Shown: piece after piece, positions 1 to 64,000 of the stretch
Position numbering within the stretch: position 1 is the stretch's first letter
Layout of the letters: each line of letters opens with the position of its first letter
NCBI RefSeq assembly: GCF_044324785.1
Contig: NZ_CP172127.1
Direction: 5' to 3' (one strand)
Source of the DNA: Escherichia coli
Lineage (GTDB): Bacteria > Pseudomonadota > Gammaproteobacteria > Enterobacterales > Enterobacteriaceae
Length of the DNA: 64,000 nucleotides
Position numbers and translations under genes: made by a program
The notes under the pieces: generated by a model
Seen by the model: the letters and a program-made list of their open reading frames with translations, nothing else
Databases searched by the model: none
What the model was told of the DNA's origin: nothing

Positions 1-3
1 GAA

Positions 4-27
4 AGCCTCCCAGTGGAGGCTTTTTTT
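4..27 (+). terminator. pheST attenuator terminator (end of pheM leader region): stem AGCCTCC/GGAGGCT followed by a T-run
   Basis: GC-rich hairpin plus TTTTTT seen directly at the window start, about 210 bp upstream of the pheS ATG; position fits the known pheS attenuator. Confidence 0.6.
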
Positions 28-196
28 GTATGCGCGTTTTGAAAAATAAAAAGCCTGTCTCATCAGGCGTAATTGTCGCAGCCAGTCTGGACACGGCCAG
101 CGCGGAGAAACCGGAGCGTATTTAAGTACGTGAGGATTTCGAGCACTGCCCGGGACCAAAATGGCAAGTAAAATAGCCTGATGGGATAGGCTCTAA

Positions 197-1222
<1,026 letters not shown>

Positions 1223-1233
1223 GGCAGGAATAG

Positions 1234-3624
<2,391 letters not shown>

Positions 3625-3628
3625 ACCT

Positions 3629-3928
3629 ATGGCGCTTACAAAAGCTGAAATGTCAGAATATCTGTTTGATAAGCTTGGGCTTAGCAAGCGGGATGCCAAA
3701 GAACTGGTTGAACTGTTTTTCGAAGAGATCCGTCGCGCTCTGGAAAACGGCGAACAGGTGAAACTCTCTGGTTTTGGTAACTTCGATCTGCGTGATAAGA
3801 ATCAACGCCCGGGACGTAACCCGAAAACGGGCGAGGATATTCCCATTACAGCACGGCGCGTGGTGACCTTCAGACCCGGGCAGAAGTTAAAAAGCCGGGT
3901 CGAAAACGCTTCGCCCAAAGACGAGTAA
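3629..3928 (+). CDS. ihfA: integration host factor alpha subunit
   Basis: 99-aa [60 protein letters not shown]; HU/IHF fold signature. Confidence 0.95.
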
Positions 3929-3945
3929 TCTGATCTAACTAAAAA

Positions 3946-3966
3946 GGCCGCTCTGCGGCCTTTTTT
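3946..3966 (+). terminator. rho-independent terminator after ihfA (GGCCGC-tct-GCGGCC then TTTTTT)
   Basis: perfect 6-bp GC stem followed by a T6 run, seen in sequence. Confidence 0.75.
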
Positions 3967-4028
3967 CTTTTCACTGTCGAAGAGTCACCGTAAAATCAAC
4001 GCCATGACACTTCAGCAGAACGGATACC

Positions 4029-5009
4029 ATGCTGACACTTGCCCGCCAACAACAGCGACAAAATATTCGCTGGTTATTATGCCTGTCAGTTTTGATGCTG
4101 CTGGCGCTTCTCTTAAGCCTTTGCGCCGGTGAACAATGGATTTCGCCAGGTGACTGGTTTACTCCTCGTGGCGAACTGTTCGTCTGGCAAATTCGCCTGC
4201 CACGTACGCTGGCTGTATTGCTGGTTGGTGCGGCGCTGGCTATATCCGGCGCAGTAATGCAGGCGTTGTTTGAAAATCCTCTGGCAGAACCTGGACTACT
4301 TGGCGTCTCTAACGGCGCAGGCGTGGGGCTTATCGCCGCGGTATTGCTTGGGCAAGGGCAACTCCCAAACTGGGCACTAGGGCTGTGTGCGATTGCTGGC
4401 GCGCTTATCATCACTTTAATACTCTTACGTTTCGCCCGTCGTCATCTTTCGACCAGTCGGTTATTGCTGGCTGGCGTTGCATTAGGGATTATCTGTAGCG
4501 CACTAATGACGTGGGCTATCTACTTTTCCACCTCTGTTGATTTACGTCAGCTGATGTACTGGATGATGGGCGGTTTTGGCGGCGTAGACTGGCGGCAAAG
4601 CTGGCTGATGCTGGCATTGATCCCCGTGTTGTTGTGGATCTGTTGTCAGTCCAGACCGATGAATATGTTAGCACTTGGCGAGATCTCGGCGCGGCAACTG
4701 GGTTTACCCCTGTGGTTCTGGCGCAATGTGCTGGTGGCAGCGACCGGCTGGATGGTTGGCGTTAGTGTGGCGCTGGCGGGTGCTATCGGCTTTATTGGTC
4801 TGGTGATCCCACATATTCTCCGGCTGTGTGGTTTAACCGATCATCGCGTATTACTTCCCGGCTGCGCGCTGGCAGGGGCGAGCGCATTGCTGCTGGCTGA
4901 TGTTGTAGCACGCCTGGCATTAGCTGCCGCAGAGCTGCCTATTGGCGTGGTCACCGCAACGTTGGGTTCGCCGGTATTTATCTGGTTATTGTTAAAAGCA
5001 GGACGTTAG
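4029..5009 (+). CDS. btuC: vitamin B12 ABC transporter permease
   Basis: 326-aa polytopic membrane ORF; FecCD-type permease, position in btuCED. Confidence 0.93.
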
Positions 5010-5071
5010 CCGCAAAAAGACGGTCTATGATTAAAAGCTAAGATTTTTACTGACCACACCCAGGAGAAACG

Positions 5072-5623
5072 ATGCAAGATTCCATTCTGACGACCGTAGT
5101 GAAAGATATCGACGGTGAAGTGACCACGCTGGAGAAGTACGCCGGTAATGTGCTGTTGATTGTCAATGTCGCCTCAAAGTGTGGCTTAACGCCGCAATAT
5201 GAGCAGTTGGAGAATATTCAGAAAGCCTGGGCCGATCGAGGTTTTGTGGTGCTGGGATTCCCGTGCAACCAGTTTCTGGAACAAGAACCGGGCAGCGATG
5301 AAGAGATTAAAACTTACTGTACCACCACATGGGGGGTGACGTTCCCGATGTTCAGTAAGATTGAAGTTAATGGCGAAGGACGCCATCCACTGTATCAAAA
5401 ATTGATTGCCGCAGCGCCGACGGCAGTCGCGCCGGAAGAGAGCGGATTCTATGCCCGTATGGTCAGCAAAGGTCGTGCACCGCTGTACCCTGATGATATT
5501 TTATGGAATTTTGAGAAATTTTTAGTCGGCAGGGACGGATTGGTCATCCAGCGTTTTTCCCCGGATATGACGCCGGAAGCTCCCATTGTGATGGAAAGCA
5601 TTAAACTGGCGTTGGCGAAATAA
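5072..5623 (+). CDS. btuE: glutathione/thioredoxin peroxidase
   Basis: 183-aa ORF with glutathione peroxidase motifs ([19 protein letters not shown]). Confidence 0.93.
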
Positions 5624-6372
5624 TGTCTATTGTGATGCAGCTACAGGATGTTGCGGAATCAACCCGCCTTGGGCCGCTTTCTGGCGAGGTTCGGGCTGGG
5701 GAGATCCTGCACCTGGTGGGGCCGAATGGCGCGGGTAAGAGTACCTTACTGGCGCGAATGGCCGGAATGACCAGCGGTAAGGGAAGCATTCAGTTCGCGG
5801 GGCAACCACTGGAAGCATGGTCCGCAACAAAACTCGCGCTGCATCGCGCCTATCTTTCACAACAGCAGACGCCGCCGTTTGCAATGCCGGTCTGGCACTA
5901 CCTGACACTGCATCAGCACGATAAAACGCGTACCGAACTACTGAATGATATCGCAGGGGCGCTGGCTCTTGATGACAAACTCGGACGTAGCACCAATCAA
6001 CTTTCCGGCGGTGAATGGCAACGCGTACGTCTTGCTGCGGTGGTGCTGCAAATCACACCACAAGCCAATCCCGCAGGCCAATTGCTGCTTCTTGATGAGC
6101 CGATGAACAGTCTTGATGTTGCGCAACAAAGTGCGTTAGACAAAATTCTGAGCGTGCTGTGTCAGCAAGGACTGGCGATTGTGATGAGCAGTCACGATCT
6201 CAACCACACATTGCGTCATGCGCATCGGGCGTGGTTGCTAAAAGGTGGAAAAATGCTGGCCAGTGGACGCAGAGAAGAGGTGCTCACGCCGCCAAATCTG
6301 GCGCAGGCCTATGGGATGAATTTTCGCCGTCTGGATATCGAAGGTCACCGAATGCTGATTTCGACCATCTGA
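5623..6372 (+). CDS. btuD: vitamin B12 ABC transporter ATP-binding protein
   Basis: 249-aa ORF with Walker [10 protein letters not shown] and ABC signature LSGGEWQRV; start ATG overlaps the btuE stop (TAATG). Confidence 0.93.
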
Positions 6373-6449
6373 TTTCATTAGTATCTTGAAAATCGGGTAA
6401 TTACGACGCTAAATTAATGCAAGAATAAAAAACAGAGGAACCGTACGGA

Positions 6450-6914
6450 ATGCGTTTCTGCCTTATTTTGATCACAGCACTGTTTCTGGCCGGGTGTAGC
6501 CACCATAAAGCACCGCCGCCAAATGCCAGACTTTCTGATTCGATTACCGTTATTGCCGGTTTGAACGACCAGCTACAAAGCTGGCATGGCACGCCGTATC
6601 GTTATGGTGGCATGACGCGGCGCGGTGTGGACTGTTCGGGATTTGTTGTTGTGACGATGCGCGATCGTTTCGATTTGCAGCTGCCCCGTGAAACCAAACA
6701 ACAAGCCTCTATCGGCACGCAAATTGATAAAGACGAGTTGCTGCCTGGTGACCTGGTCTTTTTCAAAACGGGCTCCGGACAAAATGGTTTGCATGTAGGT
6801 ATTTATGATACCAACAACCAATTTATCCACGCCTCTACCAGCAAGGGAGTGATGCGTTCCTCACTCGATAATGTCTATTGGCAGAAAAATTTCTGGCAGG
6901 CGAGACGAATCTAG
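6450..6914 (+). CDS. nlpC: NlpC/P60 family lipoprotein (peptidoglycan endopeptidase-like)
   Basis: 154-aa ORF with lipobox LAGC and NlpC/P60 Cys motif (DCSGFV). Confidence 0.9.
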   Translation: MRFCLILITALFLAGCSHHKAPPPNARLSDSITVIAGLNDQLQSWHGTPYRYGGMTRRGVDCSGFVVVTMRDRFDLQLPRETKQQASIGTQIDKDELLPGDLVFFKTGSGQNGLHVGIYDTNNQFIHASTSKGVMRSSLDNVYWQKNFWQARRI

Positions 6915-7160
6915 TATGTCGAAAAATGGACGGCGATGATACATCTCCGTCCATTTACTCCTGAATACAGTAGTATTTTACAGACAAAAATTCCGTAAAT
7001 GGATTATTCGTTTATAATCAGGATAATCTAATAAAAGGACCCCTGAAAAAGTGGTTAACATGGAACAAATGAAAGTTACTCCTTCTGTAATTGTTATGTC
7101 TTATGGCCTCATCCCTTTTAGCCGGATACTGAAAAACATCCTTCGAGAGGGACGGTTACC

Positions 7161-7874
7161 ATGAAGATTTTTTTGGAGAATCTTTATCATTCTGATTGCT
7201 ATTTCCTGCCGATAAGAGATAACCAGCAAGACCTTGTCGGCGTTGAGTTAATTACCCATTTCTCCAGTGAAGATGGTACGGTTCGTATCCCGACGAGTCG
7301 GGTTATAGCGCAACTTACCGAGGAGCAACATTGGCAATTATTTTCTGAGCAGTTGGAATTGCTAAAATCATGCCAACACTTTTTTATTCAACATAAACTC
7401 TTTGCCTGGCTTAATTTAACCCCACAAGTGGCTACTTTATTATTAGACAGGGATAATTACGCGGGCGAACTATTAAAATATCCGTTTATTGAACTGTTGA
7501 TTAATGAGAATTACCCGCATCTCGATGAAGGAAAAGATAATCGCGATCTTTTTTCCTTATCGCAAATGTATCCCCTTGTGTTAGGTAATTTGGGCGCAGG
7601 CAATAGCACAATGAAAGCGGTTTTTGATGGCCTTTTCACCCGCGTCATGCTGGATAAAAGTTTTATTCAGCAACAAATCACGCATCGCTCCTTCGAACCG
7701 TTTATTCGTGCGATCCAGGCGCAAATTTCCCCATGTTGCAATTGCATCATCGCGGGGGGCATTGATACGCCAGAAATAATGGCACAGATTATCCCCTTTG
7801 ATTTCCATGCTCTCCAGGGATGCCTGTGGCCTGCCGTTCCTGTAAATCAGATAACGACGTTGGTTCAGCGATAA
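7161..7874 (+). CDS. ydiV: degenerate EAL-domain protein, anti-FlhD4C2 factor
   Basis: 237-aa ORF matching YdiV; AT-rich codon usage; position between nlpC and selO. Confidence 0.88.
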   Translation: MKIFLENLYHSDCYFLPIRDNQQDLVGVELITHFSSEDGTVRIPTSRVIAQLTEEQHWQLFSEQLELLKSCQHFFIQHKLFAWLNLTPQVATLLLDRDNYAGELLKYPFIELLINENYPHLDEGKDNRDLFSLSQMYPLVLGNLGAGNSTMKAVFDGLFTRVMLDKSFIQQQITHRSFEPFIRAIQAQISPCCNCIIAGGIDTPEIMAQIIPFDFHALQGCLWPAVPVNQITTLVQR

Positions 7875-7897
7875 CCCTCCTGTTTGCTGGTGTTTAA

Positions 7898-9373
<1,476 letters not shown>

Positions 9374-9376
9374 AGG

Positions 9377-9568
9377 CTACTTGGTCAACAGCAGCTTGCC
9401 AGCCTGAGTTTTACGAAGCAGATATTCTTGCCCGTCATGATCGATAATCAGTTTGCCATCCGGACCTAACAGTGTCTGGCTGGTAATTCGCCGAATGGGC
9501 TGCGGGGAAGCGGTCTTGTGATTGGCATCCGTTTCAGGCGTGAGTTTTCTGCTATCCGTATAACGCAT
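9377..9568 (-). CDS. ydiE: HemP-like small protein
   Basis: ORF track 9377..9595; internal ATG gives the 63-aa [23 protein letters not shown] protein; convergent with selO with a 3-bp gap. Confidence 0.8.
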
Positions 9569-9592
9569 AAAAATTAATAATAATTGATATAA

Positions 9593-9612
9593 CAATAATT
9601 CTTATTATCAAT
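9593..9612 (-). promoter_or_regulatory. Fur-box-like AT palindrome upstream of ydiE (CAATAATTCTTATTATCAAT)
   Basis: near-perfect inverted repeat with GATAAT-type hexamers about 25 bp upstream of the ydiE ATG; ydiE/hemP homologues are typically iron-regulated. Confidence 0.5.
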
Positions 9613-9699
9613 ATTCTGGCGGGCCAGAGCAAGCAGTAATTTGTTGAGAAGACAACAAGTTGCGCAGAAATGCCCATTCCGTCAGGAATGGGCACGCAT

Positions 9700-10746
9700 T
9701 CAGAAGCGGGTATCAACCGCAGAGGCGAGTTTTTCGACCAGGCGTTCGGTATCTTCCCAGCCCAGACACGGGTCGGTAATCGATTGACCGTAAGTGAGCG
9801 GCTGACCGCCGACGATTTTTTGCGTTCCTTCGCGCAGGAAACTTTCCGCCATAATTCCAGCAATCGCCGTAGAGCCATTGCGGATTTGCTGACAAATATC
9901 CTCACAAACTTCTAACTGGCGACGGTGCTGCTTCTGGCAGTTACCGTGGCTGAAATCCACCACCAGATGTTCAGGCAAATCAAATTCGTGCAGCGTATCG
10001 CAGGCTGCGGCGATATCATCGGCATGATAATTCGGTTTTTTGCCGCCACGCATAATAATGTGGCCATACGGGTTGCCGCTGGTCTGATAGATGGTCATCT
10101 GACCATTTTTGTCTGGCGAGAGGAACATATGGCTGGCGCGGGCTGCGCGGATAGCATCCACAGCAATCCGCGTGTTGCCATCGGTACCATTTTTAAAACC
10201 TACCGGACAGGAGAGTGCCGAAGCCATTTCACGGTGGATCTGACTTTCGGTAGTACGTGCGCCAATCGCGCCCCAACTGATTAAATCAGCAATAAACTGA
10301 CCGGTCACCATATCGAGGAACTCAGTCGCGGTGGGGACGCCCAGCTCATTTACCTGTAAAAGTAATTTGCGCGCCAGCTCCAGACCGTGATTTACCCGAT
10401 AGCTGCCGTTTAAATCCGGATCGGAGATTAGCCCTTTCCAGCCGACAACAGTTCGTGGTTTTTCAAAATAGGTGCGCATTACGATTTCCAGCCGTGACTG
10501 GTACTGGTTGCGCAGCGACTGCAGACGGGTGGCGTACTCCATTGCAGCGGTGAGATCGTGGATCGAGCAGGGGCCAATAATGACCAACAGTCGCTTATCT
10601 TCACCATTCAGTATTTTTTCAATTCTGCGGCGGGAGTCGGTGACATGGGTGGCGACGCCAGGCGTTACGGGATACCGTAGCGCGAGTTCGGCGGGCGTTA
10701 CCAGGCTCTCAATACGCGCAGTACGGAGTTCGTCAGTTCTGTTCAT
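9700..10746 (-). CDS. aroH: DAHP synthase, Trp-sensitive
   Basis: 348-aa ORF; class I DAHP synthase sequence recognised. Confidence 0.95.
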   Translation of the reverse strand: MNRTDELRTARIESLVTPAELALRYPVTPGVATHVTDSRRRIEKILNGEDKRLLVIIGPCSIHDLTAAMEYATRLQSLRNQYQSRLEIVMRTYFEKPRTVVGWKGLISDPDLNGSYRVNHGLELARKLLLQVNELGVPTATEFLDMVTGQFIADLISWGAIGARTTESQIHREMASALSCPVGFKNGTDGNTRIAVDAIRAARASHMFLSPDKNGQMTIYQTSGNPYGHIIMRGGKKPNYHADDIAAACDTLHEFDLPEHLVVDFSHGNCQKQHRRQLEVCEDICQQIRNGSTAIAGIMAESFLREGTQKIVGGQPLTYGQSITDPCLGWEDTERLVEKLASAVDTRF

Positions 10747-10889
10747 TACAAGTCTCAGAAATTTGTTGCTTCTACGGCAGGACTACCGGGAAGTGATGCG
10801 CATCACGATAAACCAATCGCAGCTGATTTCAAGTGCGAGGTGTGTCACACCTCGCCGGGTGGTTAGCATGATAACAAAAAAACAAGTTA

Positions 10890-10909
10890 ATGCACTAGTT
10901 CTCTAGTAC
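10890..10909 (-). promoter_or_regulatory. TrpR operator of the aroH promoter (GTACTAGAGAACTAGTGCAT on the minus strand)
   Basis: CTAG-containing palindrome matching the TrpR operator half-sites, about 145 bp upstream of the aroH ATG and overlapping the ppsR stop codon. Confidence 0.65.
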
Positions 10910-11736
10910 ATTCGGCGGCTAAGGCCCATGATATCGAGGATCTTGGTGGCAATCTCTTCTACCGAATAATTGGTACTGTTAATCCACGGGATCTGATTTT
11001 TACGGTACAACGCTTCCACTTCCGCGACTTCCATCCTGCACTGACGAAGCGAGGCATAGCGACTGTTCTCCCGACGTTCCTCGCGAATCGCCGCCAGACG
11101 TTCCGGGTCGATAGTCAGGCCGAACAATTTATGCTGAAGCGGTTTGAGCGACGCGGGTAGCACAAGATTATCCATATCGTCGGCAATAAAGGGGTAGTTT
11201 GCCGCGCGGATACCAAACTGCATTGCCAGATACAGACTGGTGGGGGTTTTACCACAGCGAGAAACACCGAGCAGGATCACCTGAGCCTGGTCCAGATTGC
11301 GCAACGAAATGCCGTCATCGTGGGCGAGGGTGTAATCAATCGCCGCAATGCGCGCATCATATTTATTGAGATTATTAGGGTTAAGGCCGTGGGTTCGGTG
11401 AGCAATCGGCGTTGGATCCAGTTTCATCTCTTGTTGTAGCGGGGCAACCAGCGCCTGAACGATATCCTGGCAAAACCCTTCACTTTGCAAGATGATGGCG
11501 CGAATCTCCGGCAATACGATGGAGTAGAAGACCAGCGGGCGCACACCTGTCTGGTGATAAATTGCGTCAATCTGATCCTTCACTGCCCGTGCACGGCTCT
11601 CATTTTCGACAAACGGCAGCGTAATGCTGCTGATAGTGACGGGAAATTGTGACATTACTGCGTGTCCTAATACCTCCGCAGTTATTGCCGTACCATCAGA
11701 AATATAAAAAACGTGGCGATCAACAGCATTATCCAT
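10903..11736 (-). CDS. ppsR: PEP synthetase regulatory protein (bifunctional kinase/pyrophosphorylase)
   Basis: 277-aa ORF with P-loop GVSRCGKT; divergent from ppsA. Confidence 0.92.
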
Positions 11737-11966
11737 TTTGTTCTTCCCGTGATGCAGACATAATTCTATGAAAGCATAAATTAAAAACGCACAGAAGCGT
11801 AGAATGTTATGTCTGGTTTATAAAATGAACCTTCAATTTTATTATTTATGAAAACAGCATTTCATTTTTATGGTTTCGTTTATACCGATGGTTTATGTGG
11901 AAATTGTCGAATAAAGCAGGTTTGCGCAACGCTGGGATCAGTCTTAAAAAGTAAAAAAATATATTT

Positions 11967-11980
11967 GCTTGAACGATTCA
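11967..11980 (+). promoter_or_regulatory. Cra (FruR)-box-like site in the ppsA promoter (GCTTGAACGATTCA)
   Basis: matches the TGAA-CG-TTCA Cra half-site arrangement about 90 bp upstream of the ppsA ATG; ppsA is a classical Cra-activated gene. Confidence 0.5.
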
Positions 11981-12068
11981 CCGTTTTTTTCATCCGGTTA
12001 AATATGCAAAGATAAATGCGCAGAAATGTGTTTCTCAAACCGTTCATTTATCACAAAAGGATTGTTCG

Positions 12069-14447
12069 ATGTCCAACAATGGCTCGTCACCGCTGGTGCT
12101 TTGGTATAACCAACTCGGCATGAATGATGTAGACAGGGTTGGGGGCAAAAATGCCTCCCTGGGTGAAATGATTACTAACCTTTCCGGAATGGGTGTTTCC
12201 GTTCCGAATGGTTTTGCCACAACCGCCGACGCGTTTAACCAGTTTCTGGACCAAAGCGGCGTAAACCAGCGCATTTATGAACTGCTGGATAAAACGGATA
12301 TTGACGATGTTACCCAGCTTGCGAAAGCGGGCGCGCAAATCCGCCAGTGGATTATCGACACTCCCTTCCAGCCTGAGCTGGAAAACGCCATCCGCGAAGC
12401 CTATGCACAGCTTTCCGCCGATGACGAAAACGCCTCGTTTGCGGTGCGTTCCTCCGCTACTGCAGAAGATATGCCGGACGCTTCTTTTGCCGGTCAGCAG
12501 GAAACTTTCCTCAACGTTCAGGGTTTTGACGCCGTTCTCGTGGCTGTGAAACATGTATTTGCTTCTCTGTTTAACGATCGCGCCATCTCTTATCGTGTGC
12601 ACCAGGGTTACGATCACCGTGGCGTGGCGCTCTCCGCCGGTGTTCAGCGGATGGTGCGCTCCGACCTCGCATCTTCTGGCGTGATGTTCTCCATTGATAC
12701 CGAATCCGGCTTTGACCAGGTGGTGTTTATCACTTCCGCATGGGGCCTTGGTGAAATGGTCGTGCAGGGTGCGGTTAACCCGGATGAGTTTTACGTGCAC
12801 AAACCGACACTGGCGGCGAATCGCCCGGCTATCGTGCGCCGCACCATGGGGTCGAAAAAAATCCGCATGGTCTACGCGCCGACCCAGGAGCACGGCAAGC
12901 AGGTTAAAATCGAAGACGTACCGCAGGAACAGCGTGACATCTTCTCGCTGACCAACGAAGAAGTGCAGGAACTGGCAAAACAGGCCGTACAAATTGAGAA
13001 ACACTACGGTCGCCCGATGGATATTGAGTGGGCGAAAGATGGCCACACCGGTAAACTGTTCATTGTGCAGGCGCGTCCGGAAACCGTGCGCTCACGCGGT
13101 CAGGTCATGGAGCGTTATACGCTGCATTCACAGGGTAAGATTATCGCCGAAGGCCGTGCTATCGGTCATCGCATCGGTGCGGGTCCGGTGAAAGTCATCC
13201 ATGACATCAGCGAAATGAACCGCATCGAACCTGGAGACGTGCTGGTCACTGACATGACCGACCCGGACTGGGAACCGATCATGAAGAAAGCATCTGCCAT
13301 CGTCACCAACCGTGGCGGTCGTACCTGTCACGCGGCGATCATCGCTCGTGAACTGGGTATTCCGGCGGTAGTGGGCTGTGGTGATGCAACAGAACGGATG
13401 AAAGACGGTGAGAACGTCACTGTTTCTTGTGCCGAAGGTGATACCGGTTACGTCTATGCGGAGTTGCTGGAATTTAGCGTGAAAAGCTCCAGCGTAGAAA
13501 CGATGCCGGATCTGCCGTTGAAGGTGATGATGAACGTCGGTAACCCGGACCGTGCTTTCGACTTCGCCTGCCTGCCGAACGAAGGCGTGGGCCTTGCACG
13601 TCTGGAATTTATCATCAACCGTATGATTGGCGTCCACCCACGCGCACTGCTTGAGTTTGACGATCAGGAACCGCAGTTGCAAAACGAAATCCGCGAGATG
13701 ATGAAAGGTTTTGATTCTCCGCGTGAATTTTACGTTGGGCGTTTGACTGAAGGGATCGCGACGCTGGGTGCCGCGTTTTATCCGAAGCGCGTCATTGTCC
13801 GTCTCTCTGATTTTAAATCGAACGAATATGCCAACCTGGTCGGTGGTGAGCGTTACGAGCCAGATGAAGAGAACCCGATGCTCGGCTTCCGTGGCGCGGG
13901 CCGCTATGTTTCCGACAGCTTCCGCGACTGCTTCGCGCTGGAGTGTGAAGCAGTGAAACGTGTGCGCAACGACATGGGGCTGACCAACGTTGAGATCATG
14001 ATCCCGTTCGTGCGTACCGTAGATCAGGCGAAAGCGGTGGTTGACGAACTGGCGCGTCAGGGGCTGAAACGTGGTGAGAACGGGCTGAAAATCATCATGA
14101 TGTGTGAAATTCCGTCCAACGCCTTGCTGGCAGAGCAGTTCCTCGAATATTTCGACGGCTTCTCAATTGGCTCAAACGACATGACACAGCTGGCGCTCGG
14201 TCTGGACCGTGACTCCGGCGTGGTGTCTGAACTGTTCGATGAGCGCAACGATGCGGTGAAAGCACTGCTGTCGATGGCGATTCGTGCCGCGAAGAAACAG
14301 GGCAAATATGTCGGGATTTGCGGTCAGGGTCCGTCCGACCACGAAGACTTTGCCGCATGGTTGATGGAAGAGGGGATCGATAGCCTGTCTCTGAACCCGG
14401 ATACTGTGGTGCAAACGTGGTTAAGCCTGGCTGAACTGAAGAAATAA
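12069..14447 (+). CDS. ppsA: phosphoenolpyruvate synthase
   Basis: 792-aa ORF; PEP-utilising enzyme domains including the phosphohistidine region ([17 protein letters not shown]). Confidence 0.96.
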
Positions 14448-14454
14448 AATAAAT

Positions 14455-14479
14455 CCCCGGCGGCGTTTTGTCGCCGGGT
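14455..14479. terminator. bidirectional terminator between convergent ppsA and fadK (CCCGGCG-loop-CGCCGGG)
   Basis: GC stem flanked by A/T-rich runs on both sides, seen in sequence. Confidence 0.65.
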
Positions 14480-14503
14480 TTATGTGATCCCCGAAGATGA
14501 AAC

Positions 14504-16150
14504 TTATTCAATCTCTTCACAGACATCCTGAGTTAATCGCCGCATAATATCTTTCCTTAACAAAAACTTTTGTATTTTACCTGAGGCTGTGCGCGGTAGT
14601 TTTTCGATTACCACGATATGTTCAGGATATTTATATTTCGCGACCCGTTTACGGCTAAAAAATGCCACCACCTCTTCCAGCGATAATGAATGATGCGGCG
14701 CTTTCAGCACGACATAAGCGCATGAACGTTCACCTAAGCGTTCATCGGGCATTGCAACCACACAAGCATCGTGAATTTTAGGATGCTGTAATAAAATATC
14801 TTCCACTTCACGGCTGCTAATATTTTCGCCGCCGCGGACAATAATATCTTTCTTGCGCCCGGTTATTTTTATATAGCCAGCCTCATCCATGCGGCAGAGA
14901 TCGCCGCTGTAATACCAGCCTTCTTCATCCAGCGCACGGGCGGTTAATTCAGGTTCATCAAAATACCCCATAAACACATTGGGGCCACGCGAGGCTTCTT
15001 CACCTTCGTAACCTGGCGGTAAGGTCTTGCGTGCGTCATCGACCACTTTAATCTCAACTCCTGCGGCAGCGTAACCATCGGTGTGCATAAAGCGCGATAA
15101 AGGATCGTCGAGATTCACCACTGCGTGCGGCGAACTTTCTGTGGAACCATAAACACTTAATAATTTAATGCCGCGCTGCTGGCATTCACGCGCCACTTTT
15201 TTGGGGATTGTGGTCCCGCCGCAAAGAAAGAAGCGCAGCGCTGAAAGGTCTGCGGGTTGTTTCTCCAGTAAATTCAAAAGATCATAGACAAACGGCGTTG
15301 CGCCGAGCATACAGGTGCAACGCTGCTGCTCAAGCAGCGCGAGACACGCATCAGGAGTGAAAATATCTAACAACACGCTGCGAGCGCCAATTAAGAATGG
15401 TGCCGTTACGCCATGCAGAAAGCCCGTTGCATGACCAAGTGGCGCAGGCATCATAAAGACATCCTGCCAGGTCAGATTCAACCGCGCGCAATAAGCCCGC
15501 TCACTGGCGAGAATATTGTTATGCGTTAGCATCACGCCCTTTGGCAGACCCTCGGTTCCGGAGGTAAACAGCACCGCGGCTAATTCATCGCCGTGGACCG
15601 TTATCGCCGTGGTCAGAGGAGTATTGTCGGCGATAATCTGACTTAATGAGAGGGAAGAGGTGGCGGGAGCCAGTTTGTCCACGCCGACAATTTGTTGTAG
15701 TTGTGGAAGCTGATTTTGCAGCGGCAGGATTAAATCTACCGGACGCGTTTGTTTAAACAACGTCGGAGCAAAGAACATTTTTGCCTGACACTTATTGAGC
15801 ACCCATACCAGTTCTGCTTCCCGCCAGGAAGGCAACAGCGGTACGGAAACCGCACCGATTTTCAGGCAGGCAAGATAGATAACGGTAAATTCACACCAGC
15901 CAGGCAGTTGAAATGCGATGCGATCGCCTGATTCAATACCCTTCGCTAACATCCAGTTTGCCAGACAGCTCGCGGCGTGATCGAGCGCGCTATAGGTGTA
16001 CGATGCTCCATGATTATCGACCACGGCAATTTTGTCTGGCATCGCACGAGCGGTCTGCTGCCAGTAATCGGCCAGCGAAGCATCGCCCCATAGCCCTTGC
16101 TGACGATACGCCGCACGACGTTGTTCGTTAAACGTTAATGTCACTTTCAT
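14504..16150 (-). CDS. fadK: short-chain acyl-CoA synthetase (anaerobic)
   Basis: ORF track 14504..16204; internal ATG gives the 548-aa MKVTLTFNEQ protein; AMP-binding motifs (TSGTEGLPKG). Confidence 0.88.
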   Translation of the reverse strand: MKVTLTFNEQRRAAYRQQGLWGDASLADYWQQTARAMPDKIAVVDNHGASYTYSALDHAASCLANWMLAKGIESGDRIAFQLPGWCEFTVIYLACLKIGAVSVPLLPSWREAELVWVLNKCQAKMFFAPTLFKQTRPVDLILPLQNQLPQLQQIVGVDKLAPATSSLSLSQIIADNTPLTTAITVHGDELAAVLFTSGTEGLPKGVMLTHNNILASERAYCARLNLTWQDVFMMPAPLGHATGFLHGVTAPFLIGARSVLLDIFTPDACLALLEQQRCTCMLGATPFVYDLLNLLEKQPADLSALRFFLCGGTTIPKKVARECQQRGIKLLSVYGSTESSPHAVVNLDDPLSRFMHTDGYAAAGVEIKVVDDARKTLPPGYEGEEASRGPNVFMGYFDEPELTARALDEEGWYYSGDLCRMDEAGYIKITGRKKDIIVRGGENISSREVEDILLQHPKIHDACVVAMPDERLGERSCAYVVLKAPHHSLSLEEVVAFFSRKRVAKYKYPEHIVVIEKLPRTASGKIQKFLLRKDIMRRLTQDVCEEIE

Positions 16151-16206
16151 TTTGGACTCTCGAGACAGAACATCAGGCCCGAGATGCGGGCCTGTGGGAT
16201 GCATGA

Positions 16207-16500
16207 TTAGCCGTAGCGAAAATCAATACCGAAGGTGCCTGCGGGATATTGCCACTGTTCGAGAATAGTGTTGCCGCACAGCACCCGACAGGTGCCGCAC
16301 TCCAGACAACCGGCGGAATCGAAATGAATATTTCCTGCGTCATCCTGCTTATAAAGTCCGGCAGGGCAGGCTTTCATTAATTTACGGAATTCATTGATAT
16401 CGGGATTTGCCGCCAGAATGATATGCGGATGGCCCTCATCAACATGGAATTTATTGACGCCTAATTTGATGTCGACGTTAACCGTAGCGTTCTGGCTCAT
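16207..16500 (-). CDS. ydiT: ferredoxin-like protein (FixX-like)
   Basis: 97-aa ORF with a Cys cluster (CLECGTCRVLC). Confidence 0.88.
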   Translation of the reverse strand: MSQNATVNVDIKLGVNKFHVDEGHPHIILAANPDINEFRKLMKACPAGLYKQDDAGNIHFDSAGCLECGTCRVLCGNTILEQWQYPAGTFGIDFRYG

Positions 16501-17786
16501 AGCGCGGTTGCTCCCTTAATGCCATCTTTCAGCAAGTTGATCAGTCCAATTTTCTTCGCGTGTCCCATGATCATTTTGCGTACCGGTTGGTTAGGTTTGC
16601 CGTCAATGGTGAACATCTCGTTCATGATGTCGGCGACCATGCGCGGATACTGACTAAACAGGCGCGGATTTTCCATCAGCGCCGGGATCTTGCGGAAATG
16701 CTGCATATCGCGCATAACACAACTTTGTTCCAGCTCACGTTTGTATTGCGCCAGACTGCTGGTGGAGAAATCCGCGCGTTCTTTGGCGGCAATCACCGTT
16801 GTGGCGGCAGCCTGAGCTGATGCAATGGCTAAATCCATGCCGCGAACTGTAAAACCCAAATTCAGGCAGAAGCCTGCGGCGTCACCAACGATCATCACGC
16901 CATCGTTAACCAGCTGCGGCACCATCGCCAGACCGCCTTCCGGTACCATATGCGCGGAGTATTCAAGCAGTTTGCCGCCGCTAATCAGCGGGCGAATGGC
17001 GGGGTGTTGTTTAAAATCTTCCAGCATTTGCGGCACGCTTTTTTGCGCATGGGCGATATCACCCAATCCACAAACCAGCCCCAACGATATGGAATCCTTA
17101 TTGGTATAGAGGAATCCGCCACCCATCAGGCCGTCAGAAGGGGAACCGGCAAACAGCCAGGCGGCACCTTCCTCGCCCGTAATATTAAAGCGATCGTTGA
17201 TCTGTTCTGGTGTGAGGCCAATAACCTCTTTAACACCAACAGCGTAATGATGCGGATCGGAAGCGGGAACCATTCCCAGCGAGCGGCCAAGCATCGAGTT
17301 AACGCCATCAGCCAGAATCACCACATTCGCTTCGAGAATATCATCCCCAGCCTGGACGCCAGTGACCTTGTTTCCTTCACGAACCAGCGCATCGACGCGA
17401 ACGCCCGGGATAAACTGTGCGCCCGCCTGCTCGGCTTGTTCCATCAACCACGGGTCCAGACGATTACGCAATACGGTATAAGATGCGTGTTGCGGAACAT
17501 CTGGTTGCTCGCGGTGAAAATCGAGGGTAACGGCGCTCTCTTCGGTTAAGAAGGAGATTTTCTCGCGTGTGACCTTGCGTTCTACCGGCGCTGATGCTGC
17601 AAAGCCTGGAATGATTGCTTCAAGTGTGTGGGCATAAAGACGCCCGCCGGTCATGTTTTTACATCCGGCACTGTCGCCGCGTTCTATCACCAGGACATCC
17701 AGCCCGGCTTGCGCCATGACCAGTGCGGCAACGCTACCAGCAACGCCCGCACCGACCACAATGGCATCAAATTTGTCATCCGACAT
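16497..17786 (-). CDS. ydiS: FAD-dependent oxidoreductase, ETF-quinone oxidoreductase-like (FixC-like)
   Basis: 429-aa ORF with N-terminal dinucleotide-binding motif VVGAGVAGS; 4-bp overlap with ydiT. Confidence 0.88.
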   Translation of the reverse strand: MSDDKFDAIVVGAGVAGSVAALVMAQAGLDVLVIERGDSAGCKNMTGGRLYAHTLEAIIPGFAASAPVERKVTREKISFLTEESAVTLDFHREQPDVPQHASYTVLRNRLDPWLMEQAEQAGAQFIPGVRVDALVREGNKVTGVQAGDDILEANVVILADGVNSMLGRSLGMVPASDPHHYAVGVKEVIGLTPEQINDRFNITGEEGAAWLFAGSPSDGLMGGGFLYTNKDSISLGLVCGLGDIAHAQKSVPQMLEDFKQHPAIRPLISGGKLLEYSAHMVPEGGLAMVPQLVNDGVMIVGDAAGFCLNLGFTVRGMDLAIASAQAAATTVIAAKERADFSTSSLAQYKRELEQSCVMRDMQHFRKIPALMENPRLFSQYPRMVADIMNEMFTIDGKPNQPVRKMIMGHAKKIGLINLLKDGIKGATAL

Positions 17787-17841
17787 GCGTTATGCTCCCT
17801 TCCCGCTGCGTTTACAGCGGGAGATGTGGTTGAAAGGGGAA

Positions 17842-18780
17842 TTAGCGGCTCAACTGGCTAATCAGGGCAGGGACGACTTTGTAGATATCGCCCACCAGAC
17901 CGTAGTCGGCATAGTTGAAGATTGGCGCATTTTTATCTTTATTGATGGCGACAATCACTTTTGCGCCGTTGCCGCCAACCATATGCTGGATCTGCCCGGA
18001 GATTCCCAGCGTCAGGTAGAGATCGGATTTCAGCAACACGCCGGAGACACCGATATAACGTTCACGCTCCATCCAGTTCTCGCCTTCGGCAATTGGACGT
18101 GAACAGCCGACTTCAGCATTCAGAACCGCCGCCAGTTCGTGGACCATTTTCAGGTCATCCTGCGCTGCCAGACCACGACCGACGCCAACCACACGTTTTG
18201 CTTTGCTCAGGTCCACGCTGCTTGCCGCTTTCGCACGGCGTTCGCGACAGAGAATTTCATGACGCGGGGCAACATAAGGTACCGTTTCTGTCGGGCACTG
18301 ATGAGAGGTATCACTGGTGCACGGTTCCTGAACACCGGGTGCAAGGGTAATGATCGCCAGCGGGCTGTTGATCTTTTCCTGTGCGAACGCTAACCCGCCA
18401 TACATCCGGTGTTCGGCGCAAATGTGACCATCGACAATATCCACCGCCGTGGCATCGTTCACCAGCGCCGCATTCAGTTGCACACTTAACCGTGCTGCCA
18501 GAGCTTTACCACGTTTCGTCGCGGCCAACAGCAACATAGCGGGGTGTTTATCTTTCAGCAGGGCAGCAATGCTTTCGGCGTAATTTTCAGTACGTTGCAG
18601 CGCATCATTTTGCTCAAGAACATAAATACATTTTGGACCATAAGGCATAACTGCCTGCGCCTGGTCGGTATTTTGTACAATGGCATACACCTGTTGACCC
18701 CATTGCTGCGCGCCGCCAAACAGTTCAGCATAACGTTCAGGATTATCGCTAAAGACCCAGACGCTGTTTAATTGACTCAT
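17842..18780 (-). CDS. ydiR: electron transfer flavoprotein alpha subunit (FixB-like)
   Basis: 312-aa ORF; ETF alpha family. Confidence 0.88.
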   Translation of the reverse strand: MSQLNSVWVFSDNPERYAELFGGAQQWGQQVYAIVQNTDQAQAVMPYGPKCIYVLEQNDALQRTENYAESIAALLKDKHPAMLLLAATKRGKALAARLSVQLNAALVNDATAVDIVDGHICAEHRMYGGLAFAQEKINSPLAIITLAPGVQEPCTSDTSHQCPTETVPYVAPRHEILCRERRAKAASSVDLSKAKRVVGVGRGLAAQDDLKMVHELAAVLNAEVGCSRPIAEGENWMERERYIGVSGVLLKSDLYLTLGISGQIQHMVGGNGAKVIVAINKDKNAPIFNYADYGLVGDIYKVVPALISQLSR

Positions 18781-18799
18781 CGTTTCTTCTCCGTAGGCT

Positions 18800-19564
18800 T
18801 CAGTTCAGGGCTTTCTTCAGATGTTCCACCAGCTCGGCAATGGCCTCCGGCGAATCGTTATCGAGAATGATGTGCTTACGTTCTGTTTGCGGCGGTACGC
18901 GAATGCCGGTCAGTTCAGCAAGTGGTGCGCTCTGGCTCCAGCCAATATCACTTGCCTGCCACTGATTTACCGGTTTTTTACCCGCGCCGAGAATGGCTTT
19001 CATCGAAGGAATGCGTGGCATGTTAATATCGGAGGTGACGCAGAGCACGGCTGGAACAGAGAGCTCAATAACTTCAACATCATCTTCAAGCGTGCGTTCA
19101 ATCACCAGTGTATTGCCCTGACGCTGAATAGCACTCACTGCATTAATCACCGGAAGTTGCAGAATTTCTCCGACCAGCAAGCCAACCTGCTGGGCATAAA
19201 GGTCGCCGGAACCTTCACCAAAGATCAGTAAATCGAAGCCGATCTTTTCAACTGCTGCCGCCAGCGCCTTTGCGGTATCGAGAGGCAGTGCATGTTCAAG
19301 TTGCGCATCCTGCACCAAATACAGGCTATGCGGCCCGCGGGATAGCACGTCTTTGCGCACTTTCGAGTTCTGCAACAATGAGCCACCAATAGTCAGCGCG
19401 GCTATCTCATCGTCATCTGTTGCAAGCTGGCTTGCAGCTTCAATGGCATTGAGATCGAACTGGCTGATTTTGGCGTCGGCATTGTCGAAATTCAGGGTAT
19501 ATTCTGGAGTGACAACAATGTCCTGTTCTTCAGGCACCAGCTTAAAGCAGGTTATTATTTTCAT
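18800..19564 (-). CDS. ydiQ: electron transfer flavoprotein beta subunit (FixA-like)
   Basis: ORF track 18800..19663; internal ATG gives the 254-aa MKIITCFKLVPEEQDIVV protein. Confidence 0.88.
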   Translation of the reverse strand: MKIITCFKLVPEEQDIVVTPEYTLNFDNADAKISQFDLNAIEAASQLATDDDEIAALTIGGSLLQNSKVRKDVLSRGPHSLYLVQDAQLEHALPLDTAKALAAAVEKIGFDLLIFGEGSGDLYAQQVGLLVGEILQLPVINAVSAIQRQGNTLVIERTLEDDVEVIELSVPAVLCVTSDINMPRIPSMKAILGAGKKPVNQWQASDIGWSQSAPLAELTGIRVPPQTERKHIILDNDSPEAIAELVEHLKKALN

Positions 19565-19879
19565 GATTTCTCCTGTGAGTCGCATACGGAACCATCTCCG
19601 ATGGAAGGTAAAAATGGCCTGAAAATAGTGTGCGATAGCGGTGCGGGGTTTTCGACGGAGCAAGCTGTTTTCCTTGCCAACAATCTTGCAAAAAAAATGC
19701 GATCGCTAAAACAAAAGTGCAATTTGCGGCAATATAGTTATTCCATGACCGTACAATCTTGCATTCAGTGTAAATAATCTTGTTTAGCTCTCGCTAAACG
19801 CGGTTGTATAACCGCAATACACGCCGTATTTTATCCGGCATATATTGTTTTTGCTTGCTCATGGAATAGGGAGGTTGTC

Positions 19880-20791
19880 ATGTATCAACGCTGTTTTGAT
19901 AATGCCAGTGAAACGCTGTTTGTCGCCGGTAAAACGCCACGGCTTTCACGTTTTGCATTTAGCGATGATCCAAAATGGGAGTCCGGACATCACGTTCATG
20001 ACAATGAAACCGAGTTGATTTACGTCAAGAAAGGGGTAGCAAGGTTTACCATCGATTCTTCGTTATATGTCGCGCACGCCGATGACATTGTGGTGATAGA
20101 ACGTGGCAGGCTGCATGCGGTGGCCTCTGACGTTAACGATCCAGCAACGACGTGTACCTGTGCGCTGTACGGCTTTCAGTTTCAGGGGACTGAGGAAAAT
20201 CAGCTACTGCAACCGCATTCTTGCCCGGTAATTGCCGCAGGGCAGGGAAAAGAAGTCATTAAAACCTTATTTAATGAGCTAAGTGTGATTTTGCCGCAAA
20301 GTAAAAATAGCCAAACATCTTCGTTATGGGACGCATTTGCCTATACGTTAGCAATTCTTTACTATGAAAACTTTAAAAATGCTTATCGTTCGGAGCAGGG
20401 GTATATTAAAAAAGATGTTCTGATAAAAGATATTCTTTTCTATCTGAATAATAATTATCGCGAAAAAATCACTTTAGAGCAGTTATCGAAAAAATTTCGT
20501 GCCAGCGTCAGTTATATTTGCCATGAATTTACCAAAGAGTATCGTATTTCCCCTATTAACTATGTTATTCAACGGCGTATGACGGAAGCGAAATGGTCAC
20601 TCACCAATACTGAATTATCACAGGCAGAGATCTCCTGGCGTGTGGGTTATGAAAATGTCGATCACTTTGCCAAACTGTTTTTGCGCCATGTCGGCTGTTC
20701 GCCCAGCGATTACCGCAGGCAATTTAAAAACTGTTTTGCGGAACAAGAAATCTTATCTGAATTTCCTCAACCGGTAAGTCTTGCCGGATAA
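19880..20791 (+). CDS. ydiP: AraC/XylS-family transcriptional regulator
   Basis: 303-aa ORF with C-terminal AraC-type HTH; divergent from ydiQ. Confidence 0.85.
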   Translation: MYQRCFDNASETLFVAGKTPRLSRFAFSDDPKWESGHHVHDNETELIYVKKGVARFTIDSSLYVAHADDIVVIERGRLHAVASDVNDPATTCTCALYGFQFQGTEENQLLQPHSCPVIAAGQGKEVIKTLFNELSVILPQSKNSQTSSLWDAFAYTLAILYYENFKNAYRSEQGYIKKDVLIKDILFYLNNNYREKITLEQLSKKFRASVSYICHEFTKEYRISPINYVIQRRMTEAKWSLTNTELSQAEISWRVGYENVDHFAKLFLRHVGCSPSDYRRQFKNCFAEQEILSEFPQPVSLAG

Positions 20792-20833
20792 ATCTGGCGG
20801 CGCAGTTTGTTAAGAAGCTGCGCCGCCTGCAGA

Positions 20834-21985
20834 TTATTTGTTCTGATAATCTTTCAGGATCTGCCGACCCGCTACGTAAATCATAATTTCGTCTGTACCG
20901 CCGCCGATACGTTCACAACGGACATCACGCCAGAAGCGAGAGACGCGCGCCTCATCGGTATAGCCCAGACCGCCCATGATTTGAATCGCATCATCAATGA
21001 CTTCCATTGCAGTACGTGCGCAGTACAGTTTTGCCAGCGCCGCGCTGGTGCGCAGTGACTGATGCTGATCGGCTTGCCATGCCACTTTCAACACCATGTT
21101 GCGCATGTTGTCGATCTTAATCGCCATCAGCGCCAGTTTTTCCTGGATCATCTGGTTATGACCAATGGGCTTACCAAAAGCGATACGTTGGTTGGCATAG
21201 CGGGCGGCATCTTCGAATGCGCATTCGGCAAAGCCGGTGCTGCGCGCGGCGTTGATCAGGCGCTCCATCTCAAAGTTGTACATCACATTGAGGAAACCCA
21301 TTCCTTCTTCCCCCACCATGTCGCTCTCTTCAACTTCTACGTTGTCGAGATAGACTTCGCAGGTGCTGAGCATATGCCAGCCGATTTTATGCAGCGGGTT
21401 AATCTTAATGCCGGGCTTACTGGAGTCGACCCACCACAGGGTGAAGGCTTTTTTGGGATCTTTCGGTTCTGGATCGCGCGCCAGCACCAGCATATACGGG
21501 TACTCTTTCGCGCCGGTAATAAAGGTTTTCTGGCCGTTGATGTAAACCTTGCCATTTTTACGCGTGTAAGTGGTAGTAGCACTGTTATTGTCTGAGCCTG
21601 CGCCTGGTTCCGTCAACGCCAGGGCATAGGCGGGATCACCCGTTTCCAGGGTGCTCTCTGCCGTTTTACGTAGCTGCTCAGCAGAACCGAAACGGCGCAT
21701 GCTGTGAATACATTGACCGTTGGTAATCAAAAATGCCGGAGCACCGCATTTTGACACTTCCATCAGCGCCAGCATTTGGGTGACGTAATCCGCAGGGATA
21801 CCACCAAATTCTTCCGGCACGCCAAGCATGGAAATACCGTTATCCGCCAGTGCCCGCATAAATTCACGCGGGTATGTCCCGTTTTGATCGCAGGTGCGGA
21901 AATACTCTTCCGGAAAGTTAGTCGTAATCAGTTCGCGAATACTGGCCAGCAGCAGTTCTTGTTCTTCAGTTAAAGAAAAATCCAT
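20834..21985 (-). CDS. ydiO: acyl-CoA dehydrogenase family protein
   Basis: ORF track 20834..22039; internal ATG gives the 383-aa MDFSLTEEQELL protein; ACAD family. Confidence 0.88.
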   Translation of the reverse strand: MDFSLTEEQELLLASIRELITTNFPEEYFRTCDQNGTYPREFMRALADNGISMLGVPEEFGGIPADYVTQMLALMEVSKCGAPAFLITNGQCIHSMRRFGSAEQLRKTAESTLETGDPAYALALTEPGAGSDNNSATTTYTRKNGKVYINGQKTFITGAKEYPYMLVLARDPEPKDPKKAFTLWWVDSSKPGIKINPLHKIGWHMLSTCEVYLDNVEVEESDMVGEEGMGFLNVMYNFEMERLINAARSTGFAECAFEDAARYANQRIAFGKPIGHNQMIQEKLALMAIKIDNMRNMVLKVAWQADQHQSLRTSAALAKLYCARTAMEVIDDAIQIMGGLGYTDEARVSRFWRDVRCERIGGGTDEIMIYVAGRQILKDYQNK

Positions 21986-21998
21986 CGTGATACTCCTG

Positions 21999-23594
21999 TT
22001 AATGAGCCGCTTCAGGCAGGACAAAACCCATCGCCGCATCGATAAATAATCTTTCGTCCATCAGTTTGAGTTCTGGCGAAATCACTGGGGTGAAATCCAT
22101 TTTGTCGAGAATATCTTTTTGTAAATCGACGCCAGGGGCGATTTCGATTAAATGCAGGCCGTCTTCTTTTAGCGTGAATACGGCGCGCTCAGTGATATAA
22201 CGAACATCCAGTCCTCGCTCGAGAGCGATTTTTCCGCTGAAAGTAATTTCCGGTAGTTCCCGAATAAATTTCTTCACCCGTCCTTCCTGGACGATATTTA
22301 ATTTGCCGTCGGCAATTTCTGTTTTTAAACTGCCCGCGGTTAATGTGCCGCAGAAAATGATTTTCTTCGAAGTGGCACTGATATCAATAAATCCACCGGT
22401 GCCCATGATTTTACCATTGAATTTATGCACGCCGACGTTACCGTGCTGGTCGACTTCAGCAAAACTCAAATAACAAACATCCAGACCGCCACCGTGATAA
22501 AAATCAAACTGGGACGTCATATCCAGAATGGCGCGGGTATTCACGTTCGCGCCAAAGGCGATCCCCTGTGAAGTAATTCCGCCAATCGGACCTGTTTCTA
22601 CCGTCAGAATAAAGTCATCAGCACAACCTTCTTCCCGGGCGACCAGGCCAATGCCGTCAGCAATACCGACGCCGACATTCCCCACCGCGCCTTTACGCAT
22701 TTCGAATAATGCGCGCCGCGCAACTAATTTACGTTGGTTTAGGGGCAGGCTAAGTTTGGTACTGTCATCAAGGGTGAAGTCACCAGAAATAAAGCGGTTA
22801 ACCGGTGCACCGCCATACAGTTGGGTTTGATCCGGATCGACCACCACAATATCCACCAGATAACCCGGAATACGGACAGATTTAGGATGCAGCGTGGCTT
22901 TCTTAACCATTTTCTGCACCTGCATCATCACAATACCGCCGTTATTGTGCACCGCCTGGGCAATAACCAATGCGTCGAGATACATCACCTCATCTTCAAA
23001 AGTGGCGTAGCCTTCGCTGTCGCAGGTGGTAGCGCGAATGAAGGCGATATCTGGCGCAATCGCTTTGTAATAGAGATATTCTTTGTTATCAAACTCGACC
23101 AGTTTAATCAGGTCTTCTTTAGTGACTTCATTCAGTTTGCCGCCTTGCTGGCGTGGATCGACAAATGTCCCGATGCCAATATCACTAATAATACCAGGCT
23201 GGTGGGCTGCGGCGGCGCGTAAGGTTTGTGTAAGTACACCTTGTGGATAGTTATAAGCAATAATTTTATTTTGTTCTGCGAGATCAGAAATACGCGGCGA
23301 TTGTCCCCAGTGACCGCATAATGCCCATTTCACCAGACCTTCTTGCGCCAGCGGACTAATACCGCGATCGGCGCGATCGCCAAGCCCTGTTGGACTTATA
23401 ATCGATAAATTACGTGGCGTTTGAGTCTGTTTATATTTATCAGCAAGAGCAGTAATTAACGTGGTGGCTTCCAGAATACCGCCGCCAGCGCCTAACACAC
23501 AAAGTGTTGCTTCGTCGGGAATATAATTCACCGCTTCCTGTGCCGACAGGACCGGCACTCGTCCATTAATACGAGGTGGTTTTACAGGTTTCAT
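21999..23594 (-). CDS. ydiF: family I CoA-transferase (acetate/short-chain acyl-CoA transferase, fused alpha-beta)
   Basis: 531-aa ORF; fused two-domain CoA transferase. Confidence 0.88.
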   Translation of the reverse strand: MKPVKPPRINGRVPVLSAQEAVNYIPDEATLCVLGAGGGILEATTLITALADKYKQTQTPRNLSIISPTGLGDRADRGISPLAQEGLVKWALCGHWGQSPRISDLAEQNKIIAYNYPQGVLTQTLRAAAAHQPGIISDIGIGTFVDPRQQGGKLNEVTKEDLIKLVEFDNKEYLYYKAIAPDIAFIRATTCDSEGYATFEDEVMYLDALVIAQAVHNNGGIVMMQVQKMVKKATLHPKSVRIPGYLVDIVVVDPDQTQLYGGAPVNRFISGDFTLDDSTKLSLPLNQRKLVARRALFEMRKGAVGNVGVGIADGIGLVAREEGCADDFILTVETGPIGGITSQGIAFGANVNTRAILDMTSQFDFYHGGGLDVCYLSFAEVDQHGNVGVHKFNGKIMGTGGFIDISATSKKIIFCGTLTAGSLKTEIADGKLNIVQEGRVKKFIRELPEITFSGKIALERGLDVRYITERAVFTLKEDGLHLIEIAPGVDLQKDILDKMDFTPVISPELKLMDERLFIDAAMGFVLPEAAH

Positions 23595-23739
23595 TGTTAA
23601 TTCCTGATTCAGATGTGATTTTCCCTACGCCAGATGGAGAATTAGCGCACAGAGACTCACGAAATATTTTTATTAAATACGGTTAAATATATTTTTTTTA
23701 GTTCGGCGGGGGAGGATATTCCCGCCGAAATATTATTGC

Positions 23740-24498
23740 TTATGCCTGGTGTAAAATAGTTAATACCGTGCGCAAATCATTTACCGAGATTTGCCCTGGT
23801 GCAGAGGCTTTTTTTACCGCACCAAAAGTTGCCGCCGAGCCAAATACTTCACCAGCCAGACGAGAAATTACGCCAGTTTTTGCCATCGACATCGTGATGA
23901 TTGGACGATCGGCATACTGCTCCTGCATCTCCAGGGTCGCGGCAAGCAACGTCAGCACATCGCTGGTACTTTGCGGCATCAGCGCAATCTTAGGAATATC
24001 GGCATCGAAGGACTGCATTTTGCGCAGACGGGCAATGATTTCTTCGGCTTCCGGCGTTTTATGGAAGTCATGGTTGGACATGACAACTTTCACATCATGC
24101 GCGTGGGCGTAGGCGACGGTTTCTTTAACCTGATCATCGCCGGTAAATAACTCCAGATCGATCATATCAACCAGGCCACTATCGATGGCTGCACGATTGA
24201 GTGCAATATAAGCCTCGGTGGAAATCGCCTGCTCGCCGCCTTCTTTGGCACTGCGGAAGGTAAACAGCAGCGGTTTTTCTGGCATGGTTTCACGGAGAAT
24301 TTTTGCTGCCGCCATGACAGACTCCACATTGGAGAGGTCGGCATAGTGGTCCACACGCCATTCCAGAATATCAAAGTCCGCTTCACGATAGGCGAGAGCT
24401 TCGGATTTCACGCTGGCGATATCTTTCGCCATCAGCGAGACGATGATTTTAGGTGCGCCCGTACCAATGACGAGATCTTTTACAGTTACGGTTTTCAT
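23740..24498 (-). CDS. aroD: 3-dehydroquinate dehydratase, type I
   Basis: 252-aa ORF; type I DHQase sequence recognised. Confidence 0.95.
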
Positions 24499-24528
24499 TT
24501 TTTACCCTTTCTGCACGCGGTCAGCCTG

Positions 24529-25395
24529 TCAGGCACCGAACCCCATGACCTGTTTAACATATTCCAGAGGGAAATCTTTGCCAGTCCATAACGTGAACTG
24601 TTCAGCCCCTTGCCACAACAACATGCCGTATCCATCAATCGTTTTGCAACCAGCTTGTTGCGCCTGCTGCAATAACTTCGTCATATGCGGGTTATACACG
24701 CATTCAGTGACCAGAAGTCCCGGATGTAACAGACTGATATCATTAACCAATGATTCATTCTCAAGGGGTTTCATGCCCACTTTTGTGCCATTGGTTAAAA
24801 TGTCGGCGGAAGCCAGAGCTTCAGCAAAGGCTTGCTGATCGGCGAGATCGGTAACCGTGACGACACAATCGGTGTTTTTGTTAACCCGTTGCGCGAAGGC
24901 GAGGGCTTTATCGAAGAATTCATCCCGACGGTTAAAGAGTTTAATTTCTTTTAAACCTTCAATTGCCCCCTGCGCGCCAATCGCCGTTGAGGCACCGCCG
25001 GCACCCAGCAGCACCATCGTTTTGCCTTTGATATCAAAACCGCTCTCTTTAATGGCGCGAATATGGCCCGTGCCGTCGGTGTTATAGCCACGCAGATAGC
25101 CATCATCATTAACGATGGTGTTGATGGCCCCCACCAGTTTGGCAGCTGGCGTTAATTCATCAACATATTCACATGCCAGTTGTTTGTTCGGCATCGACAC
25201 ACCAGTTCCGCGCATTTTGAGGGCTTTTAATCCTTCAATTGCTCCGGGAAAGCTATCGTTATCCACTTCAAAGGCCATATAGGTAAATGGCAATCCCGCT
25301 TTTTCTAAGGCTTTATTCTGCATTTCGGGCGATAAACTGTGGCGGATGGGATAGGCCATAAGCCCAATCAATTCGTATTTTGCGGTAACATCCAT
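24529..25395 (-). CDS. ydiB: quinate/shikimate dehydrogenase
   Basis: 288-aa ORF with Rossmann motif [10 protein letters not shown]; AroE paralogue. Confidence 0.92.
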
Positions 25396-25406
25396 AATTA
25401 ACTCCT

Positions 25407-26672
25407 TTAACCTCTATGCTTAATTGTGTTTAACCGGGTGCTAAATTTACGCTCGCCAAACCGCACATCATTTTCAGGAATAATGAAAACGCGGTAATAG
25501 CGGATAAAGACAATAATTGCGGTAATCAGGGCCAGCAGCGCGAAAGTAAAATCGAGAGCAATGATATATTGCAGACCGATGTTCGACAGATAACCGGTAA
25601 TCAGCGGAATAACAAAATTAGCCAGTCCACCCATCATCATATATATACTGGTGACTTTGGCTTTGCTTTTTGGGAAAAACTCTGACATGACCGAAACGCC
25701 GAGCTGTAAAATGCCGCCAGCTGCTGAGAAACCGATAACAAAGGCTCCGGCATTACACACCAATGGAGAAGGGTACAGGTAGATAATGGCAGCTGTTATT
25801 GTTGCCAGTGCAGAGTTAAATACATTAGCCCAGATGGGCCGGACCATTTTTTTCAGCAGTGCGGCAAAAATAAAGACACAGACCAGCGAACCCATACTGT
25901 AATAAGAGATGGTTTTTAATGCCTCAGCTTCTGACATACCAGCAAAAGCCATCGCATATTTGGGCATCCACACCACAATCACATAAAAGGTCGAGAATGC
26001 GGCTACACCGAACAGTACCGATGAAACACCTTCCAGCCAGACTAACGGTTTGCTGTTCATTTGCGGTAATTCATTAGCTACGCTGGCGTCCACCAACTGG
26101 CTGGGGAATTTGCTTTTCAACAGCATCAGCGTGATCAGTACAAACAGAATACCCGGAATAATCAGCCCATAGCCGTACCAGATGTTATTGAGCAACATAT
26201 AGCTCACCAGCATTGGGTAGAACATTTGTCCGAATGACACCATCGCTTTAACCAGTATGACCGCCGAACCAGAGGCTTTCGGAAAGCATTCCATGAGCGC
26301 GGGGTAGCCACCCGTATCCAGCGCTGAGTTAGCGATACCTACGCACACTGCCAGACAGTAGGCGAGAGTTAAATTCGGGCAAGCGGGAATACCAAAGAAG
26401 AATAGCAGATACATTATTACTGCCATTAATATCACCGCCCGACGACCAAACTTATCGGAGATCACACCGAAGAATAAAATACTGATCAATCGCCCCAAAC
26501 CGATACCGGAAATTAAATAGGCAATGCCCGCGTTGTCAGTGGAAAACTTTTCTGCCAGAGATGACATATTTTGGGCAAGCGTAATAACACTAATGCCGTG
26601 CAGGAAATAGCTGAAGTAAATACAAAGAACAGCCAGGATAAATGGCGTGCTGAAAGCCTTATTTTGAGACAT
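25407..26672 (-). CDS. ydiN: MFS transporter
   Basis: ORF track 25407..26678; start moved 2 codons to MSQNKAF, about 421 aa; 12-TMS-like hydrophobic profile. Confidence 0.8.
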
Positions 26673-26898
26673 TTTCACAGCTCCTTGCTGAAAGATAATT
26701 TCGTTACCGTACGTATTGTTCTCCGACGGTTTACATAATTACTATACTGAAGATGATTTTCTCTGGGTACATGGCATAAAGTTTATGTTTCCAGGAATAT
26801 TGCATGTCATAGTTTGTTTTTGATCGCGATTTTCCTTAGTTAGCGCAGAAAGAGTTATTTATCCGTAAGATCTTGCATGACCTGAAAAGAATATTGCA

Positions 26899-28113
26899 TT
26901 ACCCACCCGGAGCGACATTTTCCTTTAGCGAGTGATGCCGCGTTTTTTTGCGGCTGCGTAAGCCGATAAACAGTGCCAGTAAAAAGCCGATGGCAGCGAT
27001 GGCGGTATCGAACCACATAATATCGGCAATACTTCTTTGGGACAGATGAGCCGTAATCAACGGAATAGTAAAGGTCGCAATACTGCCCGCACTGTAATAG
27101 ATCCCTGTAGCTTTACCTTTAGCGTAAGGGAAACGTTCAGCCATTAACGTCAGGCCAATTTGCACAACACCTCCAGCAGAGGTAAAACCAATGACAAAAG
27201 CAAATATTATCACCACATAAAATGTGGGATGCAGGCAGACGGTAAACAGAGCAATAAATGAGATAAAGGTGTACAGCATGAGTAATGTTGTTGGGCGAAC
27301 GGTATTACGAATGAGTGGAGCGGTAATAAATACACAAAGCAGCGAACCCACGGTGTAGATACTGAGTAGTTTGATCGACATAGTGTATGACATGCCTGCA
27401 ACAAATTGTCCGTACTGTGCCAGCCACTGGCTAACCAGATAAAACGTTGCCATTGAGATATAGCCATATAAGGTATAACTGGCTAAATCGATAATTGAAC
27501 AGCGATGTTCCGTAGAGCTGGTGGTTTTCTTTATGACAGGTAAGCGACGACCCGGATGGGGTGGGAACGTACAACGGTATAAAAACAGAGCGTTAATAAA
27601 CATAATGCCTGCAGCAATCATAAAGGACCAACCGAACCACAGTTCAGCCCACACTAACAGGCTAATGATTAGCGGTAATAAAAATTGTCCGCTGGAAACA
27701 AATGCTTTAATTAAAATATTGGCTGTCCCAGGTGAGCGTGGAAAAGCTTCCATCAAACTGGGATAAGTGCCTGCATCGAGAAAACTGTTTGCCATTCCCG
27801 CCAGAAAGCCCAAAACATAAGCGATAATGATGTTATTGGTGTGCAGGATGCCAAAAAAGAAGGCCATATAGCAGCACATCCCGAGCATGATAAAAGGGCG
27901 GCGACCAAAGCGATCGGATAATAATCCTGCAAAAAGCAAGACACTTAATCGACCAATGCCCAGCGATGAGATAACTATCGAGACACCCGCGGCATTAGTC
28001 TGCCAAAGTGTCTCCAGCGAGGCCATATTCAGGCTCATCAAAATGACGCCCATACCATGCACCAGGTAATTAAAATACAACCCAAGTGCGGTAGGGTAAT
28101 AGGGATTTTTCAT
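26899..28113 (-). CDS. ydiM: MFS transporter
   Basis: 404-aa hydrophobic ORF, paralogous to ydiN. Confidence 0.82.
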   Translation of the reverse strand: MKNPYYPTALGLYFNYLVHGMGVILMSLNMASLETLWQTNAAGVSIVISSLGIGRLSVLLFAGLLSDRFGRRPFIMLGMCCYMAFFFGILHTNNIIIAYVLGFLAGMANSFLDAGTYPSLMEAFPRSPGTANILIKAFVSSGQFLLPLIISLLVWAELWFGWSFMIAAGIMFINALFLYRCTFPPHPGRRLPVIKKTTSSTEHRCSIIDLASYTLYGYISMATFYLVSQWLAQYGQFVAGMSYTMSIKLLSIYTVGSLLCVFITAPLIRNTVRPTTLLMLYTFISFIALFTVCLHPTFYVVIIFAFVIGFTSAGGVVQIGLTLMAERFPYAKGKATGIYYSAGSIATFTIPLITAHLSQRSIADIMWFDTAIAAIGFLLALFIGLRSRKKTRHHSLKENVAPGG

Positions 28114-28212
28114 AGGTTCTACTTAGCAAAGGTGCTTTAAAAAGTGAAGCGATGTTGTATCAGCATCCGTTCATTATTGTTGTAACAACGACAATTCCTT
28201 TCTGTGGAAAAA

Positions 28213-28569
28213 TTAACAAAGGCGCTCCAGATCGTGTGCATATAATTCAGCGGCTACCGATTGATAGATCTTCCAGTCAATAAAATTGCCATCAGGGTAG
28301 ACACGTTGAAACGCGGTTAAGTCAGGGAAAAAACGCATGGTGTTGTTGCCGATGCGGTTATTTATTTTCTCTATGATGGCATGAAGATGTTTTTTTCGTT
28401 GCTGTCGCATAGCCAACAGTTGCTCGACCACACGATCAGGAATGGCGCATTTGCCATTTTCCCACTGATGCCAGCTTTCACAGTCTCCGGTCTGGGCAAT
28501 CCAGGTCGCGCATTCATCAATAGTCATGGCAAAAATATGGCGAAGAGCCTGGAGTTCATAAGCGTTCAT
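28213..28569 (-). CDS. ydiL: DUF1870-type small protein, unknown function
   Basis: ORF track 28213..28596; internal ATG gives the 118-aa MNAYELQALRHIF protein. Confidence 0.75.
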   Translation of the reverse strand: MNAYELQALRHIFAMTIDECATWIAQTGDCESWHQWENGKCAIPDRVVEQLLAMRQQRKKHLHAIIEKINNRIGNNTMRFFPDLTAFQRVYPDGNFIDWKIYQSVAAELYAHDLERLC

Positions 28570-28706
28570 CGTGTAATGGCTGCATGAAATAAACAATAAA
28601 ATATAAATAACATTATCAGCCTGCTGACGGCTTGAAGAGAGTCACAGTATCTTGTGCAACATTATTGGAAAGCGTGAGGGGCGAGGTAGCGAAGCGGAAA
28701 AATGTT

Positions 28707-28812
28707 AAAAAAAAGCCCATCGTGGGAGATGGGCAAAGACTACACACAGCAATTCGTTGTTTCACTCAGGGGATTTCCATGCTTATAAATCAATATGTTG
28801 ATTTATAACCGT
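28707..28812 (-). ncRNA. rprA: RprA small regulatory RNA (Hfq-dependent, activates rpoS translation)
   Basis: minus-strand sequence ACGGTTATAAATCAACATATTGATTTATAAGCATGGAAATCCCCTGAGTGAAACAACGAATTGCTGTGTGTAGTCTTTGCCCATCTCCCACGATGGGCTTTTTTT recognised as RprA, including the terminal hairpin plus U-run; lies between ydiL and ydiK. Confidence 0.85.
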
Positions 28813-28997
28813 GAGCTAATAGTAGGCATACGGACTTTTTGCGTCGATCAGATTCGTCTCATTAGTTTAAAAACTGTAAAGAATTTGCGACAGGTACTAC
28901 CAGCTGAATGGCGGTAAGCAGGAAAATATGGGGAAGAGCAAGCAAATATCAATTAGCGGTGGTTAACAATCAGGCGGCAGAGCCGCCTGATGAGAAA

Positions 28998-30110
28998 TTA
29001 CTTATTCGGTTTCTCGATTTCGCCAAGTTCTTCGAGAATTTCTTCCGGTTGGTCCGTCGGCGGTGGGACTTCTTCCACCCACGCGGCAAACAGACGCCAG
29101 GAAACGGCTAACAGAACCGGACCAATAAACAGACCGATCATCCCGAAAGCAATCAAACCACCAATAACGCCAGAGAGGATCAGGATCAGCGGTAAATCGG
29201 CACCCATGCGAATTAACATTGGGCGGATGACGTTATCCAGCGTGCCAACCACACCGCTCCACACTAACAATACCGTTCCCCAGGTGGTATCGCCGGTCCA
29301 GTAGAGCCAGATAATCGCCGGAATCAGTACCGGCAACGGTCCAAGCTGGACAAGGCAGGAGAGGATCATTAACACCGTGAGCAACGTTGCATAAGGTACG
29401 CCGGATACGGCGAGGCCGATACCGCCAAGCACTGCCTGTACTAACGCTGTCACCACAACACCCAGCGCCACCGCGCGGATAGCCTGTGCCGCCAGCAGCA
29501 CGGCGGCATCTCCGCGAACGCCTGCCAGACGGGTTGCAAAATGGCGAATGCCTTGTGCCACCTGTTCACCGCGCCAGTACAGCAGGGCACTGAAGAGAAG
29601 CATCAGCGCACAATGCACCATAAAGCGCCCGATATGCGCCGCTTGCCCAACGAACCAGGTGGTGGTGGTGCCAATATAAGGGCGGACTTTCGCCATGATC
29701 GCCGTACCCCCCATATCCAGCAAGTTGTGCCAGCCTGCATATAGCTTCGCGCCAATCACCGGAATGGTATTAAGCCACGCCAGATCGGGTAACGTCATGT
29801 CACCGCTGGAAATAGCTTTAATTAGCGGACCGCTGCCATCGACAATACTGTTAACCAACAAGGCAATAGGGATGATAAACACCATCACTAATAACAGCGT
29901 CATCACCAGAACGGCGAGAGAGCGGCGGCCAAACATGATCTTTTGCAAACGTAACAATACCGGCCAGGTGGCGATAACCACCGTACCGGCCCATGCAAAG
30001 CCGAGAATAAAGGGTTGAACAATCCACAGACATGCCACAATCATGATGGCTAAAAACAGCACCGAAAGCAGAATTTGTGCGACATCCCTGGGCTGACGAA
30101 CATTTACCAT
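28998..30110 (-). CDS. ydiK: AI-2E/UPF0118 family membrane transporter
   Basis: 370-aa polytopic ORF. Confidence 0.85.
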   Translation of the reverse strand: MVNVRQPRDVAQILLSVLFLAIMIVACLWIVQPFILGFAWAGTVVIATWPVLLRLQKIMFGRRSLAVLVMTLLLVMVFIIPIALLVNSIVDGSGPLIKAISSGDMTLPDLAWLNTIPVIGAKLYAGWHNLLDMGGTAIMAKVRPYIGTTTTWFVGQAAHIGRFMVHCALMLLFSALLYWRGEQVAQGIRHFATRLAGVRGDAAVLLAAQAIRAVALGVVVTALVQAVLGGIGLAVSGVPYATLLTVLMILSCLVQLGPLPVLIPAIIWLYWTGDTTWGTVLLVWSGVVGTLDNVIRPMLIRMGADLPLILILSGVIGGLIAFGMIGLFIGPVLLAVSWRLFAAWVEEVPPPTDQPEEILEELGEIEKPNK

Positions 30111-30498
30111 AACTACTTTTCACCTTTTTTGTGCGTCAAATCGTCGACGCGACGTGAACACGCGAAACTCACCTGCATAATGATGAGCAATTTCAGCGGT
30201 TTTTAACAGGCCGATTCTGCCCTTAATTCTGATGGGCGTGTTAGAAAAAAATGTGGTACAACAACTCAGGCAACACGCAAACGATTTACTCGTCGTATTT
30301 CAAGTTGCATATGCTGCGGCTACGTTCGTTCACCCCAGTTACTTACTGTTGTAAGCTCCTGGAGTTCACTCGCTTGCCGCCTTCCTGCAACACGAAATCC
30401 ATAGAGTAAACAAACATCACCTTTCAGTGCGCTATTGCAGCAGCCTGAAAGAATAGTGTATCGACCTACATCACAGACCGCAGGAAAGGGTCAATATA

Positions 30499-33400
30499 AT
30501 GATTCCACAGATTTCCCAGGCACCCGGCGTCGTTCAACTGGTGCTTAATTTTTTGCAAGAGCTGGAGCAACAGGGGTTTACCGGCGATACGGCGACAAGT
30601 TATGCCGATCGTCTGACAATGTCGACCGACAACAGTATTTACCAACTTCTCCCCGATGCGGTGGTATTTCCGCGTTCAACCGCAGATGTGGCGCTGATCG
30701 CCCGTCTTGCCGCGCAGGAACGCTATTCATCGCTGATCTTTACCCCCCGCGGCGGCGGCACCGGCACTAACGGTCAGGCGCTCAACCAGGGGATTATTGT
30801 TGATATGTCCCGCCATATGAACCGCATCATCGAAATTAACCCTGAAGAGGGCTGGGTGCGCGTTGAGGCCGGGGTGATTAAAGACCAACTCAATCAGTAC
30901 CTGAAACCGTTCGGCTACTTTTTTGCGCCGGAACTTTCGACCAGCAACCGGGCAACGCTAGGCGGGATGATCAATACCGATGCTTCTGGTCAGGGATCGC
31001 TGGTCTATGGCAAAACGTCAGATCACGTACTTGGCGTACGTGCAGTGTTGTTGGGGGGCGATATTCTCGATACGCAACCTTTACCCGTCGAACTGGCGGA
31101 AACGCTGAGTAAATCCAATACCACAATCGGGCGAATTTATAACACGGTTTATCAACGTTGCCGTCAGCAACGCCAGTTAATCATCGACAACTTCCCCAAA
31201 CTTAACCGCTTTCTTACCGGTTACGATCTGCGTCATGTCTTTAACGATGAGATGACCGAGTTCGACCTGACGCGCATTCTGACAGGTTCAGAAGGGACGC
31301 TGGCCTTTATTACCGAAGCGCGGCTGGATATTACGCCCTTGCCTAAAGTGCGCCGTCTGGTGAACGTCAAATATGACTCTTTTGACTCTGCGCTGCGTAA
31401 CGCGCCGTTTATGGTTGAGGCGCGGGCGCTTTCGGTAGAGACGGTTGACTCAAAAGTGCTGAATCTGGCGCGGGAAGATATTGTCTGGCATTCCGTCAGC
31501 GAGTTGATTACCGATGTGCCAGACAAAGAGATGCTCGGGCTGAACATTGTGGAATTTGCTGGTGATGATGAGACGCTGATTGATGAGCGGGTAAATGCAC
31601 TCTGTGCGCGGCTGGATGAACTTATCGCCAGTCAGCAAGCAGGTGTGATCGGCTGGCAGGTATGCAGTGAGCTGGCAGGTGTTGAGCGTATTTATGCAAT
31701 GCGCAAAAAAGCCGTTGGTCTGCTTGGCAATGCCAAAGGTGCCGCTAAGCCAATTCCGTTTGCTGAGGATACCTGCGTACCGCCGGAACATCTGGCCGAT
31801 TATATTGCTGAATTTCGCGCGCTGCTCGACAGCCACGGCTTAAGCTACGGTATGTTCGGTCACGTCGACGCAGGTGTCTTGCACGTCCGTCCGGCACTGG
31901 ATATGTGCGATCCACAACAAGAGATTTTGATGAAGCAAATCTCTGATGACGTAGTGGCGCTTACTGCGAAATACGGTGGTTTGTTGTGGGGCGAGCACGG
32001 CAAAGGTTTTCGCGCTGAATACAGCCCGGCGTTTTTCGGTGAGGAACTTTTTGCAGAACTGCGCAAAGTGAAAGCGGCATTTGACCCGCATAACCGACTC
32101 AACCCAGGGAAGATTTGCCCGCCAGAAGGTCTCGATGCGCCGATGATGAAAGTGGACGCGGTGAAGCGCGGTACATTCGATCGGCAGATCCCCATTGCGG
32201 TACGCCAGCAGTGGCGTGGTGCGATGGAGTGTAACGGCAACGGTTTATGCTTCAACTTTGATGCCCGCAGTCCGATGTGCCCGTCGATGAAGATCACCCA
32301 GAACCGGATTCATTCACCGAAAGGGCGCGCAACGCTGGTGCGTGAATGGCTGCGTTTGTTGGCGGATCGCGGCGTTGATCCACTCAAACTGGAACAAGAA
32401 CTGCCTGAATCCGGCGTCAGTTTGCGGACGTTAATTGCCCGCACGCGCAATAGCTGGCATGCGAATAAAGGCGAATATGACTTCTCACACGAAGTCAAAG
32501 AGGCGATGTCGGGCTGTCTGGCCTGTAAAGCTTGTTCGACCCAGTGCCCCATCAAAATTGATGTGCCGGAGTTTCGCTCTCGTTTTCTGCAGCTCTATCA
32601 CACCCGTTATTTACGCCCGCTGCGCGACCACCTCGTCGCTACGGTCGAGAGCTACGCGCCGCTGATGGCACGCGCGCCGAAAACCTTTAACTTCTTCATT
32701 AACCAGCCGCTGGTGCGCAAACTCTCGGAAAAACATATTGGCATGGTTGATTTGCCGCTGCTGTCGGTCCCCTCGCTACAACAACAAATGGTGGGGCATC
32801 GCTCGGCAAACATGACGCTGGAACAGCTTGAAGCTCTCAATGCAGAGCAGAAAGCGCGCACGGTGTTGGTGGTGCAGGACCCCTTTACCAGCTATTACGA
32901 TGCGCAAGTGGTGGCGGATTTTGTCCGTCTGGTTGAAAAATTAGGATTCCAGCCTGTGTTACTGCCATTTTCGCCAAATGGCAAAGCCCAGCATATCAAA
33001 GGCTTTCTTAATCGTTTTGCGAAGACGGCGAAAAAGACGGCGGATTTCCTCAACCGTGTGGCGAAGCTGGGGATGCCAATGGTGGGCGTCGATCCGGCGC
33101 TGGTACTTTGTTATCGCGATGAATATAAACTGGCGCTGGGCGAGGAACGTGGCGAGTTTAACGTCTTACTGGCGAATGAATGGCTCGCAAGCGCACTTGA
33201 GTCACAGCCAGTGGTTACAGTCAGCGGTGAATCATGGTATTTCTTTGGTCACTGTACCGAAGTTACCGCCTTGCCGGGCGCGCCAGCACAATGGGCGGCA
33301 ATATTTGCCCGTTTTGGCGCGAAACTGGAAAATGTCAGCGTGGGTTGCTGCGGCATGGCAGGGACTTACGGACATGAAGCGAAAAACCATAAAAATTCGC

Positions 33401-33555
33401 TCGGGATCTATGAGTTATCCTGGCATCAGGCGATGCAGCGACTGCCGCGTAATCGCTGTCTGGCGACCGGATATTCCTGCCGTAGTCAGGTCAAACGGGT
33501 TGAAGGCACGGGGGTACGCCATCCTGTGCAGGCTTTACTGGAGATTATTAAATGA
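30499..33555 (+). CDS. ydiJ: FAD-linked oxidoreductase with C-terminal Fe-S/CCG domains (reported D-2-hydroxyglutarate dehydrogenase)
   Basis: 1018-aa ORF; N-terminal GlcD/FAD-binding type 4 region, central CxxCxxCxxxCP motif (CLACKACSTQCP) and C-terminal Cys-rich region. Confidence 0.88.
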   Translation: MIPQISQAPGVVQLVLNFLQELEQQGFTGDTATSYADRLTMSTDNSIYQLLPDAVVFPRSTADVALIARLAAQERYSSLIFTPRGGGTGTNGQALNQGIIVDMSRHMNRIIEINPEEGWVRVEAGVIKDQLNQYLKPFGYFFAPELSTSNRATLGGMINTDASGQGSLVYGKTSDHVLGVRAVLLGGDILDTQPLPVELAETLSKSNTTIGRIYNTVYQRCRQQRQLIIDNFPKLNRFLTGYDLRHVFNDEMTEFDLTRILTGSEGTLAFITEARLDITPLPKVRRLVNVKYDSFDSALRNAPFMVEARALSVETVDSKVLNLAREDIVWHSVSELITDVPDKEMLGLNIVEFAGDDETLIDERVNALCARLDELIASQQAGVIGWQVCSELAGVERIYAMRKKAVGLLGNAKGAAKPIPFAEDTCVPPEHLADYIAEFRALLDSHGLSYGMFGHVDAGVLHVRPALDMCDPQQEILMKQISDDVVALTAKYGGLLWGEHGKGFRAEYSPAFFGEELFAELRKVKAAFDPHNRLNPGKICPPEGLDAPMMKVDAVKRGTFDRQIPIAVRQQWRGAMECNGNGLCFNFDARSPMCPSMKITQNRIHSPKGRATLVREWLRLLADRGVDPLKLEQELPESGVSLRTLIARTRNSWHANKGEYDFSHEVKEAMSGCLACKACSTQCPIKIDVPEFRSRFLQLYHTRYLRPLRDHLVATVESYAPLMARAPKTFNFFINQPLVRKLSEKHIGMVDLPLLSVPSLQQQMVGHRSANMTLEQLEALNAEQKARTVLVVQDPFTSYYDAQVVADFVRLVEKLGFQPVLLPFSPNGKAQHIKGFLNRFAKTAKKTADFLNRVAKLGMPMVGVDPALVLCYRDEYKLALGEERGEFNVLLANEWLASALESQPVVTVSGESWYFFGHCTEVTALPGAPAQWAAIFARFGAKLENVSVGCCGMAGTYGHEAKNHKNSLGIYELSWHQAMQRLPRNRCLATGYSCRSQVKRVEGTGVRHPVQALLEIIK

Positions 33556-33962
33556 TATGGAAACGAAAAATCACCCTGGAAGCACTGAATGCCATGGGTG
33601 AAGGAAACATGGTGGGGTTACTGGATATTCGCTTTGAACATATTGGTGATGACACCCTTGAAGCGACAATGCCAGTAGACTCGCGGACAAAGCAGCCTTT
33701 CGGGTTGCTGCATGGAGGGGCATCCGTGGTACTGGCCGAAAGTATCGGTTCCGTTGCCGGTTATTTATGTACTGAAGGTGAGCAAAAAGTGGTTGGCCTG
33801 GAAATCAATGCTAACCACGTCCGCTCGGCACGAGAAGGGCGGGTGCGCGGCGTATGCAAACCGTTGCATCTCGGTTCGCGTCACCAGGTCTGGCAGATTG
33901 AAATCTTCGATGAGAAAGGGCGTTTGTGCTGTTCGTCACGATTGACGACCGCCATTTTGTGA
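33552..33962 (+). CDS. menI: 1,4-dihydroxy-2-naphthoyl-CoA thioesterase (hotdog fold)
   Basis: 136-aa ORF, PaaI-type thioesterase; ATGA overlap with ydiJ. Confidence 0.88.
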   Translation: MIWKRKITLEALNAMGEGNMVGLLDIRFEHIGDDTLEATMPVDSRTKQPFGLLHGGASVVLAESIGSVAGYLCTEGEQKVVGLEINANHVRSAREGRVRGVCKPLHLGSRHQVWQIEIFDEKGRLCCSSRLTTAIL

Positions 33963-34061
33963 CGTTGTCACCAGAAAAGTGTGACGCATATTGCTTTTGG
34001 TCATTATCTGCACAGTAAACGGTGGTATACTGTGCAGGTCTTGTCTAAAAGCGAGGATGCT

Positions 34062-34250
34062 ATGTCTACTCAACTTGATCCCACCCAGCTGGCCATTGAA
34101 TTTTTACGCCGTGACCAGAGCAATCTTTCACCTGCCCAATATCTCAAACGTCTGAAACAACTAGAACTTGAATTTGCTGACCTGCTTACTCTCTCTTCTG
34201 CTGAATTAAAAGAAGAAATCTACTTTGCCTGGCGTCTGGGCGTGCATTGA
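34062..34250 (+). CDS. ydiH: small protein of unknown function
   Basis: ORF track 33981..34250; internal ATG gives the 62-aa MSTQLDPTQLAIEFLRR protein. Confidence 0.7.
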   Translation: MSTQLDPTQLAIEFLRRDQSNLSPAQYLKRLKQLELEFADLLTLSSAELKEEIYFAWRLGVH

Positions 34251-34439
34251 TCCTGACTTAATGCCGCAAGTTCGCCATATCGACCTGGATTAATCTCCGT
34301 CCAGGTTCGATGGCCTTCTTAATACTGCTTATCTACCCGCCTGATATTGTTCAAAAATAATACTAATCGCAGTTTGTGTTAAAACGGCGGGTTAGCTTTA
34401 TGAGATTATTCTTATCGCCCCTTCAAGAGCTAAGCCACT

Positions 34440-34515
34440 GAGAGTGCCGGAGATAAGCGCCGGATGGGGTAGAAACCCTTAAGCCTGTGTCGCACAGACT
34501 TAAGGGTTTTCTTAT
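34440..34515 (+). ncRNA. rydB: candidate small RNA ending at an intrinsic terminator (possibly RydB, reported between ydiH and sufA)
   Basis: strong hairpin CCCTTAAG-loop-CTTAAGGG followed by TTTTC about 225 bp after ydiH and about 290 bp before sufA; 5' end not determinable from sequence; RydB identity is from memory of its map position, not sequence recall. Confidence 0.3.
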
Positions 34516-34738
34516 TTCTAAACGCTGCACTTTTTTACCTATCTCTTAAATAGTCATTTTCAATACAACTTTTTCTTTTTCATCACAGCCTTAATGCTCC
34601 TTAGATAATAATCATTATCTAACAATGAGATACCTAATTCTTAGCGTGCCTGTTAACCCACACATCAGGGTCTATGCTTATTAAAAGCAGGAAAAAAGCA
34701 TGTTTTACGGTAAAGCCCCTGCGTTTGCTGGGTTGAAC

Positions 34739-34753
34739 TGATAATCATTATCA
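34739..34753 (+). promoter_or_regulatory. Fur box in the sufA promoter (TGATAATCATTATCA)
   Basis: canonical GATAAT/ATTATC inverted repeat about 45 bp upstream of the sufA ATG; the suf operon is Fur-repressed. Confidence 0.7.
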
Positions 34754-34798
34754 CTAACATGCTGTTATACGCTGAAAGCGATGAAGTGAGGTAAATCG

Positions 34799-35167
34799 AT
34801 GGACATGCATTCAGGAACCTTTAATCCACAGGATTTCGCCTGGCAGGGCTTAACGCTGACACCCGCAGCCGCTGTCCACATACGCGAGCTGGTGGCAAAG
34901 CAGCCGGGTATGGTCGGCGTGCGCTTAGGCGTGAAGCAAACGGGATGCGCGGGCTTTGGCTATGTGCTCGACAGTGTTAGCGAGCCGGACAAAGACGATC
35001 TGCTGTTTGAACACGACGGCGCGAAGCTGTTTGTCCCGCTGCAAGCGATGCCGTTTATTGATGGCACGGAAGTCGATTTCGTTCGTGAAGGACTTAATCA
35101 GATATTCAAATTTCACAACCCTAAAGCCCAGAATGAATGTGGCTGTGGCGAAAGCTTTGGGGTATAG
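34799..35167 (+). CDS. sufA: Fe-S cluster A-type carrier
   Basis: 122-aa ORF with C-terminal CGCGESF motif. Confidence 0.95.
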
Positions 35168-35175
35168 GCGGTACT

Positions 35176-36663
35176 ATGTCTCGTAATACTGAAGCAACTG
35201 ACGATGTCAAAACCTGGACCGGCGGCCCGCTGAATTATAAAGAAGGATTCTTCACCCAGTTAGCCACCGATGAGCTGGCAAAGGGGATAAACGAAGAGGT
35301 GGTGCGCGCAATTTCGGCGAAGCGTAATGAGCCGGAGTGGATGCTGGAGTTTCGTCTCAATGCCTATCGCGCATGGCTGGAGATGGAAGAACCGCACTGG
35401 TTGAAAGCGCACTACGACAAGCTGAATTATCAGGATTACAGCTACTACTCAGCACCATCGTGCGTTAATTGTGACGACAACTGCGCGTCTGAACCCGGCG
35501 CGGTGCAGCAAACTGGCGCGAACGCCTTTTTAAGTAAAGAGGTGGAGGCGGCGTTTGAGCAGTTGGGCGTTCCCGTGCGGGAAGGCAAAGAGGTGGCGGT
35601 GGATGCCATTTTCGACTCTGTTTCGGTTGCCACCACTTATCGCGAAAAACTGGCGGAGCAGGGAATTATTTTCTGTTCCTTTGGCGAGGCGATCCACGAT
35701 CACCCGGAACTGGTGCGTAAATATCTCGGCACCGTGGTGCCGGGGAATGACAACTTCTTTGCCGCACTTAATGCGGCGGTAGCCTCTGACGGTACGTTTA
35801 TTTATGTGCCTAAAGGCGTGCGCTGCCCGATGGAACTTTCCACCTATTTTCGTATTAACGCGGAAAAAACCGGGCAGTTTGAGCGCACCATTCTGGTGGC
35901 CGACGAAGACAGCTACGTCAGCTACATTGAAGGCTGTTCCGCTCCGGTGCGTGACAGCTATCAGTTACACGCGGCGGTGGTGGAAGTCATCATCCATAAA
36001 AACGCCGAGGTGAAATATTCCACGGTACAAAACTGGTTCCCTGGCGATAACAACACCGGCGGTATTCTCAACTTCGTCACCAAGCGTGCTTTGTGCGAAG
36101 GCGAAAACAGCAAAATGTCATGGACGCAATCAGAAACCGGGTCAGCGATTACGTGGAAATATCCCAGCTGCATTTTGCGCGGCGATAACTCCATTGGTGA
36201 GTTTTACTCAGTGGCGCTGACCAGCGGTCATCAGCAAGCGGATACCGGCACCAAGATGATCCATATCGGTAAAAACACTAAATCGACCATTATCTCGAAA
36301 GGGATCTCTGCCGGACATAGTCAGAACAGTTATCGCGGCTTAGTGAAAATCATGCCGACGGCAACCAATGCGCGCAATTTCACTCAGTGCGACTCAATGC
36401 TGATTGGCGCTAATTGTGGGGCGCATACCTTCCCGTATGTCGAATGTCGCAATAACAGCGCACAACTGGAGCACGAGGCAACGACATCACGTATTGGTGA
36501 AGATCAACTGTTTTACTGCCTGCAACGCGGGATCAGCGAAGAAGACGCCATCTCGATGATTGTTAACGGTTTCTGCAAAGACGTGTTCTCAGAACTGCCG
36601 CTGGAATTTGCCGTTGAAGCACAAAAACTCCTCGCCATCAGTCTTGAACACAGCGTCGGATAA
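35176..36663 (+). CDS. sufB: Fe-S cluster assembly scaffold SufB
   Basis: ORF track 35137..36663; internal ATG gives the 495-aa [14 protein letters not shown] protein. Confidence 0.93.
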
Positions 36664-36672
36664 GGAATAAAC

Positions 36673-37419
36673 ATGTTAAGTATTAAAGATTTACACGTCA
36701 GCGTGGAAGATAAAGCTATCCTGCGTGGGTTAAGCCTCGACGTTCGTCCCGGCGAAGTTCACGCCATTATGGGGCCAAACGGTTCGGGCAAAAGTACCTT
36801 ATCGGCAACGCTTGCCGGGCGAGAAGATTATGAGGTGACGGGCGGCACGGTTGAGTTCAAAGGCAAAGATTTGCTTGCGCTGTCGCCGGAAGATCGTGCA
36901 GGTGAAGGCATCTTTATGGCCTTCCAGTATCCGGTGGAAATTCCTGGCGTCAGTAACCAGTTTTTCCTGCAAACGGCACTTAATGCGGTGCGCAGCTATC
37001 GCGGCCAGGAAACGCTCGACCGCTTTGATTTTCAGGATTTGATGGAAGAGAAAATCGCTCTCCTGAAGATGCCGGAAGATTTATTAACCCGTTCGGTAAA
37101 CGTTGGTTTTTCCGGCGGCGAGAAAAAGCGCAACGATATTTTGCAAATGGCGGTGCTGGAACCGGAGTTATGTATTCTTGATGAGTCGGACTCCGGGCTG
37201 GATATTGACGCATTAAAAGTGGTTGCCGATGGCGTGAACTCGCTGCGTGACGGCAAGCGTTCATTCATCATTGTTACGCACTACCAACGCATTCTCGACT
37301 ACATCAAGCCTGATTACGTCCATGTGCTGTATCAGGGACGAATTGTGAAATCCGGCGATTTCACGTTGGTCAAACAACTGGAGGAGCAGGGTTATGGCTG
37401 GCTTACCGAACAGCAGTAA
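36673..37419 (+). CDS. sufC: Fe-S cluster assembly ATPase SufC
   Basis: 248-aa ORF with Walker A GPNGSGKST. Confidence 0.95.
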   Translation: MLSIKDLHVSVEDKAILRGLSLDVRPGEVHAIMGPNGSGKSTLSATLAGREDYEVTGGTVEFKGKDLLALSPEDRAGEGIFMAFQYPVEIPGVSNQFFLQTALNAVRSYRGQETLDRFDFQDLMEEKIALLKMPEDLLTRSVNVGFSGGEKKRNDILQMAVLEPELCILDESDSGLDIDALKVVADGVNSLRDGKRSFIIVTHYQRILDYIKPDYVHVLYQGRIVKSGDFTLVKQLEEQGYGWLTEQQ

Positions 37420-38665
37420 CGCGCTGCAACAGTGGCATCACTTGTTTGAAGCTGAAGGGACAAAACGCTCACCGCAAGCACAGCAGCATTTACAACAATT
37501 GCTGCGTACCGGACTGCCGACACGGAAACATGAAAACTGGAAATATACGCCGCTGGAAGGGCTGACCAATAGCCAGTTTGTCAGTATTGCGGGAGAGATA
37601 TCCCCACAGCAGCGTGATGCCTTAGCGTTAACGTTAGACGCTGTGCGGCTGGTATTTGTCGATGGACGTTACGTGCCTGCGCTGAGCGATGCAACTGAAG
37701 GCAGCGGATATGAAGTGAGCATTAACGACGACCGTCAGGGGTTACCCGACGCTATTCAGGCGGAAGTGTTTCTGCATTTGACGGAAAGCCTGGCACAAAG
37801 CGTGACGCATATCGCCGTGAAGCGCGGTCAACGACCGGCAAAGCCATTGCTGTTAATGCATATCACCCAGGGCGTGGCAGGTGAAGAGGTGAACACTGCC
37901 CATTACCGACATCATCTGGATCTGGCGGAAGGTGCCGAAGCAACGGTGATCGAACATTTTGTCAGCCTTAATGATGCTCGTCACTTCACCGGCGCACGGT
38001 TCACTATCAACGTCGCAGCGAACGCCCACTTGCAGCATATCAAGCTGGCGTTTGAAAACCCGGTCAGTCACCACTTTGCCCATAACGATTTGTTGCTGGC
38101 TGACGATGCCACCGCATTTAGCCACAGTTTCCTGCTGGGTGGCGCAGTGTTACGACACAACACCAGTACGCAACTCAATGGCGAAAACAGCACGCTGCGG
38201 ATCAATAGCCTGGCGATGCCGGTGAAAAACGAGGTGTGTGATACCCGTACCTGGCTGGAACACAATAAAGGTTTTTGTAACAGCCGACAGTTGCACAAAA
38301 CTATCGTCAGCGACAAAGGCCGCGCGGTGTTTAACGGTTTGATCAACGTCGCGCAGCACGCCATCAAAACGGATGGTCAGATGACCAACAATAATCTGCT
38401 GATGGGCAAACTGGCGGAAGTGGATACGAAACCACAGCTGGAAATCTATGCAGATGATGTGAAATGCAGCCATGGCGCGACGGTGGGGCGTATTGATGAT
38501 GAACAGATGTTCTATCTGCGCTCGCGCGGGATCAATCAGCAGGATGCCCAGCAGATGATCATTTACGCCTTCGCTGCCGAACTGACGGAAGCACTGCGTG
38601 ATGAGGGGCTTAAACAGCAGGTGCTGGCCCGAATCGGTCAACGGCTGCCAGGAGGTGCAAGATGA
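37394..38665 (+). CDS. sufD: Fe-S cluster assembly protein SufD
   Basis: 423-aa ORF; 26-bp overlap with sufC. Confidence 0.93.
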
Positions 38666-39882
38666 CTTATTCCGTCGACAAAGTGCGGGCCGACTTTCCG
38701 GTGCTTTCGCGTGAGGTAAACGGTTTGCCGCTGGCTTATCTCGACAGCGCCGCCAGTGCACAGAAACCGAGCCAGGTGATTGACGCCGAGGCCGAGTTTT
38801 ATCGTCATGGCTACGCGGCGGTGCATCGCGGTATTCATACCTTAAGCGCCCAGGCGACCGAGAAAATGGAGAACGTGCGCAAGCGGGCATCGCTGTTTAT
38901 TAATGCCCGTTCGGCGGAAGAGCTGGTGTTCGTCCGCGGCACGACGGAAGGGATCAATCTGGTCGCCAATAGCTGGGGTAACAGCAATGTGCGGGCGGGC
39001 GATAACATCATCATCAGTCAGATGGAGCACCACGCTAACATTGTTCCCTGGCAGATGCTTTGCGCACGCGTTGGCGCAGAACTGCGTGTGATCCCGCTCA
39101 ACCCCGACGGTACGCTGCAACTGGAGATGCTACCTACGCTGTTTGATGAGAAAACTCGCCTGCTGGCAATTACTCATGTCTCCAACGTACTTGGCACAGA
39201 AAATCCACTGGCGGAAATGATCACGCTTGCGCACCAGCATGGCGCAAAAGTGCTGGTGGATGGCGCTCAGGCGGTGATGCATCATCCGGTGGATGTTCAG
39301 GCGCTGGATTGCGACTTTTACGTGTTCTCCGGGCATAAACTGTATGGCCCCACCGGAATTGGCATTCTTTATGTGAAAGAAGCCTTGTTGCAGGAGATGC
39401 CGCCGTGGGAAGGGGGCGGTTCTATGATCGCCACCGTCAGCCTGAGTGAAGGCACTACCTGGACCAAAGCACCATGGCGGTTTGAAGCCGGTACACCCAA
39501 TACCGGGGGCATCATTGGTCTTGGCGCGGCGCTGGAGTATGTTTCGGCGCTGGGGCTTAATAACATAGCCGAGTATGAACAGAATCTGATGCATTACGCG
39601 CTATCACAGCTGGAATCTGTACCGGATCTCACTCTCTATGGCCCGCAGAACAGGCTTGGCGTTATTGCTTTTAATCTCGGTAAACACCACGCCTATGATG
39701 TTGGCAGTTTTCTCGATAATTACGGCATTGCTGTGCGTACCGGACATCACTGCGCTATGCCATTAATGGCCTATTACAACGTCCCTGCGATGTGTCGGGC
39801 GTCGCTGGCCATGTATAACACCCATGAAGAAGTGGATCGTCTGGTGACCGGCCTGCAACGTATTCACCGTCTGCTGGGATAA
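38662..39882 (+). CDS. sufS: cysteine desulfurase SufS (PLP-dependent)
   Basis: 406-aa ORF with class V aminotransferase motifs ([12 protein letters not shown]) and active-site Cys region; ATGA overlap with sufD. Confidence 0.95.
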
Positions 39883-39894
39883 CAGGGAGGCACT

Positions 39895-40311
39895 ATGGCT
39901 TTATTGCCGGATAAAGAAAAATTGCTGCGTAATTTTTTACGCTGCGCCAACTGGGAAGAGAAATATCTCTACATTATTGAGCTGGGCCAGCGTCTGCCAG
40001 AATTACGCGACGAAGACAGAAGCCCACAAAATAGCATTCAGGGCTGCCAGAGTCAGGTGTGGATTGTCATGCGCCAGAATGCGCAGGGAATTATTGAATT
40101 GCAGGGTGACAGCGATGCGGCGATTGTGAAAGGGCTTATTGCGGTCGTCTTTATTCTCTACGATCAGATGACGCCGCAGGATATTGTCAATTTCGATGTG
40201 CGTCCGTGGTTTGAAAAAATGGCGCTCACCCAACATCTCACCCCATCTCGTTCACAAGGTCTGGAAGCGATGATTCGCGCAATTCGCGCCAAAGCCGCTG
40301 CACTTAGCTAA
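39895..40311 (+). CDS. sufE: sulfur acceptor SufE
   Basis: 138-aa ORF with conserved Cys in IQGCQSQVW. Confidence 0.95.
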
Positions 40312-40459
40312 ACTAAAGGGACAGCTTTCATCCGGTTGGCTCACATTGCCGGATGGTCAATGTTTACACTGACCTGCACAGGAGTGTTTTGGTTTCAGGT
40401 GAACATAAGCGCCATCCGACGTTTCAGCGTGAGTCTCCGGCAAATACAGGAGGTTTACA

Positions 40460-41464
40460 ATGAAACGCGCGTCTTTGCTTACACTCACGCTTATCGGCGC
40501 TTTTAGCGCCATCCACGCTGCCTGGGCGGTTGATTATCCGCTACCTCCAACCGGAAGCCGACTGGTTGGGCAAAATCAAACGTATACGGTGCAAGAAGGG
40601 GATAAAAACCTTCAGGCCATCGCCCGACGTTTTGATACTGCGGCAATGTTGATCCTTGAAGCCAATAACACTATCGCCCCGGTGCCAAAACCTGGTACGA
40701 CGATAACTATTCCTTCGCAACTGTTATTACCTGATGCGCCGCGTCAGGGGATTATCGTTAACCTGGCAGAGCTGCGCCTTTATTATTATCCGCCGGGAGA
40801 AAATATCGTGCAGGTCTATCCGATAGGTATTGGTTTGCAGGGGCTGGAAACGCCAGTGATGGAAACGCGTGTGGGGCAGAAAATCCCTAACCCAACCTGG
40901 ACGCCTACGGCGGGCATTCGTCAGCGTTCGTTGGAGCGTGGCATTAAATTACCGCCAGTCGTTCCTGCCGGGCCAAATAACCCACTAGGACGTTACGCAC
41001 TGCGCCTCGCGCATGGTAATGGCGAATACCTCATTCATGGCACCAGTGCGCCGGACAGCGTCGGTTTGCGCGTCAGTTCGGGCTGTATTCGCATGAATGC
41101 ACCGGATATTAAAGCTTTATTCTCCAGCGTGCGGACGGGAACGCCGGTGAAAGTGATCAACGAACCGGTGAAATATTCCGTGGAACCGAACGGGATGCGT
41201 TATGTTGAAGTACATCGACCACTATCGGCAGAAGAACAGCAGAACGTTCAGACAATGCCATACACACTGCCAGCAGGCTTTACGCAATTTAAAGACAATA
41301 AGGGCGTAGATCAGAAATTAGTCGATAAAGCGTTGTATCGTCGGGCAGGGTATCCGGTTGCGGTGAGCAGTGGAGCAACTCCTGCAGCCAGCAATGCGCC
41401 TTCAGTAGAGTCAGCGCAGAATGGTGAACCAGAGCAAGGGAATATGTTACGCGCGACGCAGTAG
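40460..41464 (+). CDS. ldtE: L,D-transpeptidase (YkuD domain), lipoprotein-PG linking
   Basis: 334-aa ORF with signal peptide, LysM-like region and catalytic HGTS...SSGCIRM motif. Confidence 0.9.
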
Positions 41465-41479
41465 CGGTAAATGGCAGGC

Positions 41480-41510
41480 AAAAAAATGGCGCACAATGTG
41501 CGCCATTTTT
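41480..41510. terminator. bidirectional intrinsic terminator shared by ldtE(+) and lpp(-): ATGGCGCAC-aat-GTGCGCCAT flanked by A and T runs
   Basis: perfect 9-bp stem with A6 upstream and T5 downstream, seen in sequence. Confidence 0.8.
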
Positions 41511-41526
41511 CACTTCACAGGTACTA

Positions 41527-41775
<249 letters not shown>

Positions 41776-42016
41776 CTAGATTGAGTTAATCTCCATGTAG
41801 CGTTACAAGTATTACACAAAGTTTTTTATGTTGAGAATATTTTTTTGATGGGAAGGCACTTATTTTTGATCGTTCGCTCAAAGAAGCATCGAACGCTGGG
41901 TTTTAGATAAAAAAATTGAGAGAAAACAGGATGCTTCCATCGGATTCATCTTAGATAAAGTGAGATTATATAGTGAAATCCGATTTGATTTTTTATTGCT
42001 TCTGGTTATCGATTAA

Positions 42017-42042
42017 ATAAAAAAAGCGCCCATCAGGGCGCT
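42017..42042 (-). terminator. pykF intrinsic terminator (GCGCCC-tgat-GGGCGC then T-run on the minus strand)
   Basis: GC stem followed by T9 on the coding strand about 30 bp after the pykF stop. Confidence 0.75.
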
Positions 42043-42073
42043 TCGATATACAAATTAATTCACAAAAGCAATA

Positions 42074-43486
42074 TTACAGGACGTGAACAGATGCGGTGTT
42101 AGTAGTGCCGCTCGGTACCAGTGCACCAGAAACCATAACTACGACGTCACCTTTGTGTGCCAGACCGCTCTGCAGAGCCAGTTCTTTACCCAGACGGTAG
42201 AAATCATCAGTAGAAGTGATCTCTTTAACCAGTTGCGGTACAACGCCTTTGCTCAGTACCAACTGATGAGCCGTTTTTTCGTTGGTGGTCAGTGCCAGGA
42301 TGGTGGCATCCGGGAAGTATTTACGTACTGCGCGAGCAGATTTACCGCCCTGGGTAGCAACCACGATCAGCGGAGCATCCAGTTTTTCAGCAGTTTCTAC
42401 GGCACCACGGCATACCGCTTCGGTAATGCGCAGTTTACGGTTGTCATTGTTGAACTCGAGACGGCTGTTCATCACGCGGTCGGTACGTTCGCAGATGGTC
42501 GCCATGATAGAAACCGCTTCCAGCGGGTATTTACCTTTTGCGGATTCACCAGACAGCATCACTGCGTCAGTACCGTCGAGGATGGCGTTTGCAACGTCAC
42601 CGGCTTCTGCGCGAGTCGGGCGTGGGTTTTTGATCATGGAATCCAGCATCTGGGTCGCAGTGATAACGACTTTACGTGCACGGATACATTTTTCGATCAT
42701 CATCTTCTGGGCGAAGATAACTTCTTCTACCGGGATTTCTACACCCAGGTCGCCACGCGCAACCATGATGCCGTCAGAGGCTTCGAGGATTTCGTCGAAG
42801 TTGTTGAGGCCTTCCTGGTTTTCGATTTTGGAGATGATGTGGATGTTTTCGCCGCCGTGCGCTTTCAGGTGCTCACGGATTTCGATAACGTCAGAACGCT
42901 TACGAATAAAGGAAGCAGCAACAAAGTCTACGCCTTGTTCGCAACCAAAGATCAGGTCCTGTTTGTCTTTTTCAGCCAGTGCTGGCAGGGCAATGGAAAC
43001 GCCAGGCAGGTTCACACCTTTGTTTTCACCCAGGTCGCCGTTGTTCAGCACTTTACAGATAACTTTGTTACCTTCAATGGCAGTAACTTCCATACCGATC
43101 AGACCATCGTCAACCAGTACAGTGTTGCCAACAGACAGGTCAGTTGTGAAACCTTCATACGTTACCGCAACCATTTCGCTGTTGCCGATAACAGATTTAT
43201 CAGTGGTGAAAGTAAAGGTCTGACCAGCTTTCAGAGAAACGTCGTTACCGCCTTCCAGTTTCATGGTGCGGATTTCCGGACCTTTGGTATCAAGCAGGAT
43301 AGCGGCGGTTTTACCAGTTTTGCTCATCACGTTGCGCAGATTCTGAATGCGCTGACCGTGTTCTGCATAGTCACCATGAGAGAAGTTCAGACGCATAACG
43401 TTCATGCCAGCGTCCAGCATTTTAGCTAACATCTCTTCAGATTCGGTTTTCGGTCCGATGGTGCAAACAATTTTGGTCTTTTTCAT
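42074..43486 (-). CDS. pykF: pyruvate kinase I
   Basis: ORF track 42074..43702; internal ATG gives the 470-aa [24 protein letters not shown] protein. Confidence 0.95.
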
Positions 43487-44042
43487 GACAGTCTTAGTCT
43501 TTAAGTTGAGAAGGATGGGAGAAACTTGCTTTCTGGGCGCACTGCCGGAAAGCGAATCCGGTATTACGAAAGTGGTGGTGCCTCGCTCTAAGGATAGGTG
43601 ACATCGAAAAAGCGTGCAGAGGAATGTGTGCTTGTGTCTCAGCCCAACGTGAGTGCCTGTTTTTGAGTCGTTGAGTTCTACAGTCCAAAGTGCTGAAACC
43701 ATTCAAGAGTCAATTGGCGCGCATTATACGCTGAAATTAATCCAAAAGGAAAACAAAAACAGCGTTTCAAAAAACATACAACTTGTTAGACAATAAATTG
43801 TTATCAAAGATTTAACGTTCCAGGGAAAAGGTTACGCAAAAACTTCGCTGTTTGCGCAACGTCTGGTGCCGGGGTTGTCACTGTGAAGATAAGTGAAAGT
43901 TCATCCGGTGTATAAATACATCATCGCTCAATTGCTACAGTTAAAATAATTTATCGCGTTATTTGTCTGATTTTGTTTGATTTTTGTCTAATTGGTTAGA
44001 TTGATATATGCTGATAGTTGGCATGATAAATAGGTATAAAGA

Positions 44043-44252
44043 ATGGGAAATCGGACAAAAGAGGATGAACTGTACCGAGAAATGTGCAGAGTTGTCGGTA
44101 AAGTTGTGCTGGAAATGCGCGATCTGGGGCAGGAACCAAAGCATATTGTTATCGCAGGTGTATTACGTACAGCATTAGCCAATAAACGCATTCAGCGCAG
44201 TGAGCTGGAAAAGCAGGCGATGGAAACCGTCATTAACGCACTGGTAAAATGA
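44043..44252 (+). CDS. fumD: small fumarase-like protein (YdhZ/FumD)
   Basis: 69-aa ORF matching YdhZ. Confidence 0.75.
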   Translation: MGNRTKEDELYREMCRVVGKVVLEMRDLGQEPKHIVIAGVLRTALANKRIQRSELEKQAMETVINALVK

Positions 44253-44256
44253 CCAT

Positions 44257-44290
44257 TCAGGATGAGGCGATAAGCTTCATCCTGATATTC
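44257..44290 (+). terminator. hairpin after fumD (CAGGATGA-loop-TCATCCTG)
   Basis: 8-bp inverted repeat right after the stop, followed by ATATTCTTGCTT; moderately T-rich. Confidence 0.5.
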
Positions 44291-44492
44291 TTGCTTCAGT
44301 TGCGGTCCAGTTAATCATTCTAAATAACAACTGCTGAAATTATACGAATTTCGATATGTGTTTTAATTTATAACGATAATATTATTTTTATTTTCTGCTA
44401 TGAATGTCACAAATAATTGTCGCTTAAGTTAAATTTATTTCAAATGATAATAAATATCAGTTCACTTATAATTTCTTGCTTTGTAATTTTAA

Positions 44493-44506
44493 TTGATAAC
44501 GATCAA
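44493..44506 (+). promoter_or_regulatory. FNR-box upstream of ydhY (TTGATAACGATCAA)
   Basis: perfect TTGAT-N4-ATCAA consensus about 200 bp upstream of the ydhY ATG; the ydhYVWXUT operon is reported to be FNR-activated. Confidence 0.7.
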
Positions 44507-44707
44507 TGTTAAGGGCTCAGAATAATCACATTATTTTTTCTCCTAACCATAAAGGATTAGTTTATCGGCGTTAAATCTTTTCTCATACACTATCGGGTTA
44601 GGGAAAATATCTGGTGTTGGGGACAGAGTCAGCAGCGTATTAGTTGAATGCTTAATATCAGGCTGCTGAATTGTCAGCACTGTGTTTGCGAAGAGGATGC
44701 GAAATAA

Positions 44708-47457
<2,750 letters not shown>

Positions 47458-47460
47458 GGA

Positions 47461-48108
47461 ATGGGTGAGATGAACCATCAGGATGAATTGTCGTTAGCGG
47501 AAGTCAGCGAAATTGACGAGGCGAAGCGGCAATGGTTGCAGGGGATGCGTCACCCCGTTGATACGGTAACCGAACCAGAACCGGCTGAAATCCTGGCAGA
47601 GTTCATTCGCCAGCATTCTGCGGCTGGGCAGCTGGTGGCGCGCGCCGTGTTTCTCTCGCCACCCTATTCGGTTGCAGAAGAGGAACTGTCAGTTTTGCTG
47701 GAAAACATTAAGCAGAACGGAGACTACGCGGATATCGCGTGTATGACGGGAAGCCAGGATGATTACTATTACTCAACGCAGGCCATGAGTGAAAACTACG
47801 CGGCGATGTCTTTGCAAGTTGTGGAGCAGGACATTTGTCGCGCTATTGCACACGCCGTTCGTTTTGAGTGCCAGACGTATCCTCGTCCTTACAAAGTCGC
47901 CATGCTGATGCAAGCGCCATATTACTTCCAGGAAGCGCAGATTGAAGCCGCGATCGCCGCGATGGATGTTGCACCTGAATATGCCGATATACGGCAGGTG
48001 GAGTCATCGACGGCGGTGTTGTACTTGTTTAGCGAGCGATTTATGACCTATGGCAAGGCGTATGGCTTATGCGAATGGTTCGAGGTAGAGCAGTTTCAGA
48101 ACCCCTGA
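47461..48108 (+). CDS. ydhW: protein of unknown function, operon partner of ydhV
   Basis: 215-aa ORF, tightly linked (3-bp gap) to ydhV. Confidence 0.8.
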   Translation: MGEMNHQDELSLAEVSEIDEAKRQWLQGMRHPVDTVTEPEPAEILAEFIRQHSAAGQLVARAVFLSPPYSVAEEELSVLLENIKQNGDYADIACMTGSQDDYYYSTQAMSENYAAMSLQVVEQDICRAIAHAVRFECQTYPRPYKVAMLMQAPYYFQEAQIEAAIAAMDVAPEYADIRQVESSTAVLYLFSERFMTYGKAYGLCEWFEVEQFQNP

Positions 48109-48171
48109 AATTTCAGGGAGATGTCATGGATAGGGTGGACAGTAGCAGCCACTGCATTAGGGGATAATCAG

Positions 48172-48840
48172 ATGTCCTTCACTCGACGCAAATTTGTTCT
48201 GGGGATGGGAACAGTAATCTTTTTTACTGGTTCTGCGTCTTCTCTGTTAGCGAACACGAGGCAAGAAAAGGAAGTTCGGTATGCCATGATTCATGACGAG
48301 TCACGGTGCAATGGCTGTAATATTTGCGCCCGCGCATGCCGTAAAACTAACCACGTCCCCGCTCAGGGAAGCCGTTTATCGATAGCACACATTCCAGTCA
48401 CCGATAACGACAACGAAACGCAGTATCACTATTTTCGGCAGTCATGCCAGCACTGTGAAGATGCTCCTTGCATCGACGTATGCCCGACAGGGGCGTCGTG
48501 GCGTGATGAGCAGGGGATCGTGCGGGTAGAAAAATCGCAGTGCATCGGCTGCAGTTATTGCATTGGCGCTTGCCCGTACCAGGTTCGCTACCTTAACCCT
48601 GTCACTAAAGTGGCAGATAAATGTGATTTCTGCGCTGAGTCCCGACTGGCAAAAGGCTTTCCGCCCATTTGCGTCAGCGCCTGCCCGGAACACGCCTTGA
48701 TCTTTGGTCGCGAAGATAGCCCAGAAATTCAGGCGTGGTTGCAGGAAAATAACTACTATCAATATCAGCTACCTGGTGCCGGGAAACCGCATCTGTATCG
48801 CCGATTCGGTCAACATTTGATTAAAAAGGAAAATGTATGA
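48172..48840 (+). CDS. ydhX: Tat-exported 4Fe-4S ferredoxin-type subunit
   Basis: ORF track 48121..48840; internal ATG gives MSFTRRKFVLGMG with a twin-arginine motif; four Cys clusters. Confidence 0.85.
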   Translation: MSFTRRKFVLGMGTVIFFTGSASSLLANTRQEKEVRYAMIHDESRCNGCNICARACRKTNHVPAQGSRLSIAHIPVTDNDNETQYHYFRQSCQHCEDAPCIDVCPTGASWRDEQGIVRVEKSQCIGCSYCIGACPYQVRYLNPVTKVADKCDFCAESRLAKGFPPICVSACPEHALIFGREDSPEIQAWLQENNYYQYQLPGAGKPHLYRRFGQHLIKKENV

Positions 48841-49622
48841 ACCCGTCGCAACATGCTGAACAGTTTCAGAGCCAGTTGGCGAACTATGTGCCACAGTTCA
48901 CTCCCGAATTTTGGCCGGTGTGGTTGATCATTGCCGGACTATTGCTGGTTGGGATGTGGTTGGTGCTGGGGCTGCATGCCTTGCTTCGTGCGCGTGGCGT
49001 GAAGAAATCAGCCACCGATCATGGTGAGAAGATTTATCTTTACAGCAAAGCGGTCAGATTATGGCACTGGTCGAATGCGTTACTCTTTGTATTGTTGCTG
49101 GCAAGTGGGCTGATAAATCACTTTGCGCTGGTGGGCGCAACTGCGGTTAAAAGTCTGGTTGCGGTGCATGAAGTTTGCGGATTTTTGTTACTGGCATGCT
49201 GGCTCGGCTTTGTTCTGATCAATGCCGTTGGGGGTAATGGTCACCACTATCGCATTCGTCGTCAGGGTTGGCTGGAGCGAGCGGCAAAACAAACGCGATT
49301 TTATTTGTTTGGCATTATGCAGGGGGAAGAACATCCTTTCCCGGCAACAACCCAGTCTAAATTTAATCCCTTACAGCAGGTTGCCTATATTGGTGTCATG
49401 TATGGATTGCTGCCGTTGTTACTATTGACGGGGCTGCTGTGTCTCTATCCGCAAGCCGTGGGAGATGTGTTTCCTGGCGTAAGATACTGGTTATTGCAGG
49501 CGCATTTTGCTCTGGCATTTATAAGCCTCTTTTTTATCTTCGGTCATCTTTATCTTTGCACCACGGGGCGTACGCCACACGAAACCTTTAAAAGCATGGT
49601 CGATGGCTATCACCGGCACTAA
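48837..49622 (+). CDS. ydhU: membrane cytochrome b-type subunit (PhsC/NrfD-like)
   Basis: 261-aa hydrophobic ORF with conserved His in TM helices; ATGA overlap with ydhX. Confidence 0.85.
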   Translation: MNPSQHAEQFQSQLANYVPQFTPEFWPVWLIIAGLLLVGMWLVLGLHALLRARGVKKSATDHGEKIYLYSKAVRLWHWSNALLFVLLLASGLINHFALVGATAVKSLVAVHEVCGFLLLACWLGFVLINAVGGNGHHYRIRRQGWLERAAKQTRFYLFGIMQGEEHPFPATTQSKFNPLQQVAYIGVMYGLLPLLLLTGLLCLYPQAVGDVFPGVRYWLLQAHFALAFISLFFIFGHLYLCTTGRTPHETFKSMVDGYHRH

Positions 49623-49625
49623 CGA

Positions 49626-50438
49626 ATGATCATTACACGAGCAGACCTGCGAGAATGGCGTATCGGAGCGGTGATGTATCGCTGGTTCCTGCGCCATTTC
49701 CCACGCGGCGGTAGTTATGCCGATATTCATCATGCACTGATTGAGGAAGGATATACGGACTGGGCGGAGAGTCTGGTTGAGTATGCGTGGAAAAAATGGC
49801 TGGCGGATGAAAACTTCGCGCATCAGGAAGTTTCCTCTATGCAAAAACTGGCCACAGACCCCGGAGAGATACCATTTTGCAGTCAGTTTGCCCGCAGCGA
49901 CGATCATGCTCGCATCGGCTGTTGTGAGGATAACGCCCGAATCGCAACCGCTGGGTATGCCGCGCAAATTGCCAGTATGGGTTATAGCGTGCGGATTGGA
50001 AGTGTCGGCTTTAACAGTCACATTGGCAGCTCCGGTGAACGCGCACGGGTTGCTGTAACCGGTAATTCTTCGCGGATAAGCAGCGCTGGAAATAGTAGTC
50101 GGATTGCGAATACCGGAATGCGAGTACGCGTTTGTACATTGGGTGAACGGTGTCATGTCGCCAGTAATGGTGACCTGGTGCAAATCGCCAGCTTTGGCGC
50201 AAACGCCAGAATTGCCAACAGCGGCGACAATGTACACATCATTGCCAGCGGTGAAAATTCAACGGTAGTGAGCACGGGCGTGGTCGACTCAATTATTCTC
50301 GGGCCAGGGGGAAGCGCCGCACTGGCATATCATGACGGCGAAAGAGTTCGCTTCGCCGTCGCCATTGAAGGTGAAAACAATATTCGAGCCGGAGTCCGCT
50401 ATTGCCTTAATGAACAGCATCAGTTTGTTGAGTGCTGA
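49626..50438 (+). CDS. ydhT: repeat-containing protein of unknown function
   Basis: 270-aa ORF; last gene of the ydhY-T cluster; contains about 14 tandem 9-residue repeats. Confidence 0.85.
   Translation: MIITRADLREWRIGAVMYRWFLRHFPRGGSYADIHHALIEEGYTDWAESLVEYAWKKWLADENFAHQEVSSMQKLATDPGEIPFCSQFARSDDHARIGCCEDNARIATAGYAAQIASMGYSVRIGSVGFNSHIGSSGERARVAVTGNSSRISSAGNSSRIANTGMRVRVCTLGERCHVASNGDLVQIASFGANARIANSGDNVHIIASGENSTVVSTGVVDSIILGPGGSAALAYHDGERVRFAVAIEGENNIRAGVRYCLNEQHQFVEC
49908..50285 (+). repeat. tandem 27-bp (9-codon) coding repeats within ydhT, consensus x-[RH]-[IV]-x-x-x-G-x-x
   Basis: translation shows ARIGCCEDN/ARIATAGYA/AQIASMGYS/VRIGSVGFN/SHIGSSGER/ARVAVTGNS/SRISSAGNS/SRIANTGMR/VRVCTLGER/CHVASNGDL/VQIASFGAN/ARIANSGDN/VHIIASGEN/STVVSTGVV. 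Confidence 0.8.
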
Positions 50439-50443
50439 TAGCT

Positions 50444-52054
50444 TTACATTTGATTAAATGAAAGACGCCGACGAGCACGGGATGCAGGCTTTACGACCGC
50501 CTGAGCCATCGCCTCACCAATTTCTGCACATGCCGTAAGTCCCTGTACGAATGGCTGGTCGTGCATCAACCAGGGCAACGCGCCGAACGCTACGCGCCCA
50601 CGAATTTCTTCGGGTTGCTGTAGCGTATAATCTTCGCCAACATCAGGGATTTCATCCCCTGTTTTCTGTAATTGTTCGCGTAGTCCAGGGAAAGGAATAT
50701 CTTTCACTTTAAGCGGACGCTGCCCGCGGGCATCAATAAAAACGTCAAACGAGTAGCTATTGTCTTCCGTTTTCAGGACGGTGCGCGACTCATTAATTTC
50801 CATTTCGTAGTCTTCACCGAGGGCGAGAATATGAATGATTCCCGCTTCACGTAAGGCCAGTAGTCGACGAATAGACTCTGAAGGGATTGCCGCATAATTA
50901 TCGATGAAAACCCGGGCAAGGCCTTTACTGAACCGTTTATGGTCGTGTTCATTCAGATGAGGAACAATTTCCTGTACGGCTTCATGCAGGCGCAGAATGA
51001 CATAACGCCAGGGAACAGTATGTTTTTCTCGTTTATTGCGTTCGACTTCCTGGAGATTTTTTTCTGCCCAGTCGAATGGGTCGCGTTGTTTGCGCTCGGC
51101 AAACCAGGCTTGAGCAAAGGAATCGACATTCAGGCTTTCTAAGGCTATGCGTTGGCTCCAGTCTGGATCAGCAAATTTGATTTCCTCTACTATCAATCTA
51201 AATACCCGATCCAAAAGGCCCTCTTCGCCTTTTTGAATCTCAGCATTTAATGCTTGATCAGTGACGATGTGTAAGGGCTCGTAGGGAATAGGGCAATAGA
51301 AATCGGCTTCGGGTAAAATACCTGTGCGCGACATTAACGTAATATTTAGCTTTTCACTTGCGTTATCGCGGTGAAAAATGATGTGTTGTTTATCATCTTC
51401 AATGAACGAACCATGCTGAATAGCCACTGCCATTGCCGCATCCAGTCCGCTCAAGGATGTTCCCATAATACCCACATTACACGCATCGACCTTTGCTTCC
51501 ATCAGGCCTGACCACGGGCTGGGAAAGTACGTTCTGGTTGCTTCTTCTTCATCAGGCCAGACGTGACCCGTCGCGATCACTGCTAAATCAAACGTCTCGC
51601 TGGGTAAATCCTGATTTGTAGCGAGCATGACGCCAGCATTTGTAGTTTGCAGATCGGTAACCTGGCATGATTCATAAACAGCCACCGCAAATTTTTGCTG
51701 TCGTGCCTGGTCTACTAATCGTAAAAATTGATCGCGGAAATATTCGCCCAGCAGAATTCGCGGTAAAAACTGGCGATCGTGCAAGGTTTCTTTTTTAACG
51801 CCATAACGCTGGAGATGGCTGGCTTCTTGCTTTTGTAGCCATTCGAGATACGTACAATAAATCGGCGGTATTTCAATACTGGCAATATTTGCCAGCATCA
51901 GTTTTGAGTTTTCCTCATCACTGTATGGCATCCCGACACCGGCTTCATCAGCCTGCTCGAAGATAGAAATAGAAAGTGGAGTTTGTTGCTGTAGAAGCGA
52001 GAATAAGGTGTAGATCCCCGTAGGCCCGGCACCCACAATAGCAATTTTTTTCAT
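50444..52054 (-). CDS. ydhS: FAD/NAD(P)-binding protein of unknown function
   Basis: 536-aa ORF with N-terminal GxGxxG (IVGAGPTG); convergent with ydhT with a 5-bp gap. Confidence 0.85.
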   Translation of the reverse strand: MKKIAIVGAGPTGIYTLFSLLQQQTPLSISIFEQADEAGVGMPYSDEENSKLMLANIASIEIPPIYCTYLEWLQKQEASHLQRYGVKKETLHDRQFLPRILLGEYFRDQFLRLVDQARQQKFAVAVYESCQVTDLQTTNAGVMLATNQDLPSETFDLAVIATGHVWPDEEEATRTYFPSPWSGLMEAKVDACNVGIMGTSLSGLDAAMAVAIQHGSFIEDDKQHIIFHRDNASEKLNITLMSRTGILPEADFYCPIPYEPLHIVTDQALNAEIQKGEEGLLDRVFRLIVEEIKFADPDWSQRIALESLNVDSFAQAWFAERKQRDPFDWAEKNLQEVERNKREKHTVPWRYVILRLHEAVQEIVPHLNEHDHKRFSKGLARVFIDNYAAIPSESIRRLLALREAGIIHILALGEDYEMEINESRTVLKTEDNSYSFDVFIDARGQRPLKVKDIPFPGLREQLQKTGDEIPDVGEDYTLQQPEEIRGRVAFGALPWLMHDQPFVQGLTACAEIGEAMAQAVVKPASRARRRLSFNQM

Positions 52055-52145
52055 TGTTACTTACCTGTACGCATTCTTTCGAATTTAGTGTTATCAGATA
52101 AGTTTGGCTGAAATTTTTAGAATTTGAGAAATATCAGACAGGGAT

Positions 52146-52170
52146 GAAAAGGGCGCTAACCGCCCTTGGT
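52146..52170 (-). terminator. ydhR intrinsic terminator (GGGCG-gttag-CGCCC then TTTTCAT on the minus strand)
   Basis: hairpin plus T-run immediately after the ydhR stop. Confidence 0.6.
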
Positions 52171-52179
52171 TAAAATCTG

Positions 52180-52485
52180 TCAGGCGAGTTTTGCCTGATT
52201 GATTTGACTCAGTGGCTCATTGACATCGAAAACTTTGGCGACAACTTCCTCAACGCCGAGATTTTTCAGTCGGGCAGTATGTTTTTCCAGATAGGCTAGG
52301 GCGCTTTTTTCATCAGTGAAAAGGTAGATCCCACCGGCTTCGTGGTTCTTTTCACTTTCTGTCCATACCTTCCACAGAAAACCAGGTTCCTGATTAATCG
52401 ACTCAGCAAGCGGTTTAAGCTGCTCAGCCATTGCGTCGCCAAATGGGCCATTAAAAGCAAAATGAAGTTGTAACAAAGTTGCCAT
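52180..52485 (-). CDS. ydhR: putative monooxygenase/dimeric alpha-beta barrel protein
   Basis: 101-aa ORF. Confidence 0.82.
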
Positions 52486-52592
52486 AGCGATTCTCCTTCT
52501 GATAACGCATACGAAGACAGTGTAAATCTTTTAACGTATTGGATACAGAGAAGAAACAGAGGGAAAAACGAGAAGACCAGATTAAGAAAATC

Positions 52593-52669
52593 TGGTGCGT
52601 CCGAGTGGACTCGAACCACCGACCCCCACCATGTCAAGGTGGTGCTCTAACCAACTGAGCTACGGACGC
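52593..52669 (-). tRNA. valW: tRNA-Val (anticodon GAC), distal copy of a tandem pair
   Basis: minus-strand GCGTCCGTAGCTCAGTTGGTTAGAGCACCACCTTGACATGGTGGGGGTCGGTGGTTCGAGTCCACTCGGACGCACCA: cloverleaf, GAC anticodon, encoded CCA; valV/valW naming is by position and could be swapped. Confidence 0.9.
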
Positions 52670-52673
52670 AGGA

Positions 52674-52750
52674 TGGTGCGTTCAATTGGACTCGAACCAA
52701 CGACCCCCACCATGTCAAGGTGGTGCTCTAACCAACTGAGCTATGAACGC
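52674..52750 (-). tRNA. valV: tRNA-Val (anticodon GAC), proximal copy of a tandem pair
   Basis: minus-strand GCGTTCATAGCTCAGTTGGTTAGAGCACCACCTTGACATGGTGGGGGTCGTTGGTTCGAGTCCAATTGAACGCACCA; differs from its neighbour by compensatory changes in the acceptor and T stems. Confidence 0.9.
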
Positions 52751-53058
52751 AACGTTGTAGGTGACAACGGGGACGAATATTAGCGGCAGAGTGGGAAGGT
52801 GGCAAGAGGCAAAACGTATTTTTCTGCGGTATTTCGACCGTTTGCAGAGCTTTTAAGCAAATTGGCTATATTTTGTTGATTTGCAAGGGCGATTTTTATT
52901 CAGGATCGCATTTACATCAGATACAACCCAATAATCCGTGTATCAGAGTTTAAACAGAGTTGTTTGCCACCATCTCAAAATCTGTCGTGGATAAATCCTC
53001 CGTAGCCTTTACACTTAGGTAGCAATAAAGGCACACAGATGCAGCAAAGGAATAAATC

Positions 53059-54315
53059 ATGGGATCTGATGCGAAAAACTTGATGAGCGACGGGAACGTG
53101 CAAATTGTTAAGACCGGCGAGGTCATTGGCGCGACGCAACTTACTGAAGGTGAGTTAATTGTTGAAGCTGGCGCAAGAGCCGAAAATACCGTGGTCACGG
53201 GGGCCGGTTGGTTGAAAGTGGCAACTGGTGGGATCGCCAAATGCACACAGTATGGCAACAATGGCACGCTATCGGTCAGTGACGGTGCCATTGCCACAGA
53301 TATTGTTCAGTCAGAGGGAGGCGCAATTAGTCTCTCTACGCTCGCTACGGTTAATGGCCGCCATCCCGAAGGTGAATTTAGCGTTGATCAGGGTTATGCC
53401 TGCGGTTTGTTGCTGGAAAATGGCGGTAACCTGCGTGTACTGGAAGGCCATCGCGCGGAAAAAATTATTCTCGATCAAGAGGGTGGCCTGTTGGTCAATG
53501 GGACAACCTCAGCGGTCGTGGTAGATGAAGGTGGTGAATTGTTGGTGTATCCAGGTGGGGAAGCCAGCAATTGTGAGATTAATCAGGGCGGCGTTTTTAT
53601 GCTGGCGGGGAAAGCCAATGATACGTTGCTTGCTGGTGGCACCATGAATAATCTCGGTGGTGAAGACTCTGACACTATTGTTGAGAATGGAGCCATCTAT
53701 CGTCTGGGTACGGATGGTCTTCAGCTCTACAGTTCCGGTAAGACGCAAAACTTGTCCGTTAATGTAGGTGGTCGGGCTGAAGTGCATGCTGGTACGCTGG
53801 AAAACGCGGTAATACAAGGTGGGACAGTGATCTTGTTGTCACCCACCAGCGCGGACGAAAATTTTGTCGTAGAGGAAGATCGCGCACCGGTTGAACTGAC
53901 CGGTAGTGTTGCATTACTGGACGGCGCTTCAATGATTATTGGCTATGGCGCAGATCTGCAACAATCAACGATTACTGTACAGCAGGGCGGTGTGTTGATT
54001 CTCGACGGCAGTACGGTAAAAGGTGACAGTGTCACTTTCAGTGTTGGTAACATCAATCTCAATGGCGGAAAACTGTGGCTGATCACTGATGCGGCAACGC
54101 AGGTGCATCTGAAAGTGAAACGCCTGCGTGGAGAGGGAGCCATTTGCCTGCAAACCAGTGCGAAAGAAATTTCATCTGACTTCATCAATGTGAAAGGGGA
54201 AGTTACCGGTGATATACACGTTGAGATAACAGATGCCAGTCGGCAAACTCTGTGTAACGCACTGAAACTACAGCCAGACGAAGACGGGATTGGCGCAACG
54301 CTCCAGCCTGCGTAA
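53059..54315 (+). CDS. ydhQ: autotransporter-passenger-like (AIDA/pertactin-type beta-helix) protein with no recognisable beta-barrel domain
   Basis: 418-aa ORF rich in G/N/T/V with repetitive GG...V segments; no obvious N-terminal signal peptide. Confidence 0.8.
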   Translation: MGSDAKNLMSDGNVQIVKTGEVIGATQLTEGELIVEAGARAENTVVTGAGWLKVATGGIAKCTQYGNNGTLSVSDGAIATDIVQSEGGAISLSTLATVNGRHPEGEFSVDQGYACGLLLENGGNLRVLEGHRAEKIILDQEGGLLVNGTTSAVVVDEGGELLVYPGGEASNCEINQGGVFMLAGKANDTLLAGGTMNNLGGEDSDTIVENGAIYRLGTDGLQLYSSGKTQNLSVNVGGRAEVHAGTLENAVIQGGTVILLSPTSADENFVVEEDRAPVELTGSVALLDGASMIIGYGADLQQSTITVQQGGVLILDGSTVKGDSVTFSVGNINLNGGKLWLITDAATQVHLKVKRLRGEGAICLQTSAKEISSDFINVKGEVTGDIHVEITDASRQTLCNALKLQPDEDGIGATLQPA

Positions 54316-54354
54316 AAACACAGGCGCAACCCGTTAAGGTTGCGCCTTGTCTTT
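54314..54354. terminator. bidirectional terminator between convergent ydhQ and mdtK (AGGCGCAACC-loop-GGTTGCGCCT)
   Basis: perfect 10-bp stem flanked by an A-run and a T-rich run. Confidence 0.8.
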
Positions 54355-54355
54355 A

Positions 54356-55750
<1,395 letters not shown>

Positions 55751-55943
55751 TTATATGAGAGACTAAAAAGCCGCCTGAATGGGCAGCAAAAAGAAGAAGC
55801 AGGGGAAATTCAGTCTATTGTAGCGAGGATTTATTAATTCTCCAGTGAAAAAATAGCCATTCTTACCCCTTCACTGGTAAGGGCGTTTTCCACCTGCTAT
55901 TGTGCTGAACAGAATGTCTTAACTGATTTCAGGAGTTGTAAGT

Positions 55944-56585
55944 ATGTTTACGGGGATTGTACAGGGCACCGCAAAACTGGTGTCGATTGACGAGAAACCA
56001 AATTTTCGCACGCATGTGGTGGAGTTACCCGACCACATGCTGGACGGCCTGGAAACCGGTGCGTCCGTGGCGCATAACGGTTGCTGCCTGACCGTAACGG
56101 AAATTAACGGCAACCATGTCAGTTTTGACCTGATGAAAGAAACGTTACGCATTACCAATCTTGGCGATTTAAAAGTGGGGGATTGGGTAAACGTTGAGCG
56201 TGCGGCGAAATTCAGCGATGAAATTGGCGGACACTTAATGTCAGGTCATATTATGACCACCGCTGAAGTGGCGAAAATATTAACCTCGGAAAATAATCGC
56301 CAGATCTGGTTTAAAGTCCAGGATAGTCAGTTGATGAAATATATTCTGTACAAAGGATTTATTGGCATCGACGGTATTAGCCTGACCGTCGGCGAAGTCA
56401 CGCCAACGCGTTTTTGCGTCCATTTAATTCCGGAAACACTGGAACGCACGACTCTTGGGAAGAAAAAACTTGGCGCACGCGTCAACATTGAAATCGATCC
56501 ACAAACTCAGGCAGTGGTAGATACGGTAGAACGAGTGCTGGCGGCACGAGAAAATGCCATGAATCAACCAGGTACAGAAGCCTGA
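55944..56585 (+). CDS. ribC: riboflavin synthase (alpha subunit)
   Basis: 213-aa [24 protein letters not shown] with internal lumazine-binding repeat (two MFTGIV/GHIMTTA-like halves). Confidence 0.93.
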
Positions 56586-56624
56586 TCTGAAATCGCCCCC
56601 GGAGAGGGGGCGATAGAATAGCCT

Positions 56625-57773
56625 TTAGCGAGCCACTCGAAGGCCGTTTTCAACACCGCGTGAGAACACGACCTGCCAGAGCTGAATATCACGGGCGCGG
56701 AAAGCACCTGCACAGGCATTCAGATAATAGGTAAACATCCGTTTAAAGCGTTCACTGTAGTTATCCGCAATTTCTGGCCATGCGGCGAGGAATCGTTCAT
56801 ACCACGCCATCAACGTAGTATCGTAATCAGCACCGAAGTTATGCCAGTCTTCCATCACAAAGTGGGGTTCGCTGGACTGAGCAATCTGGCGTACAGAGGG
56901 CAGGCAACCGTTCGGGAAAATATATTTATTAATCCAGGGATCAACATTCAGATCGGTTTTTTTCGAACCGATAGTATGGAGCAGGAATATGCCTTCCGGT
57001 TTCAAATTACGATCCACCACCGCAAAATAGGTATCGTAATTTTTCGGTCCGACGTGCTCGAACATCCCCACAGAAACAATACGATCAAACTGGTCGTTCA
57101 GGTCACGATAATCTTGCAGCAAAATGGTGACATCCAGGCCTTCACAGCGTTCCTGAGCCATTTTTTGCTGTTCGGCAGAAATGGTGACGCCCACCACGCT
57201 TACGTCATAGTTAGATGCCATGTAGTGTGCCAGTCCGCCCCAGCCGCAGCCAATATCCAGTACGCGCATCCCTGGTTTTAACTGCAATTTTTCACAAATC
57301 ATTTTGAGCTTCGCCTGCTGGGCAGATTCCAGATTATCGGCATCTTTCCAGTAAGCGCAGGAATATTGCATGAAGGGATCAAGCATGCGGCTGAACAAGT
57401 CATTACCCAAATCGTAATGCTCTTTGCCGACTATCCAGGCACGTTTTTTACTCTGAAGATTGAAGAGACGAGCGCCAGCAATACGCAGCGTGTCTTTGAA
57501 ATGATGGGGGAGTTGGTTCTCGAGACCTGCGCGTAAGACTTTGCTAAAAAACATATCCAGTCGGTCACATTCCCACCAGCCATCCATATAACTTTCGCCT
57601 AACCCCAAAGAGCCTTCCTGCAGAACGCGTTTAAAAAAATCGGGGTTTTTCACACGAATATCCGCCGGGGCAGAACCGTTAATGGCTATACCGGCACGGC
57701 TAAGTAATTCGTTGGCGATACGGTACCAGTTGTCATCCGGTACACTGACTTCTTCTATACACGATGAACTCAT
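56625..57773 (-). CDS. cfa: cyclopropane-fatty-acyl-phospholipid synthase
   Basis: 382-aa ORF with SAM-binding motif VLDIGCGWGG. Confidence 0.95.
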   Translation of the reverse strand: MSSSCIEEVSVPDDNWYRIANELLSRAGIAINGSAPADIRVKNPDFFKRVLQEGSLGLGESYMDGWWECDRLDMFFSKVLRAGLENQLPHHFKDTLRIAGARLFNLQSKKRAWIVGKEHYDLGNDLFSRMLDPFMQYSCAYWKDADNLESAQQAKLKMICEKLQLKPGMRVLDIGCGWGGLAHYMASNYDVSVVGVTISAEQQKMAQERCEGLDVTILLQDYRDLNDQFDRIVSVGMFEHVGPKNYDTYFAVVDRNLKPEGIFLLHTIGSKKTDLNVDPWINKYIFPNGCLPSVRQIAQSSEPHFVMEDWHNFGADYDTTLMAWYERFLAAWPEIADNYSERFKRMFTYYLNACAGAFRARDIQLWQVVFSRGVENGLRVAR

Positions 57774-58064
57774 AGTTTCTCCATCACTGGTCGGTGATCA
57801 GAACCTTAAAACAGCGTAGACGCTTTTTGGGCTTTGTGAGAAATCTCGCAGAAAAAACCGCGAGTCTATAATCCGACGTAGAACAGAGGGAAAGGAGGAA
57901 CCCTTGCCGAAATGACCATCCATAGTGAGTCGGGAACGATCCTGTCCCCGTAAAAACATAATATTTATCGTAGCTTTAACAACTCGAAATTAGTATAGGC
58001 CGCTAATTTCAATCATACAACAAAATTTTGTTAGCAGCCTAAGTATAAGTGTATCGATATAGAT

Positions 58065-59276
58065 TCAGTGTGATTCGCTATGAGCGACTTCGGCATTGCC
58101 ATGATTCTGGCAGTCAACTTCTTCACAACGTTGCATCATGTAACCCAGAGCGACCAGCACTACTGTTGATAACATCACGCTGGTGGTGGTGAGCAATGGC
58201 GTGCTGATACTGATAAGCCAGGAAACTACCAGACTTGCGAGGAAGCACAGACCCAGTTGTAGAGTGTTCTGCAACGCTGCGGCGCGACCAGTTGCATGTG
58301 GGAAGGGACGCAGCGCCTGGGCGACAACAATCGGGTAGATTGCGCCGTTGGCAATCGCCATCACACAGAATGGGATCAGGATTTCGATAAGCGACACATG
58401 GCTAATGAAGCCCGCAGCCCAGGTCGCAATGACGCTGACAGCAAACAGTACCAGCAACCACGGTAATAACTGCTTGCCTTGCCATTTCTGCAGTGCGGCG
58501 CGACAGCCATAACCACCAATCAGAAACGCGATAGTTTGCGGGACATAACTTAAACCAATAACTGCCGGGCTGTAGCCCATTTCACTAAGGATGAACGGTG
58601 AGCCGGTCAGCCATGCAAAAAAACTGGCTGAACAGGCCGCATATATCAGCACGTTGCCGCGATAGGTTTTAGAACGTAGCAGGTCGGTAAAGGTCAGACC
58701 ATCCTGACTATTGTTACGGGCCTTCGTCGTGGGTTTGAGCCAGAAAATAGGCAGAATCAGCACCACGGTAATGGCAAACAGGGTGGCGAATATCGCCTGC
58801 CAGGAAAAATGGACCAGCAGCCAGCTTCCTAACAGAGGAGCCAGTGCCGGAGATAGACCCACCAGCGGCATGATGGTCGCAAAAATACGGTTAACTTTCT
58901 GTGAAGGATAATAATCCGTCACTAACGCTTGCCAGATAACCGCCGCGGCGCAGACACCCACAGCCTGTACAAAACGCAATACCAGCAGCGTAGCGGCGTT
59001 TTCTACCCACAGCATCCCCAGACTACCTAACGCAAAAATTGTCAGGCCGATTAATAATACCGGTTTACGACCATAACGGTCGGAGAGCGGCCCCCACAGA
59101 AGCTGGGCTGCGGCAAAACCGGCAAGGAACAGACTAAGGCTGGCACTGACAGCAGACGCAGGCGTTTGCAGGTCGGCCTGTATGGCGGCGAAAGCAGGCA
59201 GATACATATCGGTTGCCAGAAAACCGAGTACGCTCAAACCCGCCAGCCAGACTAAAAATCTTTTCCCAGGTTGCAT
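58065..59276 (-). CDS. punC: MFS transporter (purine nucleoside uptake PunC/YdhC)
   Basis: 403-aa 12-TMS ORF, Bcr/CflA subfamily. Confidence 0.88.
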
Positions 59277-59388
59277 GTATATTCTCTAAATCTCTCAATT
59301 AAACACCGCCGCAAAGTGTAGGGAGTGAAATTAGTGTTGTGAAACGGTAATATTTGATGACTGGTTTCAAAAATTTTGCAGGCAGACT

Positions 59389-60321
59389 ATGTGGTCAGAA
59401 TATTCACTCGAAGTTGTTGATGCGGTAGCGCGTAATGGTAGTTTTAGCGCTGCGGCACAGGAGTTGCATCGCGTTCCTTCTGCGGTCAGCTATACCGTGC
59501 GTCAGCTGGAAGAGTGGCTGGCGGTGCCGCTGTTTGAACGACGTCACCGTGATGTGGAACTGACCGCTGCCGGGGCGTGGTTTCTCAAAGAAGGGCGCTC
59601 TGTTGTCAAAAAAATGCAGATCACCCGCCAGCAATGTCAGCAGATAGCGAACGGCTGGCGCGGTCAGTTAGCTATCGCAGTGGATAATATTGTCAGGCCA
59701 GAACGTACACGGCAGATGATCGTTGATTTTTATCGCCATTTTGATGATGTCGAACTTCTTGTCTTTCAGGAAGTGTTCAACGGTGTCTGGGATGCGCTTT
59801 CCGACGGGCGCGTGGAACTGGCGATTGGCGCAACACGCGCGATTCCGGTAGGCGGTCGTTATGCCTTCCGCGATATGGGGATGCTAAGCTGGAGTTGCGT
59901 TGTTGCCAGTCACCACCCGCTGGCGTTGATGGATGGCCCGTTCAGCGATGATACGTTGCGCAACTGGCCGTCGTTGGTGCGCGAAGACACCTCGCGAACG
60001 CTACCTAAACGTATTACCTGGTTGCTGGATAACCAAAAAAGACTTGTCGTGCCTGACTGGGAATCATCGGCAACCTGTATCTCGGCAGGATTATGCATAG
60101 GGATGGTGCCAACACATTTCGCCAAACCGTGGCTTAATGAGGGTAAGTGGGTAGCACTAGAACTGGAAAACCCCTTCCCGGATTCGGCATGTTGTCTGAC
60201 ATGGCAGCAAAATGATATGTCGCCTGCGTTAACCTGGTTGCTTGAGTATCTCGGCGATAGTGAGACGCTGAATAAGGAGTGGCTGCGGGAGCCGGAAGAG
60301 ACTCCCGCAACGGGTGATTAA
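59389..60321 (+). CDS. punR: LysR-family transcriptional regulator (PunR/YdhB)
   Basis: 310-aa ORF with N-terminal LysR HTH; divergent from punC. Confidence 0.88.
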
Positions 60322-61343
60322 CGACGATAGTCGCGGAACGGGCCGTCAGCCACGGAGCGGCGTTCAATCAACCGCGGATGCACTTCAATGGATTGCGGTT
60401 CTTCGCGTTTATTGACGATACGATCCAACAGCATGTTGAACGCCGTTTCGCCCAGCGAATCTTTTGGCTGATGGATCGTGGTCAGCGCCGGCGTAAAATA
60501 GCGGGCGTTGCGCACGTTATCATAACCGATCAGCGAAACATCCTGCGGGACGCGCAGACCCATTTCATCAGCAGCACAAAGTGCGCCCATTGCCATGATA
60601 TCGCCACCACAGAAGACGGCAGTAGGGCGATGCGGCTGCGACAGGATTTGCTGCATGGCGCGATAACCAGATTCGGGTTCAAAGTCACCCTGCACAATCC
60701 AGCTTTCCGGCACCTTGATCATCGCTTCTTCCATCGCCTTCATAAAACCGGCAAGGCGGCCTGCGCCGGTGTTACGTTCCAGCGGGCCGGGGATAACGCC
60801 GATTTCGCGGTGACCGCGTTCTATCAGATAACGCCCGGCCATGTAACCGCCTTCGAACGCGTTATCAATGACCGCATCGGTGAAGTCAGCTTTTGCTTCA
60901 CCCCAGTCCATCACCACCATTGGGATATGGCGATACTCTTCCAGCATCGCCAGCAACGGCTCTGGGTACTCAGAACACATCACCAGCAGACCATCGACGC
61001 GTTTTTGCGCCATCATCGACAGATAAGCCCGCTGTTTCTCAAGATTGTTCCACGCATTGCCCAGAATCAGGGTGTAACCTTTCTGGAAGCAATTTTTTTC
61101 AACCGCTTCAATGATCTCGGCAAAATAGGCCGCTTCGCTGCTGGTCGCCAGCAAACCGATAGACTTGGTGTGGTTAACCTTCAGACTACGCGCCACCGCG
61201 CTAGGGGAGTAGTGTAATTCTTTGATCGCTGCCCACACGGCGTTGCGCGTTTCTTCAGCGACGAAACGTGTTTTGTTGATCACGTGTGACACAGTTGTAG
61301 TGGAAACGTTTGCTCGTTTCGCTACATCTTTTATTGTTGCCAT
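60318..61343 (-). CDS. purR: purine repressor (LacI family)
   Basis: 341-aa [58 protein letters not shown]. Confidence 0.97.
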
Positions 61344-61387
61344 TCCATTTCACTCCAGACCCTAACTTCAGCTCCTGCAAAATCGCA

Positions 61388-61403
61388 AGGTAAACGTTTG
61401 CCT
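61388..61403 (-). promoter_or_regulatory. PUR-box-like operator in the purR leader (AGGCAAACGTTTACCT on the minus strand)
   Basis: AAACGTTT-centred palindrome about 45-60 nt upstream of the purR ATG; purR is autoregulated through operators in its leader. Confidence 0.55.
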
Positions 61404-61641
61404 TTACACACCTTACGCACAACAAAAGTGTTGCGGTACGCCGGAAAAACGACACGGAGCGTCAGGAAGGGGTCAATGGCCAGTACGCAAATAGTGTAAG
61501 CGTGGAATTTTGGCCGATCTTGACGAAAAGGGGAAGTGGTAAAAACACTTATCATTATAAATGACGGGAGATTTTTTCATCACAGTGTGTAAAAATGCGT
61601 AATATCACTTTTTGTGTGGTAATAAAAAAGGAGAAAACTTG

Positions 61642-61731
61642 ATGAGCACCGACCTTAAATTTTCACTGGTAACAACGATTATCGTCCTCGGTTTGATCGT
61701 GGCCGTGGGTTTGACAGCCGCGCTGCACTGA
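61642..61731 (+). CDS. ynhF: 29-aa single-TM small membrane protein
   Basis: ATG AGC ACC GAC ... CTG CAC TGA gives MSTDLKFSLVTTIIVLGLIVAVGLTAALH; GGAG Shine-Dalgarno 8 nt upstream; not in the ORF track because it is under 60 aa. Confidence 0.7.
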   Translation: MSTDLKFSLVTTIIVLGLIVAVGLTAALH

Positions 61732-61896
61732 TTTCCTCTCGAGGGAGCGCGTTCTCCCTCGCATCTCCTTCCTGTTTGTTAGCAAAATGGCAAAAGTGTT
61801 TTCTCTTTTTGTTATTTTCATTTTTTTGTGATTGCTGTCATGCTTTCGCCACTTTAATGAATATCGCGTAATGACGCGAAGAGGTGGAGATAAGGC

Positions 61897-63066
61897 ATGA
61901 AAATTAACTATCCGTTGCTGGCGCTGGCGATTGGCGCGTTTGGTATTGGGACAACGGAGTTCTCGCCAATGGGCTTATTGCCCGTCATTGCGCGCGGTGT
62001 GGATGTCTCGATTCCCGTTGCCGGAATGTTAATCAGTGCCTATGCAGTTGGCGTAATGGTTGGCGCGCCGCTGATGACGCTTCTACTTTCTCATCGTGCT
62101 CGTCGCAGTGCGTTGATTTTCCTGATGGCGATTTTCACGCTCGGCAACGTACTTTCCGCCATCGCGCCGGATTATATGACTCTGATGCTTTCACGCATTT
62201 TGACCAGCCTGAATCACGGAGCATTTTTTGGTTTGGGTTCAGTTGTGGCCGCAAGCGTGGTGCCAAAACATAAACAGGCCAGCGCAGTTGCCACTATGTT
62301 TATGGGGTTGACCCTGGCAAATATCGGTGGCGTGCCGGCGGCGACCTGGTTGGGTGAAACCATCGGCTGGCGGATGTCATTTCTGGCAACGGCGGGGCTG
62401 GGCGTGATTTCAATGGTAAGTCTGTTCTTCTCATTACCTAAAGGTGGCGCAGGGGCGCGACCTGAAGTGAAAAAAGAGCTGGCGGTATTAATGCGTCCGC
62501 AGGTGCTGTCTGCATTGCTGACGACGGTACTGGGAGCTGGTTCAATGTTTACCCTCTACACCTATATCTCTCCGGTACTGCAAAGTATTACCCACGCAAC
62601 GCCGGTGTTCGTTACGGCAATGCTGGTGCTGATTGGTGTCGGATTCTCTATCGGTAACTATCTCGGCGGCAAACTGGCAGATCGTTCAGTTAACGGCACG
62701 TTGAAAGGCTTTTTGTTGCTGCTGATGGTGATTATGCTGGCAATCCCGTTCCTGGCCCGCAATGAGTTCGGCGCAGCTATTAGCATGGTGGTGTGGGGAG
62801 CTGCAACCTTTGCGGTCGTACCGCCGTTACAGATGCGCGTGATGCGTGTCGCCAGTGAAGCGCCAGGTCTGTCTTCATCAGTCAATATTGGTGCCTTTAA
62901 TCTTGGAAATGCGCTGGGAGCAGCTGCTGGTGGTGCGGTAATTTCCGCTGGGCTGGGATACAGCTTTGTGCCGGTGATGGGGGCGATTGTCGCGGGACTG
63001 GCATTATTGCTGGTGTTTATGTCAGCCAGAAAACAACCTGAGGCAGTTTGCGTTGCCAACAGCTAA
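61897..63066 (+). CDS. ydhP: MFS transporter
   Basis: 389-aa 12-TMS ORF. Confidence 0.88.
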   Translation: MKINYPLLALAIGAFGIGTTEFSPMGLLPVIARGVDVSIPVAGMLISAYAVGVMVGAPLMTLLLSHRARRSALIFLMAIFTLGNVLSAIAPDYMTLMLSRILTSLNHGAFFGLGSVVAASVVPKHKQASAVATMFMGLTLANIGGVPAATWLGETIGWRMSFLATAGLGVISMVSLFFSLPKGGAGARPEVKKELAVLMRPQVLSALLTTVLGAGSMFTLYTYISPVLQSITHATPVFVTAMLVLIGVGFSIGNYLGGKLADRSVNGTLKGFLLLLMVIMLAIPFLARNEFGAAISMVVWGAATFAVVPPLQMRVMRVASEAPGLSSSVNIGAFNLGNALGAAAGGAVISAGLGYSFVPVMGAIVAGLALLLVFMSARKQPEAVCVANS

Positions 63067-63070
63067 TTAA

Positions 63071-63103
63071 ACAAAAACGCAGAAGGATAACCTTCTGCGT
63101 TAC
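63071..63103. terminator. bidirectional terminator between convergent ydhP and sodB (AACGCAGAAGG-ataa-CCTTCTGCGTT)
   Basis: perfect 11-bp stem with A-rich 5' flank, seen in sequence. Confidence 0.75.
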
Positions 63104-63211
63104 AGTTGCTGGCAACGTGCGATTTATCTTGCCGGATGCGGTGTTAACGCTTCATCCGAGTTGGCATGGTAAGCGAAGCGCATCAGGCAATGTTGCATTT
63201 GCCATCAGTTA

Positions 63212-63793
63212 TTATGCAGCGAGATTTTTTGCTACGAATTCCCAGTTCACCAGCGCCCAGAAGTGCTCCAGATAGCCAGGACGTGCATTGCGATAGTCGA
63301 TGTAATAAGCGTGTTCCCAGACATCAACGGTCAGCAGCGGAGTTGCATCGGTGGTCAGCGGAGTACCCGCGTTAGAGGTTGAAACGATAGCCAGTTTGCC
63401 ATCGCTGTTTTTCACCAGCCAGGTCCAGCCAGAACCAAAGTTTTTGATCGCTGCATCAGTAAACTGAGCTTTGAAATCGGCAAAGCTGCCAAAAGATGCG
63501 GCGATAGCTTCAGCGACTTTTCCAGTCGGTTCGCCACCCGCGTTCGGTGCCAGGCAGTTCCAGTAGAAAGTATGGTTCCAGACCTGAGCTGCGTTGTTGA
63601 ATACGCCACCTTCAGAGCTGCGAATAATCTCTTCCAGTGATTTACCTTCAAACGCGGTACCTTTAATCAGGTTGTTCAGGTTAGTGACATAAGTCTGATG
63701 ATGCTTGCCATAGTGATACTCGATGGTTTCCGCAGAAATGTGCGGTGCCAGAGCATCTTTAGCATATGGTAGTGCAGGTAATTCGAATGACAT
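63212..63793 (-). CDS. sodB: superoxide dismutase [Fe]
   Basis: 193-aa [43 protein letters not shown]. Confidence 0.98.
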
Positions 63794-63920
63794 TGCTACT
63801 CTCCTTTATTATTAATTTGCATACGTACAATAGCCTTATTGTGCGTATGGATAGGGTAGCAAATTAAAAGGTGAGACAAAAGATGAACTTACCCTGTTGC
63901 CGTAACAACAGGGTAAAGTT

Positions 63921-64000
63921 TTAGCGAAGTGTTTTTGGGGTCATTACCCGACGAGCGCCAACATAGTGGCGCTGCCAGTAGTCTTCACTGAGAGAAGTGA
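63921..64000 (-). CDS. mepH: 3' end of peptidoglycan endopeptidase MepH (YdhO), truncated by the window edge
   Basis: minus-strand translation ...SEDYWQRHYVGARRVMTPKTLR-stop ends at 63921; followed by hairpin TTACCCTGTTG-N6-CAACAGGGTAA at 63889..63916. Confidence 0.6.
   Translation of the reverse strand, partial: TSLSEDYWQRHYVGARRVMTPKTLR

Follow-up and report, generated by a model that had tools for sequence, protein, structure and literature searches.

The AT-rich fumD-ydhY spacer of Escherichia coli: an FNR-dependent, H-NS-bound control region with a conserved Fur box and predicted NarL/NarP and ModE sites

In the 64-kb stretch of E. coli DNA analysed here (64,000 nt; the window), a 455-bp spacer at 44253-44707 separates fumD, which encodes a protein of 69 aa and ends at 44252, from ydhY, which starts at 44708. 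These are exactly the coordinates given in the original prediction, which was made from the sequence, and the ORF calls and the RefSeq annotation agree on them. The order fumD-ydhY is the one annotated in RefSeq for near-identical E. coli genomes as well as for K-12. Moreover, 801 bases around the spacer were found with 95-100% identity, annotated as fumD then ydhY, in 5,425 of 5,426 complete E. coli genomes. The spacer is 99% identical to that of K-12 MG1655, in which it lies in the reversed orientation. Eight of the nine small differences between the two strains are located in or before the AT-rich tract described below; the Fur, FNR, -10 and NarL/NarP sites are the same in the window strain and K-12, and the 5'UTR differs by one base. 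As predicted, the spacer does not contain an ORF of at least 60 aa, the longest internal ones being 45, 31, 22 and 21 aa. The ydhYVWXUT oxidoreductase operon (Mo-bisMPT, Fe-S, cytochrome) is controlled from this spacer, i.e. the feature is real and biologically meaningful. This control region is already characterised, and its AT-rich, FNR-dependent and H-NS-bound nature has been published in all three respects; thus, the spacer finding itself is not a discovery. As a separate observation, the distribution of ydhYVWXUT is patchy and the operon has been flagged as a genomic island.

The spacer consists of four parts, i.e. the fumD terminator, an AT-rich tract, the core promoter and the ydhY 5'UTR. 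A terminator scan identified an intrinsic terminator on the plus strand directly after the fumD stop codon (44257..44295), in which a GC-rich hairpin with a 12-bp stem (44257-44285) is followed by a T-rich tail. The RNA fold of this terminator has a free energy of -20.9 kcal/mol (z = -4.4), and none of 200 shuffled sequences was equally stable. In other Escherichia and in Citrobacter, a hairpin and a T-tract of a different sequence are present in the same place after fumD.

The GC content of the spacer is 32.3% compared to 49.9% for the whole window. The strong AT-richness that had been predicted was borne out by calculation of the AT content: the region 44330-44470 has a GC content of 21.3%, a value as low as this is reached by 0.1% of the equal-sized windows, and the spacer core is the only deep low-GC trough within the 64 kb. 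We delimited the AT-rich upstream regulatory tract to 44300..44492. These 193 bp have a GC content of 22.8%, the lowest in the window, as in an extended H-NS-silenced region well below genome GC, and they are rich in TpA steps, the frequency of which is 0.13 compared to 0.047 in the window (2.8-fold excess). The inferred ydhY transcript (44542-44707; start derived from the published FNR position of -42.5) begins downstream of the tract; the tract is upstream of the promoter and untranscribed, and the term leader, which had been applied to it, is a misnomer. In a simple scan, promoter-like hexamers occurred at about the shuffled rate (7 versus 4.4 +/- 2.5).

For comparison across species, we scanned one genome per species with YdhY, which gave 30 loci from Escherichia, Citrobacter, Leminorella and Limnobaculum, and column conservation in the spacer was calculated from a 20-sequence alignment. 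In this alignment, conservation is only ~50-65% over most of the AT tract, which is interrupted by sharp blocks. Sharp blocks in and around the tract and promoter correspond to the Fur box (44444-44462), the FNR box (44488-44508) and the -10 element (44526-44535); further sharp blocks are present at 44543-44559, at 44595-44605, in the ribosome-binding region (44681-44707) and at the TCACAAA sequence (44407..44413, about -132). Read as a CRP-like half-site or as an IHF site, TCACAAA gave weak matches only, and both assignments were rejected. Between the footprints, the sequence of the tract is poorly conserved, yet it is AT-rich (13-37% GC) in every species examined. In Budviciaceae, the Fur box, the FNR box and the 7-2-7 site occur in the same order and with the same spacing as in E. 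coli, the UTR is only ~100 nt long and GAAGAGGATGTGAAWTAAATG is present at the start codon. The translation initiation region on the plus strand (44681..44710), with the Shine-Dalgarno sequence GAGGA at 44693-44697 and the ydhY ATG at 44708, is nearly invariant (conservation at least 0.91), and its GAAGAGGATGYGAAWTAAATG sequence is also present in Budviciaceae. We attribute the near-invariance of the last 27 nt before the ydhY ATG across families to the ribosome-binding region; of the conserved blocks, this is the least explained.

The perfect FNR box that had been predicted is present: TTGATAACGATCAA at 44493..44506 matches TTGAT-N4-ATCAA at all specified positions. No other site in the 64-kb window does so, and ~0.13 such matches would be expected by chance. 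All 27 Escherichia and Citrobacter loci have a perfect FNR box, located 162-248 nt before the ATG, while the box in Budviciaceae has one mismatch. Myers et al. (2013) list the ydhYVWXUT FNR site at -42.5, credited to Partridge et al. (2008), i.e. at the position of a class II FNR-activated promoter, and report FNR ChIP-seq and ChIP-chip peaks at ydhY together with a Δfnr/WT ratio of 0.25. The predicted FNR site TTGATCGTTATCAA, given in their Table S6 at U00096.2 position 1752702, equals the FNR box in the window; therefore, the offset between the old and new K-12 coordinates is 1976. Using this offset, their FNR ChIP-seq peak converts to ~44520 and their sigma-70 ChIP peak to ~44566, which is ~24 bp downstream of the inferred start. 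The sigma-70 occupancy at ydhY in the same study was 47 under aerobic and 177 under anaerobic conditions (~3.8-fold).

From the published FNR site centred at -42.5, the ydhY transcription start is placed at 44542 on the plus strand (K-12 1754642), which gives a 5'UTR of 166 nt (44542-44707) with a GC content of 41%. By its distance from the FNR box and from the inferred start, the -10 element is assigned to C-ATTATT on the plus strand (44529..44535), inside the conserved block at 44526-44535. The C of this element is at -13, and a C at -13 fits sigma-S promoters. A preference for sigma-S in vitro has been reported for the ydhY promoter. By contrast, a reading of CAGCAC-N5-TTGC as a sigma-54 promoter was rejected because the -24 GG varies across species in the alignment.

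Immediately downstream of the start, TAACCAT-AA-AGGATTA (44544..44559, +3..+18) is a predicted NarL/NarP 7-2-7 site, i.e. two inverted TACYYMT heptamers 2 bp apart, with one mismatch per heptamer and a conservation of 0.93. It is one of three matches to TACYYMT-NN-AKRRGTA with at most two mismatches in the 64 kb. In Limnobaculum (Budviciaceae), the 7-2-7 sequence is closer to the consensus (TACCCCC-TT-AGAGGTA in locus L025 and TACCCAC-TT-AGAGGTA in locus L026) and begins 52-53 bp after the start of the FNR box, which is the same offset as for the E. coli site. Partridge et al. (2008; Microbiology 154:608) report repression of ydhYVWXUT by NarL/NarP, and we infer from motif and conservation that NarL/NarP may exert it through 44544-44559.

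A second conserved block in the transcribed region, GGGTTAGGGAA (44595..44605, +54..+64), was detected as an alignment footprint. Its complement is found at +1..+7 (CCTAACC). The block may serve as an additional NarL-type heptamer or, in the RNA, as the 3' half of a stem at the 5' end. Counting pairs between +1..+7 and +55..+61, we found 94% of the cells paired and almost invariant, with a single compensatory case, which is in a paralogue. Because both segments are nearly invariant, an RNA stem and inverted DNA heptamers are indistinguishable here.

Within the AT tract, TGATAATAAATATCA (44445..44459, centred at -90) fits the 7-1-7 TGATAATnATTATCA / 19-bp Fur consensus; of the 14 positions specified in the 7-1-7 form, 13 match. 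Two 7-1-7 matches with at most one mismatch are present in the window, i.e. this Fur box and the sufA promoter box at 34739, which served as the positive control for the scan. The column conservation of the Fur box is 0.96 and the box is conserved across three genera groups; in Budviciaceae, it reads TGATAATGAATATCA or TGATAATGAAAATCA and lies ~50 bp before the FNR-type box TTGATAACGATCAC. In the uropathogenic strain CFT073, the summit of a Fur ChIP-seq peak (1910890) is 11 bp from the Fur box (1910865-1910879), and RNA-seq in this strain gave ydhY ratios of 0.07 for fur-/wt and 1.0 for ryhB-/wt, and of 0.11 for the double mutant. Based on this ChIP peak and these ratios, we conclude that Fur activates ydhY directly, ~14-fold and independently of RyhB. 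A Fur peak at ydhY has also been reported for MG1655, but in that strain the operon RNA was below detection.

Further upstream in the tract, the inverted repeat CGATATGTG-TTTTAA-TTTATAACG (44352..44375, centred at -178.5) is a predicted ModE-type site. The consensus of the ModE operator is CGnTATATA-N6-TATATAnCG, to which this repeat has three mismatches and the corresponding repeat in K-12, CGGTATGTA-TTTTAA-TTTATAGCG, has two; the repeat thus has the pattern of a ModE operator. It is the sole match with at most four mismatches in the 64 kb, and three mismatches or fewer are reached by just 0.4% of shuffled AT cores, while sites of the K-12 quality are expected by chance once or twice per genome. 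Among the 27 loci with a perfect FNR box, 24 have a match with at most three mismatches; in locus L011 of Citrobacter sp. Cu233, the match is perfect. Moreover, the distance between the ModE-type site and the FNR box is fixed, i.e. 141 bp in Escherichia and 148-154 bp in Citrobacter. We checked the pattern on K-12 and found exactly one site each at modA (two mismatches), moaA (one), dmsA (one) and napF (two), with the next-best site at each of the four having six mismatches. At napF, the match precedes the NarP 7-2-7 site by 89 bp, which agrees with the known ModE position of -133.5.

YdhV is reported to be a bis-Mo-MPT enzyme, the first described with such a cofactor; control of ydhY by ModE would make sense because YdhV carries this cofactor. 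No text linking ModE to ydhY was found in the literature covered, outside which the ModE SELEX and site-prediction papers fall. Judged from the repeat and its conservation, ModE is predicted to bind at -178.5. The conserved, predicted ModE-type operator at this position, together with the counter-silencing model set out below and the cross-genus base-level map, is modest new content.

The binding of H-NS and Fis had been predicted for the tract. H-NS binding at the spacer is well supported: in the compilations by Panyukov and Ozoline (2013) and Curran et al. (2017), the spacer is H-NS-bound in the Grainger, Kahramanoglou and Oshima ChIP data. These three ChIP studies uphold the prediction for H-NS. 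Evidence for binding of Fis was not found, and Table S6 of Myers et al. records no enrichment of H-NS, Fis or IHF over the 14-bp FNR site. The ydhY/ydhZ spacer is also among the 78 'promoter islands' of Panyukov and Ozoline (2013; U00096.2 1752593 + 318 bp); using the offset obtained from the FNR site in Table S6 of Myers et al., this 318-bp island maps to ~44298-44616 and overlaps the AT tract. In Table S7 of Myers et al., the average of the FNR ChIP-chip peak at ydhY rises significantly from 0.29 to 1.82 (~six-fold) in the Δhns ΔstpA mutant, with the authors' caution that cross-linking efficiency may lie behind such rises in this strain. Finally, overproduction of SlyA causes a 2.5-fold induction of ydhYV-T, even aerobically (Curran et al. 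2017). SlyA is a known H-NS antagonist.

The tract contains neither an H-NS nucleation motif nor phased A-tract curvature: a scan of 44300-44500 for the H-NS high-affinity motif (TCGATAAATT) with at most two mismatches gave no match, and the curvature check that had been proposed with the original prediction did not reveal a significant 10-11 bp phasing of AA/TT in the tract (p = 0.28). A silencing effect of H-NS on ydhY is plausible.

Altogether, it is likely that the spacer is a composite promoter within H-NS-bound AT-rich DNA, reading oxygen, nitrate, iron and, probably, molybdenum. According to this model, transcription of fumD would end at its own terminator (44257-44295), and a sigma-70/sigma-S promoter would fire at ~44542, needing FNR at -42.5 under anoxia. 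In the presence of nitrate or nitrite, NarL/NarP at +3..+18 would block the promoter. H-NS/StpA would coat the 193-bp tract, thereby lowering the access of FNR and RNA polymerase and leaving the operon nearly silent. Inside this H-NS-bound tract, Fe2+-Fur (-90) and, probably, molybdate-ModE (-178.5) would counter silencing or aid FNR, and SlyA may counter-silence too. The 166-nt 5'UTR would add a highly conserved ribosome-binding region and a dispensable hairpin. As a result, the enzyme would be made only without O2 and nitrate and with iron and molybdenum cofactors at hand. Fur and ModE may work by anti-silencing, as proposed here, or by bending or contact with RNA polymerase. The most specific version of this model, in which Fe2+-Fur at -90 and molybdate-ModE at -178.5 would each counter silencing sequence-specifically, make the tract accessible to FNR and so form a 'cofactor checkpoint', is put forward tentatively, as a possibility.

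A simpler reading, and the one in the original prediction, is that the AT tract is an H-NS/Fis silencer from which anaerobiosis as such lifts repression. The presence of H-NS in three ChIP studies and the higher occupancy by sigma-70 under anaerobic conditions are consistent with this reading, as is the gain in FNR occupancy without H-NS/StpA (from 0.29 to 1.82). The relief by anaerobiosis fared less well: the perfect class II FNR site and the Δfnr/WT ratio of 0.25 explain the anaerobic response, H-NS/StpA still restrict FNR in the anaerobic wild type, enrichment of Fis is not recorded, and the conserved Fur, NarL/NarP and ModE-type sites show input from further signals. We consider this reading unlikely. 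The anaerobic response is better described as class II activation by FNR, with H-NS setting how accessible the template is, and better candidates than anaerobiosis for the relief of silencing are Fur, which has its ChIP peak inside the AT tract, SlyA and possibly ModE. Alternatively, the AT-richness may be incidental, reflecting the operators and UP-like DNA, or a horizontal relic, with H-NS binding opportunistically and to no regulatory effect, and with Fur and ModE being ordinary activators or architectural factors. The consensus sequences of Fur, ModE and FNR are themselves AT-rich, and the patchy distribution of the operon and its genomic-island flag, as well as the lack of an H-NS nucleation motif and of a curvature signal in the tract, would be accommodated. 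ModE, moreover, works from -133.5 at napF, where H-NS is not known to have a role. However, the DNA between the footprints has diverged and is nevertheless 13-37% GC in all species examined, FNR occupancy changes six-fold without H-NS/StpA, and SlyA overproduction induces the operon; together, these observations make incidental AT-richness a doubtful account of the tract.

The remaining reading is that ydhY is controlled by a riboswitch/attenuator, an sRNA or a small protein encoded in the spacer; a small ORF or sRNA had been left open in the original prediction. The 5'UTR is long (166 nt) and its last 27 nt are nearly invariant. Mutually exclusive hairpins (CAGCAGC/GCTGCTG versus TGCTGA/TCAGCA), a weak terminator-like call at 44664-44679, the complementarity between +1..+7 and +55..+61, and a 19-aa ORF that ends at the ydhY start point in the same direction. 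The RNA-level and coding ALTERNATIVES comprised Rfam, consensus folding, pair counting and small ORFs. A scan of 43400-45400 against Rfam at E <= 10 returned only a chance snoRNA match (E = 9.7). Consensus folding of 23 5'UTRs by RNAalifold gave -4.8 kcal/mol and no compensatory pairs, and the minimum free energy of the E. coli 5'UTR compared to shuffled sequences indicated no extra stability (z = -0.57). Neither a covariance model nor a covarying structure places the spacer among known cis-regulatory RNAs or sRNAs. A variable, long hairpin in the 5'UTR on the plus strand (44614..44680) folds in most species from differing sequences. In C. koseri, a deletion between two GTGTTG repeats has removed this hairpin, and Budviciaceae lack it; it therefore appears dispensable. 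The small ORFs fared no better and were rejected one by one: the 19-aa ORF, with its ATG at 44648 and its end exactly at the ydhY start, is broken or start-less in many Citrobacter; a 9-aa uORF starting with GTG is variable across species; a 22-aa ORF begins upstream of the inferred transcription start; and a 45-aa antisense ORF spans a 1-bp indel that distinguishes the window strain from K-12. The alignment shows no conserved ORF within the AT tract. In total, there is no Rfam match, conserved ORF or convincing conserved RNA fold to back a small ORF or sRNA, and control of ydhY by an RNA element or small protein is very improbable. We retain the composite promoter within H-NS-bound DNA as the preferred reading.

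The signals that gate ydhYVWXUT narrow the conditions for a substrate search to those in which O2, nitrate and nitrite are absent and iron and, probably, molybdate are present. Gating by multiple inputs may also explain why ydhYVWXUT is nearly silent in laboratory cultures of K-12. If Fur and ModE do displace H-NS, the ydhY promoter would offer a compact model for the combined action of specific regulators and a nucleoid protein at one promoter; ydhY would then be a new member of the ModE regulon and the second case in E. coli of anti-silencing by Fur after ftnA.

The closest known system is PydhY of E. coli K-12 (Partridge et al. 2008; Myers et al. 2013), i.e. the same locus with 99% identity; the ModE-type site and the cross-genus footprints were not found in the published text on it that was examined. 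At ftnA, Fe2+-Fur reverses silencing by H-NS (Nandal et al. 2010), and the same authors have suggested this for appY; in the literature searched, a proposal of anti-silencing by Fur for ydhY was not found. Like ydhY, ftnA is regulated positively by Fur, independently of RyhB and through a site that precedes the core promoter and lies in H-NS-bound AT-rich DNA. However, ftnA has several Fur boxes, whereas ydhY has one strong Fur box and a requirement for FNR, and anti-silencing at ydhY is suggested by analogy. The napF and dmsA operons likewise encode anaerobic molybdoenzymes and share with ydhYVWXUT an FNR site, Nar heptamers and a ModE-type operator, the last being predicted at ydhY. The ModE operator of napF is far upstream, and the ModE-type site of ydhY, at -178.5, is further upstream still. 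The ydhY promoter differs from those of napF and dmsA in that NarL/NarP would repress from downstream of the start and in that Fur and H-NS are added. Finally, the spacer, being H-NS-bound, SlyA-responsive and itself listed as a promoter island, resembles the H-NS-silenced AT-rich promoter islands (Panyukov and Ozoline 2013) and hlyE and fimB, which SlyA counter-silences; it differs in having promoter-like hexamers at about the shuffled rate and in containing a well-defined, conserved and productive promoter with sites for specific regulators.

Among the loci recovered with this query (L002-L031), ydhY with this promoter architecture was found only in Escherichia, Citrobacter and a few Budviciaceae. 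The YdhY proteins of Escherichia and Budviciaceae share 87-88% identity, and this suggests that the operon spread horizontally along with its control region. The N terminus of YdhY itself (window 44708-44830) contains the Tat-like motif TRLEFLRISG, with RL where RR would be expected, followed by a hydrophobic stretch that ends in the lipobox-like LLGC.

Citrobacter sp. NCU1 has two ydhY loci, the second of which (L024, 3300-4000) retains the Fur-like box, the FNR box and the ribosome-binding region, lacks the ModE-type site and most of the 7-2-7 NarL/NarP site, and has no fumD upstream. In Citrobacter koseri (L019), the central hairpin of the 5'UTR (equivalent to window 44614-44675) is precisely absent, as though a deletion had occurred between the two GTGTTG direct repeats, and the UTR is 113 nt long. 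In Citrobacter sedlakii (L021), TTA replaces TAA immediately 5' of the ydhY ATG and, therefore, an upstream ATG-started frame (MRNWPGYGCQHCVYEEDAKL...) continues in-frame into ydhY. Moreover, four Citrobacter loci (L011, L017, L018 and L029) have a palindromic insert of 19-20 bp directly 3' of the 7-2-7 site, e.g. TACCCGTGTTTAGGGTA; this insert looks like an additional, putative pair of Nar-type heptamers set 4 bp apart.

Within Escherichia, one complete E. coli genome (strain EC2341, locus L037) has an IS1 element inserted in the AT-rich core at the position corresponding to window 44398-44406, i.e. between the predicted ModE-type site (44352-44375) and the Fur box (44445-44459), and thus the upstream site is split from the promoter. 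For the Fur scan, the two boxes upstream of sufA, the start codon of which lies at ~34798, served as a positive control only: a perfect 7-1-7 box at window 34739-34753, ~45-60 bp upstream of sufA, and a second, weaker box at window 34606-34620, ~180-190 bp upstream.

The divergent fumD-pykF spacer (window 43700-44042) is AT-rich as well, with 29-32% GC, and is marked 'HNS' in a table of constitutive promoters from genomic SELEX. In the window, the frame of pykF is open far 5' of the usual start, giving an ORF of 542 aa; in the K-12 annotation, the small gene ynhH lies directly upstream of pykF.

Finally, the fumD-ydhY spacer contains a conserved block, TCACAAA, at window 44407-44413 (~-132). 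The flanks of this block are loosely palindromic (ACAAATAATTGT; the Citrobacter version is CAAATATTTG), and the block together with its surroundings bears a weak likeness to CRP or IHF sites.

What the first reader, a model, noticed from the sequence alone, without database searches (positions are those of the whole stretch)
52593..52750. Tandem tRNA-Val(GAC) pair with compensatory stem differences
Two 77-nt tRNA-Val genes are separated by 4 bp. They differ at acceptor-stem positions (GCGTCCGT versus GCGTTCAT with the matching 3' complements) and in the T-stem (GGTGG versus GTTGG) while keeping base pairing, so this is a duplicated pair maintained as isoacceptor variants rather than a recent identical duplication. 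This is a known feature of E. coli.
Basis: seen in the sequence. Interest (0 to 1): 0.2.

Follow-up and report, generated by a model that had tools for sequence, protein, structure and literature searches.

The report
E. coli valV-valW valine tRNA pair
This is the well-known E. coli valV-valW operon: two neighbouring valine tRNA genes with the same anticodon that differ only by three matched base-pair swaps, so the finding is correct but ordinary.

Summary
ARAGORN and Rfam call two 77-nt tRNA-Val(GAC) genes at 52750..52674 and 52669..52593, 4 nt apart (TCCT).

Their six differences are exactly three compensatory base-pair swaps: acceptor 5:68 U-A/C-G, acceptor 7:66 A-U/G-C, and T-stem 50:64 U-A/G-C.

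The locus matches E. coli K-12 valV-valW (b1665/b1666) base for base, including promoter, leader and spacer. It is present in 5425 of 5426 complete E. coli genomes.

A species scan shows the two sequences are old and conserved. Exactly V then exactly W occur in 51 loci across about 20 Enterobacteriaceae genera, while spacers and flanks diverge. So "maintained variants, not a recent duplicate" holds; "isodecoders" is the more precise term than "isoacceptors".

Published work covers transcription and processing: start sites 18-19 nt upstream, and separation of the two tRNAs by RNase P alone.

One side observation goes beyond the literature I read. A hairpin pairs valW's 3' ACCA with its trailer and is kept by covariation in related genera, although the downstream region was described as unstructured and Rho-dependent.

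Verdict: already known, low interest.

The parts
52800..52805 (-). -35 hexamer TTGCCA of the valV-valW promoter
   Evidence: The consensus scan finds TTGCCA-17-TAATAT, 9/12 matches. The sequence is identical to K-12. TTGNNN at this spacing is present in 51/51 V-then-W loci of other genera.
52777..52782 (-). -10 hexamer TAATAT
   Evidence: Found by the scan. TAATAT is invariant in 51/51 related loci, and 45 of them have TCGTCCCC next to it. It lies 7-8 nt upstream of the published start sites.
52751..52776 (-). G+C-rich discriminator (TCGTCCCC) and 5' leader. The published transcription starts (two C residues, 18 and 19 nt upstream of mature valV) map to about 52769-52770.
   Evidence: The sequence comes and is identical to K-12. 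Primer extension is reported in PMC2190699. Placing the starts on window coordinates is my inference.
52674..52750 (-). valV: tRNA-Val(GAC), acceptor GCGUUCA/UGAACGC, T-stem GUUGG/CCAAU
   Evidence: ARAGORN. Rfam tRNA 70.1 bits. Identical to K-12 b1665.
52670..52673 (-). 4-nt intergenic spacer UCCU. It has no RNase E site and is released by RNase P cleavage at valW +1.
   Evidence: Sequence. The spacer and the RNase P dependence are described in PMC2190699 and PMC4176162.
52593..52669 (-). valW: tRNA-Val(GAC), acceptor GCGUCCG/CGGACGC, T-stem GGUGG/CCACU
   Evidence: ARAGORN. Rfam tRNA 69.6 bits. Identical to K-12 b1666. It was the commonest Val(GAC) sequence in the species scan, present in 89 loci.
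52576..52596 (-). 8-bp hairpin ACCAGAUU-UUCUU-AAUCUGGU. Its 5' arm begins with the 3'-terminal ACCA of valW. It may act as a terminator and/or a 3'-end gating structure.
   Evidence: Terminator-like hit in the scan. MFE -9.4 kcal/mol, z = -4.4, 0/200 shuffles as stable. Equivalent hairpins of -14 to -18.5 kcal/mol, GCACCA...UGGUGC, occur in most of the 33 loci that pair the tRNA 3' end; Escherichia, Erwinia psidii and E. mallotivora have weaker or other versions. Both-sided changes are seen at trailer positions +1, +2 and +4.
52559..52575 (-). Pyrimidine-rich tail CUUCUCGUUUUUCCCUC with a U5 run at 52568..52564. This is the likely region of the primary 3' end.
   Evidence: Sequence. A precursor about 35 nt longer than the trimmed dicistronic RNA was seen in pnp rnb mutants (PMC2190699). 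The link between that 3' end and this tract is my inference.

Best explanation
The feature is the valV-valW operon of E. coli. It holds two tandem genes for tRNA-Val(GAC), the 'Val2' isotype known biochemically as Val2A and Val2B. It lies between ydhQ (divergent) and ydhR (downstream, same strand).

Expression and processing: a sigma-70 promoter (TTGCCA-17-TAATAT) followed by a G+C-rich discriminator starts a dicistronic transcript 18-19 nt upstream of valV. RNase P alone separates the two tRNAs by cutting at each mature 5' end, because the 4-nt UCCU spacer offers no RNase E site. The valV 3' trailer and the valW downstream tail are removed by 3'->5' exonucleases: PNPase and RNase II for the tail, then the RNase T/PH group. 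Both tRNAs are charged by ValRS and read GUC and GUU.

Origin of the differences: the two genes are an ancient duplicate. They differ only by three double (compensatory) base-pair substitutions, at 5:68, 7:66 and 50:64. All three leave the helices and the known valine identity nucleotides intact. Both versions have been held unchanged across the Enterobacteriaceae.

Basis of each step: gene identity, cloverleaves, compensation and conservation are shown here. Start sites and nuclease dependence are shown in the literature. Growth-rate/stringent control by the discriminator, decoding range, and the reason both variants persist are inferred.
For: - Two tRNA-Val(GAC) calls with Rfam scores of 69.6 and 70.1 bits.
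- The six differences equal three both-sided pair changes, with 100% pairing kept.
- In the 421 aligned window bases, four flanking positions differ from K-12. The stretch from the -35 hexamer to just past the hairpin is identical, including valV b1665 and valW b1666.
- The locus is present in 5425/5426 complete E. coli genomes, at >=99% identity in 5414, and is annotated tRNA-Val x2 next to ydhR.
- The promoter is found by scan and conserved in 51/51 related loci.
- Start sites, the UCCU spacer, RNase P dependence, RNase E independence and PNPase/RNase II removal of the tail are reported in PMC2190699, PMC4176162 and PMC7049720.
- Val2A and Val2B are distinct species sharing an anticodon, and both carry acp3U47. 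U47 is present in both genes.
- Exact V and exact W occur in about 20 genera with diverged spacers and flanks.
- Across 25 distinct Val(GAC) sequences the cloverleaf is 99.8% paired, and 11 pairs show both-sided changes.
Against: Nothing argues against the identification. Four caveats apply.

It is therefore a biased sample. The invariance of the D and anticodon arms is partly by construction.
- No expression data for this particular strain were available.
- Which gene encodes Val2A and which Val2B was not verified here.
- The mode of termination is unsettled. The authors inferred Rho-dependent termination because they saw no structure, whereas a conserved hairpin overlapping the CCA end exists.
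Confidence: 0.97

Rival explanations
1. The pair stays different passively rather than because the cell needs two distinct tRNAs. Once compensatory swaps sit at both ends of the gene (positions 5/7 against 67/69), any partial gene-conversion tract creates mismatched stems and is removed by selection. The two versions are then locked apart while being functionally interchangeable.
For: All differences are in paired positions far apart in the primary sequence. None touches the anticodon, the discriminator or other nucleotides known (from my memory) as ValRS identity elements. One natural isolate (CEC96047) appears to have lost valV next to an IS3 element and keeps only valW. Intermediate forms exist in other genera, for example Kluyvera GCGTTCG with GTTGG.
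Against: Other Enterobacterales families show derived stem states shared by all copies of an array. Examples are Serratia oryzae and Serratia sp. Ag1 (both copies GATGG), Edwardsiella and Providencia (all copies GGTAG) and Proteus (both copies GCGTCCA). So homogenisation or turnover of whole copies does occur in such arrays. Even so, V and W remain distinct in the great majority of the Enterobacteriaceae arrays sampled; exceptions include Cedecea sulfonylureivorans and Lelliottia sp. V86_10, which carry W twice.
Confidence: 0.55
2. The two isodecoders are functionally non-equivalent, and both are kept by selection. Possible differences are EF-Tu affinity via the 50:64 T-stem pair, thermal or nuclease stability (the acceptor and T stems of valW are G-C richer), or processing kinetics.
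For: Both 77-nt sequences are invariant across about 20 genera while the neighbouring DNA diverges. Erwiniaceae also keep a W-type copy flanked by a different variant. The predicted stabilities differ: -27.6 kcal/mol for valV against -31.4 kcal/mol for valW. From memory, T-stem pairs 49:65-51:63 are reported to tune EF-Tu affinity.
Against: No experiment read here distinguishes valV from valW function. The published work pools them as 'Val2'. Invariance of each sequence is expected from stem constraints alone. The Serratia and Rahnella arrays sampled carry only identical copies.
Confidence: 0.25
3. One of the two copies is a decaying or recently duplicated redundant gene, and the differences are drift.
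For: The copies are tandem, 92% identical and share an anticodon. A single copy appears to suffice in one isolate.
Against: Drift would not place six of six changes in three pairs with pairing preserved. Both genes score as full tRNAs. Both are conserved base for base across genera. Two species are resolved biochemically.
Confidence: 0.02

Closest known systems
E. coli K-12 valV (b1665) - valW (b1666), the tRNA-Val(GAC) 'Val2' operon
   Same: Identical sequence from the -35 hexamer through both tRNAs, the UCCU spacer and the hairpin. Same neighbours, ydhQ and ydhR.
   Different: Only four single-base differences in the flanks over the 421 aligned window bases. One is in the tail after the hairpin: G at window 52569 where K-12 has C.
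tRNA-Val(UAC) 'Val1' genes of E. coli (valT, valU, valX, valY, valZ)
   Same: Same amino acid. They also sit in polycistronic tRNA operons with very short spacers whose separation depends on RNase P.
   Different: Different anticodon and body sequence. They are embedded with lysine tRNAs and have clear Rho-independent terminators that RNase P removes first. None is in this window.
Other E. coli same-anticodon tRNA pairs resolved as separate species (Thr1/Thr3, Tyr1/Tyr2)
   Same: Pairs of tRNAs with one anticodon but different bodies, listed together with Val2A/Val2B in PMC7568582.
   Different: They are different amino acids and loci, and I did not examine their sequences here.
Tandem Val(GAC) arrays of other Enterobacterales
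   Same: The W-type gene is shared (89 loci). The arrays are tandem with short spacers.
   Different: Serratia and Rahnella carry two or three identical W copies. Erwinia and Pantoea carry a different variant (GCGTTCT or GCGCTCT with GGAGG or GATGG) around W. Klebsiella, Kluyvera, Pluralibacter and Trabulsiella insert a third gene (GCGTTTA) between V and W.

Membership tests
Bacterial elongator tRNA (Rfam RF00005) | Cloverleaf with 7-bp acceptor, 4-bp D, 5-bp anticodon and 5-bp T stems | tested here: met
   All 21 pairs are standard pairs in both genes. Full-length model matches 1-71/71 at 69.6 and 70.1 bits.
Bacterial elongator tRNA (Rfam RF00005) | Conserved tertiary nucleotides (U8, A14, G18-G19, T-loop UUCGA) and an encoded 3' CCA | tested here: met
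   T8, A14, G18, G19, T55-T56-C57-G58-A59 and C75-C76-A77 (linear numbering) are invariant in both genes and across 25 related sequences.
tRNA-Val, isotype 2 (anticodon GAC) | Anticodon GAC in a 7-nt loop | tested here: met
   ARAGORN reports anticodon gac at position 35 in both genes. The loop is UUGACAU.
tRNA-Val, isotype 2 (anticodon GAC) | ValRS identity nucleotides A35, C36 and discriminator A73 (list recalled from memory) and actual charging with valine | not testable with these tools
   A35, C36 and A73 (linear 36, 37, 74) are present in both sequences. Aminoacylation of Val2 from valV and valW was measured by others (Table 3 of PMC4176162), not in this strain.
E. coli valV-valW operon | Position between ydhQ and ydhR, 4-nt UCCU spacer, sequence identity to b1665/b1666 | tested here: met
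E. coli valV-valW operon | Dicistronic transcription from the mapped start sites and RNase P-only separation | not testable with these tools
   The promoter and leader sequence are identical to K-12. The experiments are in PMC2190699.
Intrinsic (Rho-independent) terminator, considered for 52596..52559 | Stable G+C-rich stem-loop | tested here: inconclusive
   The stem has 8 bp but only 3 G-C pairs, at -9.4 kcal/mol. Orthologous hairpins in Citrobacter, Enterobacter and Klebsiella are 10-13 bp at -14 to -18.5 kcal/mol.
Intrinsic (Rho-independent) terminator, considered for 52596..52559 | U-tract directly after the stem | tested here: inconclusive
   E. coli has CUUCUCGUUUUU, with the U5 run 8 nt after the stem. 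It passes the loose scan. The scan found 2 terminator-like sites in the region against 1.3 +/- 1.4 expected in shuffles. Pseudescherichia and several Citrobacter have UUUU(U) directly after the stem, whereas the Enterobacter cloacae group has AAAUUU.
Intrinsic (Rho-independent) terminator, considered for 52596..52559 | Termination independent of Rho in vivo or in vitro | not testable with these tools
   The authors inferred Rho dependence from an apparent lack of structure, not from a Rho experiment.

The most novel reading that the evidence does not exclude
valV and valW are not redundant. The three compensatory swaps, in particular the 50:64 T-stem pair and the G-C richer acceptor stem of valW, would give the two isodecoders different properties such as EF-Tu affinity, stability or processing order. 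Selection for having both would then explain why the exact pair has resisted homogenisation across the Enterobacteriaceae, while tandem Val(GAC) arrays in Serratia, Providencia, Edwardsiella and Proteus evolve in concert.
Probability: 0.2. Interest if true: 0.4.

Novelty: already known. Interest (0 to 1): 0.1.

Why it matters
As it stands, this confirms a textbook locus and adds nothing new about E. coli.

The comparative result has some modest value. It shows cleanly how tRNA stems evolve by double substitutions. It also shows that a tandem isodecoder pair can stay distinct for the lifetime of a bacterial family.

The conserved hairpin that sequesters valW's 3' ACCA could refine the published processing model for this operon. 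It bears on the mode of termination, and on why trailer-containing precursors resist RNase P, which recognises the free RCCA end (from my memory). This would interest a narrow group of RNA-processing specialists.

Tried and rejected
- Chance or artefact: rejected by the ARAGORN and Rfam scores and by the pairing statistics.
- Pseudogene or drifting copy: rejected by the cross-genus identity of both genes.
- Weak Rfam hits overlapping the genes were dismissed as tRNA-shape or antisense-tRNA look-alikes. These were Plastid-ycf2 on the + strand at 32.5 and 29.9 bits (gathering 65.7) and YrlA at 28.1 bits (gathering 69).
- The Rfam HPnc0260 hit on the + strand (52469..52631, 112.4 bits) was examined.
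  - The 3' third of its model is the reverse complement of the valW acceptor and T arm.
  - Scores fall with distance from Escherichia: 103.5 in E. albertii; 61-68 in Enterobacter, Salmonella, Kosakonia and Klebsiella; none in Serratia or Aeromonas.
  - No + strand promoter-like site was found in 52100..53200.
  - I therefore treat it as a database label for 'antisense of valW plus spacer', not as evidence of an antisense RNA.
  - The four papers that mention the name only list it.
- ViennaRNA MFE folding of the single tRNAs reproduces the acceptor, D and anticodon arms but misfolds the T arm. The cloverleaf was therefore tested by explicit pair counting instead.
- I looked for published precedent for a terminator stem that includes the CCA end. 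I found none in the proline tRNA paper or the 2007/2008 Kushner papers. This was not an exhaustive search.
- I did not verify which gene is Val2A and which is Val2B.

Full report
**Observation**

ARAGORN reports only two tRNA genes in the whole 64-kb window. Both are tRNA-Val with anticodon GAC, at 52593-52669 and 52674-52750, and both are on the minus strand. Rfam's tRNA model matches both end to end at 69.6 and 70.1 bits against a gathering score of 29.

Read on the coding strand, the upstream gene (52750..52674) begins GCGTTCAT and has T-stem GTTGG. The downstream gene (52669..52593) begins GCGTCCGT and has T-stem GGTGG. The spacer is TCCT.

The two 77-mers differ at six positions: 5, 7, 51, 65, 67 and 69. 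Counting pairs on the explicit cloverleaf shows that these are three pairs changed on both sides, with every pair still standard:
- 5:69 is U-A in one copy and C-G in the other.
- 7:67 is A-U in one copy and G-C in the other.
- 51:65 is U-A in one copy and G-C in the other.

In standard tRNA numbering these are 5:68, 7:66 and 50:64. The shift comes from one extra D-loop nucleotide. Six randomly placed differences would fall on three of the 21 pairs with probability about 5.6e-6.

**Identity**

Of the 421 window bases aligned to E. coli K-12 MG1655, four positions differ. None of them lies in the promoter hexamers, leader, tRNAs, spacer or hairpin.

In K-12 these genes are annotated valV (b1665) and valW (b1666), both tRNA-Val(GAC). 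They lie between ydhQ (divergent) and ydhR (downstream, same strand).

The locus is present in 5425 of 5426 complete E. coli genomes. A 198-nt core is at least 99% identical in 5414 of them.

**Mechanism**

A sigma-70-type promoter, TTGCCA-17-TAATAT, sits at 52805..52777 on the minus strand. It is followed by the G+C-rich TCGTCCCC.

Mohanty and Kushner mapped two transcription starts at C residues 18 and 19 nt upstream of mature valV. This places them 7-8 nt after the TAATAT, at about window 52769-52770 by my mapping.

The same authors reported the following:
- The UCCU spacer lacks an RNase E site.
- RNase P alone separates the two tRNAs by cutting at each mature 5' end.
- RNase E inactivation has no effect.
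- PNPase and RNase II remove the downstream tail.
- A precursor about 35 nt longer than the trimmed dicistronic RNA appears only when both exonucleases are inactivated.

Later papers confirm the RNase P dependence and measure aminoacylation of 'Val2/valV, W'.

Val2A and Val2B are separable species with the same anticodon. Both carry acp3U47, and U47 is present in both genes here.

Growth-rate or stringent control through the discriminator, and decoding of GUC/GUU, are inferences from general knowledge and were not tested.

**Age of the pair**

I scanned one genome per species for two copies of the 25-nt Val(GAC) anticodon-arm core spaced 50-80 nt apart. The sample is biased by the pattern and is not exhaustive.

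Within it, the exact 77-nt valV sequence followed by the exact 77-nt valW sequence occurs in 51 loci, counting K-12 and the window. They span about 20 Enterobacteriaceae genera, among them Escherichia, Citrobacter, Enterobacter, Lelliottia, Klebsiella, Kosakonia, Cedecea, Phytobacter, Mangrovibacter, Siccibacter, Shimwellia, Silvania, Superficieibacter, Pluralibacter and Trabulsiella.

In the same loci the neighbouring DNA has diverged:
- There are 31 distinct V-to-W intervals. The true spacers are 3-17 nt; five intervals of 83-90 nt contain a third tRNA gene.
- The 40 nt downstream have a median ungapped identity of 0.33.
- The promoter core is kept in 51/51 loci: TTGNNN, TAATAT, and mostly TCGTCCCC.

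The W-type is the commonest sequence overall (89 loci) and extends to Serratia, Rahnella, Erwinia and Pantoea. The V-type turned up almost only in Enterobacteriaceae loci, the rest being unclassified metagenome bins. The duplication and the three swaps therefore predate the radiation of that family, and both versions are under strong purifying selection.

Across 25 distinct Val(GAC) sequences the cloverleaf is 99.8% paired. Eleven pairs show both-sided changes, far above the shuffled and slid controls. The D and anticodon arms are invariant there partly because the search pattern required it.

**Why both versions persist**

This question is not settled.

Arrays in other families show derived stem states shared by all copies. 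Examples are GATGG in both copies in Serratia oryzae and Serratia sp. Ag1, GGTAG in all copies in Edwardsiella and Providencia, and GCGTCCA in both copies in Proteus. Whole-copy homogenisation or turnover therefore happens. That makes the stable V/W difference notable.

There is also a passive explanation. The swapped pairs sit at opposite ends of the gene, so partial conversion tracts would create mismatched stems and be purged. One isolate (CEC96047) has an IS3 element abutting valW and appears to lack valV, so valV may be individually dispensable.

I rate the passive lock as somewhat more likely than functional specialisation. Nothing I read distinguishes the two tRNAs functionally.

**Side observation**

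The terminator scan flags an 8-bp hairpin, ACCAGAUU-UUCUU-AAUCUGGU (52596..52576). Its 5' arm starts with the 3'-terminal ACCA of valW. It folds at -9.4 kcal/mol with z = -4.4, and none of 200 shuffles is as stable.

In 33 loci the last tRNA of the array is followed by a hairpin pairing at least four of its last six nucleotides. These include most Citrobacter loci, the Enterobacter cloacae group, Lelliottia, Klebsiella, Kluyvera, Trabulsiella and Pseudescherichia. The usual form is GCACCA...UGGUGC at -14 to -18.5 kcal/mol. The inner stem differs between genera but stays paired: GAUU/AAUC, UUUCAG/CUGAAA, AAUCA/UGAUU, UAUC/GAUA. RNAalifold finds both-sided changes at three of the ten consensus pairs.

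The 2007 paper states that the downstream sequence has no predicted secondary structure and infers Rho-dependent termination. The hairpin is easy to miss if only the sequence after the CCA is folded.

Its role is uncertain. The U-run follows the stem directly in some genera but not in E. coli or Enterobacter. So it could be a weak intrinsic terminator, a block to exonucleases, or a structure that hides the CCA end from RNase P until the trailer is removed. This last idea fits the authors' remark that trailer-containing transcripts resist RNase P, but it is my inference.

**Other database matches**

Rfam HPnc0260 matches the + strand at 52469..52631 with 112.4 bits.
- The 3' part of the model is the reverse complement of the valW acceptor and T arm.
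- Scores in other genera fall with distance from Escherichia and vanish in Serratia and Aeromonas.
- No + strand promoter-like site was found nearby.

I read this as a family definition that captures the antisense of this locus, not as evidence for an antisense RNA.

**Verdict**

The finding is real, correctly interpreted and already known. Interest is low. The comparative conservation and the CCA-pairing hairpin are minor additions.

Noticed in passing
window 52576..52596 (- strand); also L002, L006, L019, L027, L030, L076, L077, L088, L110, L120 and others: A hairpin whose 5' arm is the 3'-terminal ACCA (GCACCA in other genera) of valW is conserved with compensatory changes in 33 loci. The published description calls the region downstream of valW unstructured and Rho-dependent.
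   Followed up: partly
window 52469..52631 (+ strand): Rfam RF02194 'HPnc0260 antisense RNA' matches at 112.4 bits, antisense to the valW 3' half, the valW-ydhR spacer and the first codons of ydhR. Scores in other genera decline with distance from Escherichia, and no + strand promoter-like site was found. It is probably a model built around this locus rather than evidence of a transcript.
   Followed up: partly
L122 (E. coli CEC96047, NZ_AP026104.1 1548685-1549390): An IS3-family transposase gene abuts valW, and only ...CACCA-TCCT remains of valV. This is the one genome in which the 198-nt core matched as a single tRNA-Val. A different genome, 1 of 5426, gave no match at all.
   Followed up: partly
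L022, L030, L044, L066, L071, L076, L077, L088: Klebsiella, Kluyvera, Pluralibacter, Trabulsiella and Pseudocitrobacter carry a third Val(GAC) gene (acceptor GCGTTTA/TAAACGC), in all but Pseudocitrobacter lying between the V-type and W-type genes. Kluyvera and Pseudocitrobacter also have a V/W intermediate (GCGTTCG with GTTGG).
   Followed up: no
L013, L016, L018, L026, L031, L038, L074, L075 and other Erwiniaceae loci; L010, L028, L093, L094, L099 (Serratia, Rahnella): Erwinia, Pantoea and Mixta have three-gene arrays of the form variant-W-variant. Serratia and Rahnella have two or three identical W copies. Edwardsiella, Providencia and Proteus share derived stem states among all copies, which suggests concerted evolution.
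   Followed up: partly
L055 (Cedecea neteri), L079 (Enterobacter sp. Cy-643): An extra exact copy of the V-type gene lies 3.0-4.1 kb downstream of the V-W pair.
   Followed up: no
window 61344..61734 (+), 28705..28812 (-), 34417..34477 (+), 3870..4028 (+): Rfam gathering-level hits to the enterobacterial sRNAs STnc550, RprA, rydB and STnc540. STnc550 also appears in the Klebsiella, Salmonella and Kosakonia loci fetched.
   Followed up: no
window 52569 (- strand G; K-12 has C), plus three positions upstream of the promoter: There are four single-base differences from K-12 in the 421 aligned window bases around the operon. One falls in the pyrimidine-rich tail just before the U5 run.
   Followed up: no

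Follow-up and report, generated by a model that had tools for sequence, protein, structure and literature searches.

YdhQ, an autotransporter-like passenger without signal peptide or barrel, is maintained by purifying selection across Escherichia and probably acts in the cytoplasm

What does Escherichia do with a passenger-like beta-helix protein whose gene encodes neither a Sec signal nor a translocator? This question is raised by a gene at 53059-54315 of the window, the 64,000-nucleotide stretch of Escherichia coli DNA analysed here. A preliminary description made from the sequence left two alternatives, a decayed adhesin whose barrel had been lost or a cytoplasmic beta-helix with a separate role. 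The gene is the known E. coli ydhQ (UniProt P77552), already catalogued with its oddities and carried in RefSeq E. coli genomes under the label ‘ydhQ: AIDA repeat-containing protein’. It is one of the remaining E. coli ‘y-genes’ and, in its labels and its applications, is still treated as an adhesin or autotransporter; a 2026 surface-display toolkit names it a ‘leaderless autotransporter’. We analysed the domain anatomy of YdhQ, its truncation points, the boundaries of the insertion that carries its gene, and the conservation and selection of that gene.

The gene and its recognizable domains are placed as follows.

53059..54315, plus strand: ydhQ coding sequence, 418 codons and stop (ATG open reading frame, PRK09945 match)
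53086..53691, plus strand: AIDA-type strand-loop-strand repeats, residues 10-211, forming the beta-helix rungs (Pfam PF16168)
54043..54267, plus strand: truncated pertactin-like (autochaperone) domain, residues 329-403 (Pfam PF03212)

The 418-aa product begins MGSDAKNLMSDGN, with MGSDAKNLMSDGNVQIVKTGE as its N-terminus, and matches the NCBIfam equivalog PRK09945 over its whole length (residues 1-418 of 418; 934.1 bits against a curated cut-off of 830). It is a 42.9 kDa protein of pI 4.4 and net charge about -28, composed of 14.8% G, 10.5% L, 9.1% V, 8.6% A, 7.9% T and 5.7% N. The best Pfam copy of the AIDA repeat covers residues 99-159 (E 1.7e-22) and is accompanied by further copies, and TIGR04415 of NCBIfam matches residues 149-179 with 41.5 bits (cut-off 30). 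The NCBIfam models for Ag43, AIDA-I and the BafA C-terminus match in part. The AF2 model is an all-beta solenoid, or beta-helix, with a pLDDT of 82.7, and its best matches among PDB structures are Ag43 and TibA (E 1e-11 to 6e-9). The AIDA repeats, the partial Pertactin domain, the predicted solenoid and these structural neighbors together bear out the original description of the product as a passenger beta-helix of AIDA/pertactin type. Searches for other affiliations gave no PADLOC match to a defence system, and in PHROGs only unannotated families resembling prophage-borne autotransporter-like proteins.

Both ends of the autotransporter architecture are missing, as had been claimed. At the C-terminus, PF03797, the autotransporter beta-domain, found no Pfam match even at E<=10, and the barrel model TIGR01414 of NCBIfam found none at E<=0.1. 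PF03212 is covered only over model positions 1-78 of 121, two thirds of the domain, and the truncated end (residues 380-418) is modeled with a pLDDT of 85-93. The truncation point could be located by alignment to P0080, a full-length autotransporter relative with a Pertactin domain at 414-538 and a barrel from 585: since YdhQ 2-392 is collinear with P0080 72-486, YdhQ falls short of the autochaperone end by about 26 aa and of the barrel by about 73 aa. At the N-terminus, a hydrophobic core is absent from the first 40 residues (maximum 10-residue Kyte-Doolittle mean 1.03, against 2.4-3.4 in relatives with a signal peptide), and PMC13101318 gives a negative SignalP 6 prediction. An in-frame TAA lies two codons 5’ of the ATG, so an N-terminal extension is impossible; together with a start that is conserved in all species, this rules out an alternative start. 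With neither a Sec signal peptide nor a 12-stranded barrel, YdhQ is not a classical (type Va) autotransporter.

The signals flanking the gene leave it neatly delimited.

53047..53052, plus strand: Shine-Dalgarno-like AAGGAA, 6 nt 5’ of the ATG (sequence)
54322..54347, no strand assigned: bidirectional terminator hairpin between the convergent ydhQ and mdtK (stem and T-runs)

The Shine-Dalgarno-like element is kept in all Escherichia loci and in L010, and a second GGA lies near the start at 53062. PMC5389547 includes ydhQ among computationally predicted CsrA targets. Downstream, 40 bp separate the ydhQ stop from mdtK, and within them lies the terminator, a hairpin with a perfectly paired, GC-rich stem of 10-11 bp and T-runs on either strand. 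There is consequently no space for a remnant of the barrel on that side. When N-terminal and C-terminal segments of three full-length relatives were used as tblastn queries on the 64-kb window, neither the flanks of ydhQ nor the rest of the window gave anything but chance matches to a barrel or leader (E at least 0.25).

We also considered how the gene came to its present location, given that the preliminary description had taken its position beside tRNA genes as consistent with an old acquisition.

52593-52669 and 52674-52750, minus strand: valV-valW tRNA-Val(GAC) pair, divergent from ydhQ (ARAGORN)
52777..52805, minus strand: putative valVW promoter, TTGCCA, 17 nt spacer, TAATAT (promoter scan)
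52826..54353, no strand assigned: Escherichia-specific insertion of about 1.5 kb, comprising ydhQ, 233 bp upstream and about 40 bp downstream (homology breaks)

The adjacency itself is as described, with two tRNA-Val(GAC) genes 308 bp from the ydhQ start. In Salmonella and Enterobacter, mdtK directly adjoins the tRNA-Val pair, which makes ydhQ an Escherichia-specific insertion. Homology to Salmonella (L008) and Enterobacter (L009) ends at 52825 toward the valVW promoter and, at the other border, at 54354/54355 by the mdtK stop, and about 75 bp stands at the insertion place in both genera. The promoter-like site of valVW is also found there, just inside the conserved side of the boundary. A lineage-specific insertion next to the tRNAs is therefore real, but it does not have the makings of a tRNA-associated genomic island. 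The gene lies 5’ of the pair, upstream of the valVW promoter; no integrase ORF accompanies the insertion; and at its borders we found no direct or inverted repeats, no target-site duplication and no terminal inverted repeats, so the borders carry no mobile-element signature. Composition, which had been proposed as a check, is equally ordinary: GC is 0.510 (window mean 0.516), GC3 0.483 (window genes 0.548 +/- 0.053) and the codon index 0.693 (window genes 0.721 +/- 0.048), all within about 1.2 sd and with no foreign signature. Because of this 5’ site and the missing integrase, repeats and compositional shift, tRNA-targeted integration of ydhQ is not supported.

What is known of the expression of YdhQ, its cytoplasmic folding, its co-purification with EF-Tu and its RNA cross-linking comes from the literature; the cytoplasmic evidence consists of over-expressed fusions and high-throughput screens, and EF-Tu is a frequent contaminant of affinity purifications. 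In these reports, YdhQ fusions without an added signal were fluorescent and cytoplasmic and agarase was not displayed, and surface display was reported once a signal peptide was supplied (PMC13101318). YdhQ also co-purified with EF-Tu (PMC2672614), was among the RNA-cross-linked proteins obtained by OOPS (PMC11066096), and was detected as a protein changing 5.5-fold with vanillin (PMC6561319). At a net charge of about -28, direct RNA binding by YdhQ is unlikely. Taken as a whole, we consider that YdhQ most likely works inside the cell.

The alternative that survives best is that YdhQ is a true surface or extracellular adhesin, released by a non-classical route such as lysis, vesicles or the barrel of another autotransporter, and contributing to early adhesion or aggregation through Ag43-like self-association. 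In favor of this, YdhQ shares homology with the portion of Ag43 that self-associates, vesicle proteomes list members of COG3468 and name YdhQ as one of them, and surface display was reported with an exogenous signal peptide. PMC9110714 further cites impaired early adhesion in a ydhQ mutant (Roux et al. 2005) and reports positively selected ydhQ sites in wastewater E. coli. However, the signal peptide and the barrel are both absent, the fusions without a signal stayed in the cytoplasm, and the in vivo RNA cross-linking and EF-Tu co-purification likewise point to that compartment. Selection on the gene as a whole is strongly purifying, not diversifying. The cysteine content is also fairly high for a translocated passenger (0.7-1.4%; the median of 97 full-length relatives is 0.48%), a level that fits release from the low-cysteine constraint on such passengers. 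On balance, we regard an adhesin role as unlikely.

A cytoplasmic role could also be directed at type V secretion itself, with YdhQ as a modulator or decoy that binds nascent Ag43/AIDA passengers or titrates heptosyltransferases of the Aah/TibC type through repeats that are targets of O-heptosylation. The TIGR04415 match is to ‘O_hepto_targRPT’, the fold closely resembles the TibC-glycosylated TibA fragment 4q1q, and enzymes of the Aah/TibC type act in the cytoplasm. Against this, they are strain-specific whereas ydhQ is universal in Escherichia, and the idea has no experimental or genomic link and no co-localized partner gene; we consider it very improbable.

Selection speaks directly to whether the gene is decaying. 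Of 5426 complete E. coli genomes, 5419 (99.9%) carry ydhQ, and Shigella has retained the gene despite the general gene decay there. It has exactly 418 codons in E. ruysiae, E. marmotae, E. whittamii and E. albertii; in all, 418-aa orthologues are found in five further species or lineages of the genus, and a single deeper lineage has one of 419 aa, always between tRNA-Val and mdtK. The longer alleles that a decayed adhesin might have left were not seen in E. coli, Shigella or other Escherichia, where no orthologue exceeds 419 aa, and the shorter entries are partial records or singletons. Three apparent distant orthologues at 54-72% identity (P0074, P0027 and P0028) proved to be error-ridden fragments of E. 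coli ydhQ. The allele in the window is closest to that of strain N3 (99.9% nucleotide identity) and about 97% identical in nucleotides to K-12-like strains; its product shares 96-99% identity with other E. coli alleles at the same locus. Beyond the orthologues, the nearest protein is a 1534-aa Ag43-like autotransporter at an identity of 37% or less.

Between species, dN/dS is 0.08-0.12 at a dS of 0.2-1.1 and 0.098 at a dS of 1.8; within E. coli it ranges from 0.06 to 0.29, with a mean of 0.11. No stops or indels were found in 12 alleles spanning E. coli to beyond E. albertii, and the start, stop, ribosome-binding site and terminator are all conserved. Every part of the gene is under constraint, with one segment standing out.

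53299..53478, plus strand: most constrained ydhQ segment, codons 81-140, ...VNGRHPEGEFSVDQGYACGLLLENGGNLRVLEGHRAEK... (sliding-window dN/dS)

Here dN/dS falls to 0.05, compared with 0.1-0.29 elsewhere in the gene, and the segment is nearly invariant in nine orthologues. Because Ag43 conserves this motif too, the constraint may be a structural one and reflect the stability of the fold rather than a binding site specific to YdhQ. ydhQ is an intact gene kept by purifying selection throughout Escherichia, not a decaying remnant. Within the genus Escherichia, orthologues of equal length under purifying selection, the outcome that the preliminary description itself had named as refuting, and full-length homologues only at 37% identity or less contradict its ‘decayed adhesin’ and leave its other alternative, a cytoplasmic beta-helix with a separate role, as the better fit. 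That ydhQ is a functionless, pseudogene-like remnant of a barrel-less adhesin, persisting by chance, is the least probable reading of all and is largely refuted here already: the domains are indeed those of a passenger shortened at either end, deletion mutants show no obvious phenotype in the laboratory, an IS element interrupts the gene in occasional strains and its routine use as a neutral chromosomal integration site means that any function is dispensable in the laboratory, but a dN/dS of about 0.1 at saturating synonymous divergence, the unbroken reading frames, near-universal retention, conserved expression signals and the presence of the protein in proteomes all speak against it.

The explanation we favor, with moderate confidence, is that YdhQ is an autotransporter passenger put to new use as a soluble, acidic, right-handed beta-helix in the cytoplasm, secretion-incompetent and encoded by a single-gene insertion that selection maintains. 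Its ancestor would have been the passenger of a self-associating autotransporter of the Ag43/AIDA-I type, and the Sec signal, the final third of the autochaperone domain, the linker and the 12-stranded barrel have presumably been lost. The presence of full-length homologues only at 37% identity or less makes this truncation plausible as ancient history, as opposed to ongoing decay. In an ancestor of Escherichia, about 1.5 kb of DNA bearing this one gene would have been inserted between the mdtK terminator and the valVW promoter, and the gene is likely to have been under purifying selection ever since. YdhQ would then stay and fold in the cytoplasm because entry into the Sec/Bam pathway is impossible, and we infer that its job there is to offer a rigid beta-solenoid surface for binding, possibly close to the translation and RNA machinery, rather than to act as a surface adhesin. 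A bolder version, in which YdhQ is the first clear autotransporter passenger with an intracellular job, touching the EF-Tu/RNA machinery, maybe under CsrA control and not engaged in adhesion, strikes us as possible but doubtful.

This analysis corrects the annotation: YdhQ is a protein without any translocator and its gene is not a pseudogene but a genus-specific insertion under purifying selection. A vague label is thereby turned into a testable question, namely what job a secretion-incompetent, Ag43-like beta-helix performs in the cytoplasm. An intracellular role, if true, would be a modest but real case of a secretion-system module recruited to a new use; if it is not confirmed, ydhQ is an ordinary, already catalogued gene.

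Known systems offer several points of comparison. The tRNA-Val pair carries SPI-2 in Salmonella and a T6SS cluster in Enterobacter, and ydhQ shares with these tRNA-valV islands the neighborhood of mdtK and the tRNA pair as well as lineage-specific content. The islands, however, span tens of kilobases 3’ of the tRNAs, whereas ydhQ amounts to one gene on the 5’ side of the tRNA promoter, with integrase, repeats and GC deviation all missing. Pentapeptide-repeat proteins (MfpA/Qnr) and bactofilins provide an analogy of working mode only, as soluble, acidic, repetitive beta-helices that present intracellular binding surfaces. YdhQ is built from a three-faced 19-residue repeat of AIDA type and has no sequence or repeat-type kinship to them; QnrB1 and MfpA appear in Foldseek only as weak, generic beta-helix matches (E about 0.02-0.06), and nothing in the analysis pointed to DNA mimicry or polymerisation.

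The closest comparison is with the autotransporters Ag43, AIDA-I and TibA. YdhQ has in common with them the 19-residue strand-loop-strand repeats, the beta-helix fold and a pertactin-like autochaperone region after the repeats. Residues 26-142 align to 201-317 of the Ag43 passenger (7ko9, 7koh), and the two proteins share the hairpin motif ‘...G.F.V..G.A....LE.GG.L.VL.GH.A’. At 418 aa, in contrast to about 950-1530 aa for full-length members, and with an identity of 37% or less, YdhQ has no signal peptide/ESPR, no alpha-helical linker and no beta-barrel, and its autochaperone domain is missing the final third. Finally, E. coli K-12 carries ydbA, yaiT, yejO and ycgH, which we take to be IS-disrupted or fragmentary autotransporter pseudogenes. 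Such genes are broken in place, with IS elements and fragments nearby, and are strain-variable. Like ydhQ, they are derived from autotransporters and are without the full signal-passenger-barrel architecture; unlike them, ydhQ has clean, conserved ends free of neighboring fragments, a uniform length across the genus and a dN/dS of about 0.1.

From sequence, ydhQ had been described as a gene with a Gly/Asn/Thr/Val-rich product lying adjacent to a tRNA-Val pair, and this preliminary description is correct. The reading frame and the terminator that follows it are:

53059-54315, plus strand: ydhQ open reading frame, ATG start, 418 codons, product beginning MGSDAKNLMSDGN
54322-54347, both strands: bidirectional terminator hairpin between ydhQ and mdtK, with a perfect 10-11 bp GC-rich stem and T-runs on both strands

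A longer N-terminus is excluded by an in-frame TAA two codons 5' of the ATG, and an AAGGAA ribosome-binding site precedes the start. Two GGA motifs (53047-53064), one within this Shine-Dalgarno sequence and the other at codon 2 (AUGGGAUC), are kept across Escherichia and fit the published computational prediction of ydhQ as a CsrA target (PMC5389547). The two tRNA-Val(GAC) genes, valV and valW, lie on the opposite strand 308 bp upstream, and the 40 bp between ydhQ and the convergent mdtK are taken up by the hairpin.

YdhQ is high in Gly, Leu, Val, Ala, Thr and Asn and is acidic (pI 4.38; Asp+Glu 52 vs Lys+Arg 24). Pfam places AIDA repeats at residues 10-211 and a Pertactin (autochaperone) domain at residues 329-403, the latter match being limited to model positions 1-78 of 121, and detects no autotransporter beta-domain. 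Against NCBIfam, YdhQ scores 934 bits (cut-off 830) to PRK09945, the equivalog for YdhQ itself, with partial matches to Ag43 (model 249-449), AIDA-I, the heptosylation-target repeat model TIGR04415 and the BafA C-terminal model (25-203 of 643), and no match to the barrel model TIGR01414. Residues 26-142 resemble Ag43 passenger residues 201-317 in solved structures (best E 9e-25). The AlphaFold2 model is an all-beta solenoid (pLDDT 82.7), and its only strong PDB neighbors in Foldseek are Ag43 and glycosylated TibA (E 1.7e-11 to 5.7e-9), with generic beta-helices ranking below these (E>4e-3).

We located the truncation points by alignment to P0080, a full-length autotransporter. YdhQ 2-392 is collinear with P0080 72-486 (29% identity, E 3e-28), and the Pertactin and barrel domains of P0080 occupy 414-538 and the stretch from 585 onward, respectively. 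YdhQ therefore starts just past the expected signal peptide and first repeats, and ends about 26 residues short of the autochaperone end and about 73 short of the barrel. Other full-length relatives carry 385-450 residues beyond the last YdhQ-like position. No barrel or signal-sequence remnants were found in the ydhQ flanks or elsewhere in the 64-kb window, and the YdhQ N-terminus lacks a hydrophobic core, unlike relatives with signal or ESPR sequences.

Scanning 1.84 billion cluster representatives exhaustively with HMMER returned 450 relatives, all at most 37% identical except fragments of ydhQ itself, so full-length homologous autotransporters exist at paralog distance only. The best of them, P0026, is Ag43-like; this 1534-aa autotransporter combines ESPR, AIDA, Pertactin and AC_1 domains. 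No barrel-bearing ydhQ allele was found in the protein and cluster-representative searches. Several apparent distant orthologs at 54-72% identity were rejected as error-ridden fragments. Next to P0026 on its Logan contig (L013 1-13847) are a second autotransporter and NEL-domain and LRR proteins of the type III effector-like E3 ligase kind, a setting that suggests a virulence island of an enterobacterium.

The ydhQ gene was also proposed to be an old acquisition linked to the tRNA genes. In the Salmonella and Enterobacter loci (L008 and L009), mdtK is followed after ~150 bp by the tRNA-Val pair seen in the window, likewise on the same strand. On the tRNA side, homology with these genera ends at 52825, which places the break some 20 bp upstream of the valVW -35; on the other side it runs out at the mdtK stop (54354/54355). 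Positions 52826-54353 are thus an Escherichia-lineage insertion of ~1.5 kb in place of ~75 bp. It contains ydhQ, 233 bp of upstream sequence, the terminator and nothing else, at a GC of 0.51 and near-average codon usage. An old acquisition is supported; the tRNA genes as its integration site are not, as the insertion lies on their promoter side rather than at their 3' end, and neither an integrase nor border repeats were found for it. The 3' flank of valV/valW, which corresponds to window 52593 and lower coordinates, carries a different gene cluster per genus: SPI-2 type III secretion genes in Salmonella (L008 9362-17362), and HSP20, GlgS, YdcA and a type VI secretion cluster in Enterobacter (L009 9374-17374). 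The hairpin is part of the Escherichia-specific insert, and Salmonella and Enterobacter have a different one. An FlhDC SELEX peak has been reported in the ydhQ-valV spacer; read against the window, the genomic-SELEX site falls at 52801-52843, over the -35 region of valVW and across the insertion boundary.

The 2-kb ydhQ locus is present in 5425/5426 complete E. coli genomes (coverage of at least 80% in 5419), always annotated ydhQ and between tRNA-Val and mdtK. Of the seven genomes without an 80%-coverage match, the one disrupted allele examined, from AR_0013, has ISEcp1 (IS1380 family) inserted at about codon 197 (L002 6150-7809). Among 5.8 billion proteins searched, orthologs are confined to Escherichia and Shigella. 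The complete ones all have 418 aa, with identities of 89% in E. ruysiae, 87% in Escherichia sp. E4742, 82% in E. marmotae and 80% in E. albertii, and species-representative genomes yielded five syntenic loci. A further form from Logan assemblies (419 aa, 71% identity) has the valVW promoter upstream and mdtK downstream, as in E. coli. Identity of mdtK to E. coli is 87% in E. albertii, 83% in this lineage and 79-80% in Salmonella/Enterobacter at the nucleotide level; this ranking and the shared flanks indicate that ydhQ predates the E. coli/E. albertii split.

The proposal that ydhQ is a decayed adhesin is contradicted within the genus by orthologs of equal length, a between-species dN/dS of 0.08-0.12 (Nei-Gojobori; dS 0.18-1.15) and the lack of indels or stops in the compared alleles. 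E. albertii against the deep 419-aa lineage gives 0.098 (dS 1.8), and five E. coli phylogroup representatives give 0.11. Constraint is seen in every 40-codon window, from 0.05 at codons 81-140 to 0.18-0.29 in the C-terminal autochaperone part. ydhQ is not decaying. Among neighbors, mdtK, cfa and ribE have values of 0.013-0.03, and ydhR and ydhS 0.05-0.15. The latter two evolve at about the rate of ydhQ and are AT-richer than their neighbors (GC3 0.43-0.44). ydhS is an intact 536-aa ORF here (50444-52054, minus strand); strain N3, which is nearly identical, has it annotated as a pseudogene with an internal stop and no N-terminus (L001 1946-3486). In Escherichia sp. MOD1-EC7003, a clean 291-bp deletion (L003 5425/5426; window 52193-52483) removes the ydhR body and leaves ydhS, the tRNA pair and ydhQ intact.

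The favored interpretation is that YdhQ is an autotransporter-derived passenger beta-helix unable to use type V secretion, that purifying selection has maintained it throughout Escherichia and that, from the literature, it presumably resides in the cytoplasm. SignalP 6 predicts no signal peptide, and YdhQ fusions without an added signal were fluorescent and cytoplasmic, with agarase not displayed; display was reported once a signal peptide was added (PMC13101318, 2026). Cysteine makes up 0.7-1.4% of the orthologs; the median across 97 full-length relatives is 0.48%, and only 3/97 reach 1.2%. This may hint that constraints imposed by outer-membrane translocation have been lifted. YdhQ has been detected in the proteome, with a 5.5-fold change with vanillin (PMC6561319), and ydhQ serves as a neutral integration site. 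We consider a functional, cytoplasmic YdhQ probable. Co-purification with EF-Tu (Hu et al. 2009, PMC2672614) and recovery among 17 unannotated proteins cross-linked to RNA in vivo (OOPS, class Q3; Monti et al. 2024, PMC11066096) make a link to translation or RNA complexes a tentative possibility. An early-adhesion defect of a ydhQ mutant is attributed to Roux et al. 2005 in secondary citations (PMC9110714); a true surface adhesin exported by another route seems unlikely. A cytoplasmic modulator or decoy for type V secretion or heptosylation is very improbable, and a non-functional remnant is scarcely credible.

Since ydhQ, its family and the lack of a signal peptide are all catalogued, the finding is not new in kind. 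This analysis adds the precise positions of the truncations and of the insertion borders and demonstrates purifying selection; it also makes a correction: the protein named a 'leaderless autotransporter' in PMC13101318, where the missing barrel goes unmentioned, is an 'autotransporter' without any translocator.

Follow-up and report, generated by a model that had tools for sequence, protein, structure and literature searches.

The 291 bp that separate punC (ydhC) from cfa raise a simple question: do they carry a long, regulated 5′ leader of cfa, and if so, which of its parts can be placed on individual bases? The window, by which we mean the whole stretch of 64,000 nucleotides that was analysed, is Escherichia coli chromosome in the orientation opposite to that of K-12, and RefSeq annotation of an identical locus and of MG1655 gives the gene order purR, punR, punC, cfa, ribE/ribC, mdtK. 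A sequence-only reading had delimited the gap exactly, at 57774..58064, and had proposed that it holds a long cfa 5′ UTR targeted by several sRNAs, together with a sigma-S promoter. Published transcription starts and landmarks, which fall on matching bases here, support this proposal, and the interval almost certainly corresponds to the characterised E. coli cfa control region (Table 1). The same reading described punC as a ‘convergent-then-divergent’ neighbour, which is wrong: punC and cfa are co-directional, in tandem on the minus strand, with the cfa orthologue directly downstream of the leader on the same strand. Nor is its example of an AT-rich ‘promoter-like’ segment, ttagcagcctaagtataagtgtatcgatatag (58031..58062, plus strand), a cfa promoter, as it lies on the wrong strand and upstream of the P1 hexamers; the last 20 bases of this segment show the lowest conservation anywhere in the spacer (identity 0.30), and only the first 12 (58031..58042) are conserved. 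Since both errors concern gene orientation and an example segment, the interpretation itself is unaffected.

Of 5426 complete E. coli genomes, 5424 contain the spacer at an identity of at least 95%; in the window it matches the K-12 version at 288 of 291 positions, the three differences being an extra A at 58064, C for T at 58051 and G for A at 57917. Throughout, −n denotes position 57773 + n, counted relative to the cfa ATG, and +n denotes position 57986 − n, counted relative to the distal transcription start. In this numbering all the published landmarks land on the right bases of the window: G−135/G78 is 57908, G79 is 57907 and C80 is 57906. The register landmarks G78, G79 and C80, the CU tract and the stem-loop come from Farley et al. 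2025 (PMC12691595), and G78/G79/C80 and the CU tract served as a cross-check of the distal start. Judged by their bases, all elements of the published cfa model are intact in the window. In this sequence the window is probably identical to the published cfa constructs, and from its near identity to K-12 we infer that regulation by sRNAs, Rho and RNase E would operate in this strain as well.

Table 1. Features of the punC–cfa region of the window, in order of position
Feature	Position	Strand	Basis or remark
cfa CDS (cyclopropane fatty acyl phospholipid synthase, 382 aa)	56625..57773	−	ORF list; RefSeq annotation of an identical locus and of K-12
punC–cfa intergenic region, 291 bp	57774..58064	−	ORF list, sequence
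Long 5′ UTR, 212 nt	57774..57985	−	published start mapped onto the sequence
Small conserved hairpin AUCAC-N6-GUGAU	57783..57798	−	just 5′ of the Shine-Dalgarno GGAG (57782..57779)
TSS2, short isoform, A at −34	57807	−	PMC6755755
P2 (sigma-S) putative −10 element CTACGCT, including the −13 C	57813..57819	−	read from the sequence
Leader hairpin 3, +122..+141, CUCGCGG-UUUUUU-CUGCGAG	57845..57864	−	fold
Overlapping RydC (57883..57871) and ArrS (57878..57867) pairing sites	57867..57883	−	duplexes, published mutation
RNase E site GG↓AUUAU, cut between 57873 and 57872	57868..57874	−	primer extension (PMC6755755)
CU-rich tract, +86..+101, UUCCUCCUUUCCCUCU, core of the Rho utilisation site	57885..57900	−	run of 16 pyrimidines
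Stem-loop, +78..+97, sequesters the CU tract	57889..57908	−	PMC12691595
CpxQ pairing site	57900..57920	−	validated core GGCAAGGG at 57908..57901
Leader hairpin 1, +36..+55, CGGGGAC-AGGAUC-GUUCCCG	57931..57950	−	MFE and centroid folds
TSS1, long isoform, G at −212	57985	−	published 212-nt UTR (PMC6755755)
P1 (sigma-70) putative −10 hexamer TATACT	57992..57997	−	read from the sequence; published start 7 nt downstream
P1 (sigma-70) putative −35 hexamer TTGTAT	58015..58020	−	read from the sequence; 17-bp spacer to the −10
Palindromic box, minus TTAGGCTGCTAA, plus TTAGCAGCCTAA	58031..58042		10 bp upstream of the P1 −35
punC (ydhC) CDS, gene upstream of cfa	58065..59276	−	ORF list; RefSeq annotation

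The promoter hexamers in Table 1 are our own assignments and therefore putative. The −35 of P1 reads TTGAAT in most other genera, its TTG being invariant. A consensus scan of the spacer found no sigma-70 promoter, a result that is uninformative because the P1 −35 matches just three of the six consensus bases; the corresponding scan for an intrinsic terminator after punC found none in the spacer. The block around P2, GCGTCTACGCT, is almost invariant (0.94 conserved across 27 other Enterobacteriaceae loci), and we take CTACGCT (57819..57813) to fit the sigma-S −10 consensus with its −13 C. Abutting and overlapping the P1 −35 is a perfect 14-bp AT-rich palindrome, AACAAAATTTTGTT (58020..58033), of which the T-run alone is conserved in other genera; we presume a resemblance to an UP element. 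For the starts themselves we rely on primer extension, in which both are visible, the sigma-70 start giving a 212-nt and the sigma-S start a 34-nt UTR (Bianco et al. 2019, PMC6755755). A single start close to the ATG, which the sequence-only reading had named as the observation that would overturn its view, is contradicted by this mapping of two starts, and the range in which it had suggested looking for sRNA pairing, 57774..57990, agrees with the actual extent of the 212-nt leader, 57774..57985.

A degenerate pattern derived from the cfa CDS was used to collect 120 loci, with one genome per species, and 27 other Enterobacteriaceae loci were aligned, identity being scored against the E. coli base. 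In some genomes, those of Serratia bockelmannii, Hafnia paralvei and Pseudocitrobacter (loci L038, L056/L057, L069/L070 and L081), the pattern also caught an additional cfa paralogue, which is divergent and differs at its N-terminus. The punC–cfa order is kept, with a similar spacer, in 27 of 27 aligned loci. Identity to E. coli across these loci was 0.98 for the P1 −10, 0.80 for the P1 −35, 0.83 for the CpxQ site, 0.84 for the RydC/ArrS sites, 0.84 for the short UTR and, on average, 0.74 for the long leader; the values for comparison are 0.56 for the third positions of cfa codons 1 to 58 and 0.30 for the 22 bp that follow the stop codon of punC. The functional blocks are far more conserved across genera than neutral sites. 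A run of at least 12 pyrimidines at the position of the CU tract and the RydC site motif CTAC[AG]TCGGA at −107..−111 were each found in most of the Enterobacteriaceae loci examined. The RydC motif (about −108) and the CU tract (about −125) are confined to Enterobacteriaceae proper, and neither precedes cfa in the loci from Yersinia, Serratia, Erwinia, Pectobacterium, Hafnia and Xenorhabdus.

We examined sRNA pairing with the sequences of rydC, cpxQ and arrS from MG1655, folding the first 22 nt of each against 30-nt windows of 58064..57700. Folding of full-length sRNA–target duplexes had given unrealistic structures with very long loops and was replaced by these 22-nt seeds. For all three sRNAs the published sites rank first, which bears out the pairing that had been suggested for RydC, ArrS and CpxQ, although the energies alone are not significant against shuffles. 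The best RydC duplex is at 57883..57871 (−110..−98; −17.7 kcal/mol, with 24 of 200 shuffled targets as good), that of CpxQ at 57920..57900 (−147..−127; −17.8 kcal/mol, 8 of 200) and that of ArrS at 57889..57867 (−116..−94; −14.0 kcal/mol, 12 of 200). Since these energies are weak relative to shuffles, pairing prediction alone would not establish the sites; they are established by published compensatory mutations and footprints (PMC6755755). For CpxQ the reported evidence is the compensatory pair G135C/C11G and a footprint, and for the RydC/ArrS region a compensatory mutation at G−101 (57874) (PMC6755755). In our best CpxQ duplex, G−135 (57908) pairs with C11 of CpxQ, as in the published pair. 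In the computed RydC duplex, C4 pairs with 57873 (−100) and C5 with 57874 (−101), where the paper names G101 as the partner of C4, so that the RydC register carries a one-base numbering ambiguity with respect to PMC6755755. The complementarity to the RydC seed covers the RNase E site, and the ArrS site overlaps it. As to Rho, CpxQ is reported to open the stem-loop at +78..+97, and C-to-G substitutions in the CU tract to abolish Rho dependence (PMC12691595).

One of the three differences from K-12 lies within the CpxQ site. Position 57917 (−144, or +69 of the long leader) is G here and A in K-12, G being the common base in other genera. In our predictions this G adds a second helix to the CpxQ duplex (−23.6 versus −17.9 kcal/mol), and repression by CpxQ might be stronger in this strain than in K-12.

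The leader also holds structure that the alignment allows us to assess. In hairpin 1, 6 of the 7 pairs have changed on both sides, and pairing is kept in 90.8% of cells, a strong compensatory covariation. A published 3′ end lies at +59, just after this hairpin (PMC12691595), and the available text of the published cfa leader work assigns it no role. Hairpin 3 (92.9% of cells paired, both-side changes at 3 of 7 pairs) falls within the region up to +138 that truncation data show to be needed for Rho-dependent regulation (PMC12691595). The small hairpin before the Shine-Dalgarno sequence is paired in 97.9% of cells; its pairs hardly vary, so this figure is no evidence of structure. Imposed on the alignment in its published E. 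coli register, the CU stem has two failing pairs and 69.5% of cells paired; because the other genera have one U fewer there, C80 is bulged in them rather than mismatched. When sequences are folded individually, an equivalent CU stem-loop forms in all 26 from which the segment was obtained, that of the window included; in Shimwellia the stem is weaker and displaced. Taken together, the four leader helices score better for pairing and covariation than any of the 500 column shuffles or the slid controls. Folding of the whole leader, in comparison with shuffles, revealed no unusual stability (z = −0.43), and Rfam covariance models at E-values up to 1 gave no family that matches the leader; the sole hit is a chance one inside the cfa CDS (E = 0.59, with 15 bits where the gathering score is 80).

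These data bear on other ways of reading the spacer. It could belong for the most part to the 3′ end of the punC mRNA, with cfa expressed by read-through and from one proximal promoter, and so have no dedicated leader. The tandem arrangement of the two genes, their conserved order and the lack of a detectable intrinsic terminator after punC speak in favour of such read-through. Primer extension, however, gives discrete starts at −212 and −34 (PMC6755755), and TATACT at the −10 and TTG in the −35 show practically no variation, in contrast to the 22 bp that follow the punC stop, which are conserved at 0.30. We therefore regard a spacer without a dedicated leader as very unlikely; as a minor contribution, read-through from punC is plausible because no terminator was seen, and it would not replace the mapped starts.

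Control by translation of an upstream peptide would have its substrate in an ATG-initiated ORF of 53 codons (57959..57798, minus strand; 53 aa) that lies wholly within the long leader. Its ATG, however, is poorly conserved across loci and is not preceded by a Shine-Dalgarno sequence at 57959, E. albertii and Escherichia sp. ESNIH1 alone have a comparable ORF starting from the equivalent ATG, and in 12 loci the leader contains no ORF of at least 20 codons; we give next to no credence to a regulatory leader peptide. As a candidate gene, the ORF at 57798..57959 was likewise set aside: neither start nor frame is conserved outside Escherichia, and it is probably not a gene. That the leader is instead a riboswitch sensing a metabolite or an ion, and not a platform for sRNAs and Rho, would suit its length, its conservation and its conserved hairpins, but this reading is hard to reconcile with the absence of any Rfam match even at E-values up to 1, with a global fold no better than those of shuffles and with the fact that conservation is highest in the single-stranded blocks where the sRNAs pair. 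Published genetic data, moreover, already account for the regulation (PMC6755755, PMC12691595), and we consider a riboswitch extremely improbable.

The reading that we prefer, a long cfa leader controlled by sRNAs and Rho, can be laid out on the coordinates of the window as follows. P1, a constitutive sigma-70 promoter, would start transcription at 57985 and provide the long isoform with its 212-nt leader throughout growth, and P2, the sigma-S promoter inside that leader, would start at 57807 and provide an unregulated 34-nt leader in stationary phase, so that control after initiation would act on the long leader only. Rho would load on the CU tract (57900..57885) and the sequence downstream of it, to about +138, and cause premature termination, with the stem-loop at 57908..57889 partly hiding the tract and limiting loading. 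Pairing of CpxQ with the 5′ arm of the stem would open it, increase termination and repress cfa. Pairing of RydC or ArrS at 57883..57867 would keep Rho from gaining access, mask the RNase E site and increase the expression of cfa, an effect that would help acid survival. The promoter, sRNA, Rho and RNase E steps of this model have been demonstrated in published work (PMC6755755, PMC12691595).

Upstream of P1, the alignment points to one further element. The palindromic box at 58031..58042, centred at about −51.5 from TSS1, has the form TTAG-N4-CTAA, usually TTAG-N3-GCTAA, and 27 of the 28 aligned Enterobacteriaceae sequences have it at a distance of 8 to 10 bp upstream from the −35; its TTAG and GCTAA are nearly invariant in the 28 sequences, and its flanks and centre vary. 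Six Erwiniaceae loci share the box, there at positions from −258 to −310. The operators of DeoR, RcsB and GadE and the LysR-type T-N11-A motif would probably fit it less well than that of SlyA. Against the SlyA consensus, TTAGCAAGCTAA (PMC5797941), the box matches at 10 of 12 positions. A match of 12 of 12, on the opposite strand, is reached by the orthologous boxes of Cedecea, MAG_CTSoil, a Pluralibacter MAG and three loci labelled Enterobacter sp., and these beat every E. coli site listed in PMC5797941 except that of the slyA promoter. A match of this quality is no rarer than chance, with 4 sites of at most two mismatches in the 64 kb against 4.85 expected, so that the support for an operator comes from conservation and not from the match.

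We accordingly describe the box as a conserved candidate operator that resembles SlyA/MarR-type sites, with its function and its partner put forward as suggestions. It is possible, though on present evidence doubtful, that the box serves as a previously undescribed operator, at which SlyA or a different regulator of the MarR family exerts direct control over transcription of the long cfa isoform. The available text of PMC5797941 does not list cfa as a SlyA-responsive gene, and our literature search turned up no paper that connects cfa with SlyA or with PunR; the observation of a conserved box upstream of P1 may be new. If the operator were genuine, a promoter regarded as constitutive would receive a further input at the level of transcription, which might respond to salicylate or other aromatic acids, and current models of cfa control would lack a transcription-factor input, which could be of modest importance.

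The cfa leader itself is already known and is fully explained. Its recognition in this window adds nothing new: it confirms the annotation and supplies exact coordinates. Its wider interest is as a model for several sRNAs acting through one long 5′ UTR by way of Rho access and RNase E cleavage, and such sRNA control tunes membrane cyclopropanation and acid resistance.

Other sRNA-controlled Rho attenuators occur in long enterobacterial leaders, the rpoS leader being an example, and as in that leader, a long 5′ UTR is the place where Hfq-dependent sRNAs change the access of Rho and so control elongation. Unlike attenuators of the rpoS type, the cfa leader has one sRNA, CpxQ, raising termination by opening a stem and other sRNAs lowering it. 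Like the SlyA operator of the slyA promoter (PMC5797941), the palindromic box contains the two outer half-sites; it agrees with that operator at 10 of 12 bases, and differs from it in being a predicted site. The closest counterpart of the region as a whole is the cfa region of E. coli K-12 and Salmonella (the promoters of Wang and Cronan; PMC6755755, PMC12691595), which is the same locus: the window differs from K-12 at 58064, 58051 and 57917, and the promoters, the sRNA sites, the CU tract, the stem-loop and the RNase E site are here at their published positions.

Follow-up and report, generated by a model that had tools for sequence, protein, structure and literature searches.

The 29-codon gene cydH (ynhF) beside purR in Escherichia coli and its product, a single-helix subunit of cytochrome bd-I

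Results

A 29-codon gene between purR and ydhP

The window analysed here, meaning the whole 64,000-nucleotide stretch of Escherichia coli contig NZ_CP172127.1, is 98-100% identical to E. coli genomes and is colinear throughout with E. coli strain 104, from pheS to mepH, at 98.4% identity. Between purR and ydhP it carries on its plus strand a short coding sequence at 61642-61731, which opens with an ATG at 61642-61644, ends with a TGA at 61729-61731 and comprises 29 codons plus the stop. A Shine-Dalgarno sequence, AAGGAG, stands at 61628-61633 on the same strand, 8 nt 5' of the ATG. Translation of the window gives the 29-residue peptide MSTDLKFSLVTTIIVLGLIVAVGLTAALH, in which residues 7-28 are strongly hydrophobic (mean Kyte-Doolittle value 2.45) and correspond to one transmembrane helix. 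Of 5426 complete E. coli genomes, 5425 contain the 501 bases around the gene.

The identity of the reading frame is established by several kinds of comparison. All 29 residues are identical to chain H of PDB entry 6RKO ('Cytochrome bd-I ubiquinol oxidase CydH (YnhF)'), a chain whose sequence recurs in seven other PDB entries, making eight in total. The NCBIfam equivalog NF033411 (cytochrome bd-I oxidase subunit CydH) matches the peptide over positions 1-29 of 29 with 50.2 bits against a cutoff of 30, and no Pfam model matches it. The RefSeq annotation at exactly this position reads 'cydH: cytochrome bd-I accessory subunit CydH', between purR and ydhP. Sequence, length, position between purR and ydhP and RefSeq annotation are all those of CydH (CydY, YnhF) of E. 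coli K-12 (UniProt A5A618), with no difference between the two. The window ORF is the already characterised gene cydH, formerly ynhF and also called cydY, which was found in 2008, had its partner identified in 2019 and is routinely annotated in RefSeq.

A preliminary description of this DNA, made from the sequence alone, had named the gene ynhF and described it as a 29-codon ORF with a single predicted transmembrane helix and a good Shine-Dalgarno sequence, invisible to ORF calling at 60 amino acids; each of these points agrees with what we find. Even with the minimum set at 20 amino acids the ORF list presents the frame only as a 39-amino acid, TTG-started ORF at 61612-61731, and it is for this reason that the gene escapes a 60-amino acid cutoff. 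The last 5 kb of the window hold 84 ORFs of at least 20 amino acids, so the length of a 29-codon ORF is not above chance, and the case for a gene therefore rests on the identity to the PDB chain, the curated HMM and codon-level conservation. The TTG-extended, 39-residue form was considered as the product and rejected, as conservation, mass spectrometry and structure all fit the 29-residue form that starts at the ATG. We also rejected an antisense ATG-started ORF of 52 amino acids (61663-61821, minus strand), which overlaps cydH and the hairpin that follows it and which nothing suggests to be a real gene.

Distribution and codon-level conservation of cydH

When 1.84 billion representative proteins were searched by phmmer with the CydH peptide, padded with its natural upstream codon to 30 amino acids, 27 relatives were returned at E values of 0.001 or below, all of them at least 67% identical. 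Fourteen of the 27 were aligned, and the alignment was the starting point for a scan of 100,044 species genomes that yielded 80 orthologous loci; the pattern used in the scan, M[SD][TA][DN]LKFSL, fixes the first nine CydH residues by construction. These loci belong to the genera Escherichia, Citrobacter, Salmonella, Enterobacter, Klebsiella, Raoultella, Leclercia, Lelliottia, Kosakonia, Phytobacter, Pluralibacter, Atlantibacter, Pseudescherichia, Erwinia, Pantoea and Enterobacillus. Taken together, the CydH searches retrieved only sequences that are at least 55% identical, from the Enterobacteriaceae, the Erwiniaceae and Enterobacillus.

Gene structure is uniform across this set. Every one of the 80 loci has an ATG start and exactly 29 codons (29 codons in all 81 sequences when the window is counted), and a purine-rich Shine-Dalgarno element of the GGAG, GGGG or GAGG type lies at the same place in almost all of them. 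Nucleotide diversity among the orthologues is 0.22, 0.11 and 0.49 at codon positions 1, 2 and 3, respectively. The pooled Nei-Gojobori ratio pN/pS is 0.21 in the cydH frame, whereas the other two frames give 1.07 and 1.79. Because the scan pattern fixes the first nine residues, the ratio was computed again on codons 10-29 alone, where it is 0.30 in frame and 1.14 and 1.93 off frame. The pattern is illustrated by the comparison of E. coli with Citrobacter braakii, whose cydH genes differ by 19 synonymous changes and 1 non-synonymous change. The cydH reading frame is under purifying selection, which is to say that it is protein-coding. The preliminary description had proposed to judge the ORF by conservation of its frame and by the balance of synonymous and nonsynonymous change; since that balance is the one expected of a coding sequence, with an ATG and 29 codons in 80 of 80 loci, the coding claim stands.

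Conserved elements upstream of cydH

A candidate promoter for cydH, recognised by its conservation, is the extended -10-like sequence TGTAAAAAT (TG-n-AAAAAT) at 61588-61596 on the plus strand. In 79 of 81 sequences TGn(A/G)AAAAT occurs between -48 and -54 relative to the ATG; the motif is at -84 in Enterobacillus and absent from one sequence, and its columns are invariant across 15 genera. It is likely to be the cydH promoter, in which case transcription would start near 61603 and the leader would be about 40 nt long. A second conserved block, AGATTTTT, lies at 61569-61577 on the same strand, 11-12 nt 5' of the TG motif, and could represent the spacer and -35 region or a regulator site; its columns A226 and A228-T233 (alignment A2) are invariant or nearly so. 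The arrangement of AGATTTTT followed 11-12 nt on by TGTGTAAAAAT (61569-61596, plus strand) is invariant from Escherichia to Erwinia. A scan with a sigma-70 pattern called no cydH promoter, the candidate having been missed because it has no -35 match.

Comparison of the 298-nt intergenic region with the consensus sequences for FNR, ArcA and CRP gave only weak matches with at least three mismatches, none of them at an activator position, and none was accepted as a site. CydH may be abundant at low oxygen because its assembly with CydAB stabilises it, and not through an FNR or ArcA site at the locus.

The intergenic region also contains, in the purR leader, a PurR-box-like palindrome, AGGTAAACGTTTGCCT, at 61388-61403, which differs by three mismatches from the PurR-box consensus and whose core, TAAACGTTTGCC, varies little or not at all in 15 genera. 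A second palindrome of this kind, GGAAACGTTTGC, is located at 61302-61313 within the coding sequence of purR. It is about 90 nt from the first, a spacing that fits the two autoregulatory operators of purR, which the two palindromes presumably are. The palindrome AGGTAAACGTTTGCCT presumably belongs to the autoregulation of purR and not to cydH. We note that a ChIP study in Salmonella lists, under the label 'purR<>ynhF', a peak of MarA/RamA with GCCCGTTTCGCTACA as its site (PMC10268841). The E. coli counterpart of that site, GCTCGTTTCGCTACA, is at 61310-61328, within the 5' end of the purR coding sequence and not in the intergenic region.

Overlap with the Rfam family STnc550

The same DNA is covered by a match to the Rfam family RF02081, 'STnc550', at 61344-61734 on the plus strand, which scores 395.9 bits (gathering score 48) and extends over model positions 1-388 of 388. 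Its first base is the one that follows the start codon of purR and its last lies 3 nt past the cydH stop; the match thus spans the whole of the purR-cydH intergenic region together with the cydH coding sequence. The coding sequence corresponds to model positions of approximately 296-385, a stretch over which the model has no structure annotation and over which the family consensus translates to MSSDLKFSLITTIIVLGLIVAGGLTAALH. The 5' part of the match is antisense to the purR leader and includes the palindrome AGGTAAACGTTTGCCT.

A conserved hairpin downstream of cydH

The coding sequence is followed, 8 nt past the stop, by a stem-loop of the form CGAGGGAG-cgcgtt-CTCCCTCG at 61740-61761 on the plus strand, with arms at 61740-61747 and 61754-61761 and a loop of 6 nt. 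The preliminary description had reported this hairpin, and its G+C-rich stem proves to be one base pair longer than was described there, at 8 bp, with a folding energy of -13.1 kcal/mol. The tail that follows it in the window is CATCTCCTTCCT, which includes no T-run or U-tract, and a terminator pattern scan did not call the hairpin at 61740-61761; for these two reasons it is not a canonical intrinsic terminator.

A G+C-rich hairpin is present 0-14 nt past the cydH stop in nearly all of the 80 loci (at positions of approximately 3095-3130 in loci L002-L081), and the stems vary in sequence with pairing kept: GAGGGAG/CTCCCTC, GGGGGAGAG/CTCTTTCCCCC, GGGAGGAGC/GCTCCTCCC, GGGCCAG/CTGGCCC and AAGGCCGAT/ATCGGCCTT all occur. 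Across the 80 loci the 40 nt past the stop fold with a mean energy of -15.6 kcal/mol, compared with -6.8 kcal/mol for shuffled sequences and -10.7 kcal/mol for comparison segments located 400 nt downstream; the mean z score against the shuffles is -3.9, and z is below -2 in 87.5%. Most Enterobacteriaceae orthologues have a tail of mixed C and T after the stem and no U-tract. A few Erwiniaceae have a true T-run, and Erwinia oleae has the canonical order of A-run, stem and T-run.

The hairpin is probably a 3'-end, terminator or stabiliser element of a short cydH mRNA. The gene would be a short monocistronic unit that reaches from the extended -10 promoter at about 61588-61596 to the hairpin at 61740-61761. 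According to an RNA-seq study, the 5' end of the ynhF mRNA is trimmed in an RNase G-dependent manner (PMC4191395).

Two further observations concern this region. The arms of the hairpin resemble a Shine-Dalgarno sequence (GAGGGAG) and an anti-Shine-Dalgarno sequence (CTCCCTC), within 61740-61773. In four loci (L050, L052, L057 and L060, from Atlantibacter and from 'Citrobacter freundii' M-21) a longer, A/T-flanked stem, CAAACACCA...TGGTGTTTG, is located about 33 nt past the stop in place of the usual GAGGGAG-type hairpin and resembles a canonical bidirectional terminator; the ydhP start is some 70-170 nt further off in these loci. The grouping of the 'Citrobacter freundii' M-21 record with Atlantibacter suggests that it is mislabelled.

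Synteny of the cydH region

The gene upstream of cydH is the divergently transcribed purR in 80 of 80 loci, and the two start codons are separated by 279-304 nt in nearly all of them, with larger values in Erwinia endophytica (400 nt) and Enterobacillus (356 nt). Linkage to purR and its spacing are conserved even where ydhP or sodB is absent or has moved, and this association is stronger than anything seen downstream of cydH. On that side, cydH is followed by ydhP in most Enterobacteriaceae loci. Counting the loci that extend far enough, ydhP is not next to cydH in 13 of the 80: Salmonella enterica subsp. arizonae, one Pluralibacter metagenome-assembled genome (MAG), and all 11 loci from outside the Enterobacteriaceae (L071-L081), which comprise nine from Erwinia or Pantoea, Enterobacillus and one Enterobacterales MAG. 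Neither cydAB nor appCB is present in the colinear 64-kb window. Lying between purR and ydhP, cydH is an orphan gene separate from the cyd operon, and its location matches the published one (PMC6853902).

Discussion

The evidence assembled above almost certainly identifies the window ORF as cydH, translated from its own Shine-Dalgarno sequence into a single-helix subunit of cytochrome bd-I that docks on CydA and not on the products of its genomic neighbours. The biochemical basis is in the literature. Thesseling et al. (2019) found that the cryo-EM map of the E. coli bd oxidase contained a fourth subunit that had not been expected, a single helix of about 3 kDa, and identified it as YnhF by nano-LC-ESI-MS/MS; the protein is made at low oxygen, keeps its formyl-methionine and is encoded outside the cyd operon between ydhP and purR, and it was proposed to block a dioxygen channel that stays open in the Geobacillus enzyme (PMC6853902). 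The subunit has been placed between TM1 and TM9 of CydA, stabilised by a phospholipid, at a position that binds menaquinone in mycobacterial bd, and is described in the same review as exclusive to bd-I (PMC8951039); bd-II is without a CydH subunit (PMC8585947). A 2025 preprint gives the CydH site as helices 1 and 8 and reports that CydH covers heme b595, and structures from 2025 again show the CydA-CydB-CydX-CydH heterotetramer. Intact, formylated CydH of 29 amino acids has been detected with 100% coverage by top-down proteomics and mass spectrometry (PMC12529367).

The following picture emerges for its mode of action. CydH, a 29-residue, formyl-methionine-retaining protein with a single helix, inserts into the inner membrane and docks on CydA, in the cleft between transmembrane helix 1 and a helix that is numbered 8 or 9 depending on the publication. 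CydA is the catalytic subunit of the cytochrome bd-I ubiquinol oxidase, whose cydABX genes sit elsewhere on the chromosome. Once docked, CydH shields heme b595 from the lipid phase and would close the wide gas or ligand entry that the Geobacillus enzyme uses, so that dioxygen would reach heme d only through the narrower channel from CydB. The literature searched yielded no deletion phenotype for cydH/ynhF and no comparison of activity with and without CydH, so this gating role, with channel blocking as the physiological function, is one deduced from structure. The bd-II oxidase of E. coli and the mycobacterial bd oxidases function with no subunit of this kind (PMC8951039, PMC8585947), and CydH is thus not mechanistically indispensable for this class of enzymes.

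The preliminary description remarked that small membrane proteins of this kind are often regulatory partners of transporters or kinases, called the partner unknown, and put forward YdhP and PunC as membrane proteins to be examined. Its general expectation was right in that CydH does partner a larger membrane protein; that protein, however, is neither unknown nor a transporter or kinase, as two cryo-EM structures and mass spectrometry identify it as CydA. Regulation by CydH of the adjacent YdhP, a member of the MFS, or of the purine nucleoside transporter PunC, on the model of MgtS with MgtA, AcrZ with AcrB or MgrB with PhoQ, appears exceedingly improbable to us. As a class, small single-helix membrane proteins do often bind transporters or kinases (reviewed in PMC12648545), and ydhP adjoins cydH on the same strand, with cydH 165 nt upstream, but a conserved hairpin separates the two genes and no interaction of either transporter with CydH is reported in the literature examined, the experimentally determined partner being CydA. 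Nor does synteny lend YdhP or PunC any support, because 13 loci, among them Salmonella enterica subsp. arizonae and all of those outside the Enterobacteriaceae, have no ydhP next to cydH. A second, moonlighting partnership with membrane RNase E has been raised by a bacterial two-hybrid screen with the N-terminal half of RNase E, from which full-length CydH was recovered and found positive on re-test; the clone was recovered once only, however, and the authors ascribe the signals of their group I, to which CydH belongs, to generic binding of hydrophobic transmembrane helices by the amphipathic membrane-targeting sequence (PMC13232886), which leaves such a role very unlikely.

An altogether different proposal is that the functional product of the locus is an RNA, STnc550, with the ORF either incidental or part of a dual-function transcript. 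STnc550 was originally a candidate for an Hfq-associated enterobacterial small RNA, and the Rfam match is full-length at 395.9 bits in an intergenic region that is highly conserved. This conservation is nevertheless accounted for by the purR leader with its PurR box and by the promoters of both divergent genes, and the matched sequence forms many non-canonical pairs in the Rfam structure. The 3' 90 nt evolve as a coding sequence, with changes concentrated at third positions and a pN/pS of 0.21 in the cydH frame only, and the CydH protein has been seen by mass spectrometry and cryo-EM (PMC6853902, PMC12529367). A literature search for STnc550 found no paper that mentions it, and we consider the chance that an RNA is the functional product to be very small. 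The cydH mRNA, the purR leader and a pair of divergent promoters explain the intergenic conservation. A purely non-coding reading is refuted; a dual-function reading, as both mRNA and regulatory RNA, is unsupported. The 5' end of the family, which falls exactly after the purR start codon, suggests that it was delimited as an intergenic region. RF02081 describes the same DNA as the cydH locus but is filed as a small RNA, although its 3' quarter is protein-coding and under purifying selection and specifies a protein that has been detected; it seems to be an intergenic region plus an mRNA that has been wrongly labelled, and not a non-coding RNA.

Read as cydH, the locus invites comparison with other small membrane proteins. 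CydX, AppX and CydS are, like CydH, about 30-40 amino acids long with a single transmembrane helix, attach to CydA by hydrophobic contacts and for a long time escaped annotation. The gene for CydX is part of the cydABX operon, and CydX sits on the other side of CydA, near heme b558, whereas CydH is the product of an orphan gene beside purR, sits near heme b595, is restricted to bd-I and has a narrow distribution. With AcrZ-AcrB, MgtS-MgtA, KdpF-KdpABC and MgrB-PhoQ it shares a hydrophobic helix docked on a large polytopic membrane protein. Unlike AcrZ, MgtS, KdpF and MgrB, CydH has a respiratory oxidase as its partner and is a stoichiometric structural subunit of the purified enzyme, not a conditional regulator.

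Finally, the near-universal pairing of purR with cydH could reflect not an accident of ancestry but a functional coupling, in which PurR occupancy or the activity of the purR promoter modulates the cydH promoter, or in which the cydH mRNA is also a regulatory RNA; we regard such a coupling as improbable. If true, a coupling of PurR to the cydH promoter would make the subunit composition of this high-affinity oxidase depend on purine status, and either version would bear on the physiological role of CydH. The locus itself is an example of a genuine gene of 29 codons that ordinary ORF thresholds miss and that was picked out from the sequence alone.
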